Origin: Armatimonadota bacterium
GTDB taxonomy: Bacteria > Armatimonadota > Hebobacteria > CAIYQO01
DNA length: 64,000 nucleotides
NCBI GenBank assembly: GCA_038248345.1
Contig: JBBRXO010000001.1
Location: 1-64,000, forward strand
Direction: 5' to 3'
A model generated the notes under the pieces. The model made no database searches. It had not been told where the DNA came from and worked only from the letters and a program-made list of their open reading frames with translations. This document shows, in pieces, positions 1 through 64,000 of this stretch; positions within the stretch are counted from its first letter, which is position 1; every line of letters begins with the position of its first letter. Both the position numbers and the translations under genes were made by a program.

Positions 1-27
1 AATTGTGGCGCGAATCTGATGACAACA

Positions 28-140
28 GCGCGCCACGGCGGGCGCGGGCTACAGTGGTTTCGAGGTTACGCACTATTTTGGCGTTCTCATGGGCGGGACG
101 CCCATGCCACGACGGGGCAGGCGAGACGCCTGCGTTCCCA
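28..140. repeat. Cluster of REP-like palindromes
   Basis: The reverse complement of 29-52 is GTAGCCCGCGCCCGCCGTGGCGCG, nearly identical to 40425-40448. GACGCCTGCGTTCCCA at 125-140 recurs at 40597-40612. Confidence 0.7.
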
Positions 141-243
141 GGGGGTGCAATTACGAATTACGGGGGGCCTCGTAATTATCAATTCGTAATTCTGCCGCCC
201 CCTTAATTTTCTCTTCGTGCCTTCGTGGTTCAATATACAATAA

Positions 244-2247
244 TTACCGGATAACCTTGTCCGCCCGGTAGTCGGCCCAGATGTTTTCGTACCAGCCGTC
301 GTCGGCGGGCATGGGGCGGGTGAGAACCCAGGTGTTGGTGACTTCACCGTTGGCTAGCAGCGTGGTCTCGCAGATCTGCTTGCTCAGTTTGTCCTCGCCC
401 AGATTGTAGCGGAAGTCGTCGGTGAGACCGGCACAGGGGAGTTGGCCTGCAGGGTCCATCACCATATAGCTGCCGCGGCTGACGCCGCCCTGCTGCAGTT
501 GGTTCGCCATGGCGGAGAGGTAAACGATCTCGGTGATGATGGCGTCGCGGTTTTTGAAGGCGTAGGGCAATTCCTCGGCACTCGCCACCCCCACGCTGTC
601 CCAGCGGGTCAGCTGCTCTTTTGCTGCTGTCAGCGCGGCTGTGATTTTACCCAGGTCACGGATATGCGCGCCGAAGGCGGTCATGCGCTCCTGCAGTTCA
701 TCGCGGTAGCCGTGGAGTTTGGCGATCCCACCACCGGTGCAGACCAGCTTCTCGATCTGCGCTAGGCGCTTGATCACCTGCACGGATACCGCATCGGCGA
801 AGGCTTCACCTTTCAGCGGGGCCTCGGTGTAGCGCGCGGCGATGTACTGCGCGGCACGCAGGCTGCCGCACTGGCCGCTGTTGAGCGCGGAGCCGCCGGG
901 GCGGTAGACGCCGTGGCTGCCGTTGGCCTCGCCGATGGGGAAGAAGTGCTTCACGTCGCTCTCCCACCAGATATTGCCCTTCAGCCCGCCGTTGTTATGC
1001 TGGGCGCACACCGCTACCTCCAGCGGCTCCACGGTGATGTCGATGCCATGCTCGCGATAGAGGTCGATTGCCAGCGGGTTCATATGTTGCAGGCGCTCTA
1101 TCGGGGTCTGCTGCAATGCATTGGAGGACTTCAGATAGTGCATCGCCTCGGTACCGAGAATATCGAAGCTGAACGGCTGCAGTTTGGCATTGCCCGCGTT
1201 GGAAGGGTTGGAGCGGAAGTCCATGTACACGCGGCGGCCCTTCACCACCGTCTCGTTGTAGACGAGGATGTCGATGATGGAGCTGCCGTAGTCCTGCACC
1301 TTGCGCGGGTCAAAGGGCCACTGGTAGCCCTTGAGGAAGATGTCGGTGGTGAGCGTCTCCATGCTGTCGAAGTACGGGTTAAGGAACTCCTGCTCGTCGT
1401 TGCCGTCCTGGTCAGTGCTGATGTAGCGCGGGATCACCTGCTGGTAGGTGCCGCTCACATTCCAGCGGAACTTAATAGAGGCCAGGCCATACTGCCACTC
1501 GGTGAGATTTTGCCCGGGCATACCGGCCTCAAATGCTACGCCGGTGGAACCGGTGTGTACTTCGGGATAAACGGATGACTTGTAGATCACCGCCGGGCCG
1601 CCGGTGCCGTAGACTACATTGGTAGCATTAATAAGGAAGACACCGTTGTCCTCTTCGCTCAGCTTTGTTTTATCCAGACAGAGCAGGCCGGTGGCGCGCT
1701 TCTCACCTTTCACCTCGGTGGTCAGCACTGCTATCACCTCGGTATCGTTGAGGATATTCAGCTGGCGACGCCGCGCCTCCTGCAGCAGGTGCTTAAACAT
1801 CAGCATGCTGGTCTTCGGCCCGGCGCTGGTGGCGCGCTGGCGCGGGTCGTGGTCGGTCTTATAGCCGATAAATCCGCCCATGGTATCATGTGGGAAGGGG
1901 ACGCCCAGCCCCACCAGGTGGTAGAACCCCTGCGCGGAGAGGGTGGCCTCGATGAGCGCGATATCGCCGTGCATGGCACCGCCATCGAAAAGGCTGTGTG
2001 CCATCTCATACGGGCAATCCGGGCCGCTGCCCGCCACCGAAAGCTTATAATAGGTCTGCTTGTCACTGCCGGTGTTGTTGCTGGTGCCGCCGCCAATCTT
2101 CTCGGTCACCAGCAGCATATCCTTGCACCCCAGGCGATCCAGCTGCACCGCACAATTCAACGAAGCCGCGCCGGTGCCTACCACCACCGTATTCACCGTG
2201 ATAACCGGCAAGGTGCGCCCCGCCAGCATAACCGTACTCTTTTCCAT
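244..2247 (-). CDS. FAD-binding oxidoreductase, succinate dehydrogenase/fumarate reductase flavoprotein-like family
   Basis: N-terminal dinucleotide-binding motif VVVGTGAAS, plus GTGG, QHNNGGL, GEANGSHG..RPGG.AL and a C-terminal SRGS. Start placed at ATG 2247 after a G-rich RBS. Confidence 0.8.
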   Translation of the reverse strand: MEKSTVMLAGRTLPVITVNTVVVGTGAASLNCAVQLDRLGCKDMLLVTEKIGGGTSNNTGSDKQTYYKLSVAGSGPDCPYEMAHSLFDGGAMHGDIALIEATLSAQGFYHLVGLGVPFPHDTMGGFIGYKTDHDPRQRATSAGPKTSMLMFKHLLQEARRRQLNILNDTEVIAVLTTEVKGEKRATGLLCLDKTKLSEEDNGVFLINATNVVYGTGGPAVIYKSSVYPEVHTGSTGVAFEAGMPGQNLTEWQYGLASIKFRWNVSGTYQQVIPRYISTDQDGNDEQEFLNPYFDSMETLTTDIFLKGYQWPFDPRKVQDYGSSIIDILVYNETVVKGRRVYMDFRSNPSNAGNAKLQPFSFDILGTEAMHYLKSSNALQQTPIERLQHMNPLAIDLYREHGIDITVEPLEVAVCAQHNNGGLKGNIWWESDVKHFFPIGEANGSHGVYRPGGSALNSGQCGSLRAAQYIAARYTEAPLKGEAFADAVSVQVIKRLAQIEKLVCTGGGIAKLHGYRDELQERMTAFGAHIRDLGKITAALTAAKEQLTRWDSVGVASAEELPYAFKNRDAIITEIVYLSAMANQLQQGGVSRGSYMVMDPAGQLPCAGLTDDFRYNLGEDKLSKQICETTLLANGEVTNTWVLTRPMPADDGWYENIWADYRADKVIR

Positions 2248-2329
2248 TATATCCCCCACCCTGGTATTGCTTCATCTTTATTGTGCTTATTGTACAGGAA
2301 AGAACAAGGTATTATCAAACCACAGACGA

Positions 2330-2370
2330 GAAAACGCCCCCGTTTCTGCACCGCAGGAAACGGGGGCGGT
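2330..2370 (-). terminator. Intrinsic terminator after the acyl-CoA synthetase gene
   Basis: CGCCCCCGTTT/AAACGGGGGCG stem followed by a T-run on the minus strand. Confidence 0.7.
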
Positions 2371-2392
2371 AACTTCGCTAGATAATCAGCGC

Positions 2393-4486
2393 CTATTTCT
2401 TCAGCGCAATGCGGCTGTCCAGAGCGATAGCTCCACGTGTGCCCGGTAGCACGGTGAGGGGGTTGATGTCCATCTCGTTGATCTCCGGGAAGTCAGTGAC
2501 AAGCTGGGCCAGACGCTGTATCGCTTCGGCACAGGCGTCCAGGTCCACGCTCTGTTCGCCGCGCACACCGGTGAGCAGCTTGTAGCTTTTGATCTCTTTC
2601 ATCATATCATTCGCTTCGCGTGCATTCAGCGGGGCAATGCGGAAGGTGACGTCTTTGAGCACTTCAACATAGATACCACCCAAGCCAAACATGATCATCG
2701 GGCCGAACTGCGCGTCGTGGCTCATGCCCAGAATGGTCTGCTTGCCATCTACGATCATCTGTTGGATATTCACGCCCCAGATGTTCGCTTCCGGCTTCAG
2801 AGTTTTGATGCTGGTGGTCATGCTGGTGAAGATATCGGCCACTTCCTGTGCGTTCTTCAGGCCGACTTTGACGCCGCCACAGTCTGATTTGTGCAGGATA
2901 TCCGGGGAGGCGATCTTCATCACCACCGGGTAGCCGATACTATCAGCAAAGGTGACAGCTTCTGCAGCAGTGGCGCAGAGTTTGTTGGCGGGGATTTTAA
3001 TACCATAGGCTTCCAGGATGCCCGCGCACTCAATCTCGTTCATCTCGGTGCGGCCATCAGCGCGCGTTTTGGCGAAAGCAGCAGCGACTGTGGCTTTGTC
3101 CACTTCGAAAACTGTTGGAGCCTGTTCCGGCAATTCTTTCCATGCGGCATAGTTGGCCATGCCACGGAAAGCTATTACGGCGCGCTCGGGGAAGGGGTAG
3201 TTCGGTACTTCATTCTGGATGAGCAGGTCGACGCCCTTCTGCATCAGGGTTCCGCCCATGAAGCAACCGAGGATCGGCTTGTCAGTTATTTTGTTGATCT
3301 CTACCAGCACCTGCGCCGTCTCCAGAATTTCGGTGGAGGTCTGCGGGGTAACGATAGTGATGATACCGTCGATGCTCTCATCTTTCAACAGTGTGCGGAT
3401 AGCAAAGTCATACATATTGGCTTTGGCATCGCCCAGCACGTCAACCGGATTATGGAAGTTACTGGAGGGAGACATCTTCGTCTGCAGCTCAGCGACGGTC
3501 TCCGGCTTGATAACTGCCAGCTCCAGCCCGGCTTTCTCGATAGCGTCGGTGCATAGAATGCCCGGGCCACCGGCGTTGGTGACTATTGCCACGCGTTTGC
3601 CTTTAGGCATCGGCTGGTTGGCGAAGGCGATTGCGTAGTCGAACAGCTCCTGCACGGTGTTGGCGCGCAGCACACCGCACTGATTGAAAGCGGCATCGTA
3701 GGCTTTGTCGGAGCCGGCCAGTGAGCCGGTGTGCGAGGCGGCAGCTTTGGCGCCGGCGGCGGTGGTGCCGGATTTGACCACGATAATCGGTTTTTTACGT
3801 GATACTTCCTCCGCAACCTGCATGAATTTCGCCCCATCGCCCAGTGCTTCAACGTAGGCGACGATAGCGCGGATATCATCGTCATCTTTCCAGGCCTGCA
3901 GCAGGTCAACGGTGGCTACATCGGACTGATTGCCGAAGGTGAAGAACTTGTTGAAGCCGATCCCCGCCTGGGTGGCCCAGTCCAGTACCGCAGTTGCCAG
4001 CGCACCCGACTGTGACAATAGCCCGAGATGGCCGTTCTTCGGTGTTACCGGGGCGAATGAAGCGTTGAGGCCGACGCCGGTGGAGATGATGCCCAGGCAG
4101 TTTGGCCCGATAATGCGGATACCGTATTTCTTTGCGGTCTCCAGTAGTTCCAGCTCCATCTCTTTACCAGCACCACCTACTTCCTTGAAGCCAGCGGTGA
4201 TGATTACGACGGAATCGATGCCTTTTTCGCCGCATTCTGCCAGCGTGGCATTGACGAATTTTGCCGGGATAACGATCACCGCCAGGTCGATGTTGCCCGG
4301 TACTGCAGTTACATTTGGATACGCCTTCAAGCCCAGTATTTCATCAGCCTTGGGGTTGATCGGGTAGATGTCGCCCTGGAACTTGGCGTCGATCATATTG
4401 AAAACAATGTCGTACCCGACTTTGCCGGGTGCGGTAGACGCGCCAATGATGGCGACGGATTTGGGTGTAAAGAAATTCTCTAACAT
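2393..4486 (-). CDS. Acetate/acyl-CoA ligase (ADP-forming), fused alpha-beta
   Basis: CoA-binding N-terminus (SVAIIGAS..PGKVG, IGPNCLG), SHTGSLAG phospho-His motif, NPVD, and an ATP-grasp C-terminus (GYPVVMKI.SPDILHKSD, EMDINPL). Confidence 0.92.
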   Translation of the reverse strand: MLENFFTPKSVAIIGASTAPGKVGYDIVFNMIDAKFQGDIYPINPKADEILGLKAYPNVTAVPGNIDLAVIVIPAKFVNATLAECGEKGIDSVVIITAGFKEVGGAGKEMELELLETAKKYGIRIIGPNCLGIISTGVGLNASFAPVTPKNGHLGLLSQSGALATAVLDWATQAGIGFNKFFTFGNQSDVATVDLLQAWKDDDDIRAIVAYVEALGDGAKFMQVAEEVSRKKPIIVVKSGTTAAGAKAAASHTGSLAGSDKAYDAAFNQCGVLRANTVQELFDYAIAFANQPMPKGKRVAIVTNAGGPGILCTDAIEKAGLELAVIKPETVAELQTKMSPSSNFHNPVDVLGDAKANMYDFAIRTLLKDESIDGIITIVTPQTSTEILETAQVLVEINKITDKPILGCFMGGTLMQKGVDLLIQNEVPNYPFPERAVIAFRGMANYAAWKELPEQAPTVFEVDKATVAAAFAKTRADGRTEMNEIECAGILEAYGIKIPANKLCATAAEAVTFADSIGYPVVMKIASPDILHKSDCGGVKVGLKNAQEVADIFTSMTTSIKTLKPEANIWGVNIQQMIVDGKQTILGMSHDAQFGPMIMFGLGGIYVEVLKDVTFRIAPLNAREANDMMKEIKSYKLLTGVRGEQSVDLDACAEAIQRLAQLVTDFPEINEMDINPLTVLPGTRGAIALDSRIALKK

Positions 4487-4672
4487 TTTACCTGCCTTGG
4501 GGTATTCCCCCGGTTTCCCTGAAAGCGATATGCTTTCCGAGATGTCGCATCGCGCGCGGTGTCGGCATCCCCCTGATTACGATATCTTCGGCTGCTCACG
4601 GCAGCGATTAACACACAGACAAGCCACGGACTTTTCCCCAAAAGTCCGCGACTTGCGACCAAAGACACAATA

Positions 4673-4703
4673 AAAAATGCCAGACCACAATTGGTCTGGC
4701 ATT
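4673..4703 (-). terminator. Intrinsic terminator
   Basis: ATGCCAGACCA/TGGTCTGGCAT stem followed by TTTTT on the minus strand. Confidence 0.75.
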
Positions 4704-4866
4704 AATTACTGTTTATATCTGCAGCCTCTGACACCATGGAAATAATTAGTGGAATAATAACCTGCGCCTCACGACTGATAATTCCAGCGCCAATTTTATT
4801 CTCCATAATATCCATTTTTGAAAGCACGATAGCTTCCCCCAACAAGTGTCCTGGCAATCTGTGAAA

Positions 4867-4895
4867 AATATAACACACCCTAACGGCAGTGTCAA
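4867..4895 (-). promoter_or_regulatory. Sigma70-type promoter
   Basis: Minus strand TTGACA-17 bp-TATATT. Confidence 0.6.
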
Positions 4896-4929
4896 ATATT
4901 TTCACCCAAAAATGATAAAACCGTAAAAT

Positions 4930-4970
4930 TGGTCTGTTTCCCAGCATATCCTATCCTGGGAAACAGGCCT
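4930..4970 (-). terminator. Hairpin ending the exbB-exbD-tonB operon
   Basis: CTGTTTCCCAG/CTGGGAAACAG stem just after the stop at 4984. Confidence 0.55.
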
Positions 4971-4983
4971 GAAATCTCGAGTT

Positions 4984-5919
4984 TTAGAAATTATGGGCGG
5001 CGTATGCGCCGACCGCCAGGAAGATCAACGCCTGCTGCAATTGACTGGTACGCTTGTTGGAACGGTCAATGCGAGCAGAAAGGGAATTCTTCACATCTCC
5101 GGTGGAAGTGGCCATAGTGCCTGCCGCTTTCCCCAGTGCAGAATTGAGAGTAGCCAGGTCTACCGATACCGTATCACGCAAGGTGTTGATACGGAGATCC
5201 GTGGCAGTCTGGTTGGAGTTCATGCGCGCAAGCATATCTGTTTTCAAATCGCTATTAGCCTTCAGCAACATGGTTTCCTGACCTGTCATCTTCTTTTCGA
5301 TATTTCCATCCATGGTGAGGCGAGCATTAGCTTCACCCGTCAAATCCGACCGTAACGTAGTATCAGCTGCAGTCAGCGTCTCGTTCATCGCTGTCAGTTG
5401 CTTCGTCAGCTCTTCTTTGGTTGTAACGAACTTCGCATCGGTTTCGGCTTTGCTGGCGAGGAAACGCTTGTCTACATTGCTGTTCATATTCGCAAAACGG
5501 GTATCGAGACTGCCATTCAAATTGCCCAGCATTGTCGCGGTACCGGCATGTTCATCCGCAAGCTTTTTATCCTGCGCCAGCGCCAGCGCGGCAAGCTTGG
5601 CATCATTCTCGGTTTTGGTAGTAGCGAGCAATGTGGCTAATTGCTGGCGTGCTGCCGCTTCTACTTTCAATGAGTCTTCAACTTGCTTGCGGCTGTTGCG
5701 TTCAGCATCAAGGTTAGTCTGCAGCTTGTCGATCGCAGCCAGGGCTTTCTCCAACTTGTCATTGGTCAGGCTCAACTGCAACTGCGCCTTGGCCATGTTG
5801 TCATTCAGCACGATATTCGTCTTTTCCAGTTCGGCCAAACGCTTGCTTTCCGATGACTGGGCGAAAATAGGGACGGCGACGATAATGCCGAGAACCAGAA
5901 TGGTGATCATTCTACGCAT
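4984..5919 (-). CDS. Secreted or membrane-anchored coiled-coil protein of unknown function
   Basis: Signal peptide, long heptad-rich helical body and a hydrophobic C-terminal tail. AGGAG RBS. Confidence 0.7.
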   Translation of the reverse strand: MRRMITILVLGIIVAVPIFAQSSESKRLAELEKTNIVLNDNMAKAQLQLSLTNDKLEKALAAIDKLQTNLDAERNSRKQVEDSLKVEAAARQQLATLLATTKTENDAKLAALALAQDKKLADEHAGTATMLGNLNGSLDTRFANMNSNVDKRFLASKAETDAKFVTTKEELTKQLTAMNETLTAADTTLRSDLTGEANARLTMDGNIEKKMTGQETMLLKANSDLKTDMLARMNSNQTATDLRINTLRDTVSVDLATLNSALGKAAGTMATSTGDVKNSLSARIDRSNKRTSQLQQALIFLAVGAYAAHNF

Positions 5920-5942
5920 GATATTTCTCCTTTTGCTTTAGC

Positions 5943-7640
5943 TTAGCGAACTACTTCCAGTTCAGGCCCGGTGAAACTCAACGGAAGTTTTGTGTTGATA
6001 TCGGTGAGCAGTGAAGCATCATTCACCTGCAGTGCGCACTTTCCAACTCCCACTGTGCGGAAGCGGATGTTGGCGATGCTGGTGGTGGGTTGACGCAACA
6101 CAGAGGCCCCAGCGCGCGTACCACTTATTGTAATTATGCCGGGCTTGCTGATGTCTGACTTCCACTCCGTCAGCATGGCATAGCCATTCATCGCATCACC
6201 GCCGACGAAGGCGCTGCCGCGAGAGACCGACATCGGAGCGATGACCGCCGGGTCATACGTCACTGTAAATACGGCGCCATAGAAATTATCTGCCGGAGTA
6301 AGGTCGAGTGAAACGCTGAACGCGTTAGCGGGCATATCGTCAGCAGTTAGCGGTATCTTCGTCAGGCTGGAATTGAGCGTCAGGACGGCGGCGGGGACAT
6401 TGACATTGACGACGCGCGAAACGCTGTTCGGCTCGATGGTTGCGTTTTTCGTAGCGACATTTACCTTCACCGTCAGTGGCCCGCCTGCCTTGCCCGTGGG
6501 GCGTACGGTCCAGGTCTCCTGGCGGCCTTCGGCGGGTTTCAATTCCGCATAGCCCGTCACCCGCTTACTGCCGCCCACCAGCTCGAGCCCGTCAGGAAGT
6601 TCCAATGAGAGGATAGCATCTTTGGCAAGGAAGTTGCCGGAGTTCTCCAACATACCAGTGATATTGAAGGTGGTGTCACCCGCGCTATCATAATCCACGG
6701 CAGGGACGACGAATAAACCGAGGCTTAAGTTGCCTTTACTGAAACTGACATCGCCGATGCCATATTGCGTCTGGATGACACGTGCCTGACTTGCCCCCAA
6801 TGTGGTGGGGTTCCAGAATATCGCTGCGGCCGTGTCGCTCTCTTCTTCACCTTTGCGAATAAAGGAAGCGTCATCCGCTAGCGTCACCTGCCATTGGTCA
6901 TCTGCCAGCGTGCCCCAGTCGGCCACTATCAATGAGTTCGGCACAGTCAGTGCCCCGCCGCGCAGCGTGCCCAGCGAGACTACCGTCGGCTTCTCCACAC
7001 TGTCGAAGGCCATGAAGTACTCTGGAATATCCTCACCGCCAAAGGCGAGAGGGCTGCTGATAATTTTGCTGGCGATACGGAAAGGTGCGCCATCGTTCTT
7101 GCCGCACATGGTGTCTATGAGCATACGTATGCCTACTTCATGCGCAGTATCACCGCTGTTGGTAAGTCGATATTTGATCCCCACGGTGTCATATACCCGG
7201 CTGTACTGGCCGCGCACTATCTGTAAATCCTGCTGCACGGTGATATCACCGAATTTATAGGCACAGCTGATAACGCCGTTAGCCTCTAACGGAGCAGTCA
7301 CCTGCTCACCGAATTTGCCGCCCGCGCCAGCACGACGCACGGTCTCGCCGCCGAAGATGTAATTTTTGCCATCAATCCGCACGGTGGTGTAGCTGGTATA
7401 AGGTGCCTTACCGCCATATACCAGCGGCTGGTTCTGGCTATCCGGCTGTGAGGGGTAGCCATTGGTGACATTCACCGAGAAGCGTCCGGTCTCGCGCTCG
7501 CCGGCATTCACCGTAGCACGCACATATTCATTCTCAATCGACACAACCGGCGTGGGTTGGGGGCCAGCCTGTGCCCAGCAGGAGATAATGCCAACCAGCG
7601 TCAGCGAAACGGCGATGCTGGCCGTTAATAATTTATTCAT
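5943..7640 (-). CDS. Secreted beta-rich surface protein with Ig-like and C-terminal cohesin-like domains
   Basis: Signal peptide and an Ig-like segment (LENSG..AKDA.LSLELPDGLEL). The C-terminus looks cohesin-like (FYGAVFTVTYDPAVI...G.ITISG...IANIRF). Confidence 0.65.
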   Translation of the reverse strand: MNKLLTASIAVSLTLVGIISCWAQAGPQPTPVVSIENEYVRATVNAGERETGRFSVNVTNGYPSQPDSQNQPLVYGGKAPYTSYTTVRIDGKNYIFGGETVRRAGAGGKFGEQVTAPLEANGVISCAYKFGDITVQQDLQIVRGQYSRVYDTVGIKYRLTNSGDTAHEVGIRMLIDTMCGKNDGAPFRIASKIISSPLAFGGEDIPEYFMAFDSVEKPTVVSLGTLRGGALTVPNSLIVADWGTLADDQWQVTLADDASFIRKGEEESDTAAAIFWNPTTLGASQARVIQTQYGIGDVSFSKGNLSLGLFVVPAVDYDSAGDTTFNITGMLENSGNFLAKDAILSLELPDGLELVGGSKRVTGYAELKPAEGRQETWTVRPTGKAGGPLTVKVNVATKNATIEPNSVSRVVNVNVPAAVLTLNSSLTKIPLTADDMPANAFSVSLDLTPADNFYGAVFTVTYDPAVIAPMSVSRGSAFVGGDAMNGYAMLTEWKSDISKPGIITISGTRAGASVLRQPTTSIANIRFRTVGVGKCALQVNDASLLTDINTKLPLSFTGPELEVVR

Positions 7641-7658
7641 AGGGGTTGTCCTCTCGTA

Positions 7659-8363
7659 TTACAGTTCCGTTACTGTGCCATTTCCATTGAAGCGCCAGGA
7701 TTTCGTTACTGTGCCGGCGACGGCAACGCCGTTTTCCAGCGCCACCTGGTATGAGCCTTTTTGGGCTTTCAATACGGCTGCATTCGCAGCCCAGTCGGCT
7801 CCTATTACCACGGAATGTCCTGTGTATTTCCCATTAGTTCCGACGTTGATACTTATGGTAACGGTAGTCTCATCGCCATCGGTGTGGCCTTTGGGGTAGA
7901 TCGGCTTGCCAATAGACTCAATCTTCGCCCCACGTGTCTCACCTACATTGCCAGGCGAGCCTAATGGGCCAGTTGCACCATTGCCTTGCCCTCCTGTGGC
8001 GCCAGATGCTACTGAAGTATCAGATTTATCCACTGCCATTAACGCAGGAGCAACCGTAGCGCCAACGCCCGGGCCGTTGCTAGCATGGGGCCCCGGAGGG
8101 CCGGGGACAGTCCGATTGGAGTTGCCCAGCGGCAGTGGCACGCCTGGTTTATTAATGACCGTACTCGGATCATTAATTGGTGGTGGTACTGGCAAGGGGG
8201 GTATTGCTGCTGCCTCTACCGGGTCTATGATGCTCACTACGATGGTCTCCCGCTCGCCCTCGATCTGCTGCACCGCCAACGGGGTAAGCCGCATCCAGAG
8301 GAGCAGGAATATGTGAATCACTACCGAGACAGAAAGCCAGGTGTATATGGTATTGTTCTTCAT
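7659..8363 (-). CDS. TonB/TolA-like energy transducer
   Basis: N-terminal TM with the SxxxH motif (SVVIH), a Pro/Gly-rich linker and a TonB-C-like terminus (KPIYPK...V.I.V..NG...G.AV). Lies directly downstream of exbD. Confidence 0.7.
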   Translation of the reverse strand: MKNNTIYTWLSVSVVIHIFLLLWMRLTPLAVQQIEGERETIVVSIIDPVEAAAIPPLPVPPPINDPSTVINKPGVPLPLGNSNRTVPGPPGPHASNGPGVGATVAPALMAVDKSDTSVASGATGGQGNGATGPLGSPGNVGETRGAKIESIGKPIYPKGHTDGDETTVTISINVGTNGKYTGHSVVIGADWAANAAVLKAQKGSYQVALENGVAVAGTVTKSWRFNGNGTVTEL

Positions 8364-8791
8364 GGCTTAACCTCTGGGAGGCGGGCGGTAAAAGCGATCT
8401 GGTTGATCTGGTGTTGCCGCGCTATATCCATCGTAGTGATCACTAACTTATAGGGGACATTCTCATCCGAGCTGATGACAAGCATCTCCGTCTGGTATTT
8501 GGCGCGGTAATCATCGATCTTCTGCCCCATAGTGGTGAAGTCTACCTTATCATCGTTGACGTAGATATTGTCAGCGTTCTCGATGCGCACCGTCAGGTTA
8601 TTCGGCGTCTTTGCCTCACTGGTAGCGGCCTGCGGTAATTTGATACGCAGGTTGCGCGCCTCGTCCTTCTTCGCCAGTGCGTTGGCTGTCACCATAAAGA
8701 TGATGAGCAATACCAGACAGATATCCGTAAGTGGGGTGATGTTGATATTGGTGATCATCTTATTGTTCTGCGATTTTTTAGTGCGAATCAT
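8360..8791 (-). CDS. exbD: Biopolymer transporter ExbD/TolR
   Basis: INITPLTDICLVLLIIFMV signature, LP.A, and D..VPY..V...MD. Confidence 0.9.
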   Translation of the reverse strand: MIRTKKSQNNKMITNINITPLTDICLVLLIIFMVTANALAKKDEARNLRIKLPQAATSEAKTPNNLTVRIENADNIYVNDDKVDFTTMGQKIDDYRAKYQTEMLVISSDENVPYKLVITTMDIARQHQINQIAFTARLPEVKP

Positions 8792-8796
8792 GGCAG

Positions 8797-9426
8797 TTAC
8801 TCAGCTTTCCGCGCATTGCGCGCGTCCTGCAGTCGGTACGACCACTCGGTGCTGAAGCGTTCCAGCTCGAGGCGATAGCGTTCTACCCAGGCGAGGCACC
8901 AGTTATTGATGATAACCGCGATGATACCTACCGCCAGACCGGCGGCAGTAGCGATGAGCGCCTCGGAGAGACCAGCAGAGACCACCGATGTGCCGGCGGC
9001 GTTCTGTTTTGCTACTGCAGCGAAAGCCGTCATGATGCCGAGTACCGTACCAAGCAAACCGATGAACGGGGCGATGTTGCCGATGGTGCCCACGATAGGT
9101 AGCGGGCGGGTAGCACGGTCAACTTCGGTATCGCAAGCCATGGAGAGCGTGTCGGATATCTCTTCGTCGCTAGCATCTTCATACTGTAAGGAAGATGAAG
9201 CAATACGTGCGTACGGGTTGTCTATCTCCGCCAGCGTCGCGGCGGCTAATTTCCATTGCCCGCTCCGCAGCTGATCTTTCACACGCTGCAACAGTTCAGC
9301 GGGGAGCATATTCAAGTGGCTGTAACTCCACAAGCGCTCCAACGCTACGGCAATCACCAGCACTGAGCATATGCCCAGCGGCACCAGGGTTATTCCCCCC
9401 TGTTGAATCAACTGAAATACTGTCAT
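8797..9426 (-). CDS. exbB: MotA/TolQ/ExbB proton channel protein
   Basis: APFIGLLGTVLGIM.AF and GLSEALIATAAGL.V signatures. Confidence 0.92.
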   Translation of the reverse strand: MTVFQLIQQGGITLVPLGICSVLVIAVALERLWSYSHLNMLPAELLQRVKDQLRSGQWKLAAATLAEIDNPYARIASSSLQYEDASDEEISDTLSMACDTEVDRATRPLPIVGTIGNIAPFIGLLGTVLGIMTAFAAVAKQNAAGTSVVSAGLSEALIATAAGLAVGIIAVIINNWCLAWVERYRLELERFSTEWSYRLQDARNARKAE

Positions 9427-9598
9427 GGTCGGTTCTCCTCTTCGGTCTAAGATGTAAACTATAGTTATCAGCGCGCCTTAACATTATATTCAAACGCGCC
9501 TAGAAGAAGGTATTTCAACCTCCCATATTCCCTTTGACACCGCTACACCTCAGGAGTTTCAGTATAACAGAAAATATTGAAAAATGTGTCTGTGGAAG

Positions 9599-10834
9599 TT
9601 ACTCCCCTTCCACTACTTGCATAGCAATTTCCGCCCAGCGCCAGAGCCGTTGTGGCTCATAGGCGACGGTGCTGATGTCTTTGAGGATCAATTCCAGCGG
9701 GCAACCGTATTTCGCGCAGACATCCACTGTTGTCTGCAGGTGTTCACGGACGCTTTGCTCATCGAAGTTCGTCCAGGCCAACAGCGCCGGGTTGGGCTTC
9801 CGCGAGAAGACATAATCACCTTTTATCTCCGCCGCGCCGATCTCTTCATTCACCCACGGACTCATGGAAATCTTGCGCAGGTTAGGAATTTTACGCACTT
9901 GTGCCATCTTCCGATCCAGCGGATCGCAACAACCATAGTAGACCAAACCAAAGCGTTCAAATATTGGCATGCACATATCGATCTCATACTCCTCAAACAT
10001 CGCCGGTGACACGGTGGAGAACATCTGCGCCAGGCCGAACATCCATATATCTTTAGTGCGCGGCTTCGCCGGGTCATATCCGGGGGCTGGCAGTTCGTCA
10101 GTGAAAGCCCCCGTACAGTGGATCAACGACTGTTGATTACAGAGCAACCCCTGCTCCTCCATTTGGTCGAGCATACTCATATACCCGGTCACCATGCGCT
10201 GTGCCATCTCCACCATGTATTCGGGCTGGTCAATTAAGGTGTACAGCGCGCCTTCCACACCCATCCACATACTAATAATATCCCACACAGTAAGGTAGGG
10301 ATCATAACCCTGCAGGTGAATGGGGAGCGTGCCATCAAACAACTCGTGCGCAAAATTCAGTCGCCGTACCGTTTCTTCGGCATCATGAGTGACCACTGGC
10401 GTTTTGATTTTATCAAGGTCGGCATCGGTGACAAATTGGTTTTTGTAGGAATGCCCGACAACACTATTGGTCGCATCTCCTACCGAAATATCCTCATGTA
10501 TCTGTACATTGAAACCAGTGTTGCCGATTGCCTGATGTACTCGAATGAAAGGATCTACCACCATATCCACCGGGAAATGCCGCCATTGATATATCTGCTG
10601 ACGCAAGTTGTTCTCATAGCTGCGACATTCGGCATCTTCACAGATGAGGGTTAACTCGTCGTTCACGTTCATCTCGTTCCAGCATATCTGATCAATCAGA
10701 ACCATCGGACGCACAGTTTGCAGGCTGTTCTTCCGCCGCCACATAGCACGCTTCTCTTCCTGTACCGGCAGTGCGGCTATCTCTGCTACCTGGGTGGCCA
10801 GGCGGGTTATGGTGTCTTTATCCTGTTGTAACAT
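9599..10834 (-). CDS. Uroporphyrinogen decarboxylase/methyltransferase-like TIM-barrel protein
   Basis: VSPAMFEEY and YYGCCDPL motifs typical of the URO-D-like superfamily. GAGGAG RBS. Confidence 0.6.
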   Translation of the reverse strand: MLQQDKDTITRLATQVAEIAALPVQEEKRAMWRRKNSLQTVRPMVLIDQICWNEMNVNDELTLICEDAECRSYENNLRQQIYQWRHFPVDMVVDPFIRVHQAIGNTGFNVQIHEDISVGDATNSVVGHSYKNQFVTDADLDKIKTPVVTHDAEETVRRLNFAHELFDGTLPIHLQGYDPYLTVWDIISMWMGVEGALYTLIDQPEYMVEMAQRMVTGYMSMLDQMEEQGLLCNQQSLIHCTGAFTDELPAPGYDPAKPRTKDIWMFGLAQMFSTVSPAMFEEYEIDMCMPIFERFGLVYYGCCDPLDRKMAQVRKIPNLRKISMSPWVNEEIGAAEIKGDYVFSRKPNPALLAWTNFDEQSVREHLQTTVDVCAKYGCPLELILKDISTVAYEPQRLWRWAEIAMQVVEGE

Positions 10835-11060
10835 GGCTATCTCCTCGTTAACTGCAATAATTCGTGCATTGCCAGTCCAGTTCCTTTTTTTTATCCTCCC
10901 TTCGTGTCTTTTATGATTTCCCCGTCCCGTTGATCATTAACTGCCTACTGCGATAATGGATAAATAGGAATTAGAAAACTTGCTACTGGTTGGACATGGG
11001 ATTATGCTTTAAGGTAGAATTACATGCGGATTGAGTTAAACTACTGTTGAGAGGTTGTGA

Positions 11061-12434
11061 GTGATGGGTAAATTTGTCCCCCAGCGGACCTATAACCATA
11101 TCTGGACGTCAATTAAGCATAATGATCTGCTAATTGAGAAGAAACAGGTAGCCGAGGAAGGTATCGATATCTCTTCAGTCCAGGATGAGTTCGCCGCGTT
11201 GGAGCAGCTGGAGAACTTGGATACCGTGGAATTGCAGGAGCGTGCCAACGCTTTGCTGGATATCATTCAAACACTGCCGCTGCTCGCTGAATACCCGCAT
11301 ATTGAGCCCTCTGGTCTGGAAACAATCCGTGCCGAACGTCCCGCGCCTGTTGTCTTGCCGACAGAGATGCCGAACGACGCTACCATACTTAATAAGGTAT
11401 TAGGTGCCTGGCAGGGACGGGCCAGTGGATGCCTGCTGGGTAAGCCGGTAGAAGGCGAGAAGTCGGCGCAAATGCGTAAATACCTGGAGGCCCAGGGGCG
11501 TTGGCCGCTGGCCGGATATTTCTCTAATCAGGTACCAGCGGGGATGGCGCAGGAAACAGCCATACATAAGAGATTTACCGGAGTATATGAGGAAGACATC
11601 ACCTGCATGATCGAGGATGATGATACGAATTACACGGTAACCGGATTAGCGATAATTGAAGAATATGGCGCAGATTTTCAGCCGAAAGATGTCGCGGACT
11701 TCTGGATGGGTAATATCCCCTTCCTGCATGTCTGTACCGCCGAGCGTGTTGCGTATCGAAATTTCACCGAAGGCATCGTGCCACCTGACTCAGCTCGCTA
11801 TCGCAATGTCTATCGTGAATGGATCGGTGCGCAGATTCGCGCTGACTTCTTCGGCTATGTAAATCCAGCGAATCCGGCACGGGCAGCTGAATTCGCCTGG
11901 CGCGACGCCAGCATCAGCCATGTAAAAAATGGTGTCTATGGCGAAATGTGGGTGGCAGCAATGCTGGCCGCGGCTTACGTATGTGATGATGTAATTACCG
12001 TCATCCGTGCTGGCCTGGCACAAATACCCGCCACCTGCCGCCTGACTAAGAATATCGAGCACATCATCAACCTGTATATAGACGGCGTCAGCTATGATGA
12101 TGCCATCGCCGATGTACGAACACGCTGGGACGAGTATTGCCAACATGATTGGTGTCACACCATCAGCAATGCCGAGATAGTGGCAGTTGCGCTGCTCTGG
12201 GGTAAAAAAGACTTCGAGAAGACCATCACCATGAGCGTAATTCCCGGCTTCGACACCGACTGCAATGGCGCAACCTCAGGTAGTGTACTCGGGATTATCC
12301 TCGGCGCCGCCGCGCTGCCAGCGAAATGGATCGCTCCGATGAACGATACTTTACTCACTGGCGTGTCAGGATATTACAAAGTTTCTTTGAAAGAGATGGC
12401 AAACAAGACACTGGAACTGATCAAAAAGATATAG
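11061..12434 (+). CDS. ADP-ribosylglycohydrolase family protein
   Basis: GAW.GR..GCLLGKPVEG, DDDT.YT, WIGAQIRAD and DTDCNGAT.GS motifs. Confidence 0.88.
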   Translation: MMGKFVPQRTYNHIWTSIKHNDLLIEKKQVAEEGIDISSVQDEFAALEQLENLDTVELQERANALLDIIQTLPLLAEYPHIEPSGLETIRAERPAPVVLPTEMPNDATILNKVLGAWQGRASGCLLGKPVEGEKSAQMRKYLEAQGRWPLAGYFSNQVPAGMAQETAIHKRFTGVYEEDITCMIEDDDTNYTVTGLAIIEEYGADFQPKDVADFWMGNIPFLHVCTAERVAYRNFTEGIVPPDSARYRNVYREWIGAQIRADFFGYVNPANPARAAEFAWRDASISHVKNGVYGEMWVAAMLAAAYVCDDVITVIRAGLAQIPATCRLTKNIEHIINLYIDGVSYDDAIADVRTRWDEYCQHDWCHTISNAEIVAVALLWGKKDFEKTITMSVIPGFDTDCNGATSGSVLGIILGAAALPAKWIAPMNDTLLTGVSGYYKVSLKEMANKTLELIKKI

Positions 12435-12463
12435 AATAACAAGAAACGGGAGGTATAACGAAG

Positions 12464-12961
12464 ATGAAAAGCCAAGTAGGAATAATCATGGGCAGCGATT
12501 CTGACTTGCCTATTATGAAAGCAGCCGCAATGGCGCTCGATGAACTGGGGGTAGGCTATGAGATGCACATCATGAGCGCTCACCGCACTCCCGAGGATGT
12601 GGCCTCCTTCGCCGTAGAAGCGCCCGAACGGGATGTCCGCGTATTTATCGCGGGTGCGGGCGGAGCAGCGCACCTGGCGGGTGTGCTGGCAGCCTATACT
12701 GTGTTACCGGTGATCGGCGTACCGATATCATCCGGCAGCGCTTCCCTCGGCGGTCTCGACGCACTGCTGGCGATGGTACAGATGCCCGCGGGCATCCCGG
12801 TAGGTACGGTGGCCATCAATGGCGCCAGAAATGCCGGCCTGCTGGCTGCGCAGATCATCGCCGTCAATAACCCCGAGCTAACTGCCAAACTAGCCTCCAT
12901 GCGCGACCAAATGGCAGAAAGTGTACGCGCTAAAGACAGGAAATTACAAGAGAATTCCTGA
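12464..12961 (+). CDS. purE: N5-carboxyaminoimidazole ribonucleotide mutase
   Basis: IIMGSDSD, SAHRTP, IAGAGGAAHL and VQMP.G.PV.TV.I motifs. Confidence 0.97.
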   Translation: MKSQVGIIMGSDSDLPIMKAAAMALDELGVGYEMHIMSAHRTPEDVASFAVEAPERDVRVFIAGAGGAAHLAGVLAAYTVLPVIGVPISSGSASLGGLDALLAMVQMPAGIPVGTVAINGARNAGLLAAQIIAVNNPELTAKLASMRDQMAESVRAKDRKLQENS

Positions 12962-13115
12962 TCGCGTAATCGCGGAGCCTACCCCGGGTTTCGCCGGGGC
13001 TATGTTATTATCCGATTGAGAGCTACTGAACCCTAGTGGATTGTAATATTGAAGTCGGTTGCCAATAAAGTCCACCATGGTCATTACCTTCAATCTCAAA
13101 TATTCGAGGTATATT

Positions 13116-15101
13116 ATGCGTTTTGGAGCAGCTTATTATCCTGAGCACTGGCCGCGTGAGCGTTGGGAGGCCGACGCCCGCATGATGCAAGAGGCCGGTT
13201 TCAACATAGTACGTATGGGCGAATTCGCCTGGACGCGTTTCGAGCCGCGTGAGGGTGAGTTCGATTTTGCCTGGCTGGATGAATCAATCGCTCTCCTGGG
13301 TAAGCATGGTATTCAGACGCTATTAGGTACCCCTACGGCCACTCCGCCAGGATGGCTGATGGAACAAGACCCGGAAGTTCGCCCGGTATTATACGATGGC
13401 TATGCTGTGGGCTTCGGTGGACGACGGCATTATTGTCCGACTAACGCAAAATACCGTGAGCATACTGCCCGAATTGTCCGAGCAATGGGCGAGCATTATG
13501 CTGCTAATCCCAACATCGCTTGCTGGCAGATTGACAATGAACTTGCTGGTCACCAGGATACCTGCTTCTGCCCCAGTTGCCATTCCGCATTCCATAAGTG
13601 GTTACAGGAACAATACAGCACCCTGGATGCGTTGAATGAGGCTTGGGGGACTGAATTCTGGAGTGAACTATTCACCGACTGGTCGCAAATACCCATGCCG
13701 GTACGTATTTCAGGTGCGCATAACCCCAGCTTGCAATTGGCCTGGCATCGGTTTTTTACCGATGTGTGGACGGATTATTACACTTTTCAAGCAGATATTC
13801 TGCGTGAATGTGGCGTGACGGCACCGATCACCACTAATCTGATGGGACTTTTTACTGGCCTTGACTACAACACCCACGCACGGGCGCTGGACTTCGTCAC
13901 CTGGGACAATTATCCAGGTTTTTCAACCGATGGCCATTATAGTTCAGCGATGGCAAACGACTACATGCGTGGTATAGGTGATGGCAGACCGTTCTGGGTG
14001 GTGGAACAACAAAGTGGAGTGGGCGGCTGGAATAAAATATTCGCGCGCACTGCCCCCGGCTACATACGGCTGATGGCCTACCAGACTATCGCCCACGGTG
14101 GCGCTGGGATACTTTTCTTCCGTTGGCGCAGTTGTCGCTTTGGGGTCGAGCAGTATTGGCACGGCATCCTGCAACATGATGGACGGCCAAACTGGCGTTA
14201 CCATGAAGTCTGCAATATGGGCAAAGAGATCGCCGCCTTACCGGCAGATATCTTCACTGCTCAAACCAGGGCGGATGTAGCGCTACTCTACTCCACCGAC
14301 CAAGCGTGGGCACACGATATCCAGTCTCATGTGGAAGGGTTCAGCTATAACAACGAAATCTCCCCGATCTACAACACCCTACGCGATGCGGGGATTGACA
14401 CTGACCTGGTGAATGAAGAATCTGATTTTTCGGGGTACCGAGTGCTCATCGCCCCTGCGTGGGAGCTTATCCCTGCCGACACCGCTGAACGTGTTATCGA
14501 CTTCGTGCGTAACGGTGGTATCCTGGTTTGCACCTTCCGCAGCGCGGTGAAAGATTGGGATGGGGTAATCTTCAGTGATCCGCTACCTGGCCCGCTTCGC
14601 GGGGTACTGGGGATCACCATTGATGATTACGACGCCCTGGGGACGCAAAATGCCAGTGTCAGCCTGCAACTCACTGGCGCGGCGCCGATGGTGGGCGCGC
14701 ATAAAGGTACGCTGTGGGCAGATGTCATCACCGCCGAAGAAGCGGAACCCGCCGCGGTCTTCACCGAGGGGTGGTATATTGGTAAACCGGCGATAACCGT
14801 GAATCACTTCGGCAGCGGCGAAGCGTGGTATATCGGGACGCACTTGAATACTGACTTCTGGAAACCTTTCGTGAGTTACCTGCAGGCGGCAACTGACATC
14901 CCGCATACCTCCGCTACCTCGCCGGGTGTGGAGATCGCTCACCGATACGGCAACCGCAAATACACCTTCGTGATGAACATGAACAGTTCAGCTGGATGGA
15001 TCGACCTTAATGTTCCCACGACCGATCTCCTCACCGGAGAGGAGCTTAAAACAGGCATCATTGACATCCCAGGTTTCGGAGTGATGATACTTGTGCAGTA
15101 G
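13116..15101 (+). CDS. Beta-galactosidase, GH42
   Basis: YYPEHW, GEFAW...EP.EG.FDF.WLD, WQIDNE, FFRWR....G.EQYWHG and a trimerisation domain. GAGGT RBS before ATG 13116. Confidence 0.92.
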   Translation: MRFGAAYYPEHWPRERWEADARMMQEAGFNIVRMGEFAWTRFEPREGEFDFAWLDESIALLGKHGIQTLLGTPTATPPGWLMEQDPEVRPVLYDGYAVGFGGRRHYCPTNAKYREHTARIVRAMGEHYAANPNIACWQIDNELAGHQDTCFCPSCHSAFHKWLQEQYSTLDALNEAWGTEFWSELFTDWSQIPMPVRISGAHNPSLQLAWHRFFTDVWTDYYTFQADILRECGVTAPITTNLMGLFTGLDYNTHARALDFVTWDNYPGFSTDGHYSSAMANDYMRGIGDGRPFWVVEQQSGVGGWNKIFARTAPGYIRLMAYQTIAHGGAGILFFRWRSCRFGVEQYWHGILQHDGRPNWRYHEVCNMGKEIAALPADIFTAQTRADVALLYSTDQAWAHDIQSHVEGFSYNNEISPIYNTLRDAGIDTDLVNEESDFSGYRVLIAPAWELIPADTAERVIDFVRNGGILVCTFRSAVKDWDGVIFSDPLPGPLRGVLGITIDDYDALGTQNASVSLQLTGAAPMVGAHKGTLWADVITAEEAEPAAVFTEGWYIGKPAITVNHFGSGEAWYIGTHLNTDFWKPFVSYLQAATDIPHTSATSPGVEIAHRYGNRKYTFVMNMNSSAGWIDLNVPTTDLLTGEELKTGIIDIPGFGVMILVQ

Positions 15102-15109
15102 GGAGTTCT

Positions 15110-17059
15110 ATGGCCTATTCTAAACTGTCAGACGACAATTCTTTGGATTGCGAAGCTGAATATTGCTATCAGGATCTATTTGATTCGGCTCCTGATGGCT
15201 ATCTCGTCACTGATGCCAAGGGGATAATACATCAAGCTAACCCGGCAGCGGCGCGGCTACTGGCCATCCCACCGGATGAAATACGGGGGATGGCAATACC
15301 TGATTTCGTCATCGAAAAAGATCAATGGAAAGCCCACCTGGCTATGCTGACGCAGCAACAAGCTGTCGAAGATGCACAACCATGGGTGGTACACATTAAG
15401 CCGAAGGTGGCCATACCATTCTGGGCGTCGATCACCACCGCAATATCCCACGCATCCACCGGGGAGATCACCAGCTTCCGCTGGTTAATACGCGATATCT
15501 CCGAGAGTAAACAGATTGAAGAAGCGCAGTTATTCCTGCTCAAAAGTAGTTGGTCAACTTTAGGTGAGGATTTTTTCGCCTCACTGGCACGATACTTGTC
15601 GGAAGTATTATGGATGGATTATGTCTGCATTGATCGGCTGAAGGGGGATTTACTTTCGGCGCAAACGGTAGCAATCTACTACGATGGCAAGAATGAACCT
15701 AATGAATCCTACCACCTGCAGGACACTCCTTGCGGTACCGTGGTTGGCAAAACTATCTGTTGTTTCAAAGAAAATGTGCGGGGGTTATTCCCCCGGGACA
15801 TAGCGCTGCAAGAGATGAAGGCAGAGAGTTATGTGGGGACTACCCTATGGAGTTCACAAGGGCTACCGATTGGACTAATCGCTATCATTGGACGCAAACC
15901 ACTGAAAAACCCAAAACTGGCGGAAACGATATTGCAGTTAGTAGCGATCCGCGCGGCGGGGGAATTAGAACGCCGCCAGGCGGAAGAAGTACTGAAAATT
16001 TCGGAAGAGACGTTTAACAGGACTTTTCATAGTCATGCAGCAGCAATGGCGCTGGCTAGTCTCGATGATAACACGATTATTGACGTCAATGATCGTTGGC
16101 TTGAATTAAGCGGCTACGATCGTGAGGAAGTCATTGGGAAATACGCTAATCGACTTGGTATCTGGAAGGATAATGAAGATCGCACCTCGATGATAAACGA
16201 TTTGCTCGACGGCGTCATCGTACGTGATAGAGAATTCAAATTCCTGAAAAAGTCCGGCGAAGAATGGACAGCGCTTTCTTCCTCCCAAATTATCAATGTG
16301 GGCGGCAAGCAAGTCCTGCTCTCCTCATCTGTTGATATCACCGAACGAAAAAAAGTAGAAAATGCACTGCTGGAGGCTGACCAGGCCAAAGATGAATTTC
16401 TTGCTGTGCTTTCACATGAGCTACAGACTCCCCTCACCAGTATGCTCGGTTGGTCGGCGGAGGCAATCCGCATTGGTACACCGGAGATGATGGAACGAGC
16501 GATGGAAATTGTACATCGGAATGCATTACGGCAAAAACGCCTAATCGACGATATCCTAGAGATGTCACGGCTGATTCATCACAAAATAGACTTGCAACTG
16601 GAGGTATCTGACCTCTGGACGCAGGCAAATATGGCCGTAGAGAATGTACTGCAAAACGCCACCGAACAAAAAATATCGCTGAAATTAGCGCCACTAGAAA
16701 TTCAACTACCGATTCAAGTTGATATCAACCGTATGCAACAATGCATCGCTAACCTACTCCATAATAGCCTGAAATTTACTCCTGAAGGGGGAACGATATC
16801 ACTTAAATGTTCTCGCGAGGGCAAGCGCGCAGCGTTACGGATATCTGATACTGGACGCGGTCTCAGTGCGGAAGCGCTACCGATGATATTTGACATCTTC
16901 CGCCAGGTAAAACGGGATGAACGCGTCGGTGGTTTAGGACTGGGATTGGCAATAACACGCGGTATTGTTGAACTACATGGAGGGGGGATAACCGCAGAAA
17001 GCGCCGGGGAAAATCTAGGAAGCGCCATTACCCTCTACTTACCCCTGGTAGCAGTGTAA
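15110..17059 (+). CDS. PAS-GAF-PAS sensor histidine kinase
   Basis: Two PAS/PAC domains, a GAF-like segment, H-box LSHELQTPL, N-box NLLHNSLKFT, DTGRG and GLGLGLAI. Confidence 0.92.
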   Translation: MAYSKLSDDNSLDCEAEYCYQDLFDSAPDGYLVTDAKGIIHQANPAAARLLAIPPDEIRGMAIPDFVIEKDQWKAHLAMLTQQQAVEDAQPWVVHIKPKVAIPFWASITTAISHASTGEITSFRWLIRDISESKQIEEAQLFLLKSSWSTLGEDFFASLARYLSEVLWMDYVCIDRLKGDLLSAQTVAIYYDGKNEPNESYHLQDTPCGTVVGKTICCFKENVRGLFPRDIALQEMKAESYVGTTLWSSQGLPIGLIAIIGRKPLKNPKLAETILQLVAIRAAGELERRQAEEVLKISEETFNRTFHSHAAAMALASLDDNTIIDVNDRWLELSGYDREEVIGKYANRLGIWKDNEDRTSMINDLLDGVIVRDREFKFLKKSGEEWTALSSSQIINVGGKQVLLSSSVDITERKKVENALLEADQAKDEFLAVLSHELQTPLTSMLGWSAEAIRIGTPEMMERAMEIVHRNALRQKRLIDDILEMSRLIHHKIDLQLEVSDLWTQANMAVENVLQNATEQKISLKLAPLEIQLPIQVDINRMQQCIANLLHNSLKFTPEGGTISLKCSREGKRAALRISDTGRGLSAEALPMIFDIFRQVKRDERVGGLGLGLAITRGIVELHGGGITAESAGENLGSAITLYLPLVAV

Positions 17060-17108
17060 ACAAATACGACAATCCTCATAAAAACATAACAATTATGCGA
17101 AATTAGAT

Positions 17109-17137
17109 TTGACACAGCGGATATAATCGACTATAAT
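17109..17137 (+). promoter_or_regulatory. Consensus sigma70 promoter for rpoBC
   Basis: Perfect TTGACA-17 bp-TATAAT. Confidence 0.8.
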
Positions 17138-17358
17138 ACCCTTTCGTGCGAAGTTTCCGGGACGGCGCATATTGAGACAAAGTAAACGCATTGACGGTGT
17201 TCTATTATAAAAAAATTTAAATAGTGAGCCTGCGAGTGAAGCAAGCAGATCCCGTGCGGGGGCGTGGGAGACTTGCTTCACTTTTCGTGTTTACTCGGTC
17301 GTCCCCCGTCGGCCTATGCGGTCCCGGTTGTCCGCTTTAGCAATTTGCGGAGGTAGCA

Positions 17359-20300
17359 ATGAGACCTGTCATTCGCGTCAAAGGACGTAATCGGCAACAC
17401 CGAGTGGAGCAGATCCCTAACCTGATTGAGGTTCAGCTCAACTCATATCGCTGGTTCCTCAGGGAAGGGCTGCGAGAGTTGTTCGACAATTTCTCCCCAA
17501 TATCGGACTTCACGGGCAATTTACGCCTGAGTTTCGGCGAGTATACGCTGGGTGAGCCCAAGTACCCGCTGATTGAATGTCGTGATCGTGATGCAACACA
17601 TGAGGCACCCCTTAAGGTGCAAGTGCAGTTGCTCAACACCACCACTGGTGAAATGAAAGAGTCAGAGGTTTATCTCGGCGACTTGCCGATTATGACTGAT
17701 ACTGGCACCTTCATCATCAATGGGGCCGAGCGCGCCGTTGTCAGTCAGCTGGCCCGCTCACCTGGTGTTTACTTCAAAAGTAACATCGACTACTCTGGTA
17801 AAATCCTCTATAGCGCGCAGGTTATCCCCAGTGAGGGGGCGTGGCTGGACTTCGACACCGATGCCAATGGCGTCATCTCGGTGAAGATCGGTCAGGCGCA
17901 CCGCTTCCCGGCGACTACCCTGCTGCGTGCCATGCACCGTATCAATACAGTTCCTGGTCATGAGCTGCTTGCCACCAATAGCGATGCCGACATCATCAAC
18001 CTGTTCGGCTATCGTGAAGAGTTGGAGAACCCAGCAGCAGACGACTTGGTGCTCAAACGGGCAGCGGAAGATATTGTGGATACCAACACCGGCGAAGTGC
18101 TGGTGGAAAAAGGTATGCGCATCGACCGCCCGACAGCTCTAAAAATCGGTGGACTAAACCTCGCGAAAGTAGCAGTCATCCAAGTAAACTCGATGATTGA
18201 AGCAACGCTGGAGAAAGACCCCACCCGCAATGAAGACCAGGCGCTGGTAGATATCTATCGCCGCGACCGTCCGGGCGACCCGGTAACGCCAGAGTTGGCC
18301 CGCCAACGCTTGTCCGGCATCTTCGCTGACCCACGCCGTTACGACCAGGCACGTGTGGGACGCTACAAGCTGAACAAAAAACTCGGCATGAGCATCCCGG
18401 AGAAATATACTACCCTTACCAAGGAAGATTTGATCTCCATCATGCGCTATGTCATCCTTTTGGATGAAACGGTGGAATCTACTGACGCCATCAGTGTGGA
18501 CGAGATCGATCACTTGATGAATAAGCGCGTACGTAGCGTGGGCGAATTGCTGCAAAACCAGTTCCGCCTCGGCTTCCTGCGTATGGAGCGTATCATCCGC
18601 GAACGCATGACCAGCCTTGATCCAGAGAATATGACGCCGCAGTCGGTTATCAGTACCAAGCCAATTTCTGCTGCCATCAAATCATTCTTTGGTTCCTCGC
18701 AGCTGTCCCAGTTTATGGACCAGACCAACCCACTGGCCGAGTTGACGCACAAACGCCGTCTCTCTGCACTTGGGCCGGGTGGTTTGAGCCGCCAGAGCGC
18801 CAAACTTGAAGTCCGCGACGTCCATCACTCGCACTATGGTCGAATCTGTCCGATTGAAACGCCGGAAGGCCCGAACATTGGCCTTATTGGCTCCATGGCT
18901 GTCTACGGTCGGTTAAATGACTATGGCTTCCTGGAAACCCCTTACCGCAAGGTGATAAGCGGCAAAGTAACGGAAGATATTGAGTTCCTCACCGCTGATG
19001 AAGAGGAAGGACACTTTATCGTCCCGGCTACCACCAATGCGGATGATGACGGAACGATTATCCCGGACAAGGATGGACGCTGTATCTGCCGCCACCGTTC
19101 TTCTTACCCACGTATCCGCACGTCGGAAATCGACTATATGGATACCTCGGCCAAGCAGACGGTGTCCGTGGCTACTTGTCTCATCCCCTTCCTGGAGAAC
19201 GACGACGCTAACCGCGCTTTGATGGGCTCCAACATGCAACGCCAGAGCGTGCCGCTGGTACGCACACAGGCAAGCTATGTTATGACGGGGCTTGAATCCC
19301 GCGCCGCGCAGGATTCCGGAGCGGTGACGCTGGCACGTGCCGCCGGTATAGTCACGGCGGTCGACGCCTCACGCCTGGAAGTAACCCGCCCGGACGGCAT
19401 TGTGGATAATTATCGTTTGATCAATTTCCGCCGTTCCAACCAGGCGACCTGTATCAACCAGAAACCATTGGTCAACATCGGCCAGTATGTCACCAAGGGT
19501 ACCCCGATGGCCGATGGTGCCTGCACCGACAACGGCCACCTGGCACTGGGGCGCAACGTGCTGGTAGCCTTTATGCCGTGGGAAGGTTTCAACTACGAAG
19601 ACGCGATCATCCTCAATGAACGCATGTTCCGTGATGATGTCTATACCTCAATACATATCGAAAAATACGAGATCGAAGCGCGCGAAACCAAAGTGGGACC
19701 GGAAGAGATTACCCGCGACATCCCCAACGTCGGGGAAGATGCGCTACGCGATCTGGATGAAGATGGTGTTATCCGCGTGGGTGCCGAGGTGCGAGCCGAG
19801 GATATTCTGGTGGGTAAAGTTGCTCCCAAAGGACAGGAAGAACTTACCTCGGAGGAGAAACTGGTACGAGCAATCTTCGGCGAAAAAGCTGCCGAGATGC
19901 GCGATACTTCACTCCGTGTACCGCACGGCGAAAAGGGTAAAGTCGTCGACGTAAAACGCTTCAGCCGCATTAAATCACAGTGCGAACGCTGCGGACAGGA
20001 ATTCCAACTGGGTAAAGTGGAGTCGCTGACCTACTGCAATCGCTGCGGTGGCGCCCTCAAACGCATCCCCGGCGACGAACTCTCCCCCGGCGTCAATCAG
20101 CTGGTGCGCGTTTTCATTGCACAACGCCGTAAGATCATGGAAGGTGACAAGATGGCAGGGCGCCACGGTAACAAGGGCGTCGTCTCACGCATCCTGCCGC
20201 CCGCGGATATGCCGCATTTGCCCGATGGAACACCAGTTGATATCGTATTGAATCCGCTCGGTGTGCCTTCCCGTATGAATATCGGCCAGATCATGGAAAC

Positions 20301-21255
20301 GCATCTAGGGCTGGTAGCCAGCGAATTAGGTTGCTGTTTCAGCAACCCGATCTTCGAGGGAGCTCCTGAATCAGAGATTCTTACCTATCTGGCACTCACT
20401 ATGCAGCGCAAACGCCGTATGGTACTGACGGAATATATGCAGAGCGACATGGGTATCACAGCCGCTCCGGACTATACAGCCGAAATCACCGCCGAATCCC
20501 TGCGTGCCGAAATCGTCCGGGAGAATATGCCAAAACTGGTAAAGAACCTGGAAGAGTACAAAAACATATTCAAGCAGCATCTACTGGATGCCGCCAAATT
20601 GTTGATGCCCAAAATGCCTGCGAATAACCCGTTCAAACTGGTTACCGTTCGCCTGAGTGTCATGGATGCTTTTGATGATGCCGAAGCCCGCGCAAAATGG
20701 GCCGATGCTGACTTGGAGCAACGCGAAATCTGGCTGGCAAATGAACTGAAAGAGCGTGTTGATAGCCGTATCGGCTTCAACGAGAACACCGGTAAATGCT
20801 ATCTGTATGACGGGCGCACCGGCGATAAGTTCGACCAGCCGGTAACCATCGGCTACTGTTATATGCTAAAACTGGTCCACTTGGTAGACGATAAGATCCA
20901 TGCGCGTTCTACTGGACCATACAGCCTGGTTACCCAGCAGCCGTTGGGTGGTAAGGCACAGTTTGGCGGACAGCGCTTCGGTGAGATGGAAGTCTGGGCA
21001 CTGGAAGCCTACGGTGCAGCACACGTGTTGCAGGAGATTCTCACCATCAAGTCTGACGATGTGCAGGGCCGTGTAAAAACCTACGAATCTATCGTAAAGG
21101 GAGCCAATATCAACGAACCTGGTATCCCGGAATCGTTCAAGATTCTCATCAAAGAACTGCAATCGCTCGGGTTACAGATATCCGTTGAGAACGCCGAGGC
21201 CGAGAAAATCGACCTCGAACTCGAAGATGATGAACCGACCCGTCCCGGTCGCTAA
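17359..21255 (+). CDS. rpoB: DNA-directed RNA polymerase beta subunit
   Basis: [42 protein letters not shown] and [18 protein letters not shown]. Confidence 0.99.
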
Positions 21256-21327
21256 ACCGGGACGAGCGCCCCGGATATTCCGGGGCACGAGCTTATAGTA
21301 TTGGCGTCAATAAAAGCGAGGTGTAGT

Positions 21328-24300
21328 GTGGTAGACACTTCTAATTTCGATCAAATTAGAATCGGCCTGGCCTCTCCCGAAGTGATACGCAAATGGTCAC
21401 GCGGGGAGGTCAAAAAGCCCGAAACGATAAATTATCGAACCTTCAAGCCGGAGCCGGACGGTCTTTTCTGCGAAAAGATTTTCGGGCCTACGCGTGACTG
21501 GGAATGCCATTGCGGCAAGTACCGCAAAATCAAATATCGCGGCATCACCTGTGACCGCTGCGGAGTGGAAGTAACCCGTTCCAAGGTACGACGTGAGCGT
21601 ATGGGGCATATCGAACTGGCCGCCCCGGTTGCGCACATCTGGTATCTGAAGAATGTCCCCTCCCCTATTTCGCTCTTGCTCGATCTGACACCGCGGCCAT
21701 TGGAGAAGGTGCTCTACTTCGCCTCCTATATTATCACGAAGGTGGAAAGCGAACTCCTGGCAGCACATGCGGAAGAAATTCGTTATTCCGTAGATGCACG
21801 TAAAGCGGAGCTCGATCAGCAATACCAGGAAACAGCGACGATGGTCGAAGACGATCACCGCCGTGAAGTGGAAGCTAATCCCGAGATGGCGCCAGGCGAC
21901 CGCAATCGCTTGAACGCTACGCGAGATGAAAGATTGAATTACGAGCGCAAAATTGTCGAGGAGCGCAAACAGGACCTGGACAATGCCCTGCGCTTGCTGC
22001 TCGGTGTCACCCTTGATGCCCAGCCAGGCCTCATCCACAAGCAGTTGCTCACCGAGCCGGAACACCGCTCGTTGAATAACCTCGCCGAGGAGATTGAAAT
22101 CTTCCATTGCCTGCATGAAGGCGAGCCCAACGAATATGCTACGGAAGTGGACCCCGATGATGTCGGCCAGACCAGTGGCATCCGCATCCTGCTCCACAAT
22201 AATCCGAATAAAACGCTTCTCCGCTCACAGACCGGGGCAGATGCTATCAAGACACTGCTAAAGCAGATTGATATGGAAGCAGAAGGCCGCCGCCTGCGCA
22301 ACTATATCCGCGAAACCAGCGGCCCCAAGCAGGTGCGCGCCGTCAAGCAATTGGAAGTCGTTGAAGCATTCCATAAATCGAAAAATCGCCCGGAATGGAT
22401 GGTCATGGATGCTGTGCCGGTTATCCCGCCTGAATTGCGCCCAATGGTGCAACTAGATGGTGGGCGTTTCGCCACGTCTGACCTTAATGACCTGTACCGC
22501 CGTATCATCAACCGCAACAACCGCCTGAAAAAAATCAAAGACCTGCACGCTCCGGAATCGATCATCAACCATGAGAAGCGCCTGCTGCAGGAAGCTGTTG
22601 ACGCTTTGATCGACAATGGACGCCGCAGTCGCCCAGTAACCGGTTCTAATAATCGTCCTCTCAAGTCGCTTTCCGACATGCTCAAGGGCAAGGATGGCCG
22701 CTTCCGTAAGAACCTGCTCGGTAAGCGCGTTGACTATTCCGGTCGATCTGTAATCGTCGTCGGGCCGCACCTTAAATGTCATCAGTGCGGATTACCGAAA
22801 GAGATGGCGCTGGAGCTCTTCAAACCATTCGTAATGAAACGACTGGTACAGAAGGGCCAGACCAATAACGTCAAAACTGCGAAGAAGATGGTCGAGCGCG
22901 TACGCCCCGAAGTATGGGATGCGTTGGAAGAGGTGATTCAGGATCATCCCGTCATGCTCAACCGCGCCCCCACCCTTCACCGTCTGGGTATCCAGGCCTT
23001 CGAGCCAGTGCTGGTTGACGGCAAAGCCATCCAATTGCATCCGCTGGTCTGTACCGCTTTCAACGCGGACTTCGATGGTGACCAGATGGCCGTCCACGTA
23101 CCGCTGTCCACCACGGCACAGGCAGAAGCCCGCGTGCTGATGATGTCGAGCGAGAACCTGTTCTCGGCGGCAAACGGCAAGCCAGTTATGACTCCGACGC
23201 GTGACATGGTGCTGGGTGCCTATTACCTGACGCAGACCTCCCATAAAGGAGTGAAGGGTTCCGGTAAGACATTCCCCAGTGCACAGGAAGCGATACTGGC
23301 CTTCGATGCCGGTATGGTAGACATGCATGCGGAAGTCAATGTACGTATGAATGGCGCCATCACCAATACCTCTATCGGGCGAATCATCTTCAATCAGATT
23401 CTGCCGCCGAAATTACAATTCATGGATCGCCCAGTAGACAGCGGCGAAATGGGCAATATCATCCGCCTCTGTCATGATGCCTACGGGCATGACGAGACAG
23501 TAATATTGCTGGATGCGCTGAAAGAAATCGGCTTTAAATACTCCACGATATCCGGTATTTCCATCGCAATGACGGACATGGATGTACCTACTAACGACCG
23601 AGAACGCATCATTGCTAAAACGGAAAAGGATGTCAACGAGACCAATGCCCATTACGAAGAAGGTTCAATCTCCGAGGGTGAACGCTCACAAAGCGTTTGC
23701 GACCTGTGGACACGCGCGGCCAATGATGTAGCTGACGCGTTGCTGGGTAACCTAAGCCTTTTCAACCCACTGCTCATCATGTCAAACTCCGGCGCGCGCG
23801 GTTCCAAGCGCCAGCTATCACAGTTGGCTGGTATGCGCGGTCTTATGACAGACCCGTTCGGACGTTTTATTGAAGACTTGCCGATTAAATCGAACTTCCA
23901 TGAAGGCCTGAACGTACTGGAATATTTCGTATCCACGCACGGAGCGCGCAAAGGTCTGGCGGACACCGCATTACGAACTGCAGACGCCGGTTACCTCACC
24001 CGCCGAATGGTAGACGTAGCACAGGATGTGATCGTTCGCGATAATGACTGCGGTACCCTGGCGGGTATCGAAGTGGGCGCAATTCGCGACCGTAATGAAG
24101 AGATCGAACCCTGCGACCGTCGTATTGATGGGCGTAACGCCGCTGCGGATATCTATGATCCCTTCACCGGCAAGCTCATCGTATATCGCAATCACCAGAT
24201 CAGTCAGTTCTCGTTGCCCGCCTGCCCGAAAGAAGGCGGCATCTTACACCGCGCCTGGCATTGTCCGGCGTGCGACCTGCTGATCACCGAAGAGAAGTAT

Positions 24301-26391
24301 CAGAAGTCATTGCATCATTTGGCACATGCCGAATTGGTGGTGACGCTGTCTACCCAATTGCAGGAAAAAGAAGAGGAACTAAATGACGAAGCGGTGCGCT
24401 TGAATAAAGCCTTCGATGCCTTGCCAGATGGTGACAGCATTGCTATGCCGCCGATGGATAAGTTAGCGAATGAGATCGTCGAAATTGTGGAGACAGTAGG
24501 CGAAATTGAAGCTTTAGAAAATGAAGAGCGAAATACCAGCGATCTGCCAGTACTCCCAGTAACGGAAGAACAGGAAGCCGCAGATGAAGAGGCGCTTGAA
24601 ATTGAAGAAGCAATCACCAATCTTTCCTGTCCGCATTGCGGCACCACGCTCGTTGAAATTGCTATCTGCGATGATTGCGGCACCCGTTTCACCCGCAATG
24701 ACCTGGAGTCACCGCTAGCACATATCCGCCGTATTGTTGTTGAAATCGATAAGATTCAGAATCAAGCACGGCTGGTGAGAGCTGACAAGGTGGTTCTAGA
24801 AACGTTGAATAACCCCTTCACAAATAAAATGATTGTTCATGAAGGGGCCATGGCAACTCCAGAGCAAAAAGCCGAAGTCTCTGAACTGACACATAAATTG
24901 CGCGCCATGGGTGGCCTTGCTTCCGGCAAGGTTCCTATCCGTTCGCCATTAACCTGCGAACTACGCCTGGGTATTTGCGCCAAATGCTACGGACGTGACC
25001 TGGCCACCAGTCGCGAGGTAGAAGTAGGCGAAGCGGTGGGCATCATCGCAGCGCAGTCCATCGGTGAACCAGGCACTCAGTTGACGATGCGTACTTTCCA
25101 TACCGGTGGTGTGGCGGGGCAATACCTGACCGGCGTCGCCAACGTAAAGGATCAGCGCATCAAAACGCTGCAGCAGATCATCGACGACGTGAACCGAGGT
25201 CGTGTTACCCTAAGCACGGAAATAAGCGAACGCGAAAAATCCAAACAGATCCAGAAGATGGTGAAGGTGATGGAACAGCAGGTCTCCGGCCTGTTGCGCG
25301 TGGTAGAGCTGTTTGAAGCCCGAAAGCCGAAGGGACAGGCGATTATCTCCGATGTTGATGGAATTATCGCTAATATCGACCAAATCGGCGGTGGCCGTAC
25401 CGTAACCATTCATACCGAATATCCAATTCAACCGGAAGAGATGATCATCGGGAAGATTCTGGGTCAGGCAGTGAAGAACCCGCAGAATGATGAAATTATA
25501 ATTGAGGCGGGCAAAGAGCTGACTCCCGGCGTCGTAGCAAAATTACGCCAGGCTGGCGTGGGCGGCGTCGTTACCGAAGATCGCTATATGGTTCCTTATC
25601 GTGGTGCCTTGCAGATTGAAAAAGGCGATGCCATCAAGGCAGGTAATCCGCTAACGGAAGGCCCGTTGGATCCACAGGAGCTGTTGCGCATGCGCGGTCC
25701 GCGTGAAGTGCAGGAGTACCTGGTGAAGGAAATTCAGCGCGTTTACCGCAGCCAGGGTGTTGATATCAGTGACAAACACGTCGAGACCATCGTACGCCAA
25801 ATGCTGCGTCGTCGCAAAGTAACCGACCCGGGCGACACGGAATTCCTCCCCGGTCAGGTTGTGGATCGCTTCCGCTTTGACGATGAGAATCACCGCATTC
25901 GCGAAGCTGGCGGTATCGAAGCACAGGCAAACTGGGTACTCCTCGGTATCACTGAGGCTTCACTGGCTACCGATTCGTTCTTATCAGCGGCTTCCTTCCA
26001 GAAGACTACACGAGTTCTCACCGAGGCTGCAATCCGCGGCAAGGTCGACCGTCTCGTCGGTCTGAAAGAGAACGTCATTATTGGTCGGCTCATCCCGGCA
26101 GGTACTGGCATGGAGCGCTACCGCGCCGTACGCGTCCTTTCGCCTAATGGCGAAATTAAACTGGTAGAGCCGGAACCAGCGAGCCAGGAACAGGACTTCG
26201 TCGAACGCCTGCTGGAAGGCGCAGACCTTGATCTGCGTGCCGGAGATATCGAAGAGCTTTCCAATGGCGTCGTTATCGAGGATCCTGTCGAGAATGACGA
26301 TGAAGTGTCTACAGAAGACTATTTGAACATCAATCTGGGTGAGTTCAACACGGATGACGAACCCCACCCTTCTGATGAAGCAGAAATCTAA
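21328..26391 (+). CDS. rpoC: DNA-directed RNA polymerase beta' subunit
   Basis: N-terminal zinc finger, catalytic NADFDGD and trigger loop [15 protein letters not shown] start after a GAGGTG RBS. Confidence 0.99.
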
Positions 26392-26408
26392 ACTGTAGCT
26401 GTCAACAT

Positions 26409-26443
26409 AAAAACCCCCGGATATCTCTATCCGGGGGTTTTTT
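26409..26443 (+). terminator. rpoC intrinsic terminator
   Basis: AAAACCCCCGGA/TCCGGGGGTTTT stem followed by a T-run. Confidence 0.85.
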
Positions 26444-26467
26444 GCATGGTATTGTAAACGAAAATAG

Positions 26468-26496
26468 TTGACAATACCCACCCTATAAGGTATGGT
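26468..26496 (+). promoter_or_regulatory. Sigma70-type promoter of the aldo/keto reductase gene
   Basis: TTGACA-17 bp-TATGGT. Confidence 0.55.
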
Positions 26497-26545
26497 GAAA
26501 ACATCCCAACTCAATAGGGATATTTTAATAACAGGTGGTTGAAAA

Positions 26546-27664
26546 ATGCTCTACAAACAATACGGAAAATTAGATTTACGTGTCTCTGCAGTCGGCTTCG
26601 GCGGGATGCGTTTCGATACTACACTCCCTACGGCAGCCAATGCTGATCTCGTTCGTTATGCCTGCAGCATGGGTATTAACTATTTCGATACCGCTCCCGG
26701 GTATTGCGGCGATCAAAGCGAAAAAATCTTCGGCGAAGCCTTTCAGGACATGCCCGGCGAATACTTGGTTTCCACCAAAGGCATGCCTGTGCATTTTGAC
26801 ACCGCCGACAAAGCCTATGATGCAGTGCGCAAATCGCTGGATACCATGGGCATACCCAAAATTAATTTCTACCATGTGTGGTGTCTACGTAAGATGGAGC
26901 ATTATGAGCTGGCCATGCAGCCCGGCGGCCAGTACGATGGGCTGTTGCGCTGCAAAGAAGAGGGTCTGATCGATCATATTGTCTGCTCATCGCATCAGCC
27001 AGGGTATGAGATCCGCAAAATTGTAGAAGACGGAAAGTTCGATGGGGTTTTGCTAGGCATGAATATCCTCAATTTCCCCTACCGCTGGGACGGGGTAACA
27101 GCCGCCTACGAACATGGAATGGGAGTCGTTGCGATGAATCCTTTGAGCGGCGGAATGATCCCCCAGAACGAAGAATTATTCTCCTTCCTGGCGCAAGAAG
27201 GCGAGACCCCCACAGAGGCGGCATTGCGCTTCGTTATCTCCTGCCCGCAGATTACCGTCGCGCTTAATGGGTTCACAACTCGGGAGCATGTCGATCAAGC
27301 CTGCCGGGTGGCCGATCGCTGCACACCCTTCACCGAAGAAGACCTGACGCGCATCAAGTCACACCTCTCACAGAATCTGAACGCTGTTTGTACCGCCTGT
27401 GGCTATTGCGATAATTGCCCGCAAGGCATAAATATCCCCGCTTACATGCAAGTGTATAACCAGAAGCAGATGTTCGGCGCCACCGATGAGCAAATGATCG
27501 GAAAAATCAAAGGTGAGCGCGAGTGGAATACGCTCGTAGGTGTTACCGAGGAAACCTCGGCCAGTAACTGCATTGAATGTGGCCAATGCGAGCAGGATTG
27601 CCCTCAACATCTTAACATCATCGAACGACTGAAAGAATGTGCGGCTTGGGAAGCTGCTAGGTAA
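26546..27664 (+). CDS. Aldo/keto reductase with a C-terminal Fe-S ferredoxin-like domain
   Basis: GFGGMR, GINYFDTA..Y, STK and MNPL.GG motifs. CTACGYC..CP and CIECGQCE..CP clusters. Confidence 0.9.
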   Translation: MLYKQYGKLDLRVSAVGFGGMRFDTTLPTAANADLVRYACSMGINYFDTAPGYCGDQSEKIFGEAFQDMPGEYLVSTKGMPVHFDTADKAYDAVRKSLDTMGIPKINFYHVWCLRKMEHYELAMQPGGQYDGLLRCKEEGLIDHIVCSSHQPGYEIRKIVEDGKFDGVLLGMNILNFPYRWDGVTAAYEHGMGVVAMNPLSGGMIPQNEELFSFLAQEGETPTEAALRFVISCPQITVALNGFTTREHVDQACRVADRCTPFTEEDLTRIKSHLSQNLNAVCTACGYCDNCPQGINIPAYMQVYNQKQMFGATDEQMIGKIKGEREWNTLVGVTEETSASNCIECGQCEQDCPQHLNIIERLKECAAWEAAR

Positions 27665-27682
27665 TTCTATTGGTCGCATGCG

Positions 27683-28864
27683 TCATTTGTTTCGTTTATA
27701 TCGGGAAGCCAGGATGGCAACTACATTTACAACACGACGAATAGGTTTCAAAATTGGGTAGAGCCAGCGTAGATATCGGGGGAGCTTAATCCACGCATAA
27801 TCGTTGATAGTAGGGGTGAAGGTGCTCCCTATGATACTAAGTATCTGCCGATAACGGTTTTTTTCAGCGACCTTCATACAGAAAATAACTCGAGAGAGAA
27901 GATCTGGAGCGATGGTGTCGCTTTTCGCAATGAATGCGATCACATATTTTATGACCCAGCGTGCTCTGCCATCGCGGCGTAACCTGCTCAATATCTCATC
28001 TGGTAGCTCTATCCCCAACAACTGCTGAGATAGTCCTAGCCCCACTAGCATGGGATAGGTCAGCCCCTGTCTAAAGATGAGATCCGTCAGCTGTTGCGAT
28101 CCCTGCAAATCCATTTTACGGTAAACTTGCGCAAAGTCTGCTAACCATCGATATAATCTCCACAGATGATATGTACCATGGTGCGCAGTGAACAATAGCG
28201 TATCGGCCATCCCCAGCGTCATGATAGGTTGGCCATTTACCAGTACCTTTTGCGACCGCGCCAGCATCTCCGAAACAACAAGTGCATCGGGGAATTCTTG
28301 CATCGTAGCTGACCAATGCAACTCGATATGGCTGGCACCGAAATCAAAGGCTGAATGCCATGTATTCTCATCATCAACTACAATTTCATTGTTCGAGGTG
28401 ATCACTGCTCCCATGCTCAGCATTATCGTTTTTGCCTTGGTAAAATCGCTTTTTTGTACCAATATATCAATATCGACAAAGCGGCGCAGTGCCGGTTTAC
28501 CGTAGATAATCACCGCCAGTGTCGGGCCCTTCAGGCTTAACACAGCTATCCCTTCAGCTTCCAATGCTCGGGTGATTTTAATCAGATCACAGGTCATCCG
28601 GAAGACGCGGAATTCATTCGCCTGTTGGCTAGCCGCCAGCGCCTGCAATACTTCCGCCGGAACTATATCTGCAGCCACCTCGATCAATCGTTTATTTACC
28701 ATCGGGAAGACGCCATGGTGAATAGCCAGTGTCTGCACTATATCCCAGTCTACTGGCCGAGAGGCTGTCTCTCGGATAGCGGCATCACTCCCCTCGTCAA
28801 CACGCAGAGTGGCCTGGATAACCTGCAACTCGGAACTACCTATCATCTTAACCTGGTTAGGCAC
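27683..28864 (-). CDS. Nucleotidyltransferase (NTP_transf_5-like), lasso cluster tailoring enzyme
   Basis: LKG..LA...Y.....R...DIDILV and IELHW motifs. GTG start after AGGAGG, overlapping the ABC gene stop. Confidence 0.82.
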   Translation of the reverse strand: MPNQVKMIGSSELQVIQATLRVDEGSDAAIRETASRPVDWDIVQTLAIHHGVFPMVNKRLIEVAADIVPAEVLQALAASQQANEFRVFRMTCDLIKITRALEAEGIAVLSLKGPTLAVIIYGKPALRRFVDIDILVQKSDFTKAKTIMLSMGAVITSNNEIVVDDENTWHSAFDFGASHIELHWSATMQEFPDALVVSEMLARSQKVLVNGQPIMTLGMADTLLFTAHHGTYHLWRLYRWLADFAQVYRKMDLQGSQQLTDLIFRQGLTYPMLVGLGLSQQLLGIELPDEILSRLRRDGRARWVIKYVIAFIAKSDTIAPDLLSRVIFCMKVAEKNRYRQILSIIGSTFTPTINDYAWIKLPRYLRWLYPILKPIRRVVNVVAILASRYKRNK

Positions 28865-30716
28865 AGATATTTTCCTCCTGCTTTTCCTGATAATGTTTAG
28901 CCTGGGTGGCGTACAGATGTGCGTAAGTGCCCGCAAGCTGCAACAGCTCCTGATGGGTGCCGCGCTCGATGATGCAGCCCTGCTCCATCACATAGATATA
29001 ATCGGCCATCTGCACGGTAGAAAAACGATGGCTGATGAGCACTGCGCTCTTACCCTTGATAAGCGTGCGGAAACGTGTGAATAGTTCCGATTCTGCCAGC
29101 GGATCCAATGCGCTACTTGGTTCATCAAGGACAATGATATCTGATTGGCGCATGAAGGCGCGGGCGATGGCGAGCTTCTGCCATTCGCCGCCGCTTAGCT
29201 CCTCACCACCACTGAACATTTTCCCAAGCATGGTGTCGTAACCGTTGGGCAGGCGGTTGATCTTCCCGTCGATGCCCGCCGCTTCGGCCGCCACACGTAC
29301 TTCTTCCTGCGAAACATCACGTGACATGTCTCCCATACGGATATTATCAAAAACACTCGCCAGGCAACGCAGGTAATCCTGAAATACTACGCTCAGTTTT
29401 CTCCGCCATTCCTCCGGTGAAATATGGCGTATATCTATGCCCTCAATGGTTATCATACCCGAGGTTGGGTCATATAAGCGGCAGAGTAGTTTGATAAGTG
29501 TCGTCTTGCCAGATCCATTTGCCCCCACGAGAGCAATTACTTGACCGGGGAGTAACTCCATATCAATGTCGGTGAGGATTGGACTTTCACTCCCGGGATA
29601 ATTAAAAGATACCCCCTCAAAATGCACTCCTACTTTCGACGCTGTTGGAAACTCCACTACCGGTGGCACGGCAACAATCGCTGGCTGGAAATTTAAGAAC
29701 TGGTAGATATGCTCGAGGAATAAGCTATGCTCGTACAAGCTGGTAACACTGCTTAACAATCCTTGCAGGTTGCTGAATCCAGACTGGAATGCCTGGTAGT
29801 ACATCACCATGGCTCCCACGGTAATTACTTTATTTATAGTGGAGACGCCGATGAAACCCAACGCGGCGAAGATAGAGGCGGTGGCCACCCCCTGGGCGAA
29901 GAAATCCATTAGAGCACGATTGCGGAATATTTTCAGCCGTTCGTAACGTATCTTTTGCCGTAACCGGAGATACAGATCAGCAAATAATGGCCCTAATTGA
30001 AAGAGTCGAACTTCCTTGGCCGGGTAGGCATCCGTCAACATTAAATTATAATAGTAACAGCGCCGCTCGTCCTCAGTCTGTGCTTTCAGCAACCGGTGCA
30101 ACTTGCGCCCATAAAATAATCCGATCAACGCACCAGGGGCGGCGATGAGCATCACCGCCAGTGTCAACAACCAGTTATAGGCAAGTAATAAACCGAAGAT
30201 ACCCAGCACGGCGATACTATTCTGCACAATATGAATGATTGTAGAGTATACAGCTTGCGGACGAGATAATGCATCCTGCTGTGCCCGGCTCATCAGGTTA
30301 AAATCCTGCGGATTTTCGTAGAACTCCAGATCAACTGCAATTGATTTTGCATGGATGAGACTGGCGAATTTCTCCAACACCAGTTGCGATTGCGCCTCAT
30401 TTACCAACGAGGAAGCTGAACGGCAGAGGACGATTAATACGGCCACCCCGCCTGCCATCCCCACCCAAAAGATCAACTTCTGCGCAGCCATAGCCGGCGA
30501 TACACCCGATACTATGCTAAAGGTGGCGCTGTCGATAATCATCTTCATCAAAAACAGCGCCAATAATGGGAGCAGCCCTAGCATCACTACCAGCACTATA
30601 TTGAGGATATTCCACTGTGGAGCCGCACTCCACACCATGCGCAACGCATAGATGATATCACGAAGGAGAGCACGAAATGACTTATTGCTGGCTGGGCCTT
30701 TGGCATCAATTTTCAT
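28857..30716 (-). CDS. ABC transporter permease/ATP-binding protein (lasso exporter D)
   Basis: TM domain plus GANGSGKT, LSGGEWQK and LDEP motifs. No peptidase domain. Confidence 0.92.
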   Translation of the reverse strand: MKIDAKGPASNKSFRALLRDIIYALRMVWSAAPQWNILNIVLVVMLGLLPLLALFLMKMIIDSATFSIVSGVSPAMAAQKLIFWVGMAGGVAVLIVLCRSASSLVNEAQSQLVLEKFASLIHAKSIAVDLEFYENPQDFNLMSRAQQDALSRPQAVYSTIIHIVQNSIAVLGIFGLLLAYNWLLTLAVMLIAAPGALIGLFYGRKLHRLLKAQTEDERRCYYYNLMLTDAYPAKEVRLFQLGPLFADLYLRLRQKIRYERLKIFRNRALMDFFAQGVATASIFAALGFIGVSTINKVITVGAMVMYYQAFQSGFSNLQGLLSSVTSLYEHSLFLEHIYQFLNFQPAIVAVPPVVEFPTASKVGVHFEGVSFNYPGSESPILTDIDMELLPGQVIALVGANGSGKTTLIKLLCRLYDPTSGMITIEGIDIRHISPEEWRRKLSVVFQDYLRCLASVFDNIRMGDMSRDVSQEEVRVAAEAAGIDGKINRLPNGYDTMLGKMFSGGEELSGGEWQKLAIARAFMRQSDIIVLDEPSSALDPLAESELFTRFRTLIKGKSAVLISHRFSTVQMADYIYVMEQGCIIERGTHQELLQLAGTYAHLYATQAKHYQEKQEENICA

Positions 30717-30718
30717 TG

Positions 30719-31609
30719 TTATATCCCGGCCAGATCTTGCTCGACAAGTTCTAATACCTGGGCGATATCTTCTAAAGCGTTGTTTCGCTGTAAAATCCGA
30801 ATAGGAACAGATCGCACAATATTCATCGTCTGCTCAAAATGGAGTTTTGTGTCGATATTATGGAATACACGTATTCCATAAGTGTGGTGAACTAGTTCCA
30901 TCGCCGCCGCGAGCGGGGGTATTGGCTTGATCTCGGCAGCGCTACCCCAATCCAGCACGTATATACAAGCAAGTGGTGCAGGTTCAGCGTATATACGCTC
31001 TGCTACAATGTGGACGCGCTTTTCATTATGCGGAGATACCCGTGGTAATAGCTCGTGATCCTTTCCTAATGATTGCAAGGAATCTGGCCATAATTTAAAT
31101 TCCTGCACACCGGGATATATTAGGTATCCACTGTCATGAGGGTGGCAAACAACCACGTCATCCGTGAGCAGGTGATGCCCGCGTGCATGGAGCGCCGCGC
31201 AAAGTGTCGACTTGCCCCACCCCGATTCACCACTAAAGATAATTGCCCGCCCATTTACTACTACCGAACTAGCGTGCAATACAACCATCCCGCGCTGGTG
31301 CATAGCGGCAGCCAGCACAGCAGTTTTTACAAAGCGTTGTAAGATGTCGGTTCCGATTCCCAACTCGGGCATCACAGTAATGTATTGTCCGCAGGAGATC
31401 TTAAAGCACCCGATACCAACCCACTGCATATATATCGATTCTCCGTCTATACAGTAAAGAATGCCTGATTGTGCACGATTTAACGGAGGAATTGAAAATT
31501 CGCCTGGGCTTATGGTTATATCCGGGGAATTCTTTTGCTCTTTAACCCCCGACAAGGGATATGCAGATTTAATGTAAAAACCATGAATATTATATGTTAA
31601 AAAATCCAC
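30719..31609 (-). CDS. HPr-kinase-like lasso peptide kinase (PadeK-like)
   Basis: LHAS, Walker A GESGWGKST and LLTDD motifs. Directly downstream of the precursor gene. Confidence 0.82.
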   Translation of the reverse strand: MDFLTYNIHGFYIKSAYPLSGVKEQKNSPDITISPGEFSIPPLNRAQSGILYCIDGESIYMQWVGIGCFKISCGQYITVMPELGIGTDILQRFVKTAVLAAAMHQRGMVVLHASSVVVNGRAIIFSGESGWGKSTLCAALHARGHHLLTDDVVVCHPHDSGYLIYPGVQEFKLWPDSLQSLGKDHELLPRVSPHNEKRVHIVAERIYAEPAPLACIYVLDWGSAAEIKPIPPLAAAMELVHHTYGIRVFHNIDTKLHFEQTMNIVRSVPIRILQRNNALEDIAQVLELVEQDLAGI

Positions 31610-31622
31610 TATTAACCTTACG

Positions 31623-31667
31623 CAAAATCACCGGTAGATCTGCGTACAAACCTACCGGTCAATTTTT
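31623..31667 (-). terminator. Stem-loop downstream of the lasso precursor gene
   Basis: ACCGGTAG/CTACCGGT stem extended by flanking A/T runs. Confidence 0.6.
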
Positions 31668-31693
31668 GCCGAAATGCAATTTGCTCTGAATGA

Positions 31694-31879
31694 CTAAGCG
31701 GCTGAAGGATCGCCCCATGCGACAACGCCTTTAGCACCCGGCGGAGGGATCTGCAGTATAGGGGCTGCTTGCCCTATCCAAGTGAAATAGCCATCAAAGC
31801 CACCGCCGGCTACTTTGGCCTGCGTCAATTCCTCGATAGTACCGAAGATGCGCAGTGTCGGTTTTGCGTAAACTTTCAT
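31694..31879 (-). CDS. Lasso peptide precursor (A)
   Basis: Leader has YxxPxL (YAKPTL), G, and Thr at -2 (LTQ|A). The core starts with Ala and has Asp at position 9. AGGGG RBS. Lies between the cyclase and kinase genes. Confidence 0.88.
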   Translation of the reverse strand: MKVYAKPTLRIFGTIEELTQAKVAGGGFDGYFTWIGQAAPILQIPPPGAKGVVAWGDPSAA

Positions 31880-32086
31880 AATCTGATCCCCCTATTTTAA
31901 ACATATCAACATCCATGATTGTAGACTTGCTCCAAGTTCATTTAAGATAGTACCATAGCATTCCAAAACACACAAGCACTTTCTATTGTTTTTTGTCGAA
32001 ACATCAGACATTTTCGTACTTTGTAACGAAAAATTTGGTTTTGGGTCCAATTGCTTATTGTAGATGCAATAGCAGCCTGAGGAGCC

Positions 32087-33952
32087 CTATTTCATTTGCG
32101 CAAACCAGGCGGCCAGAGTTACGGCTGGCCAGACGTACATCCAGGTATCCCGCCGCACGGTTACATCGTCTAGATAGCAGGCGAAATATTCATCCAGTCT
32201 GGCGATGTCGACGTACGCTGCCAGCCGCTCGCGTTGGGCGGCCAGCGTCGCACGCAACAGTGTTATATCCATGCTCATGGCCCCATCTACATGCGGGGCC
32301 ATATCAGCCTTGCCTTTGCGCAATTGTATCGCCGGCGGCAGAATACCATGCAATGCATGACGAATTATATAGCGACTGAAGCCGTTATGGTATTTCTGCT
32401 CGGGCGGCATTGCCAGACAGAACTCGACCAATCGTTTATCCCAGAATGGGTAGCGGCCTTCCAACCCAAAATTGGCGCAAACCATATCAAACGATTCAAA
32501 GATCATCTGGTAAAAACCCAACGAAAGATCATTGTACTGCGCTTCACGATCAGACCAGACCCGCTGCATCTTCCGGTTGAAATCACTTTTAATCTTACTG
32601 ATCTGATAACGCTTGTGCAACTCGTGGCGAATTGGGTATTTGATGCGTTTGCCATGTCCATCCGGGTTATTACTAATTAGCGCGGTAATTATCGGTTTAA
32701 AACCCATCTGCCAGGCAAAACGAATGGCGTCTTTACGCCCGGTACCCCACACCGCGTAGGCCTCGCGGTAGAGTGTACGCCATTTCATCCCCAGCGCCAA
32801 CTCTACAAGATACTTCTCACCGTGGCCGATTGCGTTATCACCACCGAAACCTTCCAACATCGTGCGAACACCGCAGAAACGTGCCGAAGTATATGTACCT
32901 TTATGGAGATATATCGTAGTGCCGTAGTAGGGCTCATCTTGCGCCTGCTGCACATCCCAATATGCTTGATAAGGGCTAATTTCATCCATCGGCACCAGGT
33001 GCGGGTCTATCCCCCCCTGCGCTATGACGGCGTTAATGTACTCACGTTCATCACATTCCGGCAACTTGTCATATACCGCTGAGAAAGTCTGCAGTCCCCT
33101 CCCCTGCCCTTCCTGCTGTAATATATCACGCGCCATGCAGGTGATGGAGGAAGAATCGATCCCCCCGCTTAGTGCAGAGCCCAGCGGATAGATACTGCGA
33201 AGCCGGCACCGCACCGCTTCTGCAAATACCTCGCGGAAAGCGGAGCCATATTCTGCATTTGAGTTGAAGCGAATCTCCCTGCTTGGATCTAATGACCAGT
33301 ATCGCTCAACTTTAATGCCTTCGGAATTAACCGTCAAAGTACTGGCCGCCGGCAACCGATGCAACTGCTGATAGAAGCAGTCCGCTTTATCCTCAAAAAT
33401 ACATAATGACAGATATTGGGTGATCTTTTCTTCATTCAATTCACGGGGAATCTGCGGTAATGCGAGTAATCCGCGCACCTGGGTGGCGAAATAGAATTCG
33501 TCTTGTTGAAAAGCATAGTAGAATGGCTTCACACCGAAATGATCGCGCGCACAAAAAAGCTTATGCTGCCAGCCATCCCAGATTGCAAAAGCGAAGTCTC
33601 CTACCAGATGATCGGCGCATTTAGCTCCCCAGCGAACATAGGACGCCAGGATCAGCGCACTGTCGCTAACACCCTCATCAGTGAGATTCAAGCTACCGAG
33701 TAACTCGTTCCGATTATCAATCCGGGCATCTGCGGTAATTGCCAGCCGTGCTTCCGCATCATAAAAAGGAAGCGTTTCCTGCAGCGACTCTGGAGTTGTA
33801 AAAGACATCTGGTGGCCGAAACCAATTTTCCCATGAAACCAAATGCCGTTGCTATCCGGCCCACGATGCACTAATGCTTCCTGCATCATCTCCAGGTCGC
33901 GATGCAGGATGGGGCGCTCTTTAATATTATAGATGCCGGTTATCGCGGACAT
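32087..33952 (-). CDS. Lasso cyclase (asparagine synthetase-like, C)
   Basis: AsnB fold with LSGGIDSS, G.GGD and RYPF.D.RLVEF. The N-terminus is MSAITG, lacking the catalytic Cys of a true glutamine-hydrolysing AsnB. Confidence 0.9.
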   Translation of the reverse strand: MSAITGIYNIKERPILHRDLEMMQEALVHRGPDSNGIWFHGKIGFGHQMSFTTPESLQETLPFYDAEARLAITADARIDNRNELLGSLNLTDEGVSDSALILASYVRWGAKCADHLVGDFAFAIWDGWQHKLFCARDHFGVKPFYYAFQQDEFYFATQVRGLLALPQIPRELNEEKITQYLSLCIFEDKADCFYQQLHRLPAASTLTVNSEGIKVERYWSLDPSREIRFNSNAEYGSAFREVFAEAVRCRLRSIYPLGSALSGGIDSSSITCMARDILQQEGQGRGLQTFSAVYDKLPECDEREYINAVIAQGGIDPHLVPMDEISPYQAYWDVQQAQDEPYYGTTIYLHKGTYTSARFCGVRTMLEGFGGDNAIGHGEKYLVELALGMKWRTLYREAYAVWGTGRKDAIRFAWQMGFKPIITALISNNPDGHGKRIKYPIRHELHKRYQISKIKSDFNRKMQRVWSDREAQYNDLSLGFYQMIFESFDMVCANFGLEGRYPFWDKRLVEFCLAMPPEQKYHNGFSRYIIRHALHGILPPAIQLRKGKADMAPHVDGAMSMDITLLRATLAAQRERLAAYVDIARLDEYFACYLDDVTVRRDTWMYVWPAVTLAAWFAQMK

Positions 33953-34380
33953 GGCTCTCCCAGGGAAATCGGCGGAAAAGAAGTAAACCCGTGGCGTGCA
34001 CTGCCCCCGATAATAATGGTTCCATCACATACTAACCAGGCGTGGGCCAACAGTTTTTTTTCCTGCGGATCTACACCAATAAGCAACTCCGAAGTGTAAC
34101 CAAAATGCCGTAAAAGTATGCCCGCCGCCAACGCCTGCGTGAGGCAAGAGGCATGCGGCACCACCCGGCTGGCAAGTACCACCATGCGGGCGATACGTCC
34201 CGGTTGCGGGCGCGTTGCCAGCGCCTGCTGCTTGTAGGTTACCTTTTTTATCTCCGAGAGATTGCGGTGAAATGGTCTACGATATAAGTTAATACGAACC
34301 TGCCAGACGATTGCGAGCGCCAGAAATAACAAGCCCCAATCCGACTTACTCAGTCGGCGCAAGCGCTGCAGCGGATTCAT
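33940..34380 (-). CDS. Lasso leader peptidase B2 (transglutaminase-like)
   Basis: CL.QALA nucleophile and AHAWL motifs. Confidence 0.9.
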   Translation of the reverse strand: MNPLQRLRRLSKSDWGLLFLALAIVWQVRINLYRRPFHRNLSEIKKVTYKQQALATRPQPGRIARMVVLASRVVPHASCLTQALAAGILLRHFGYTSELLIGVDPQEKKLLAHAWLVCDGTIIIGGSARHGFTSFPPISLGEPCPR

Positions 34381-34663
34381 CGTGAACCTCTATCAATTTA
34401 TTCGTATAAAGATGATTCAGCAGCTCCTGCAAATCCTGCAGGCACTGTTCGGGGGTAACATCGAATTCAGCCATGATGGCTTGTTGCATCGCGGCCACAG
34501 TTTTACCTTCTTGAATAAGAGTCCAGGTGATGGCGCCTTCTTGATTCAATCCATAGTAAATCCCGGTGGCCAAGTTCAACATCACTTGCTCGCCGGTGAC
34601 TTCCGCCGATACCAGATCTGTGGTGGTGACAAATTTCGTTTGCAAGGGAAATTCAATTGCCAT
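34346..34663 (-). CDS. PqqD-family RiPP recognition element (lasso B1)
   Basis: LN..TG.YYGLN..G...W....EFDV......DL..LL..L pattern. AAGGAG RBS. Confidence 0.9.
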   Translation of the reverse strand: MAIEFPLQTKFVTTTDLVSAEVTGEQVMLNLATGIYYGLNQEGAITWTLIQEGKTVAAMQQAIMAEFDVTPEQCLQDLQELLNHLYTNKLIEVHDESAAALAPTE

Positions 34664-35237
34664 GTTTTGAAACTCCTTCTGTAAAATTACTGATACCATT
34701 TTACACTAGCTAGAAGGGAAAAACAATGCTACCAGCAAAAACGACCGATAATGGTGAATCGCTCATCTTCCGTGACGCCTGTCAGCGCAATATCTCCACA
34801 ATTTAGCCAACTGTGCGCAGATATCGGAGTGGACATTATGCTACCTTTGGCTATACCCGGATTTACAATGAGGAGCGGTTGCACCAATCATTGGACTACC
34901 TCACGCCAGCGATGTTGTGGAACGCATAAAATTTCTCTGCAACTAGCGCGCGAGCTTTGGGGGCTACGCGCTCCCAAACCCCGCGGCAGGATACCACCCT
35001 GCACCCAAGTAGCCAGTCAGCTCATCAGGGCGTCCTGCCCTGATGACCCTCCTGGCACTGAATATGAAATTATGGATTTAGGGGATTTAGGGGATTTGCA
35101 ACCCACCAAATTATCGTATTTTTTATGTATTGACAGAGGTGACACTTTAAAAAATGCAGTGGAGAAATCAATATTGAGACAAATCCAATCAAATTTTTGC
35201 TATACTATTTGTGATTCACTGGAAAGGAATACGTGCG

Positions 35238-36227
35238 ATGAAAGTACTTGTCACTGGTGGTGCTGGCTATATCGGCAGCACCATCTGCTCTGCCCTGGAA
35301 GATAGTGGGCATACGCCTGTTATACTAGATTCGCTCATCACCGGCTGCGAGCGATTTACGCAAGGACGGGCCTTTTATAACGGTGATATCGCCGATACCA
35401 CCATATTGGCGCAGATATTCTCCGCGCATCCGGAGATCATCTGCACCATTCATTGCGCTGCTCTCATCAGCGTGCCGGAGTCCGTGGCGCTCCCCTACGA
35501 TTACTACCATAATAATGTGGCGAAGTCGCTGGCGCTTTTTCGCACGTTGGCGCAGCATGGCTGCTCTCATGTGGTCTTCAGCTCTTCTGCATCGGTGTAC
35601 GATGATCCTGCCGATTTTATTGTCACCGAGGCATCACCATTGAACCCCCGAAGCCCCTATGCACGAACAAAATATATGATGGAGTTAGTGCTACAAGATT
35701 TCTGTGCCGCATATGAATTACGTGGCATCGCGTTGCGCTACTTCAACCCCATCGGAGCCGACCCGCAAATGCGCAGCGGTTCCTACGTGGCGAACCCCGC
35801 ACATGTGCTGGGGAAGATCATGAGTGTGGCGGCAGGCAAGGAACCGGTCTTTAACATCACCGGCACCTACTGGCCCACCCGCGATGGCAGCGGGATCCGT
35901 GACTACATCCACGTGTGGGATCTTGCCCGCGCCCACGTGCTAGCCGTGGAGCGCCTGGAGCAGCTCTTCCTAGGTGGAGAGAAGTATCGGGTGATCAACC
36001 TGGGCACCGGCCGTGGTGTAACGGTGAAGGAGCTGGTCCACGCTTTTGAAAGCGTTACCCAACAACCCCTGAACGCCGTAGAAACCCCCGCCCGCCCCGG
36101 TGACATAGCTGGCGCCTACGCCAACGCTGATACCGCCGCGGAATTACTCGGTTGGCACGCCGAACTCCCCATAGAGCGCGGCATCGCCGATGCATTACAG
36201 TGGGAAAAAGTAAAAATAGGACATTAG
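35238..36227 (+). CDS. galE: UDP-glucose 4-epimerase
   Basis: TGGAGYIGS, FSSSA.VY, YARTK, LRYFNP.GAD and RDYIHV.DLA motifs. Confidence 0.92.
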   Translation: MKVLVTGGAGYIGSTICSALEDSGHTPVILDSLITGCERFTQGRAFYNGDIADTTILAQIFSAHPEIICTIHCAALISVPESVALPYDYYHNNVAKSLALFRTLAQHGCSHVVFSSSASVYDDPADFIVTEASPLNPRSPYARTKYMMELVLQDFCAAYELRGIALRYFNPIGADPQMRSGSYVANPAHVLGKIMSVAAGKEPVFNITGTYWPTRDGSGIRDYIHVWDLARAHVLAVERLEQLFLGGEKYRVINLGTGRGVTVKELVHAFESVTQQPLNAVETPARPGDIAGAYANADTAAELLGWHAELPIERGIADALQWEKVKIGH

Positions 36228-36255
36228 CCGGGTATCCCCTGCTACCATCCCAACA

Positions 36256-36290
36256 AAAACGGCCTCCGATAAAAAATCGGAGGCCGTTAT
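36256..36290. terminator. Terminator between convergent galE and tRNA operon
   Basis: AACGGCCTCCGAT/ATCGGAGGCCGTT stem, with the stronger T-run on the minus strand. Confidence 0.75.
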
Positions 36291-36298
36291 AAAAACTT

Positions 36299-36376
36299 TG
36301 GGGTGGGTAATCGGATTCGAACCGACGACCTCTAGTGCCACAAACTAGCGTTCTAACCTGCTGAACTATACCCACC
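36299..36376 (-). tRNA. tRNA-His (GTG)
   Basis: Cloverleaf with G-1, GTG anticodon, GGTTCGAAT T-loop, C73 and encoded CCA. Confidence 0.95.
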
Positions 36377-36397
36377 ACGAACTACCGACATTAATAT

Positions 36398-36473
36398 TGG
36401 TGCGCCCAGCAGGGCTCGAACCTGCGGCCTACTGCTTAGAAGGCAGTTGCTCTATCCGCTGAGCTATGGGCGC
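36398..36473 (-). tRNA. tRNA-Arg (TCT)
   Basis: Cloverleaf, anticodon loop CTTCTAA, encoded CCA. Confidence 0.95.
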
Positions 36474-36476
36474 AGG

Positions 36477-36551
36477 TGGAGCGGGAGACGGGGCTCGAAC
36501 CCGCGACATCCAGCTTGGAAGGCTAGCGCTCTACCACTGAGCTACTCCCGC
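36477..36551 (-). tRNA. tRNA-Gly (TCC)
   Basis: Cloverleaf, anticodon loop CTTCCAA, encoded CCA. Confidence 0.95.
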
Positions 36552-36597
36552 CCAACTTCTTCTTTTTGCACCACTTTTCAATATACCATTTTAAAAA

Positions 36598-36674
<77 letters not shown>

Positions 36675-36687
36675 TTACGCCTTGTGA

Positions 36688-36716
36688 AGTATAACTAAAT
36701 AGCTCCTCTTCGTCAA
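36688..36716 (-). promoter_or_regulatory. tRNA operon promoter
   Basis: TTGACG-17 bp-TATACT on the minus strand just upstream of tRNA-Pro. Confidence 0.7.
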
Positions 36717-36773
36717 CATGCAATATCTGACAATCTTTTCGGGGACTTTTTCCGCATTTTTGCTCCAGTTTAA

Positions 36774-36802
36774 TTGACGAGGTAAAAAGCGTTTGCTATA
36801 CT
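36774..36802 (+). promoter_or_regulatory. Divergent promoter for the response regulator gene
   Basis: TTGACG-17 bp-TATACT with an extended TG. Confidence 0.65.
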
Positions 36803-36859
36803 CTTTATGGAAATTACGCCAATTACTTGAGTGGCGTCGGATACAGAAATGAAAGGTGC

Positions 36860-37270
36860 ATGAAAATGCCGAAAAAAGTACTGGCATGCGATGACGAGAG
36901 ACACATTGTCCGCCTTATTCAGGTTAATCTTGAGCGTGCAGGTTATGAAGTAGTCACCGCGTTCGATGGCCGTGAAGCGCTAAAGAAAATTGATGAAGAA
37001 CACCCAGACATGGTCATCCTTGACGTAATGATGCCCTACATGGACGGTTTCGAAACGCTGAAGAATATCCGTGCTAATCCGGCGACGCGAAATCTGCCTG
37101 TTATCATGCTCACTGCCAAGGCACAAGATCAGGATGTTTTTCAGGGATATTCCCACGGTGTCGATATCTATTTGACGAAACCTTTTAATCCTTTGGAACT
37201 ATTGACCTTCGTGAAACGCATCTTCACCGAAATGGAGTCAGACGAAAATGACAACGTGTACACCGTCTAA
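36860..37270 (+). CDS. Single-domain response regulator (receiver)
   Basis: CDDE, LDVMMP.MDG, MLTA and YLTKPF motifs. No output domain. Confidence 0.92.
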   Translation: MKMPKKVLACDDERHIVRLIQVNLERAGYEVVTAFDGREALKKIDEEHPDMVILDVMMPYMDGFETLKNIRANPATRNLPVIMLTAKAQDQDVFQGYSHGVDIYLTKPFNPLELLTFVKRIFTEMESDENDNVYTV

Positions 37271-37472
37271 ATGTAATTCAGGTGGTTCTGCCTTTGCTCT
37301 ACTGACCGGGATAGTCCTTGCTATGAGTGCGGTTGCAGTGGTGATGGTACTGGCGCATCACCCTGGATGCACTAAAATCAATCCCCAGGAAGAGACTGAC
37401 CGACGGATTGACGAGCTGGAGAAATCAATACACAACCTGCAGAGCAGCTTCTCTGATACCGTCAAATCCTGA
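37248..37472 (+). CDS. Small single-pass membrane protein
   Basis: One hydrophobic helix followed by a short coiled coil. Overlaps the regulator stop and is followed by a terminator. Confidence 0.5.
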   Translation: MTTCTPSKCNSGGSAFALLTGIVLAMSAVAVVMVLAHHPGCTKINPQEETDRRIDELEKSIHNLQSSFSDTVKS

Positions 37473-37493
37473 CCGTACCGGTTTTATAATGGA

Positions 37494-37532
37494 TTCCCCC
37501 GCCCTCGGTCCTTCAGCCGGGGGTGGTTTTGT
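37494..37532 (+). terminator. Probable intrinsic terminator
   Basis: CCCCCG/CGGGGG stem followed by a T-rich tail. Confidence 0.45.
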
Positions 37533-37593
37533 TAAAATCATCCGGCAAATAGCAGAAAAACCATCCTGAAGATGCTATGAAGAATAACCTCCT

Positions 37594-38613
37594 ATGTTCT
37601 CTGATTTCAATTGGCGAAATATATGGTTTACCCCCGAAACCGGCCGCTTCCGCAGCGGGTGGCGCGTGGCAATATACTTGCTATTGGCAAGTACCTTATC
37701 CGGTATGCTCAAGGAGTTCTTTGATCTGCTCCTCAAAATCAGACCGCTCCCCTTTCCTGTAACTCCATCAATTGATTTTGCCATCAGAGATTTTTGTGGT
37801 TTTTTAGCTGCTTTTGCCGTTGGCGTATGGGCTTTGCGCGTGCTGGAGTTATTGCCCCCCCGCGCTTTAGGGGTATCGCTGGAGAAAAATACCACTCGAC
37901 GTTTTTTTTTCGGCATCGCGGCGGGGATGGCATTGATATTATGCTATTGCGTGCTGGCTTTCTTCTCGGGTAGCCTCAGCTGGGAGTTAATATCTATCCC
38001 CAGCAAACAACTGCTATATCTGGCTTTAGCGCTCACATTGTATCTTATTGTGGCCTTTTTCGAGGAACTCCTTTTCCGCGGCTATTACTTTCAAACTTGC
38101 TTACGTGCCTTTGGTTTGTTGCCGACACTGTTGGTTTCATCGATAATCTTTGCCGCTGCCCATGCCAACAATAGCAGCATCTCCCTGATAGGATATGCCA
38201 ATATTGGGATTGTGGGGATTTTTCTCGCCTTGCTCTACCTGCGGTCCGGGTCACTCTGGGCACCCATCGGTTTTCACTTTGGGTGGAATTTTGCGCAGGT
38301 ACTCTTCGGATTTAAAGTAAGCGGCATGAGCAGCATCTTCACTTCGCCGTTTAATGCACTGCCACAAAATCATCCGTGGAGCGCTCTCCTGGCTGGCGAC
38401 GGCTTTGGCCCGGAGGGTGGGATCATCTGCTCGGCCATTCTTCTCGCCGCCGTGGCCGTGGCCGCCCGTGGTCCCTGGGGCATCAGTCTCGATGATGAAT
38501 GGTGGCGCTGGCCCGATGCACAAATCAAAGCAAAAAAACCACCTGTCTGGGATTTTACTATTGGACATAGTTATTTCCAATGGAAACTACCAGCTGATCG
38601 CCGTGATGATTGA
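37594..38613 (+). CDS. CPBP (CAAX/Abi) family intramembrane metalloprotease
   Basis: EELLFRGY, FAAAH, H..WN and GPEGG motifs. Multiple TM helices. Confidence 0.88.
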   Translation: MFSDFNWRNIWFTPETGRFRSGWRVAIYLLLASTLSGMLKEFFDLLLKIRPLPFPVTPSIDFAIRDFCGFLAAFAVGVWALRVLELLPPRALGVSLEKNTTRRFFFGIAAGMALILCYCVLAFFSGSLSWELISIPSKQLLYLALALTLYLIVAFFEELLFRGYYFQTCLRAFGLLPTLLVSSIIFAAAHANNSSISLIGYANIGIVGIFLALLYLRSGSLWAPIGFHFGWNFAQVLFGFKVSGMSSIFTSPFNALPQNHPWSALLAGDGFGPEGGIICSAILLAAVAVAARGPWGISLDDEWWRWPDAQIKAKKPPVWDFTIGHSYFQWKLPADRRDD

Positions 38614-38662
38614 ACGAAAAAGATTATCCCGCTAAAATAGACATACATTTTGAGGTAAAAAT

Positions 38663-40342
38663 ATGCGATTTTCGACACTATTCGCCCCCACCCTGCGCGA
38701 GGTCTCTGCTGATGTGGAGATGACTAGCCATAAACTGCTCTTACGTGCGGGCTATATCCGCCAGCTGGCCGCTGGTGTGTACAGCTTCCTGCCGCTGGGC
38801 TGGCGCGTGCTACGCCGGGTGGAGCAGATCGTACGCGACGAAATGGACGCCGCCGGAGCACAGGAGTTACTTCTCCCTACCCTGCACCCGCAAGAGCTGT
38901 GGGCGGAGAGCGGGCGCGAGGCACGAATGCAGGATGTGCTGCTGGCCACTAAAGACCGCAAGGGGGGCATCTTCTATCTGGGCCCCACACATGAAGAGGT
39001 TATCACAGACCTGGTACGCAAGAACATCAAGTCATATCGCGAATTACCGCTGACGCTTTATCAGATCCAGACGAAGTTCCGCGACGAGCCGCGCCCCCGC
39101 GGTGGGCTGGTGCGCACGCGTGAGTTCATCATGAAGGATGCCTACTCCTTTGATCGGGACGCGGAAGGGCTGGATAAAATCTACCAGCGGATGCACACCG
39201 TGTACCTGAGTATCTTCGCTAAATGCGGGCTGGAGATAACCCCGGTGGCGGCCAGCGGCGGGGCTATCGGCGGCAAAGAGACAGTCGAATTCATGTTGCT
39301 GACCGATGCGGGCGAGGACAGCATCCTCATCTGCCCGGAGTGTGGCTATGCCGCCAACCAGGAGATTGCAGACTTCAAGCCGGTAGACAACGCCAGCATG
39401 GAAGCGCCAGCGGCACTAGCCAGCGTGGATACCCCTGATACTCATACCGTACAGCAGGTGTGCGAGTTCCTCCATACCAAAGCGGAGAAGCTGCTCAAAA
39501 CGCTCATCTATATGGCCGACGGCAAACCGGTGGCGGCGCTCATTCGCGGCGATCAGGAGCTGAATGAGGGGCGTTTCCGCGTGCTATTAGGCGCTGATAC
39601 GCTGGAAATGGCCACCCCGGAGCAGATTCTGGCGGCCACCGGCGGGCCGGTAGGCTTCAGCGGCCCCGTAGGGCTGAATATCCCCATCTATGCCGATGAA
39701 GAGCTAAGCGGGATGACTAATCTTATCACCGGGGGCAATGCGAACAATCTCCATCTGACCAATGTGAACTGGACCGACGTCAAAGGGGAAATCACCTGGG
39801 GGCGGCTACGCTTCGCTACTGCCAGTGACTCCTGCGCGTGTTGCGGGGCCGCATTCACCGAGCGACGCGGAATGGAGCTGGGGCATATCTTCAAGCTTGC
39901 CTACAGCATCAGTGAACCACTGAAAGCCATATTCGCCGATGAGGACGGCAGCGAAAAGACGGTGATCATGGGGTGCTACGGTATCGGCGTCAGCCGTATC
40001 CTCGCCGCAGTGGCGGAGGTGAGCAATGACGATAACGGCATCATCTGGCCGAAGAGTATCGCGCCCTACCAGGTAATTCTAATCGTCGCCAACACCGCCA
40101 ATGAGGAGCAACTGGCGCTGGGCGAAAAGCTTTACGCTGAGCTGCAAGCCGCCGGTATTGAGGTACTCTTTGATGATCGGGCGGAGCGTGCGGGGGTTAA
40201 ATTCAAAGACGCCGACCTCATCGGCATCCCCACGCAGGTAGTAGTGGGCAAACTGGCCGGGGAGAACAAAGTAGAGTTCCGCGACCGCGCCACCAAGTCG
40301 TCCGAGGTAATTGGGGCGAATGACGTAGTCGGGCGGGTATAA
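38663..40342 (+). CDS. proS: Proline--tRNA ligase
   Basis: LGPTHEE, YQIQTKFRDE.RPR.GL.R.REF.MKD.YSF, editing (INS) domain and MGCYGIG. Confidence 0.97.
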   Translation: MRFSTLFAPTLREVSADVEMTSHKLLLRAGYIRQLAAGVYSFLPLGWRVLRRVEQIVRDEMDAAGAQELLLPTLHPQELWAESGREARMQDVLLATKDRKGGIFYLGPTHEEVITDLVRKNIKSYRELPLTLYQIQTKFRDEPRPRGGLVRTREFIMKDAYSFDRDAEGLDKIYQRMHTVYLSIFAKCGLEITPVAASGGAIGGKETVEFMLLTDAGEDSILICPECGYAANQEIADFKPVDNASMEAPAALASVDTPDTHTVQQVCEFLHTKAEKLLKTLIYMADGKPVAALIRGDQELNEGRFRVLLGADTLEMATPEQILAATGGPVGFSGPVGLNIPIYADEELSGMTNLITGGNANNLHLTNVNWTDVKGEITWGRLRFATASDSCACCGAAFTERRGMELGHIFKLAYSISEPLKAIFADEDGSEKTVIMGCYGIGVSRILAAVAEVSNDDNGIIWPKSIAPYQVILIVANTANEEQLALGEKLYAELQAAGIEVLFDDRAERAGVKFKDADLIGIPTQVVVGKLAGENKVEFRDRATKSSEVIGANDVVGRV

Positions 40343-40421
40343 CGTAGCATGGGCACATAGCGGGTAATGACGAATCGTCGGTGGGATCGCGCGATTATTC
40401 AGGAAGACGTTCTCATATCGT

Positions 40422-40612
40422 ACTGTAGCCCGCGCCCGCCGTAGCGCGTTGCTGTCAGAACAGCTCTGACATTCTTTACCTGCCCGGCTATCTCTCGATA
40501 ACCTGCCTAAAAACGGACGGAGTCAACGGAATATGCGGAGCTGGGTTTTTATTTACCGCTCATGATCATTACAAATACGCGCCACGGCGGGCGCGGGACG
40601 CCTGCGTTCCCA
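40422..40612. repeat. Inverted pair of GTAG-type REP-like elements (REPIN-like)
   Basis: 40425-40448 GTAGCCCGCGCCCGCCGTAGCGCG and an inverted copy CGCGCCACGGCGGGCGCGGG at 40578-40597. Same family as 28-52. Confidence 0.7.
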
Positions 40613-40616
40613 AGGA

Positions 40617-41078
40617 TTACACACTCGCTTTGCCCACCGGTTTGCCGTTGTGGAGTATCGCTTGGGGGGGAAGGCTTACTCCCAGGTAGGCGGTCATCTC
40701 ATCATCTTTGGCAATGGTGAAGATAACGCGGCCGCTGTCGCTGCGGAGAAAGACGTACTCGGCTTTGCTCTCACGTTTGCCAGCGCGGGCTTTGCGGGTG
40801 GAGTGCGCCGCGCCGCGATAGACGCAGGTGAACATCTCGCCATCATGCAACATAGCCGAGTCCGGCTGCGCCATCCAGTTATGCTGGAAGCGCTGCAGGA
40901 TAAATATTGATGCCTCCGGCTGTAAGGCCAGCAAAGCGCGCTCATGCGCCGGGGTGGCCCCGGCGATATGCGCCAGATCGATGCGCAGATCTATCTCGTG
41001 GTAGGTATTCTGTTCGGTAACCCGAAAGCGGCACCCATCTACCGACAATACCATCCCGGTGGTCAATTCAAATGTCAT
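40617..41078 (-). CDS. Hypothetical protein (possibly DUF4178-like)
   Basis: 153-aa ORF with an AGGA RBS. The family resemblance is weak. Confidence 0.55.
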   Translation of the reverse strand: MTFELTTGMVLSVDGCRFRVTEQNTYHEIDLRIDLAHIAGATPAHERALLALQPEASIFILQRFQHNWMAQPDSAMLHDGEMFTCVYRGAAHSTRKARAGKRESKAEYVFLRSDSGRVIFTIAKDDEMTAYLGVSLPPQAILHNGKPVGKASV

Positions 41079-41174
41079 TTTATTTCCTAACGTGGGTCAC
41101 ATCCAAAGCCCAATAAAATGGCGCAAGGCAGGTGCCCAATGTGAGTTACATATTAGATATCGTATAGTTACGAC

Positions 41175-41199
41175 GTGGGCACAAGCCCTGTGCCCCTAC
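41175..41199 (-). repeat. GTAG-type REP-like palindrome
   Basis: Reverse complement GTAGGGGCACAGGGCTTGTGCCC. Confidence 0.45.
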
Positions 41200-41349
41200 T
41201 ATTCTACCGGTGCGAAGGATGGCCTGCAAGAGCAACCTCCACCAATTTCCTATTTTCTACCTGCTATTTGCTACAAAGCTAGTGTTTCCACTTTAAGATT
41301 ATGATATAATATGACTTGCCTTGTTTGTTAAGGTTGTATTCTGAGGAGG

Positions 41350-43224
<1,875 letters not shown>

Positions 43225-43275
43225 CCAGGACGAGGGACTTAGACCAGCTTAATCAGGCGCTGCGTCAGGCATTAT

Positions 43276-43305
43276 AAAAGACCGGGATAAATGCCCGGTC
43301 TTTTT
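43276..43305 (+). terminator. ftsH terminator
   Basis: AAAAGACCGGG/CCCGGTCTTTT stem. Confidence 0.8.
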
Positions 43306-43404
43306 CCTTAGCTCATGTTCACATTAAGCTAATATTCGCTAGCTAGCACGCCTTGCATTTGCTATACTATAGTCACAGATTTCTATCAATAGTTGAGAGC
43401 TGAT

Positions 43405-44175
43405 ATGCCTGAGTTTGATCTCACAAATTTTTCTACCGAAGAACGTGCACAAATTGCGTTGCTGGAACCGGAACGCATGCCACAGCATATTGCCGTCATC
43501 ATGGATGGCAATGGCCGCTGGGCCACGCGGCAGGGTCTCCCACGTGTCTTTGGTCACTCGGCAGGGGTAGAAAGTGTGCGGGCAATGTTCAATGCCTGTG
43601 ACGATCTGGGCATCCGATATATTACCCTCTACAGCTTCTCCACCGAAAACTGGTCACGTCCCGCTGATGAAATTGACGCGCTGATGAATCTGATTGATAT
43701 GCAGATGCGCTCCGAAGCGGAACATCTGCACCGCAAAAATGCACGTATCCGTCAACTAGGGCGAGTGGAAGGTTTGCCGGACATGCTGGTGGAGACGCTC
43801 CGCTATATTGAGGAGCTGACGAGCCAAAATACCGGTATCACTATTCAGTTCGCAATTAATTACAGCGGACGTGCTGAATTGCTCGATGCGGCGAAGAAGC
43901 TCACTCGTGCAGTAATTGCGGGCGAAGTAAATCCGGAGACACTGTCCGAGGAAGACCTGGCCGCAGCGCTCTACCGACCTGATGTGCCCGATCCTGATCT
44001 GGTGATCCGCACCGCCGGGGAGATGCGCGTGAGCAACTATCTGCTCTGGCAGATTGCATATTCTGAATTCTGGGTAACTCCGCTCTTCTGGCCGGAGTTC
44101 CGCGCACCACACCTGCTGGAAGCGTTGCTGAATTACCAGCAACGCAAGAGGAAATTCGGGGGAATATCAGCCTGA
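43405..44175 (+). CDS. uppS: Undecaprenyl diphosphate synthase
   Basis: HIAVIMDGNGRWA, FSTENW.R and DL.IRT.GE.R.SNYLLWQ motifs. Confidence 0.96.
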   Translation: MPEFDLTNFSTEERAQIALLEPERMPQHIAVIMDGNGRWATRQGLPRVFGHSAGVESVRAMFNACDDLGIRYITLYSFSTENWSRPADEIDALMNLIDMQMRSEAEHLHRKNARIRQLGRVEGLPDMLVETLRYIEELTSQNTGITIQFAINYSGRAELLDAAKKLTRAVIAGEVNPETLSEEDLAAALYRPDVPDPDLVIRTAGEMRVSNYLLWQIAYSEFWVTPLFWPEFRAPHLLEALLNYQQRKRKFGGISA

Positions 44176-45089
44176 TGCTCCGTAAACGAATTGTGGCCGC
44201 CTTGTTTGGCTTGCCGTTAATCTTTGTTTCGCTCTACTTTAATTTCTACCTGCGTGCGCACGGTAGTGTCGATGACTGGCCCCTTTTCGTCATCCTGATG
44301 GTTATTGGCGGCGCTAGCAGCTGGGAAGTTGCCAATGTAGTGCGCAACCGCTTCCCCGGCGCCAGCCTGTGGAATGGCCTCTATACGGCACTCCTCATCC
44401 CCTTCGTCGTCCACGCTATACGAGTACCGGAGGTATTCCCCGGAATTGTCGCAACCAACACCTCCCTCAGCGGCGCGGCAATACTAGTTGATTCTCTCGG
44501 CGCTACCGCAATGATCATGCTGCTTTTCCTCGGTGTCTGGGGTGATATTGAAAACCGTGGTAAAGATGGCATCAAAGAAAACCTGTGGATCATCAGCGGC
44601 GGGCTTTATATTGGCATTAACATATCGTTTATTCTGCTATTACAAGGGATGCTCTACCATGAACTCGGTGTAGCGATGCTCTTCATACTCGTCTTCGGGC
44701 TAGATACTGCAGCCTATTTCGTGGGCAAGCGGTTTGGTGGAATTAAACTATTCCCGAAATTAAGCCCGAAGAAAACTGTGGCGGGCGCGGTAGGCGGATT
44801 GATATTCGCGACGCTGATAGCATCGTTATTCCCCTTAATTCCGGCGATTGAGCGCTATGTACCCGCTTTTTCCATGCATATCAATTGGCCGCAAGCAATG
44901 CTCATCGGGGTAATCATCGGCATTATCGGGCAAGTAGGTGATCTGCTTGAATCGCTTTTCAAACGCTGGGGCGGGGTAAAGGACAGCGGCGCCGCTCTAC
45001 CCGGTCATGGTGGCTATCTGGATCGTTTTGATAGCCTCTTCCTGGCAGCTCCGGTATGCTATTTTCTTTTCATGGGGTTGGTCAAATAG
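44175..45089 (+). CDS. cdsA: Phosphatidate cytidylyltransferase
   Basis: DTAAYFVG, SPKKT..G and GDL.ES.FKR..GVKDSG..LPGHGG.LDRFD motifs. Confidence 0.95.
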   Translation: MLRKRIVAALFGLPLIFVSLYFNFYLRAHGSVDDWPLFVILMVIGGASSWEVANVVRNRFPGASLWNGLYTALLIPFVVHAIRVPEVFPGIVATNTSLSGAAILVDSLGATAMIMLLFLGVWGDIENRGKDGIKENLWIISGGLYIGINISFILLLQGMLYHELGVAMLFILVFGLDTAAYFVGKRFGGIKLFPKLSPKKTVAGAVGGLIFATLIASLFPLIPAIERYVPAFSMHINWPQAMLIGVIIGIIGQVGDLLESLFKRWGGVKDSGAALPGHGGYLDRFDSLFLAAPVCYFLFMGLVK

Positions 45090-45126
45090 CATCTACTCTA
45101 CAATAATCCTGCAAAGGGGCAATGAC

Positions 45127-45858
45127 ATGGCATTATGCGAGATGAAATATAACAGCAGTTCGCTGCAGAAACAAACTGGGATGTACGTGGTCATCCCCGA
45201 CGGGCAAGGACCATTCCGCGTTGTCTATCAACTGCATGGCCTCTCGGATGATTACAGCATGTGGTTACGGCGCACTAATATTGAGCGCTATGCCGAGAAT
45301 TACGGTTTAATGGTGGTCATGCCCGACGGCGGGCGTTCCTTCTATTCAGATATGGTAAACGGCACTGGCAACTATGAACAGCATATGCTGGAAACAGTGC
45401 AACTTGTTGACCGCATCTTCCCCACCGTAGCTGATGCCAGCGGACGCGCTATTGGCGGTCTCTCTATGGGTGGCTACGGTTGCATGAAGCTCGGTCTGAA
45501 ATACCCTGAAATCTTCAGTTCTATCGCTTCCCATTCCGGCGTATTGGATTTGAAGATGAATGAGGCCAAAGGCTTCGGCTGGGAGTTCAACGCCATCTTC
45601 GGCGAGAAACTTAGCGCGGAAAATGATTGTATGGCGTTGGCGGCACGGCCAACGGTGAAGCCGGCGATCTACTTTGATTGCGGGGTAGATGATTTCCTGA
45701 TCGAGAATAATCGCATTTTCCACAAAGAATTACTTAAGTTAAAGATCGAACACACATACCATGAATATCCCGGCGCTCACGAATGGGATTTCTGGGATAC
45801 GCATGTGCAGGAGGCATTCGCCTTCCACCTGGAACACCTGGGGAAAGTCACGGAATAA
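45127..45858 (+). CDS. Alpha/beta-hydrolase esterase (tributyrin esterase/S-formylglutathione hydrolase-like)
   Basis: LHGLSDD, GLSMGG nucleophile, DCG.DD and G.H.W.FW motifs. Confidence 0.88.
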   Translation: MALCEMKYNSSSLQKQTGMYVVIPDGQGPFRVVYQLHGLSDDYSMWLRRTNIERYAENYGLMVVMPDGGRSFYSDMVNGTGNYEQHMLETVQLVDRIFPTVADASGRAIGGLSMGGYGCMKLGLKYPEIFSSIASHSGVLDLKMNEAKGFGWEFNAIFGEKLSAENDCMALAARPTVKPAIYFDCGVDDFLIENNRIFHKELLKLKIEHTYHEYPGAHEWDFWDTHVQEAFAFHLEHLGKVTE

Positions 45859-45860
45859 CC

Positions 45861-46823
45861 ATGGGCAATAAACGCGCCATCGACTGGACACTGGCGGACA
45901 TCAAAGCGCTCCTGTCATCCAAGGAACAGGAGAACCTGATGCTGGAGTATAAATCCTCGCTGGCGATCGGTGAATGGACGGACTCCAAGCGCGATGAACT
46001 AGCGAAAGACCTGTGCGCCTTCGCCAACTCCGCGGGCGGCATCATCGTCATCGGAATCTGCGAAGAGAACCATCGCCCGGCGATAATCGACAGCGGCGTG
46101 GACACCTCCAAAGCCAGTAAAGAGGCAGTAGAATCGGCGCTGCAGGCGCGCATATCGCCACGCATTGATGACCTGACTATCAAAGAGATTCCTAACCCCG
46201 AAGCACCCGGCTTCTCGTACTATGTCTTTGGGATACCGCGCAGTCTGCGTGCCCCGCATATGTGCAACTCGTTCCACCGCTACTACAAACGCTATAACTT
46301 CGAGTGTGTGCCGATGGAACACTACGAGGTGGAGGATGTGCGCCGCCGTCAAAGTGAACCCGCGCTGAACTTCACCTGGGAGTGTCGCCACGAAACGTTA
46401 CCCAGCGGTGAGGAGATCGCCGCACTCTATGCCGGAGTGCATAATATGGGCAGCGTCACCGCGCAGGACGTACTGGTGCGCCTCTACCTGCCCCGCTGGG
46501 CGGTGCAGGATCATAACTGGGAGGCTGATGGCGTGTCACAGCACCAGGAGACCAGTTACGAAGGCATCGCCATGCACCGCTACGATGTTTATTTGCGTGA
46601 CAGCGCCGGCCCCATCCCCATCTTCCCCCACGACGACCAACCATACCTGATCACCTTCGATCCCACCTGGAACCGCCGCAACTTGCAACTGGTGAATCCA
46701 GCAAAAGCAGGGGGTGCCGACCACCCCGGCACCCACATGATAATACAACTCTTCGCCGTGAACATGCGTATGAAGCGCATAGAAATCCCCCTGACGGCAG
46801 TATGGAGTAGGAAACAACGGTAG
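45861..46823 (+). CDS. Schlafen/AlbA_2-domain protein with a C-terminal Ig-like domain
   Basis: E...LEYK, KD..AFANS.GG.I.IGI.E and PH......YYKR motifs. The C-terminus is beta-rich with N.G...A.DV.VRL. Confidence 0.8.
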   Translation: MGNKRAIDWTLADIKALLSSKEQENLMLEYKSSLAIGEWTDSKRDELAKDLCAFANSAGGIIVIGICEENHRPAIIDSGVDTSKASKEAVESALQARISPRIDDLTIKEIPNPEAPGFSYYVFGIPRSLRAPHMCNSFHRYYKRYNFECVPMEHYEVEDVRRRQSEPALNFTWECRHETLPSGEEIAALYAGVHNMGSVTAQDVLVRLYLPRWAVQDHNWEADGVSQHQETSYEGIAMHRYDVYLRDSAGPIPIFPHDDQPYLITFDPTWNRRNLQLVNPAKAGGADHPGTHMIIQLFAVNMRMKRIEIPLTAVWSRKQR

Positions 46824-46857
46824 GATTCCAGGAGTATCGTTTATAGCGCCCGTCCTG

Positions 46858-46990
46858 TTCGCCCAGCCGTGAACGACTGGGCTAGCGGGCTACGCCGATC
46901 GTCCTTCGGGTGGGGACGATTGCCCTTAACCGTCCCACCCGAATGGTGATCGGCCGAAGGCCCTCCAGCTAGGTCGTTCATGGCCAAGCT
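46858..46990. repeat. Long imperfect palindrome between convergent genes
   Basis: Nested inverted segments GCCGTGAACGAC/GTCGTTCATGGC, CCGATC/GATCGG and TTCGGGTGGG/CCCACCCGAA. Confidence 0.55.
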
Positions 46991-47038
46991 AGGGAGGACG
47001 GCTCGTCAATAAAAACGATACTCCTGATAGGATTCCCG

Positions 47039-47545
47039 TTATCTCCCCTTATGCGCCTGTGCACATGCTACATACTCGCGTGAGTTCTCAGCAATATGTG
47101 CCTGCTGTTCGGGAGTTAGCTGTTTTAGCACTTTGCCGGGGAGGCCTACTACCAGGCTGCCGGGGGGGATGATCATATTCTCACGCACCAGGGTACCGGC
47201 ACCCACCAGGCTCCCGGCGCCCACCACCGCGCCATTAAGAACAATGGCACCCATACCGATGAGAGCGCCATCTTCGATGGTGCAACCGTGGATTACGGCG
47301 TTGTGACCGATGGTGACATCCGCGCCGATGACACAGGGGATATCGGGATCGACGTGAATGCTGGCGTTCTCCTGCACGTTGCTGCCACGGCCAATGGTAA
47401 TAGTGGCCATATCGCCGCGCACGCAGGCGCCATACCAGATGCTGACATCCTCACCCAGCACCACATCGCCGATGACAGTGGCGGTAGGGGCGACGAAAAC
47501 TGACTCAGGCATCGCCGGAGTAGTGACGTTAAATTTTATGGGCAT
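47039..47545 (-). CDS. Gamma carbonic anhydrase family (YrdA/PaaY-like) protein
   Basis: Hexapeptide repeats, RGD, NVQ.N..IH and TIGH.A.IHGC motifs. Confidence 0.92.
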   Translation of the reverse strand: MPIKFNVTTPAMPESVFVAPTATVIGDVVLGEDVSIWYGACVRGDMATITIGRGSNVQENASIHVDPDIPCVIGADVTIGHNAVIHGCTIEDGALIGMGAIVLNGAVVGAGSLVGAGTLVRENMIIPPGSLVVGLPGKVLKQLTPEQQAHIAENSREYVACAQAHKGR

Positions 47546-47554
47546 GTTTTTACC

Positions 47555-49081
47555 TCAATAATTAAAATTGACGGAGTTGCGCTGAAAGTCTCCCACCCGT
47601 GCGGTGCCGTTTATTATCTCCACATGCCGCCGATCGAGGTGGCGGGCGTCGGGCCAGTCGTTCATCCTATCGTTGGTGATAATTATCGCCCCCAGTCGCC
47701 GGGCTTCTTTAATGAGCGTCTCATCTGCGCTGGTGCCCGCCTCGGTCATGATGATATCACCACGCTCTACGAGTTGCAGGAAGAGGTCGGGATTATCGAT
47801 CTGGTGCGGCAGACTGGCGTCAGCGTAGATGAGCACTGGAAAGTAACCCTCGGCCCAGGCGGACTGCTGCACCTGCCCTAGATATGCCAGTCGCGCCCGC
47901 TTATCTTTATTCATGTTGGCGACGTTGCTCCCATCAATCAGCGCAGGGCGCAACGGGCCGCGCAGCACCGCCTCGGGTATTTGCACTCGCGCCAGCTCTG
48001 CCAATGCTGTGCGCTCCAACGGGGCGGTGAGACGTGTGAGCGCATCACGGATCTCATCCACCACCTTCTGGTTGTTACTGACAAAGGCAGCTTTAACCTG
48101 GCGTAACGGGTAGCTCTTCTTCCCGCGTGTGGTCGGAAGTTCGATTGCCGGTTCCGCTTTCTTTGCCGCTACCTTCACTACTGGCGTCACTGCTACAGCA
48201 GCTACTTTTCCACTGGCGGAGGATGACGAAGGTGATACCGACAGCTCTAACCCCCGTTGCAACAGCGCGATAGCTTCGGCCACCACTTTAGCAGCTGCAC
48301 TATTCAACGCTGCTGGTGCAGCAGGCTGTGAAGACTCGGCAACTTTCTTCTCTGCCGCGCGCAGTTGTTTACGCAACTCCTGCGCCTCTTCTTCGGCCTT
48401 CTTCGCGCGGCGCGTCTCTCGTTCCAGCTTCTCCTTGGCAACCTTCGTCGCTTCATTCAGCTTCCGCTGGATCTCCTCACTATGCTTTTCGGCTATTGTG
48501 ATGGCATTTTTCTGTCTATCAATCTCGGTTCGTTGTTTAGCCAGCTGCTGCTGCGTCTCCAGCAGTTGCTTTTGCAACGTGACGATCTGCGCACGAGCGG
48601 CGACATCATTTGCTTGGGACGGTAAAGATGAAAAAACAGGTTTTTTTACTAGCGGCGCTGCCGATATAACTTTCACCTTATCCAGCTTTTCTGCCCAGAT
48701 GACCACCTCATCGCGAGCGTCACAAAGAAGTGCAAAACGTAGCGTCGCCTCACCATGTTCGGTAGCTAATGCTGACAACGATTCCCCGTCGACGATAAAT
48801 TCGTCAGACTCCAGCGTCGCCAAGAGATCAACATTGGCTTCATCCCAAATCTTCCGCAACTCCTGTGCCATCTCCGGTAATTTTCCGAGTTCCTGCTTCA
48901 GGCGCGTGCGAATCACCGGATTCTTCAGCGAGTTATCCCGTACTGTGAAACCGTGGAATATTGTTTGGGCGAAGAGAGCATCACCCTTGATGAACTCCAG
49001 CAACACCCGCGGAGGCAGGCTATCGAGGAGCGCGGTAATCTGGGCAGGAGTCATCTTATCGGCATTGGCATCTGCATTCAT
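47555..49081 (-). CDS. Coiled-coil protein with a C-terminal NYN/Zc3h12a-like (PIN) ribonuclease domain
   Basis: LIDGSNVA, AD..LI..A and IITND...DW motifs. Long central coiled coil. Confidence 0.72.
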   Translation of the reverse strand: MNADANADKMTPAQITALLDSLPPRVLLEFIKGDALFAQTIFHGFTVRDNSLKNPVIRTRLKQELGKLPEMAQELRKIWDEANVDLLATLESDEFIVDGESLSALATEHGEATLRFALLCDARDEVVIWAEKLDKVKVISAAPLVKKPVFSSLPSQANDVAARAQIVTLQKQLLETQQQLAKQRTEIDRQKNAITIAEKHSEEIQRKLNEATKVAKEKLERETRRAKKAEEEAQELRKQLRAAEKKVAESSQPAAPAALNSAAAKVVAEAIALLQRGLELSVSPSSSSASGKVAAVAVTPVVKVAAKKAEPAIELPTTRGKKSYPLRQVKAAFVSNNQKVVDEIRDALTRLTAPLERTALAELARVQIPEAVLRGPLRPALIDGSNVANMNKDKRARLAYLGQVQQSAWAEGYFPVLIYADASLPHQIDNPDLFLQLVERGDIIMTEAGTSADETLIKEARRLGAIIITNDRMNDWPDARHLDRRHVEIINGTARVGDFQRNSVNFNY

Positions 49082-49185
49082 ACGTCAAGTATAGCCCTTT
49101 TTCGGCGCACTCTCAATAATTAAGAGGGATAAACTGCCATTTGTGGAATATTTACAGTACTTCAGCAACAGGAATGACATTCATT

Positions 49186-50097
49186 ATGAGTAAACAAGAC
49201 TATTATGCATTACTAGATGTACCGCGCACGGCCACCGCAGCGGATATCGTCCAGGCTTTTCGCAGCAAAGCTATGGCGCTGCATCCTGACCGCAACAAGG
49301 ATAATCCAGATGCAACAAAGCTTTTCAAGCTTGTCACGCAGGCTTATCACACCTTGACTGACCCGGTACTGCGCACAAAATATGATGCGTCGCTCCCTGT
49401 GGAAATTGTCGCCCCCGCGCGCATCAGCTTCACTATTGCAGAACTGTGGAAGATAACCGGCAAGCTCTACCTTGATCGCTCAACCAGATACACCAAGGCC
49501 GTGGACGCTCTGCAAAAGAGCATCCCAATTGTTATCGATGAAGATTCAGGGGTATTGATTGTCGGATTTGAACCGGTAAATGCCATGTATATCGGCTATC
49601 TGGAATCATCAGAGACACACAATACAGTGAAGGCGATCCTTACGGAAGTATACGGAAAATCACTCGATTTCCGTATTATCACCGGAACCACGCTGCTGGA
49701 CTATCAACAATTGAAAGATGCGGAGGGCAGGTTGGCAAAACGCCAGCAAAGCGGCAGCATCGACAGCAAAATATTGGGAAAAGCTCCTGTCAGCTCCACT
49801 CCAGTCACCACTCTCCCCGTTTCTACCCCACCAGGAAATTGGGCGGAGCTCCAAGAATCAATCGCGGCGGCGTGGACAGCTACCCAACTTCGTGAATTCC
49901 CCCAGATAAAAGCGGCATTCGCGCTAAAGCAACTCCCCGCTTTGATACAACTGGAAAAGCAAACCGAAGTATCCGAACAGCAGGCAGAAGTACAACGCAA
50001 AGTAGCCCGCATCCTCAAACAAATCGCCACCCTGGCCGGTATCGACGCAACAGTTCTGGCAATGGAGTACGTGCAGTATAAGTCGAGGATAATTTAG
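49186..50097 (+). CDS. J-domain (DnaJ-type) protein with uncharacterised C-terminal domains
   Basis: DYY.LL.V...A....I..AFR..A...HPD.N...F..V..AY.TL.D...R..YD. Confidence 0.85.
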   Translation: MSKQDYYALLDVPRTATAADIVQAFRSKAMALHPDRNKDNPDATKLFKLVTQAYHTLTDPVLRTKYDASLPVEIVAPARISFTIAELWKITGKLYLDRSTRYTKAVDALQKSIPIVIDEDSGVLIVGFEPVNAMYIGYLESSETHNTVKAILTEVYGKSLDFRIITGTTLLDYQQLKDAEGRLAKRQQSGSIDSKILGKAPVSSTPVTTLPVSTPPGNWAELQESIAAAWTATQLREFPQIKAAFALKQLPALIQLEKQTEVSEQQAEVQRKVARILKQIATLAGIDATVLAMEYVQYKSRII

Positions 50098-50117
50098 GTC
50101 TTTAGGACGGAGTTATA

Positions 50118-50471
50118 ATGTCGTCATTCAAAGAATTGCTGGTTTGGAAGCAGGCGATTTGATTAGCCAAAGAGTGCTATATATTTACACGCACATTTCC
50201 CAAAGAAGAATTGTATGGTATGACCAGTCAAATCCGCCGAGCTGCAGTTTCAATTCCGGCCAACATTGCCGAGGGTAGCGCCAGAGGGACGCAGAAGGAT
50301 TTCGCTCAATTTCTTCATATAGCGCAAGGTAGCCTCCGAGAATTAGAAACACACTTGCTACTCTGTATTGAGATAGAGTTAGTCAAAAAAGAATGTCTCA
50401 TCCAAATATTTGAGCATATTGAATCTGTATCGATATTACTTCGAAAATTAATCAATTCAACACAAAAGTAG
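50118..50471 (+). pseudogene. Four-helix-bundle protein (23S rRNA IVP family) gene with an in-frame TGA at codon 15
   Basis: Reads MSSFKELLVWKQAI*LAKECY..T..FPKEELYGMTSQIRRAAVSIPANIAEG. The TGA is at 50160-50162 and the frame continues through it. GGAG RBS. Confidence 0.82.
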
Positions 50472-50517
50472 GTCTGTTCGCAACTAAAATCGCGAACAGA
50501 CCTAAAGACCTAAAGAC

Positions 50518-51117
50518 CTATCTTGATTTTTTCTTCTTCTCGCGACGTGCTTTCTCGCGTCGCATGCGAATTGCGCTCACTCTAGGCTCAATTGATTCTA
50601 TCAGCTCAGTCAATTGCTCTTTGAATTCTGCTACGTTGGCGGGTTGGCCCATTTGTCCGCCCGCTTCCTTCAGCATGGAGGCCAGCATGGGGTCAGAGCC
50701 GGAGAGCGCCAGCGCTTTGTTGGCTGCAGAGAGGGCCTCGGGTAATTTGCCCGCAGATTGCAGAAAATTAGCTCGCATAAAGAAGATGTAGGCACTGTCC
50801 GGTGCATGTTTCATCACACCTTCAAAACGCGCTAACGCTTCCTGCTTACGTCCGGCCTGTAACAAACCGGGGAGATTCTTTAACTGACTTTCCTGCTTCT
50901 GGTAGTATTTATTGAATTTGTAGTATTGGATAAGCGGTTTCAGTCCGATATAGAGAAAGATACCCAAACCGATGAGAATGACGAGGAATATTCCCAAACC
51001 GAGAGCACCCCATGTATGGATGAGCGCATACCCGCCCCAACTTATCAAGCCGAGGACAACAGCGGCGGCCAAGGCCGTTAAAGTAATAATCGCCCAACGT
51101 GGCAGACGTGACTGCAT
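50518..51117 (-). CDS. Membrane protein with two TMs and a TPR-like helical domain
   Basis: Two hydrophobic helices and a TPR-like segment (G...EAL....KAL). Confidence 0.6.
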   Translation of the reverse strand: MQSRLPRWAIITLTALAAAVVLGLISWGGYALIHTWGALGLGIFLVILIGLGIFLYIGLKPLIQYYKFNKYYQKQESQLKNLPGLLQAGRKQEALARFEGVMKHAPDSAYIFFMRANFLQSAGKLPEALSAANKALALSGSDPMLASMLKEAGGQMGQPANVAEFKEQLTELIESIEPRVSAIRMRREKARREKKKKSR

Positions 51118-51188
51118 ACTGGTAATCCACCTTCTGAATTTAATAAGAAAATTCGCAGCAACGACTGCGCTTGAACATTATACACGAA

Positions 51189-52394
51189 TCAGGCATCTTC
51201 CGGCGATATTTGCTTTGCTGCTATTTCGCCAAGGATCGTATCAGCTACCTCGTAAATAGCATCAGTATTCTTAATCCGCTTCATCTGCTGCTTCATCTGC
51301 TGATAGGAGTCGGAATTATTGAGCAATTTCGCGACCAGCCCGGGCAGTTCTTTATAGCTGGTATATGCCTGCGCTACCCCTTCGCGCACGGCAAATTGCA
51401 GATTGCCCAGTTCCTGAGGCATGGGGGTAGATACGTGGTCGAGTAGCATCGGTAATTCCTTGATTACCGCCTCCATGATAAAGCCGGGGCCGGGTTTGGC
51501 GATCATCATATCTGCCGCCGTCATCAACTTGGCAACTTTGCGCGTGAAACCATAGACGCGCATACGCCCGCCCGAGCAGCGCGAGAGTAGTCGCATCTTG
51601 CGCTCCAGGCTCTTATTCATACCGCAAATTACCAATAATTGCATGGGGAGATCACTCTGCAATAACTCTTTCACCGCGGCCTTAGTTTTGCGCGGGATAG
51701 CCATGCCCCCCATTGAAATCAATATCGTAAAGATGTCCGGTTTCAACCGAAGTTCCTGCCGACACTCAGCTTTTGTGGTAGTATCCATAAAAAAGGCTGG
51801 CCCCACGGCAAATCCGGGATGTACGACTATTTTCTCTTCCGGCACGCCAAAGGTAATCATCTGCGCTTTAGCCATATCGGTGAAAGTTATGATCTTTGTT
51901 GCCTCGGCATTGGCCCAGCCTTTGAGGAAATTATTGGTCAGATCAGTGCAGACAATGACGTAGGGCACGCGCCCATACCAGCCCAGCTCTTTGAATGCCT
52001 TGAGTAGCGCATGATTGACAATTGGATGAACAGATACCACGATATCCGGTGCTTCTGCCTGCAACGCTTTGACAATATTTTTAATTGCATTAGGGAAGAA
52101 TGGCATGATCGCTTTTTCCGCATGCAGTGCATTCAGCAACGTCATTCCCGGACGGGCATAACGTGGGCTGGCTTTAAGCATCAGGTTATAGCTGTCGTAG
52201 AGCATCGTTACCGGCTTGCTTCCACTGGCTACTGCGATGTTGAACAGGGATATTTCATACTTCCCGGGGTGACGCTCATTTATCGCCGCTTCGATGGCCC
52301 GTGCCGCGCTCAAATGACCACCGCCGGTATTGGCGTACACTAATACAATCTTTTTCTTCTTTATTGCTGTCAGCTCTGAAGTAATCTCTGTCAT
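51189..52394 (-). CDS. MGDG synthase/UgtP-like diacylglycerol glycosyltransferase (GT28)
   Basis: TGGGH..AA.AI, SVHP, CTD, GFT.....LM.AAD..I.KPG and PQE..N motifs. Confidence 0.85.
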   Translation of the reverse strand: MTEITSELTAIKKKKIVLVYANTGGGHLSAARAIEAAINERHPGKYEISLFNIAVASGSKPVTMLYDSYNLMLKASPRYARPGMTLLNALHAEKAIMPFFPNAIKNIVKALQAEAPDIVVSVHPIVNHALLKAFKELGWYGRVPYVIVCTDLTNNFLKGWANAEATKIITFTDMAKAQMITFGVPEEKIVVHPGFAVGPAFFMDTTTKAECRQELRLKPDIFTILISMGGMAIPRKTKAAVKELLQSDLPMQLLVICGMNKSLERKMRLLSRCSGGRMRVYGFTRKVAKLMTAADMMIAKPGPGFIMEAVIKELPMLLDHVSTPMPQELGNLQFAVREGVAQAYTSYKELPGLVAKLLNNSDSYQQMKQQMKRIKNTDAIYEVADTILGEIAAKQISPEDA

Positions 52395-52446
52395 TTCAAC
52401 TTTACCTTCATAGGTATCAGTAATTGCATAACATATTGAATTCAGA

Positions 52447-52597
52447 CCTGGGGCGGTGCCCCAGGCTATCGAATGTTTGCCCTTCAGGCAAAGTCCGATC
52501 CGATAAATATAATTTTTACAGCCTCAAAGCAAGCATGTTATGCACAATATACCATTCCATTGTGATTGCCTGAAGGGCAATAGGTCGATAGCCTAGG
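52447..52597. repeat. Inverted repeat element (REP/MITE-like)
   Basis: AGGCTATCGA...TTGCCCTTCAGGCAA (52463-52491) is inverted at TTGCCTGAAGGGCAA...TCGATAGCCT (52566-52594), plus a CCTGGGGC/GCCCCAGG hairpin. Confidence 0.6.
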
Positions 52598-52675
52598 GAC
52601 TGATTGGATGCGAAACATTAAACCTAAGGGTTTTACAACTAGCTCTTTCATAGAATTTTACCCGATAATACACTA

Positions 52676-52709
52676 ACGCGCGCGGCAGATATGGCTACCG
52701 CGCGCGTTG
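52676..52709 (-). terminator. Hairpin after the HEAT-repeat gene
   Basis: AACGCGCGCGG/CCGCGCGCGTT stem. Confidence 0.5.
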
Positions 52710-52729
52710 AGATTCATGCCTTAGAAATA

Positions 52730-54190
52730 CTATTTTTTTATCCCGGCATGTAATGCATAATATAACAATGCTTCCCGAGCCGCCATGGCCAGGGTGGCAT
52801 TACTCCCGGTTGCCAACACGCGCAAGCTATTACGCCGCGTCTGGGAGGCAAGGCGCGCCAAGCGAGCTGATGCTGATATTGCCGCTGCGCGCACATTGTC
52901 CGGCTGTGACTTGTCATCGGATACGGCCACACTCCAGATAGTCTGGGGGATATTCATCGCTGGATTCAGTGTCGGCTGCATGGCACACCACCTTATCGCC
53001 GCAATTCGTACTCTTTCGGTGGTATTGGTATTGCGGATCAAAAGCAACATCTGCTGTTGCAATTTAGTCTGGGCACCATCACTAATGACATTAAGACTCT
53101 TCATTGCCGCCAGTTGTTCAGCTTCATTACCATTGAGTGATTCCATAACATATGCCTGACTGGTATCAGTTTCTAATCCACCCAGCGCCTGTATGGCCAA
53201 TGGGTCTTTCTTCATCAACATCTGGTAAATATTAATTCCGCCCGCCATGTCACCCGCCGAGCCGAGAGCCAAAGAAGCGCGGGTACGAGTGGTAGCATTG
53301 GGGAAACGTAATTGCGGGGTGAAGCGAATCGATATCTCACTCGAAGCGCCCAGTTTATCCAGCGCACGGGCCAAATATACTGTCTGTTCGGTGTCTGCAT
53401 TATCCATTGCTTTCAACAGGTCAGGAACAATGCGAGTATCGCCCAAATCACCCACCACTTCGATAGCGGTGTTCGCTAATTTCCTGTTATCACTTTTGAT
53501 CACCAGCATGAGCGCATTAAGTAAGGATTTGTCGCCGATGACGCGTGCCATGTTGACGGCATCAATCAGGTTAGTAATATGATCCGGGGTCGCTTTGGCA
53601 TCAGTCAGGTTACCCTGCGTTACCGGGTCGTTGAGCAATACCCCTTGCAACAAACCTTTTGCGCGCTGATCGCCCGCTTCAGTGAGGGCGAGCAAGGAAC
53701 GAAATTGCCCATCTCGATACTGCTGCATGAGCACAGACTGCTCAATCTGCGCGAGGAGTATCCTATCCTCTTCGAACCAGTAGGTGGCCCAAGTATGATA
53801 AGCCTTCTCGGCATCCAGATATTTCCCATCGGCCAGCAATGCGCGAATCTCAACTTTTGTCATGATCGTATGTTTCTGCGCGACGATTACCGTGGGAGTT
53901 TTGACGGGAGGGAGTTTAACAACCCCCGGCGGGGTGCCGGTACCTGCTGGTGGCTGTGTAGTTACGGGAGTGCCACCCCACCCTGTAGGGTCTACCACTG
54001 GATTGGTGGAAGGATCGACTACCACTGGTTCCACAACAGGTGTTTCTACCACCGGATCCACAACCGGTGTTACTATTTCCACCGGATCAGCAGTAACGTC
54101 AGCGGTAACATCCTGGGCCAAGACACCAGAACTCGCCAAAAAGCTCGCTAGTCCGAGCACCATACACCAACCGGTAATTCTCTTTGACAT
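52730..54190 (-). CDS. Secreted HEAT-repeat protein
   Basis: Signal peptide, a P/T/V-rich linker and HEAT-like repeats (A...LG.LGD....P.L). Confidence 0.7.
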   Translation of the reverse strand: MSKRITGWCMVLGLASFLASSGVLAQDVTADVTADPVEIVTPVVDPVVETPVVEPVVVDPSTNPVVDPTGWGGTPVTTQPPAGTGTPPGVVKLPPVKTPTVIVAQKHTIMTKVEIRALLADGKYLDAEKAYHTWATYWFEEDRILLAQIEQSVLMQQYRDGQFRSLLALTEAGDQRAKGLLQGVLLNDPVTQGNLTDAKATPDHITNLIDAVNMARVIGDKSLLNALMLVIKSDNRKLANTAIEVVGDLGDTRIVPDLLKAMDNADTEQTVYLARALDKLGASSEISIRFTPQLRFPNATTRTRASLALGSAGDMAGGINIYQMLMKKDPLAIQALGGLETDTSQAYVMESLNGNEAEQLAAMKSLNVISDGAQTKLQQQMLLLIRNTNTTERVRIAAIRWCAMQPTLNPAMNIPQTIWSVAVSDDKSQPDNVRAAAISASARLARLASQTRRNSLRVLATGSNATLAMAAREALLYYALHAGIKK

Positions 54191-54314
54191 GAGATAATCT
54201 CCTTGTGTCTGTATTTACTATCTAAAATCTATTTACGACGTGAGCCGTGTATTTTCCTTCATCAGGAAGAATATTTACATATTATACACTTTTGGGATGT
54301 TTTTGACCAAAGTG

Positions 54315-57300
54315 TTACTCACAGACCGGAGCCGCAGGGCATTGCTCCCGATATGGGCACCGGGTGCAGATATGACCCGGCGTAGGATGGTAATCCTCGG
54401 CACGGATTCCGGAGGCGGCGCTCCGCATTATCCCGCGTGCCTCCTGCAACATCTCCGCTGTCACCGGGTAATCCCGTACTTTGCATGTTGCCTCCTCACC
54501 TTCCAGAAATATCAATGATACCGTGGTGGGGGTTACCCCCAGGCAACGCTGTACCCCCAGCGCATAACTTCCCACCTGGCGGTAGAAATGCGCGGAAGGG
54601 TAGCCAGTTTTATAGTCGTATATACGCCACTCGCCCGCACTCTTTGCCAGTACATCAATGATACCAGGGATGTAGGCATCACCTTCCCGCATGAGGAAAC
54701 GTTGTTCACGCAGTAGTTGGGCGCTTGCCAGCTGATCGTATACTGGTGAAGCATTTAACCGCAACAACATCGCCGAAAGCTTGGTACACTCCATCTCAGA
54801 CGCCTCCCGTTTATCCTCACGTTCAATAAATGCGAGGATACCCTCCAATTGCGCTGCTGCAGGAGAGGGGAATTCCAGTAATTGCAGCACCCGGTGCGCC
54901 AGCTTTCCGTACTCTGTGTGGTCAAAATCCTCCGGTTCCTTTTCACTGGCCTTGATCTCCTCCACCACCGGGGGCAAGCTGGTGCGCGCCATCGCTCCCT
55001 GGCGGTCGAGCAGGTAACGGTACCAATATTGCCGGGGACAATCGTGGTAGCCCAGCGCCTTGTTTACCCCCACGCGCAGCGGGCCATTTTGTTTCTCCAA
55101 CGATAGCGGCTGTGTCCGTGCATATACCTGCTCATATTGGGCCAGCTTGTCATACGAGAGTATCACCGGCAGTACATCACCTGCGAGGATAACATCGGCA
55201 TAATCATCCCACAGCGTAGGCTCTAATAAAGGAGGAACCAGCTCTATCGTTTCCCGCAAGGTGGTCTGGCCCCACAGATGTATCGACCATTGCTTCCCTT
55301 CAAAGGTTACCTGCAGTACCGTATCGCATTCCGTTGGCTCCTCAACCCCCAGCGCCATTTTGAGTAGATTAATATAGCAGGAGGTGCCCTCTTTCTTTAC
55401 CCAGTTGCCACTAATGATCAGCTGTTCCTTCGCCCGGGTCATCGCCACGTAGAGCAGTCGCTCCTCTTCACGCTTCTCCAGTTCTGTTCGCCGTTTAAAT
55501 TCCTCATCATAGTGTGCCGGTGACTTCATCTCATCATCAGGAGTGGGAATCTTCGCCGTTACTTTTCCATCATGTGTCAACAGGAAGACATCCGTACAAT
55601 TGCGCTTCGCCCGCCCGGCATCTGCCAGGAAGACTACCGACGCCTCCAACCCCTTGGCCGCGTGAACGGTCATCAAGCGCACCACGTTGCTGCCCTCCAC
55701 ATCCAGCGGGGCAGACGCCTCGCGTGGGCTGACTGTGCTTATCTGCGTAAGATAACTCTGGAAAGCGGACAAGTCGAATATCCCACGCGATTGGAAATTT
55801 GCAGCGATATCGCGCAGCTTCTGCACATTGGCATAGCGCTGCTCGCCCCCCTCCCCCGCCAGCAATACCTCGCCATATCTTGTACGCGCTAAAATTATAT
55901 CCAGCAGATCCAACGGCTGCCCAGCGGACTGCGCTGACTGGAGTTCACAAACCAACGCCTGAAACTTCACCAGCGCCCGGGCATCTCCTGCTTCAATGGC
56001 CGGTAGCTCATTAACACGAATAATATGCTCCCAGAGCCGCCCAAAGGGCCGCCCTTGTGGAGTATCCTGCGGATAAGCACAGCCCAATTCCCACTCAGTC
56101 CAGTCGCGGCTCAGCCAGTAGAGCGTCTCGGCGGATACCCCTACCAGCGGAGAGCGGAGCACCTCCGCCATGGTGGAGTCATCACTAGTGTTGTCCAGCA
56201 CGCGCAGTAGCGCCAGCAGATCCTGCACCTCGCGCGACTGATAATAACCCTTGCCGCGCACGGTGTAATACGGGATACCCGTCTCACGGAGTGCGCGTTC
56301 GTAAATATCAATATTGCTGGCGGAGCGGAAGAGCATGATCACATCGCGATAATCTGTTGAAACTGCGGTAAGTTCACCTTGTTCTTCCGCTCTCCCCGTC
56401 AATTGTAACGGCTGCGCGCCGATTCTGCCGGTAATTTGCAATATCCGCCGCGCAATCCACGCCGCTTCCCGCTCGCGCATCATCTCGGCTGATTCCTTAT
56501 CTTCGGCGGCGAACCACGCTAACTCCACTGCCGGTTCATCTTTGGTATTAAACGCCGCCCCAGCATCCAGCGCCTCATAATGGAATCCTTCCCCCAGTGC
56601 CTGCTCGCGCCATATCGACGAGAAGATGGCGTTGATTGGCTCCAATACCTCCGGGCGTGAGCGATAGTTGGTGTGCATCGCTACCCGCAGCGCCTTGTCA
56701 TCCGGCTGTTTTAGCACATTTTGCTCGTGCCCGAGGAAGACGCTGATGTCGCTGCCGATGAAGCCGTAAATCGCCTGCTTCACGTCCCCGACCACGAACA
56801 GATTGCCGACACCACTCAACGCACGCACGATATCGAACTGCAGTGGGTTGGTGTCCTGGAATTCATCCACCATTACCTGTCGATATTTTCCCTGCAGGTA
56901 GGTGCGCGTGTCATCGTCTGTCTGCAGCAGTTTCCGCGTCAGCAACAGCAGGTCCTCAAAATCCAGCAGCCCCTGCTCTTCTTTAGCATAATTGAAGATA
57001 TCAGCAAAACGCTGTAGCAGTACGGTAAAGGCGGTGAGGTATCCAGTTGCCAGCACACTGAGCATCGCCGCCAGCCACTCACCGTAGGCTATCTTTAATG
57101 CGTCACGGCGCTCTTTGGCAGTATCCTTGGGCCCACCAGTGCCGGTAAAGGCCGACAACGCCTGCGATGCTCTGCTGTACTCGTCCCAGGATATCTCCTC
57201 AGCAGAAGTATTAAACAAAGACTCCAGCGATGCCAACGCCACTGCCATCTCGCGCTTTTTTGCTTCCCAATTCGGGGTACCCGAAAGCGCCAGATAATCC

Positions 57301-57902
57301 TCAATGCTTTTTTTTGCGTTCATAGCAGCAATAACTGGCGAAATCACCGTATCGGGAGTGATGGAAGCGATCTCCAAACCACGTGTGCGGGCATTGCGAT
57401 AGATGTTCAACAGCCCGGCGCGCAGGTCATCCTGCCGGTAATCAAGCAGCAAGCGACCTAGCTCCATCTTCTCAAACGGGTCGTTACTCTCCCACAGATC
57501 ATTGAATACCTGGTCGAGGGATTCCTCCTGCAAAGTCTGTGTCTCGGCATCATCCAACAGGGTGAAGTTTGGGTCTACTCCCGCCCGCATGGCGTGTTCG
57601 CGGAGCAAGCGCTCGCAGAAGGCATGCAGTGTGCCGATAGGGGCGCGCGGGAGTTTGCGGCGTTCTGCAATGCGTCCGTCTGCTTCCAGCCGCCGGGCTA
57701 TTCGCTCGCGCATCTCCTGCGCCGCTTTGCGCGTAAAGGTGAGCGTGAGTATCTGGTCGGTGGTGAGCTTATCCCCTTCCAACAGACGAAAGTACCGCTC
57801 GGTAAGCACGCGCGTCTTGCCTGACCCCGCCCCGGCAGAGACGAGGATCATCGGGACATGCGCGCCTATCGCAGCTACCTGTGCATCGTTGTAATTGGGC
57901 AT
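54315..57902 (-). CDS. addA: AddA/UvrD-like helicase with a C-terminal PD-(D/E)XK nuclease
   Basis: SAGAGSGKT, LTFT.KAA.EM, VDEFQDT, VGD.KQ.IY, MTVH..KGLE and LYVAMTRA motifs. Nuclease GIID...DYKTG with 1+3 Cys. Confidence 0.82.
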   Translation of the reverse strand: MPNYNDAQVAAIGAHVPMILVSAGAGSGKTRVLTERYFRLLEGDKLTTDQILTLTFTRKAAQEMRERIARRLEADGRIAERRKLPRAPIGTLHAFCERLLREHAMRAGVDPNFTLLDDAETQTLQEESLDQVFNDLWESNDPFEKMELGRLLLDYRQDDLRAGLLNIYRNARTRGLEIASITPDTVISPVIAAMNAKKSIEDYLALSGTPNWEAKKREMAVALASLESLFNTSAEEISWDEYSRASQALSAFTGTGGPKDTAKERRDALKIAYGEWLAAMLSVLATGYLTAFTVLLQRFADIFNYAKEEQGLLDFEDLLLLTRKLLQTDDDTRTYLQGKYRQVMVDEFQDTNPLQFDIVRALSGVGNLFVVGDVKQAIYGFIGSDISVFLGHEQNVLKQPDDKALRVAMHTNYRSRPEVLEPINAIFSSIWREQALGEGFHYEALDAGAAFNTKDEPAVELAWFAAEDKESAEMMREREAAWIARRILQITGRIGAQPLQLTGRAEEQGELTAVSTDYRDVIMLFRSASNIDIYERALRETGIPYYTVRGKGYYQSREVQDLLALLRVLDNTSDDSTMAEVLRSPLVGVSAETLYWLSRDWTEWELGCAYPQDTPQGRPFGRLWEHIIRVNELPAIEAGDARALVKFQALVCELQSAQSAGQPLDLLDIILARTRYGEVLLAGEGGEQRYANVQKLRDIAANFQSRGIFDLSAFQSYLTQISTVSPREASAPLDVEGSNVVRLMTVHAAKGLEASVVFLADAGRAKRNCTDVFLLTHDGKVTAKIPTPDDEMKSPAHYDEEFKRRTELEKREEERLLYVAMTRAKEQLIISGNWVKKEGTSCYINLLKMALGVEEPTECDTVLQVTFEGKQWSIHLWGQTTLRETIELVPPLLEPTLWDDYADVILAGDVLPVILSYDKLAQYEQVYARTQPLSLEKQNGPLRVGVNKALGYHDCPRQYWYRYLLDRQGAMARTSLPPVVEEIKASEKEPEDFDHTEYGKLAHRVLQLLEFPSPAAAQLEGILAFIEREDKREASEMECTKLSAMLLRLNASPVYDQLASAQLLREQRFLMREGDAYIPGIIDVLAKSAGEWRIYDYKTGYPSAHFYRQVGSYALGVQRCLGVTPTTVSLIFLEGEEATCKVRDYPVTAEMLQEARGIMRSAASGIRAEDYHPTPGHICTRCPYREQCPAAPVCE

Positions 57903-57917
57903 ATATTACTTACTCAC

Positions 57918-58520
57918 TCAGCTCAATCCCAATTGTGCTGCCGTTATCGGCCCGGGCCGCAGAATACATGGTGGTTCTACTGCACAGTTCAGCACGGTGG
58001 AGGCCATGCCACCGGGGCAGGTGCCGCCATCGAGGATGTAGTCAACATCATCACCCAGCTCCTCGGCGACCCAGGTGGCGTTATCGGGCGCGGGGCTGCC
58101 GCTTCGATTAGCGCTGGTGGTTGCCAACGGGCGGGCGGCCAGGTGCAGCAACTCGCGGGCGATGTTATGGTCGGGGATGCGCAGGCCCACAGTGCTACCC
58201 CCTCCCAATACCAGCTCTGGTAGTTCCGGGCGTGCGGGAAGGATAATTGTAAGCGCCCCGGGCCAGAATTTCTCCATCATCTCTAATGCATAGGGCGTGG
58301 CGCTGGCCGCCGCCAGGCTCCATTGCGATGCAGCGGCAAGCATGACAATGAGCGGCAGGTGCGCCGGACGCCCTTTGATGGCGTATATCCGTCGCACCGC
58401 CTCTTCATTGCACATATCACACGCCAGACCGTAGACGGTGTCGGTGGGGATCGCCACCACGCCACCATCTCGGACTATGCGCGCTGCTTCTTCAACGGAT
58501 TTTCCGATGTTGTTCGGCAT
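57918..58520 (-). CDS. tsaC: L-threonylcarbamoyladenylate synthase (YrdC/Sua5)
   Basis: PTDTVYGL, KGR....PL, WPG.LT, TSANRSG and STV motifs. Confidence 0.93.
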   Translation of the reverse strand: MPNNIGKSVEEAARIVRDGGVVAIPTDTVYGLACDMCNEEAVRRIYAIKGRPAHLPLIVMLAAASQWSLAAASATPYALEMMEKFWPGALTIILPARPELPELVLGGGSTVGLRIPDHNIARELLHLAARPLATTSANRSGSPAPDNATWVAEELGDDVDYILDGGTCPGGMASTVLNCAVEPPCILRPGPITAAQLGLS

Positions 58521-58527
58521 TTACCTT

Positions 58528-59490
58528 CTACGCCCAGTACGCCGCACCGGGCTGCTCACTGATAATGCAGTTCTTCACGAACCATACTGCTTTGCGGAAG
58601 CCTTCGTCGATACTCATCAGGCTATCTTCATGCTCGATGGAGAGTGCGCCGTCATAGCCCACCATACGCAGGTTGCTGACGATATCCTTCCAAATGGTGG
58701 CAGGATGTCCATAACCAGCAGTGCGGAAGACCCAGGAACGATGAATTTCATCGGCATAGTTCTTCGTATCGAGGACACCATTAGTCAAACAATTGATATC
58801 GTCGATTTTGCAGTCCTTCACATGGAAGTGGAAGATACAATCGCCCAGGGCACGGATGGCGTAGACCGGGTCAACGCCCTGCCAGAAGAGATGACTGGGA
58901 TCGAAGTTAACGCCAATGTTCTTACCGCAGGCATTGCGCAGACGTAACGCCGTCTCGGCGCTGTACACCATAAAGCCGGGATGCATCTCCAGCGCCACGC
59001 GCACGCCCTTTGACTCTAACATGGCATTCTGCTCTTTCCAGTATGGGATAGCGACTTCATTCCACTGGAAATTCAGGATATCGGTGAAGTCATTTGGCCA
59101 CGGACAGGTTACCCAATTGGGATACTTCGCCCCAAGCTGGTCACCCGGGCAACCTGAGAAGGTTACTACGGTGTCGATCCCAAGCATGGAAGCCAGCTCC
59201 ACCGTCTTTACAAAGACATCATGGTCTTTCTTTGCTAATTCTACATTGGGATGCAACGGGTTACCGTGACAACTCAAGGCGGAAATAGTCAAACCTCGAT
59301 CGGTGATCAATTTATGCCATGCCAACGCCTTGCTCTTGTCGGCAACCAGCTCATCCAATGGGCAATGTGCGCCCCCTGGATATGCGCCGGTGCCGATCTC
59401 AATAGCCTCGCAACCGGTCTCCACAATGTAATCCAGTGCTTTCTCCAACGGTAACTGGCTGAAGAGCACCGCGAATACTCCAACTTTCAT
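58528..59490 (-). CDS. Sugar phosphate isomerase/epimerase (AP endonuclease 2/IolE-like TIM barrel)
   Basis: LEMHPG, NFDPSH, HFHVKD and SIEHED metal-binding motifs. Confidence 0.88.
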   Translation of the reverse strand: MKVGVFAVLFSQLPLEKALDYIVETGCEAIEIGTGAYPGGAHCPLDELVADKSKALAWHKLITDRGLTISALSCHGNPLHPNVELAKKDHDVFVKTVELASMLGIDTVVTFSGCPGDQLGAKYPNWVTCPWPNDFTDILNFQWNEVAIPYWKEQNAMLESKGVRVALEMHPGFMVYSAETALRLRNACGKNIGVNFDPSHLFWQGVDPVYAIRALGDCIFHFHVKDCKIDDINCLTNGVLDTKNYADEIHRSWVFRTAGYGHPATIWKDIVSNLRMVGYDGALSIEHEDSLMSIDEGFRKAVWFVKNCIISEQPGAAYWA

Positions 59491-59645
59491 TTTTCATCCT
59501 CCCGTATTTTGCCCAAATGAGACTGGGCGTTTATTTCTAGCGTTATTCCATAGTTACCAGCAACACCATACTAAATCCTGCAATTATCTCCTTTTTTGTG
59601 AAACTTTTTCTGATTTACTGGTATAATTTGTTGGTGGTAGAAAAA

Positions 59646-60794
59646 ATGCGACTATCCGCGCTACTGGTTTTAATAATAATAGGCATATCTGTGTGGGCGG
59701 CGGAGAATAAGCCTCCCGCACCCCCGCCAGTTGCGACCCTTACCGCCATGTGGAGCGACGCACAATTTACCGGCATTGAAGAGGTAGAGGCGGAGATTTT
59801 GCGTCTGACTAACGATGCCCGCGCCAGACAGCGTTTACCGGCATTGTCCCTCGATGCTAGATTGCGCGCGGCAGCACGGCAGCATAGCCAGGAGATGGGC
59901 AACAAAAACTATTTTGAGCATAATTCACCGGAGGAGAACTGGCATTCACCCGCGCAACGCTGCTATCTGGCGGGGTTTTGGGGCCAGCTGACGGGAGAAA
60001 ATATCGCCGCTATTCAAATAGCAGGTATCATGACGCCAGCTTGCGAACAATTCCCCACCCCACTGGCAGTGGCGCAACGGCTGGTGGAAAACTGGCTCAA
60101 TTCTCCCCCGCACCGCAAAAATATCATGGATAAAGATTACAAACTACTGGGGGTAGGAGTAACCCTTAAAGATGATCAAGTGTTGGCCACCCAGGAGTTC
60201 GGCAAGGAGCTGGCCACTATTGAAAAGGCAACACTTACCCCCTACACCGGTGAGCAAATTGTTGTTGACTTTAAAATTAAGGCGACAACCGGCGCCGAGA
60301 TAAAACTATGGGTGAATCAATCCTATCGCCAGACCATAATCGCCCCATCGAAGGAGTTCACTGTCTCTACTATGCTCCCACGTCATGCCGGAACTATTCC
60401 TTGTGCGTTTTCCGTGGGCAACATGGCCGCTTTTCAAACTCTGGTTAACACCGATCTCCAACTACCTACGGTAACGTTGGACACCTATTTCGCCGATCCG
60501 GAGATCAGCTTTCAAAAGGGCAGCGTATCAGTGGAACTGGTGACTGGTTTGAAACTGCAGGTTACAGGCCACTTACCGCCGGGGCAAGGGGCTGTAGCTA
60601 TCACCAATTACAAAGAACTGATGCTAAACCTGACCCCTGACCAGACCAATAATATGGACTTCACCCTTGTGCTGCCGCAGAGTAACAAACCCTACCGCAT
60701 CGGCATCTTCCGTGGCAACATCGGAGAATATCTGCTCTTTGTTGATACCAGTAAGCCCCTCATTGAAGCGTTCCAGGGACGCCCGCTGGTGTGA
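59646..60794 (+). CDS. Secreted CAP/SCP-domain protein
   Basis: Signal peptide, N..R....L..L, A..HS..M...YF.H, GENIA and W.NS.PHR.NI motifs. Confidence 0.85.
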   Translation: MRLSALLVLIIIGISVWAAENKPPAPPPVATLTAMWSDAQFTGIEEVEAEILRLTNDARARQRLPALSLDARLRAAARQHSQEMGNKNYFEHNSPEENWHSPAQRCYLAGFWGQLTGENIAAIQIAGIMTPACEQFPTPLAVAQRLVENWLNSPPHRKNIMDKDYKLLGVGVTLKDDQVLATQEFGKELATIEKATLTPYTGEQIVVDFKIKATTGAEIKLWVNQSYRQTIIAPSKEFTVSTMLPRHAGTIPCAFSVGNMAAFQTLVNTDLQLPTVTLDTYFADPEISFQKGSVSVELVTGLKLQVTGHLPPGQGAVAITNYKELMLNLTPDQTNNMDFTLVLPQSNKPYRIGIFRGNIGEYLLFVDTSKPLIEAFQGRPLV

Positions 60795-60862
60795 TAGCGC
60801 ACACAAAACGACCGCCCCACACTAAAGCATGAAGGCGGCCGTGTCATCTCCACGATACTGGA

Positions 60863-62857
60863 TTACTCTACAACTACCATCTGATGATAATTCAACTCCG
60901 GCACGGTGGTCTTCAATATGCCGTCCGCTATAGTATACGCCAGGTCAATGCCTTGCGGCGCCAGATATACCCGTTTTGGCTTGGCAGTGGTGCGTAGCTT
61001 TACTTCTACATTGTATACCGGCAGAATATCCTCGATGACTTCGATTCCCTCGCCGCGTTTCACCGGGCTGGCGTAAAGCAGATGCACGATAGTACGCTTC
61101 TCCGCAACCTGGTACATCACCGTCTGCACACCCTGTGCAGGCAAGGAGGTGGTGAGTGTTGGCGCTGGCAGCAACGTCCTCAGACCATGCAGGACGATAT
61201 CGCGCAGGACATTCTGTCCTTTTTTGGCATATAAATCGAAGACCGGGAAAGCGCAGTAGACGGTATTTGCCGTGCTCACCATCGCCGCTCCGGCAGCTTC
61301 CATGGTATTGGGCGCATGCTGATGCGAGCAGAAATGCAACAGATCGCGATTGAAGAAGGGATGCTGTAATTCTGCCAGCACTTTCCCAGTCTTATTGGTG
61401 ATATCTTTGGCTGGTGAATACATCACAAATGCTGCATCTGCCCAGTTGGCCAGCTCAAAGTTCGGCACGATATATTCGGGAGAGAAAGCGCTCTCTCCTT
61501 GATATTTCACGCCAAAATCCAGCGTGAAGGCTTGTCGCTGACTATCAAGTGCGCTCTCCCACGTGGCGAATATCTTTCCTCCACCGGCGAGATATTTCTC
61601 CAATTGTGCTTGCAATACGCCATTAACTGGAATAGCGTCTGGCAAAATCAACAATTTATATTTGCTTAAATCACTCGATGAATCCAGCACATCGTACAAC
61701 AACCCACCTTCCTGCAGAATACGCACCACACCTGCGTCAGATGCGCCGGTAAAAGCGCTGGGGCCGGTTTGCGCATCATGGTTGGTGAAGGCCTCTAGCG
61801 AGAAGACTCCGATATCAGCGATGCTGGTGACGCCGCTGCACCATGCCTCCTTCGCTTCCACCTCGGCATAGGCAGCACCGATGAGCGTGTAGGTGGCTTT
61901 GTCCAACTGACCGTACGGGTGCATCTGGTCGCCCACCGAGATTTTCGCGCCGTTGGCCAGGGACAATGCCGTCTCATAGCGCAACGCATTGGGATGCTTG
62001 TAGCCGCCGAACTCGCCCCAGGAAGTGTGGAACTTGCCGGTCATGCCCAGGAACTCAAAGCCCAATCCCTGCACGTACCGTGCTGATAAGGGGAAGTGGT
62101 CATAGCCCCAGCCACCGGTGGGTAATGATTCCAACTCGAAGTGATGAGTATTTAAGAAGGCTAGCTCGCGGTCGCCACGGGCTATATGCCCGCCATTATG
62201 GAAGACGCGCACGTTCGGCTTAATAGCATGGACGGCAGCGTTGATCCGCCGAGCATAATTAATATAGGTTTCGCGCGCCAGCGTCATCTGATCTTCTTTA
62301 TTGCGTGGATCCATGCCACGTTTCATCATCTCACGGTAGCAATATTGGCAACAACAATCGCGCACGCCGACGATATCGAAAAATAAACCTTCAAAGAGGT
62401 CATACCGGCGTACCACTTCTTCCGCCTGTTCAATCAGGTAATCCAGATAAGGCGACCGCATGCAGAACTCATGATAGCCAGCATCCAGCCAGCCGGACCA
62501 GGAGTAACCGCCGTTGGGTAGCATCCGCAGCCACTCGCTGTGGGTGCGCGACAACTTCTCATCAAGCCCAGCGGAGATGTAGACGGGGGTCTGCACACCG
62601 ATCTCATGCGCGGCTTCGATCATCTCCCCGGTAAGGTCCAAGCCGTGCTTCAAAGTCGGGTGTGTGGCGCCGTTCGCCACTGCAGTCGGGTGGTATGACC
62701 AGCCGTGGTGGCATTTACTAAAAATGGTGATGGAGCTGACGTGCCCCAATTGCAACATCTGCTGAAAATGCGCCTTATCCCAATCTTTCCCTACCCCCGG
62801 TATAGCCTCAGAGGTGTGGAAGTCAAGGTGAATCTGACGAAAAGGTAATTGATCCAT
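60863..62857 (-). CDS. Glycoside hydrolase, GH151 alpha-L-fucosidase-like, with a beta-galactosidase trimerisation domain
   Basis: RQIHLDFHTS, FSKCHHG.SY.PT, ELESLPTGGWGY and GMTGKFH.SWGEFGG motifs. Confidence 0.75.
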   Translation of the reverse strand: MDQLPFRQIHLDFHTSEAIPGVGKDWDKAHFQQMLQLGHVSSITIFSKCHHGWSYHPTAVANGATHPTLKHGLDLTGEMIEAAHEIGVQTPVYISAGLDEKLSRTHSEWLRMLPNGGYSWSGWLDAGYHEFCMRSPYLDYLIEQAEEVVRRYDLFEGLFFDIVGVRDCCCQYCYREMMKRGMDPRNKEDQMTLARETYINYARRINAAVHAIKPNVRVFHNGGHIARGDRELAFLNTHHFELESLPTGGWGYDHFPLSARYVQGLGFEFLGMTGKFHTSWGEFGGYKHPNALRYETALSLANGAKISVGDQMHPYGQLDKATYTLIGAAYAEVEAKEAWCSGVTSIADIGVFSLEAFTNHDAQTGPSAFTGASDAGVVRILQEGGLLYDVLDSSSDLSKYKLLILPDAIPVNGVLQAQLEKYLAGGGKIFATWESALDSQRQAFTLDFGVKYQGESAFSPEYIVPNFELANWADAAFVMYSPAKDITNKTGKVLAELQHPFFNRDLLHFCSHQHAPNTMEAAGAAMVSTANTVYCAFPVFDLYAKKGQNVLRDIVLHGLRTLLPAPTLTTSLPAQGVQTVMYQVAEKRTIVHLLYASPVKRGEGIEVIEDILPVYNVEVKLRTTAKPKRVYLAPQGIDLAYTIADGILKTTVPELNYHQMVVVE

Positions 62858-63068
62858 GGTAGCTCTCCCAATTTTCTATCTTTTTTTTTTTTGCTGATAA
62901 CCAACATGCAGCAATAGCAAATTCGCCACTGTACCAGTGTATACCTTTTCGTATCTCCTCTATTCAGGAATAACTTTTGAAATAACCTCCATAGAGCCAG
63001 AATCATTGACAAAAAGAAAGAAAAGCGTTACTTTCAGCCAGGATATAGTTAAAAAAATGGGGGTTGCC

Positions 63069-64000
63069 ATGTTTGACTCTTTGTTCTCTGCCGTTGGGCG
63101 ATATGTTTCCCACTGGCCAGTGATCTTGCTACTGCTACTAGCACCGGCTGTTTGGAGTGCGGAAGGGGCGGCGGTATTCCAGCCGGAAGACTATATCGTC
63201 GTCTCCGGCGCTACTTCCCCGCGCGTGGCCTATGCTGTGCGCCAGGAGGGGGGGGATTTCCTCCTCGCTCTTGAAGTGCAGCCCCTCGCCGCTGACGGTA
63301 CCGGTACATCGGTAAACGTAGGCGTTGCCGCGGCACAAACACTGTTGCTTACAGATGCCGACGCTACCGTCACCCGCGGGAAGGAGATGGCGCTTTACCT
63401 CTTCACTGTACCCGCGACGAAAATTGTTACTAATGATGCGGACTGGGCGCGACTGCGGCTGGGTATAGCCGTTGCCTGGGGTGGCGGAGCGCTGGGAGCC
63501 GACCGCCAACGCGAGCGCTATTTGCATTTAAACAGCGCTTCCGCACATGCCGGGTTGTCAAAGAACAAACTGGATTGGGCACCGTTAGATTTGACGGAAT
63601 ACGCCACACTGATCGCGGATCGAAAAAGCCGCATCACTATCAATTTTACACAGCCGATGGACGGCAAAGCCAGCATCATCATTGAGGACGCAAAGGGAAA
63701 CCGCATCCGCAACCTCATTTCCGGGCAATCATTCAGCAAGGGCAAGCACAACGTGGTGTGGGATGGGCTGGATGAGCAGGGCAACGTGGTCGCACCCGGT
63801 GCCTTCCTCTGGCGCTCTATTAATCATCCGGGCATTACGCCAGATTATCAATTCGCCTTCTGTAACGACGCTGGCCCCAATCACAGCTGCTTCAACGCCG
63901 CAACAGCAAGTAAAGACCTGGTCTTCTTTGGAGCACCGATCACTGAAGGTGGCTATGCGCTGATGAGCATTGATGCAACGGGGACAGTGCAACAGACCTT
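63069..64000 (+). CDS. Large secreted protein with an FlgD Ig-like domain (3'-truncated by the window, absent from the ORF track)
   Basis: Open frame from ATG 63069 with a signal-like N-terminus and the motif IEDAKGNRIRNL...G...VVWDGLDEQGNVV.PG. Runs off the end of the window. Confidence 0.75.
   Translation, partial: MFDSLFSAVGRYVSHWPVILLLLLAPAVWSAEGAAVFQPEDYIVVSGATSPRVAYAVRQEGGDFLLALEVQPLAADGTGTSVNVGVAAAQTLLLTDADATVTRGKEMALYLFTVPATKIVTNDADWARLRLGIAVAWGGGALGADRQRERYLHLNSASAHAGLSKNKLDWAPLDLTEYATLIADRKSRITINFTQPMDGKASIIIEDAKGNRIRNLISGQSFSKGKHNVVWDGLDEQGNVVAPGAFLWRSINHPGITPDYQFAFCNDAGPNHSCFNAATASKDLVFFGAPITEGGYALMSIDATGTVQQT

Follow-up and report, generated by a model that had tools for sequence, protein, structure and literature searches.

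Seven genes on the minus strand occupy positions 27683-34699 of the window, by which we mean the whole stretch of 64,000 nucleotides that was analysed, and they stand in the order B1-B2-C-A-K-D-N (Table 1). They are co-oriented and partly overlapping, as a previous sequence-only reading had claimed: B1 and B2 share 35 nt, B2 and C share 13 nt, and the seven frames are all intact, with the catalytic motifs retained. D and N share 80 nt only with TTG 28936 as the start of N. A start at ATG 28846 removes the overlap and may be the right one, since the structure model has low confidence over residues 1-32. For B1, the second in-frame ATG, at 34663, is a likelier start than 34699 because an AAGGAG ribosome-binding site lies 9 nt upstream, and this is where the cluster had first been drawn to end. 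Family models and conserved motifs identify B1, B2, C, K, D, and N, and seven family matches within one operon-like array are far beyond chance. The profile searches suggested earlier (PF05402, PF13471, PF00733, PF14907) all gave matches, and the family models bear out the proposal that the split-B lasso cluster is complete and includes both a kinase and a PF14907 nucleotidyltransferase. The GC content is 49.1% in the cluster and 53.1% in the remaining window. The sequencing runs that contain the stretch are all DNA runs.

Table 1. Genes and other features of the lasso peptide locus and its upstream border.
Feature	Position	Strand	Evidence
B1, PqqD-family RiPP recognition element (leader-binding chaperone)	34346..34699	-	PF05402 58.4 bits
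B2, transglutaminase-like leader peptidase	33940..34380	-	PF13471 79.6 bits; NF033537 lasso_biosyn_B2 74.7
C, ATP-dependent lasso macrolactam (isopeptide) cyclase	32087..33952	-	NF033535 707.2 bits
A, 61-aa precursor P0121	31694..31879	-	leader 1-20, predicted core 21-61
Stem-loop between A and K, terminator- or attenuator-like	31630..31659	-	fold
K, HprK-like peptide kinase	30719..31609	-	TIGR04352 55.3 bits; PF07475 32 bits
D, MsbA-like ABC exporter (fused permease + ATPase, no peptidase domain)	28857..30716	-	PF00664 + PF00005
N, PF14907 nucleotidyltransferase-fold tailoring enzyme	27683..28936	-	PF14907 166.4 bits
Remnant B2 gene (last 43 codons), distinct from the B2 of the cluster	34729..34887	-	PF13471 19.7 bits, E 8e-4
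Possible transposase C-terminus remnant (integrase core end)	34813..34929	+	PF13683 rve_3 23.1 bits, E 6.5e-5

The locus has the discrete PqqD-like RRE and transglutaminase-like peptidase by which split-B lasso clusters are recognised. B1 scores 62.2 bits with NF033536 (lasso_PqqD_Bac), under the 80-bit cut-off. B2 passes NF033537 (cut-off 33 bits) and carries Cys79 and His113, which we take to be its catalytic residues. C exceeds the 525-bit cut-off of NF033535 by 182 bits and fails TIGR01536 (AsnB), with 260.4 bits for a cut-off of 267.1. It starts with Met-Ser, and because this Ser2, at least 90% conserved in an alignment of 23 relatives, stands at the position of the AsnB Cys, the Cys1 nucleophile of AsnB is absent. 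The PP-loop for ATP (S-G-G-x-D-S, residues 262-267) is invariant in 23 sequences. C, the sole copy of the cyclase in the genome, is accordingly an asparagine-synthetase-like lasso cyclase without Cys1 and not an AsnB, as had been read from the letters.

The precursor gene A lies between C and K, like the predicted precursors of related loci, with a GGGGGA ribosome-binding site 7 nt upstream. By its motifs the leader is lasso-type: it reads Tyr4-x-x-Pro7-x-Leu9, with Gly13 and Thr19 (position -2), and together with the core it follows the definition used for lasso precursors (Y/W-x-x-P-x-L/V/I, Thr at -2, a small residue at core 1, Asp/Glu at 7-9; PMC13381572). An HMM derived from related loci gives this leader 29.7 bits and has no other match of at least 10 bits in the window; NF033521 gives A 17.5 bits, below its 19-bit cut-off. 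The predicted core has 41 residues, starting at Ala21 (core 1), with Asp29 as core 9, and we are confident that the cluster cyclises Ala1 to Asp9. For the cyclised core of this allele (core minus 18 Da), the predicted neutral monoisotopic mass is 4019.07 Da. Position 3 is Val, and the one Ser is antepenultimate, at position 39 of 41; A ends Pro-Ser-Ala-Ala-stop, an end on which the contigs of two runs agree. Since characterised lasso peptides have 15-30 residues (PMC6993621), the predicted product is unusually long, and its threading or further trimming is uncertain. The stem-loop that follows A has a 13-bp stem, a T-rich tail, and a folding energy of -27 kcal/mol (z -3.79; none of 200 shuffles is as stable); it would hold the precursor mRNA in excess over the enzyme mRNA.

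The tailoring enzymes keep their catalytic residues. K scores under the cut-offs of all curated HprK models (TIGR04352 in Table 1; for PF07475 the cut-off is 33.3 bits), aligns to the HPr kinase P-loop of 3tqf, and has the His, the G-x-x-G-x-G-K-S, and the Asp-Asp of HprK-like kinases (PMC10368454, PMC9266682). Their spacing, H112...G127-x-x-G130-x-G132-K133-S134...D150-D151, is that of the BsfK motif (PMC10368454), and R106, H112, G132, K133, D150, D151, and K197 are invariant in 43 sequences. N is a PF14907-type nucleotidyltransferase with the Asp-x-Asp of the pseudomycoidin subtype, and K136, G137, R151, D155, D157, and H207 are invariant in 25 sequences. Its structure model (pLDDT 83.3) resembles MenT1, ANT(2'')-Ia, LnuA, and FKRP; the fold of PsmN is likewise reported to be ANT(2'')-Ia-like (PMC6993621). 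We tentatively suggest that N may add a sugar or another group onto the Ser39 phosphate. The reaction is described as unsettled even for PsmN (PMC6993621), and LppN as inactive in a heterologous host (PMC13381572). D is 35-47% identical to the transporters at the same position in related loci.

How the core varies was read from three further sequences. The core relatives found were P0242 and P0247 only, the first of which is encoded beside P0002, the closest cyclase relative of C (63% identity). With the window precursor they share an invariant Ala1, Asp9, residues 10-14, and a Gly-x-Pro-Ser-x-x end. A minor allele, present in one metagenome run, has nine core residues changed and one inserted, and retains Ala1, Asp9, and the Pro-Ser-x-x end (Pro-Ser-Gly-Val), again with a single Ser. 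It differs from the window by 12 non-synonymous and 0 synonymous changes in the core, with the leader unchanged, which indicates selection on the product rather than decay. The allele pair is a natural experiment, if a small one, on the positions of the core that are free to change. In all four precursor variants exactly two residues follow the Ser (Ala-Ala, Gly-Val, Asn-Ile), and Tyr11 and Thr13 are also invariant. At a wider scale, the predicted cores of related loci contain at least one Ser in 89 cases out of 89, where about six Ser-less cores are expected; 56 do not end in Ser, and 0.7% of shuffles of these give no Ser-less core, while 11 of the 89 have no Thr. This count is not an independent test, since the sequences are related and the leader HMM was seeded from the same loci.

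We favour, with a probability of roughly 0.6, the reading that this is an intact seven-gene split-B lasso cluster of the NF033535 ("cyanobacterial-type") family, whose predicted 41-residue lasso is likely phosphorylated on its one Ser and then decorated. The pathway would involve 1) binding of the Tyr-x-x-Pro-x-Leu leader by B1, which presents the precursor; 2) phosphorylation of Ser39 on the linear precursor by K, aided by B1, as characterised kinases do; 3) cleavage by B2 after Gln20, two residues past the position of the conserved Thr; 4) activation of Asp9 with ATP by C, which would link it to the freed Ala1 amine and produce a 9-residue ring and a 32-residue threaded tail; 5) addition of a further group to the phosphate by N (a Pol-beta-type fold with intact D-x-D), one or two hexoses in the case of pseudomycoidin; and 6) export of the product by D. 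Within this scheme we give about even odds that Ser39 is the phosphorylation site, an assignment that rests on conservation across only four precursor variants, in which Thr13 and Tyr11 are conserved too.

It is less probable, though the strongest of the alternatives, that the lasso peptide is made and Ser39 is not the target of K, either because Thr13 or Tyr11, beside the ring, is phosphorylated or because K refuses the core, in which case the product would carry no modification or carry it at another place. The two sites used by characterised kinases are the C-terminal Ser, which paeninodin-type kinases recognise specifically according to a review (PMC8498205), and Ser3, used by enzymes of the same family on BsfA (PMC10368454) and LppA (PMC13381572), and this core has neither. 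BsfK accepted Thr in place of Ser (PMC10368454), and Thr13 and Tyr11 do not vary among the four precursor variants. Against this, BsfK is reported to refuse Tyr (PMC10368454) and LppK both Thr and Tyr (PMC13381572), the Gly-x-Pro-Ser-x-x end is retained while neighbouring residues vary, and Ser is found in every related core whereas Thr is missing from some. The retention of all catalytic residues in K and N also argues for a substrate within the cluster.

We judge it unlikely that a host carboxypeptidase, or processing upon export, removes the final two residues such that Ser39 becomes C-terminal and the system works like those of paeninodin and pseudomycoidin. The constant number and variable identity of the residues after Ser would fit such trimming. 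So would the cyclase tree, where the group of the window has 20 rows with cores ending in Ser in 12, and where both precursors of the sister cluster L111, each of 24 residues, end in Ser. However, this group is loosely supported (SH-aLRT 88, with a branch length of 1.14 for the window), B2 is the only peptidase encoded in the cluster, and known kinases are described as acting while the precursor is linear and full-length, with the leader still attached (PMC9266682, PMC8498205, PMC10368454).

The history of the locus raises a further and more improbable alternative, namely that the cluster was acquired, is silent or decaying, and yields no product in this organism. The host belongs, as proposed, to the Armatimonadota: among the best 120 RpoC matches listed, all eight that bear an organism name are from this phylum (65-85% identity). 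The cyclase family is patchy there, present in 6 of 401 sampled Armatimonadota genomes, in none of the 11 other genomes of the host's family, and absent from G001, a genome of the same genus (77% complete). The lower GC content points the same way, as do the remnants that adjoin the cluster. Directly upstream of B1 lies the end of another B2, which matches the C-terminus of the G001 B2 at 22 of 43 residues (E 4e-15) and the window's own B2 at 8 of 22. The possible transposase end is a match below the 26.5 cut-off that covers only the last 19 profile positions, and because it overlaps the B2 remnant on the opposite strand, the two readings may not both be real. Speaking against decay are the seven open frames with intact catalytic residues and the exclusively non-synonymous divergence of the core alleles beside an unchanged leader. 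Finally, that C is a true glutamine-dependent asparagine synthetase in a coincidental neighbourhood has a negligible probability: its PF00733 and GATase domains match and its TIGR01536 score is close to the cut-off, but the curated models, the Ser in place of the catalytic Cys, and the flanking B1, B2, and leader-bearing precursor refute this identity.

If expressed, the product of the intact lasso cluster would widen the range of sizes known for lasso peptides, and it would test how HprK-like RiPP kinases choose their Ser, since this core obeys neither of the two known site rules. Given the 56 of 89 related precursors that do not end in Ser, a result here would inform a large uncharacterised group. 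A literature search pairing lasso peptides with Armatimonadota gave no paper that names both in its title or abstract and showed no characterised product from this phylum, in agreement with the earlier statement. The fullest version of the claim combines the longest lasso peptide yet (41 residues), a third kinase regiochemistry at the antepenultimate Ser of Gly-x-Pro-Ser-x-x, and a tail between ring and Ser under diversifying selection in one natural Armatimonadota population; we regard it as rather doubtful. Beyond the peptide, the gene cluster is ordinary and can be annotated automatically.

Comparison with known systems places the locus in a widespread type that NCBIfam names automatically and for which annotations already exist in other Armatimonadota MAGs. 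Clusters of the NF033535 model ('lass_lactam_cya'), which the window cyclase passes, are found in cyanobacteria and many phyla. Among 79 named loci, many of them interrupted by contig ends, B1-B2-C-K is collinear in 50, B1-B2-C-K-D in 35, and B1-B2-C-K-D-N, across many phyla, in 17. Such loci often share with the window a core of at least 33 residues (38/89) and an end other than Ser. The cyanobacterial long-core clade is a separate, fully supported branch of the cyclase tree, with an internal Gly-Ser-x-Asp-Gly and a core unrelated to that of the window. A long-tailed proteobacterial lasso peptide shares the long C-terminal tail and has neither kinase nor nucleotidyltransferase; the predicted core of the window is longer.

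The psm cluster of Bacillus pseudomycoides and the pade cluster of Paenibacillus dendritiformis have the same split B1/B2, cyclase, HprK-like kinase (His/Lys/Asp-Asp), and ABC exporter, and their cores also start with Ala and form the ring to an Asp (PMC6993621, PMC9266682); psm adds a PF14907-type nucleotidyltransferase (PMC6993621). The earlier claim that the gene set matches paeninodin and pseudomycoidin clusters thus stands for gene content. It fails for the precursor end, since psm and pade precursors are reported to end in the phosphorylated Ser (PMC6993621, PMC9266682), and for gene order, which is C-A-K-B1-B2-N-D in psm (PMC6993621). Their cores are also about half as long, and they belong to Bacillota (PMC6993621, PMC9266682). 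The linear polyphosphorylated peptides (LPP) of Bacillota resemble the window in having a long core (45 residues) and a phosphorylated Ser that is not C-terminal, but their site is Ser3 and their clusters are described as having a signal-peptidase-like leader peptidase and neither cyclase nor B2 (PMC13381572), whereas the window has C and B2 and no SpI-like gene in the cluster. The bsf cluster of Bradymonas sediminis encodes the same seven functions (A, B1, B2, C, D, K, N), and there B1 speeds up phosphorylation (PMC10368454). Sites of the Bsf type have Ser/Thr at core position 3 and Ile/Val at -2; BsfK targets the ring Ser3 and BsfA has Ile at -2 (PMC10368454), whereas the window has Val3 and the canonical Thr. 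Like that of the window, the bsf precursor does not end in Ser, which indicates that such kinases can use other sites (PMC10368454). Set among these systems, the cluster is ordinary in kind and unusual in its peptide.

The seven open reading frames at 27683-34699, all on the minus strand (Table), form a lasso peptide cluster: the observation of the sequence-only reading is confirmed and its lasso interpretation is right, since open frames and family models bear out the seven co-oriented genes, with PF05402 matching the RRE protein B1, PF13471 the leader peptidase B2, and PF14907 the nucleotidyltransferase N. There are overlaps of 35 nt between B1 and B2 and of 13 nt between B2 and the cyclase C. 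The proposed cluster end, 34663, falls on B1's second ATG, which is the likelier start because an AAGGAG site lies 9 nt upstream, although the frame itself opens at 34699. N may start at ATG 28846 instead of TTG 28936, because its residues 1-32 are unaligned and modelled with low confidence. All seven genes are single-copy in the 2.98-Mb genome, except for generic ABC ATPase matches to the exporter D, and a scan for promoters, with 9 sites where 13.4 are expected, gives no evidence of any. C had been read as a lasso cyclase that should not group with true AsnB enzymes. It scores 707.2 bits on the NCBI lasso cyclase model NF033535 (cut-off 525), and with the AsnB model TIGR01536 its score of 260.4 bits stays under the cut-off of 267.1, which leads us to reject AsnB and keep the lasso assignment. 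Its N-terminus is Met-Ser; among 23 aligned family members Ser2 is conserved in at least 90%, and the PP-loop residues S262, G263, G264, D266, S267, and S268 are invariant.

Features of the cluster, its surroundings, and related loci
Feature	Coordinates	Strand	Description
Aldo-keto reductase	26546-27664	+	C-terminal 4Fe-4S dicluster domain; convergent to N
N	27683-28936	-	PF14907, 166.4 bits
D	28857-30716	-	619 aa; ABC_membrane and ABC_tran
K	30719-31609	-	296 aa; HprK-like kinase
A	31694-31879	-	61 aa; precursor, leader HMM
C	32087-33952	-	621 aa; NF033535 lasso cyclase
B2	33940-34380	-	PF13471 79.6 bits; NF033537 74.7 bits (cut-off 33)
B1	34346-34699	-	PqqD, PF05402, 58.4 bits
B2 remnant	34729-34887	-	final 43 codons of a second, different B2; directly upstream of B1
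Possible transposase end	34813-34929	+	integrase core; rve_3 23.1 bits, under cut-off
galE	35211-36227	+	UDP-glucose 4-epimerase-type; divergent from B1
Four tRNA genes in a row	36299-36674	-	His, Arg-TCT, Gly-TCC, Pro-TGG; just past galE
G001 cassette (L098, G001:C13): B2 peptidase	5146-5583	-	lasso-type
G001 cassette: B1	5573-5911	-	PqqD RRE
G001 cassette: K	6000-6881	-	HprK-like kinase
G001 cassette: secreted-looking protein	7034-7756	-	240 aa; no Pfam family
G001 cassette: peptide	7844-8014	-	56 aa; Trp-x-x-Pro-x-Val leader-like motif; 15-residue tail ending in Ser
Peptidase_S74-fused precursor, L113	9973-10464	-
Peptidase_S74-fused precursor, L083	9432-10055	+
Peptidase_S74-fused precursor, L142	1686-2207	+
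Peptidase_S74-fused precursor, L143	2722-3243	+

The precursor A (P0121) is preceded by a GGGGGA site and carries a leader with Tyr4-x-x-Pro7-x-Leu9, Gly13, and Thr19. On a leader HMM built from 31 motif-seeded small ORFs in related loci it scores 29.7 bits, the sole match of at least 10 bits within the window; it lies below the curated precursor models (NF033521, 17.5 bits for a cut-off of 19; NF033528, 16.1 bits for a cut-off of 33). A 52-aa frame between C and A (31892-32050) was rejected as an alternative precursor, having no leader HMM match. Cleavage is predicted two residues past Thr19, which would release a core of 41 residues in which Ala1 and Asp9 would close a 9-residue ring. For the window allele, the linear core is calculated at 4037.08 Da and the form lacking one water at 4019.07 Da (neutral monoisotopic). 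The core has no Cys and a single Ser (39), Thr (13), and Tyr (11), and the frame terminates Pro-Ser-Ala-Ala-stop. Between A and the kinase gene K lies a stem-loop with a 13-bp stem and a U-rich tail (-27 kcal/mol, z -3.79; 0 of 200 shuffles fold equally well), from which we infer an attenuator favouring precursor mRNA.

Relatives of this precursor are few. A word-index search returned nothing beyond the precursor itself, and six 8-residue patterns matched 437 stretches of metagenome contigs with zero relatives among them. Exhaustive HMMER searching of 1.84 billion representatives gave five matches at E <=0.001, of which P0242 is the sole small precursor-like protein (62 aa, annotated hypothetical, E 1.7e-13, 62% identity over residues 1-53); it shares a 10.8-kb contig, with consecutive accessions, with P0002, the closest cyclase relative. 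P0247 is a near-copy of P0242. Across these three precursors the leader motif, Ala1-Lys-Val, Gly5-7, Phe8, Asp9, residues 10-14, Gly16-Gln17, and the Pro-Pro and Gly-Ala of the tail are invariant, and the terminus keeps Gly-x-Pro-Ser followed by two variable residues.

The population carries two precursor alleles. When contigs from two metagenome runs were placed along the cluster, run X1 showed a simple bubble limited to 31631-31836, with a major path at depth 9.8, a minor path at depth 3.5, and single flanking contigs each at depth 11.4 (27683-31411 and 31807-34699), depths that fit two strains, not tandem copies. The major path is one letter off the window (31749, giving core Ile24Asn), a letter also found in run X2. 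The minor path, absent from X2, has 15 differences and a 3-nt insertion. Translated by applying these differences, it reads G5A, G6T, I15T, A18V, P27K, K30L, Asp37 replaced by Gly-Glu, A40G, and A41V, and keeps the leader, Ala1, Asp9, residues 8-14, the Pro-Ser-x-x end, and a single Ser, as in the window. All 12 in-frame substitutions are non-synonymous (11 at codon positions 1-2, one at position 3), an outcome with a chance of 0.027 when 26% of all possible changes would be synonymous. The contigs of a run containing 97% of the window's words differ from it at seven single positions (28092, 30006, 31241, 31255, 31749, 32303, and 32322), so that the strain dominating this run and the assembled genome are not identical. 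The runs with the stretch come from a single study of sediment metagenomes, and no RNA run is among those listed as carrying it.

The kind of cluster is known and common. At least 6179 of 8000 candidates scored are cyclase relatives at E <=0.001, the best being P0002 and P0003 (63-64% identical), followed by one match at 47% named Armatimonadota and then by Sumerlaeota and many cyanobacteria at about 42%. Of 603 pattern matches in named species-representative genomes, 583 encode relatives; we retained 79 loci from these genomes. Homologues of K and N (at least 80 bits) occur in 64 and 35 of them; B1-B2-C-K are collinear in 50, with D in 35, and with N as well, the window's exact order, in 17, counts to be read knowing that many of the 79 loci are truncated at contig ends. 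The hosts include Cyanobacteriota, Acidobacteriota, Verrucomicrobiota, Chloroflexota, Rokubacteria, Gemmatimonadota, Methanobacteriaceae, and one Armatimonadota family. In the window's phylum, counting its own genome, the cyclase-family cut-off is exceeded in 6 of the 401 genomes sampled, while of 11 further genomes in its family none exceeds it; the five carriers besides the window's genome have the same cluster type with cyclases 35-41% identical and different cores. Searching metagenomes for the cyclase recovered 27 loci, 23-54% identical, and no core resembling the window's. The cluster is another member of a large, catalogued group that is experimentally almost unstudied. The suggested armatimonadotal origin holds: among 120 relatives listed for the central 501 residues of RpoC, all eight organism-named ones are Armatimonadota/Armatimonadetes MAGs, with identities of 85% and 84% for the nearest two. 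A quick maximum-likelihood tree of 75 cyclases (leaving out matches covering fewer than 540 query residues, frames outside 560-760 aa or with a stop, and the duplicate L114) places the window's on a long branch (1.14), sister to that of L111, from a different genome of the phylum, with weak support (SH-aLRT 88), in a loose group dominated by Ser-ending cores (12 of 20). The clade of cyanobacterial long-core loci stands apart, with full support.

GC content is 49.1% in the cluster and 53.1% in the rest of the window. The B2 remnant overlaps the possible transposase end, and together, between galE and the cluster, they mark a past rearrangement. In G001, a 77%-complete genome of the window's genus, galE (90% identical) and the tRNA genes are syntenic, and the place next to galE holds a cyclase-less cassette (5146-8014, minus strand). 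The remnant matches the end of G001's B2 at 22 of 43 residues and the window's own B2 at 8 of 22. No cyclase was found in this incomplete genome, and the cassette may be a linear phosphorylated peptide system with B2 as leader peptidase. Remnant and cassette at galE therefore indicate that the window's lineage lost most of such a cassette and has the full lasso cluster instead, the latter either inserted in this lineage or lost in G001. In five genomes from the window's family, no aldo-keto reductase, galE, or lasso gene lies within 12 kb downstream of rpoC, so synteny is uninformative on insertion. While galE could supply a hexose donor for N, it is probably housekeeping because of its synteny and identity in G001, and the aldo-keto reductase is probably unrelated to the cluster. 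In the spacer upstream of galE there are about three tandem copies of a G/T-rich 9-base unit (~35075-35102); the 98 bases at 35052-35149 are probably a dispersed repeat, because they match another G001 contig at 76% identity.

Both tailoring enzymes retain family-wide residues. K aligns with HPr kinases of solved structure around their P-loop (3tqf, E 4.7e-4), and R106, H112, G132, K133, D150, D151, and K197 are invariant among 43 kinases of related loci. Its His...G-x-x-G-x-G-K-S...D-D spacing is identical to that of BsfK, where mutagenesis showed that this motif matters (PMC10368454). In N, K136, G137, R151, D155, D157, and H207 are invariant (25 sequences). Its sequence has no meaningful match in the PDB, and its AlphaFold model (pLDDT 83.3, pTM 0.83) is closest to small Pol-beta-fold nucleotidyltransferases, namely MenT1 (8rr5, E 8.9e-4), ANT(2'')-Ia (4wqk, 5cfs, 4xje), and LnuA, with a weaker resemblance to FKRP, a CDP-ribitol phosphotransferase. 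The pseudomycoidin paper (PMC6993621) names 5cfs and 4xje for PsmN too.

The target of K is less easily assigned. Among 89 distinct predicted cores (68 loci, window included; leader HMM matches of at least 15 bits, fused precursors of more than 70 residues dropped), 33 end in Ser, and so do 6 of the 38 long ones (>=33 residues). All 89 contain a Ser, where about six Ser-less cores are expected from pooled composition; for the 56 cores without a terminal Ser, 0.7% of 5000 shuffles yield zero Ser-less, and, as controls, Thr is absent from 11 and Asn from 13 of the 89. This is a hint, not a test, because the sequences share ancestry and the same loci supplied the HMM seeds. The cyanobacterial long cores lying between C and K in eight loci (L043, L045, L047, L050, L051, L052, L055, and L056; 36-54 residues) share an aromatic-rich stretch right after the ring Asp and an internal Gly-Ser-x-Asp-Gly, 8-12 residues from the end, the latter a candidate kinase site in those without a terminal Ser. 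Four loci of the same cyclase family carry a lasso-type leader and short core fused to a self-cleaving intramolecular-chaperone domain of the Peptidase_S74 type (PF13884, 37.8 and 38.1 bits in L113 and L083, the two loci scanned), with Ser-Asp-Arg-x-x-Lys immediately past the core; self-cleavage there could leave the core C-terminus at or beside a Ser. In the literature collection searched, no paper mentions lasso peptides together with intramolecular chaperones or Peptidase_S74.

The characterised systems, as described in the cited papers, offer two sites. For paeninodin, its Thermobacillus and Sphingobium homologues, and pseudomycoidin, the kinase adds phosphate to the C-terminal Ser while the precursor is still linear, and in pseudomycoidin PsmN then puts one or two hexoses onto the phosphate (PMC9266682, PMC6993621, PMC8498205); Bradymonas BsfA and the linear LPP peptides are phosphorylated at Ser3 (PMC10368454, PMC13381572). 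The window is not unique within its family in this respect. The peptide is unusual in length, and the putative kinase site that it implies is unusual as well: its core has neither the C-terminal Ser of paeninodin and pseudomycoidin nor the Ser3 of BsfA and the LPP peptides.
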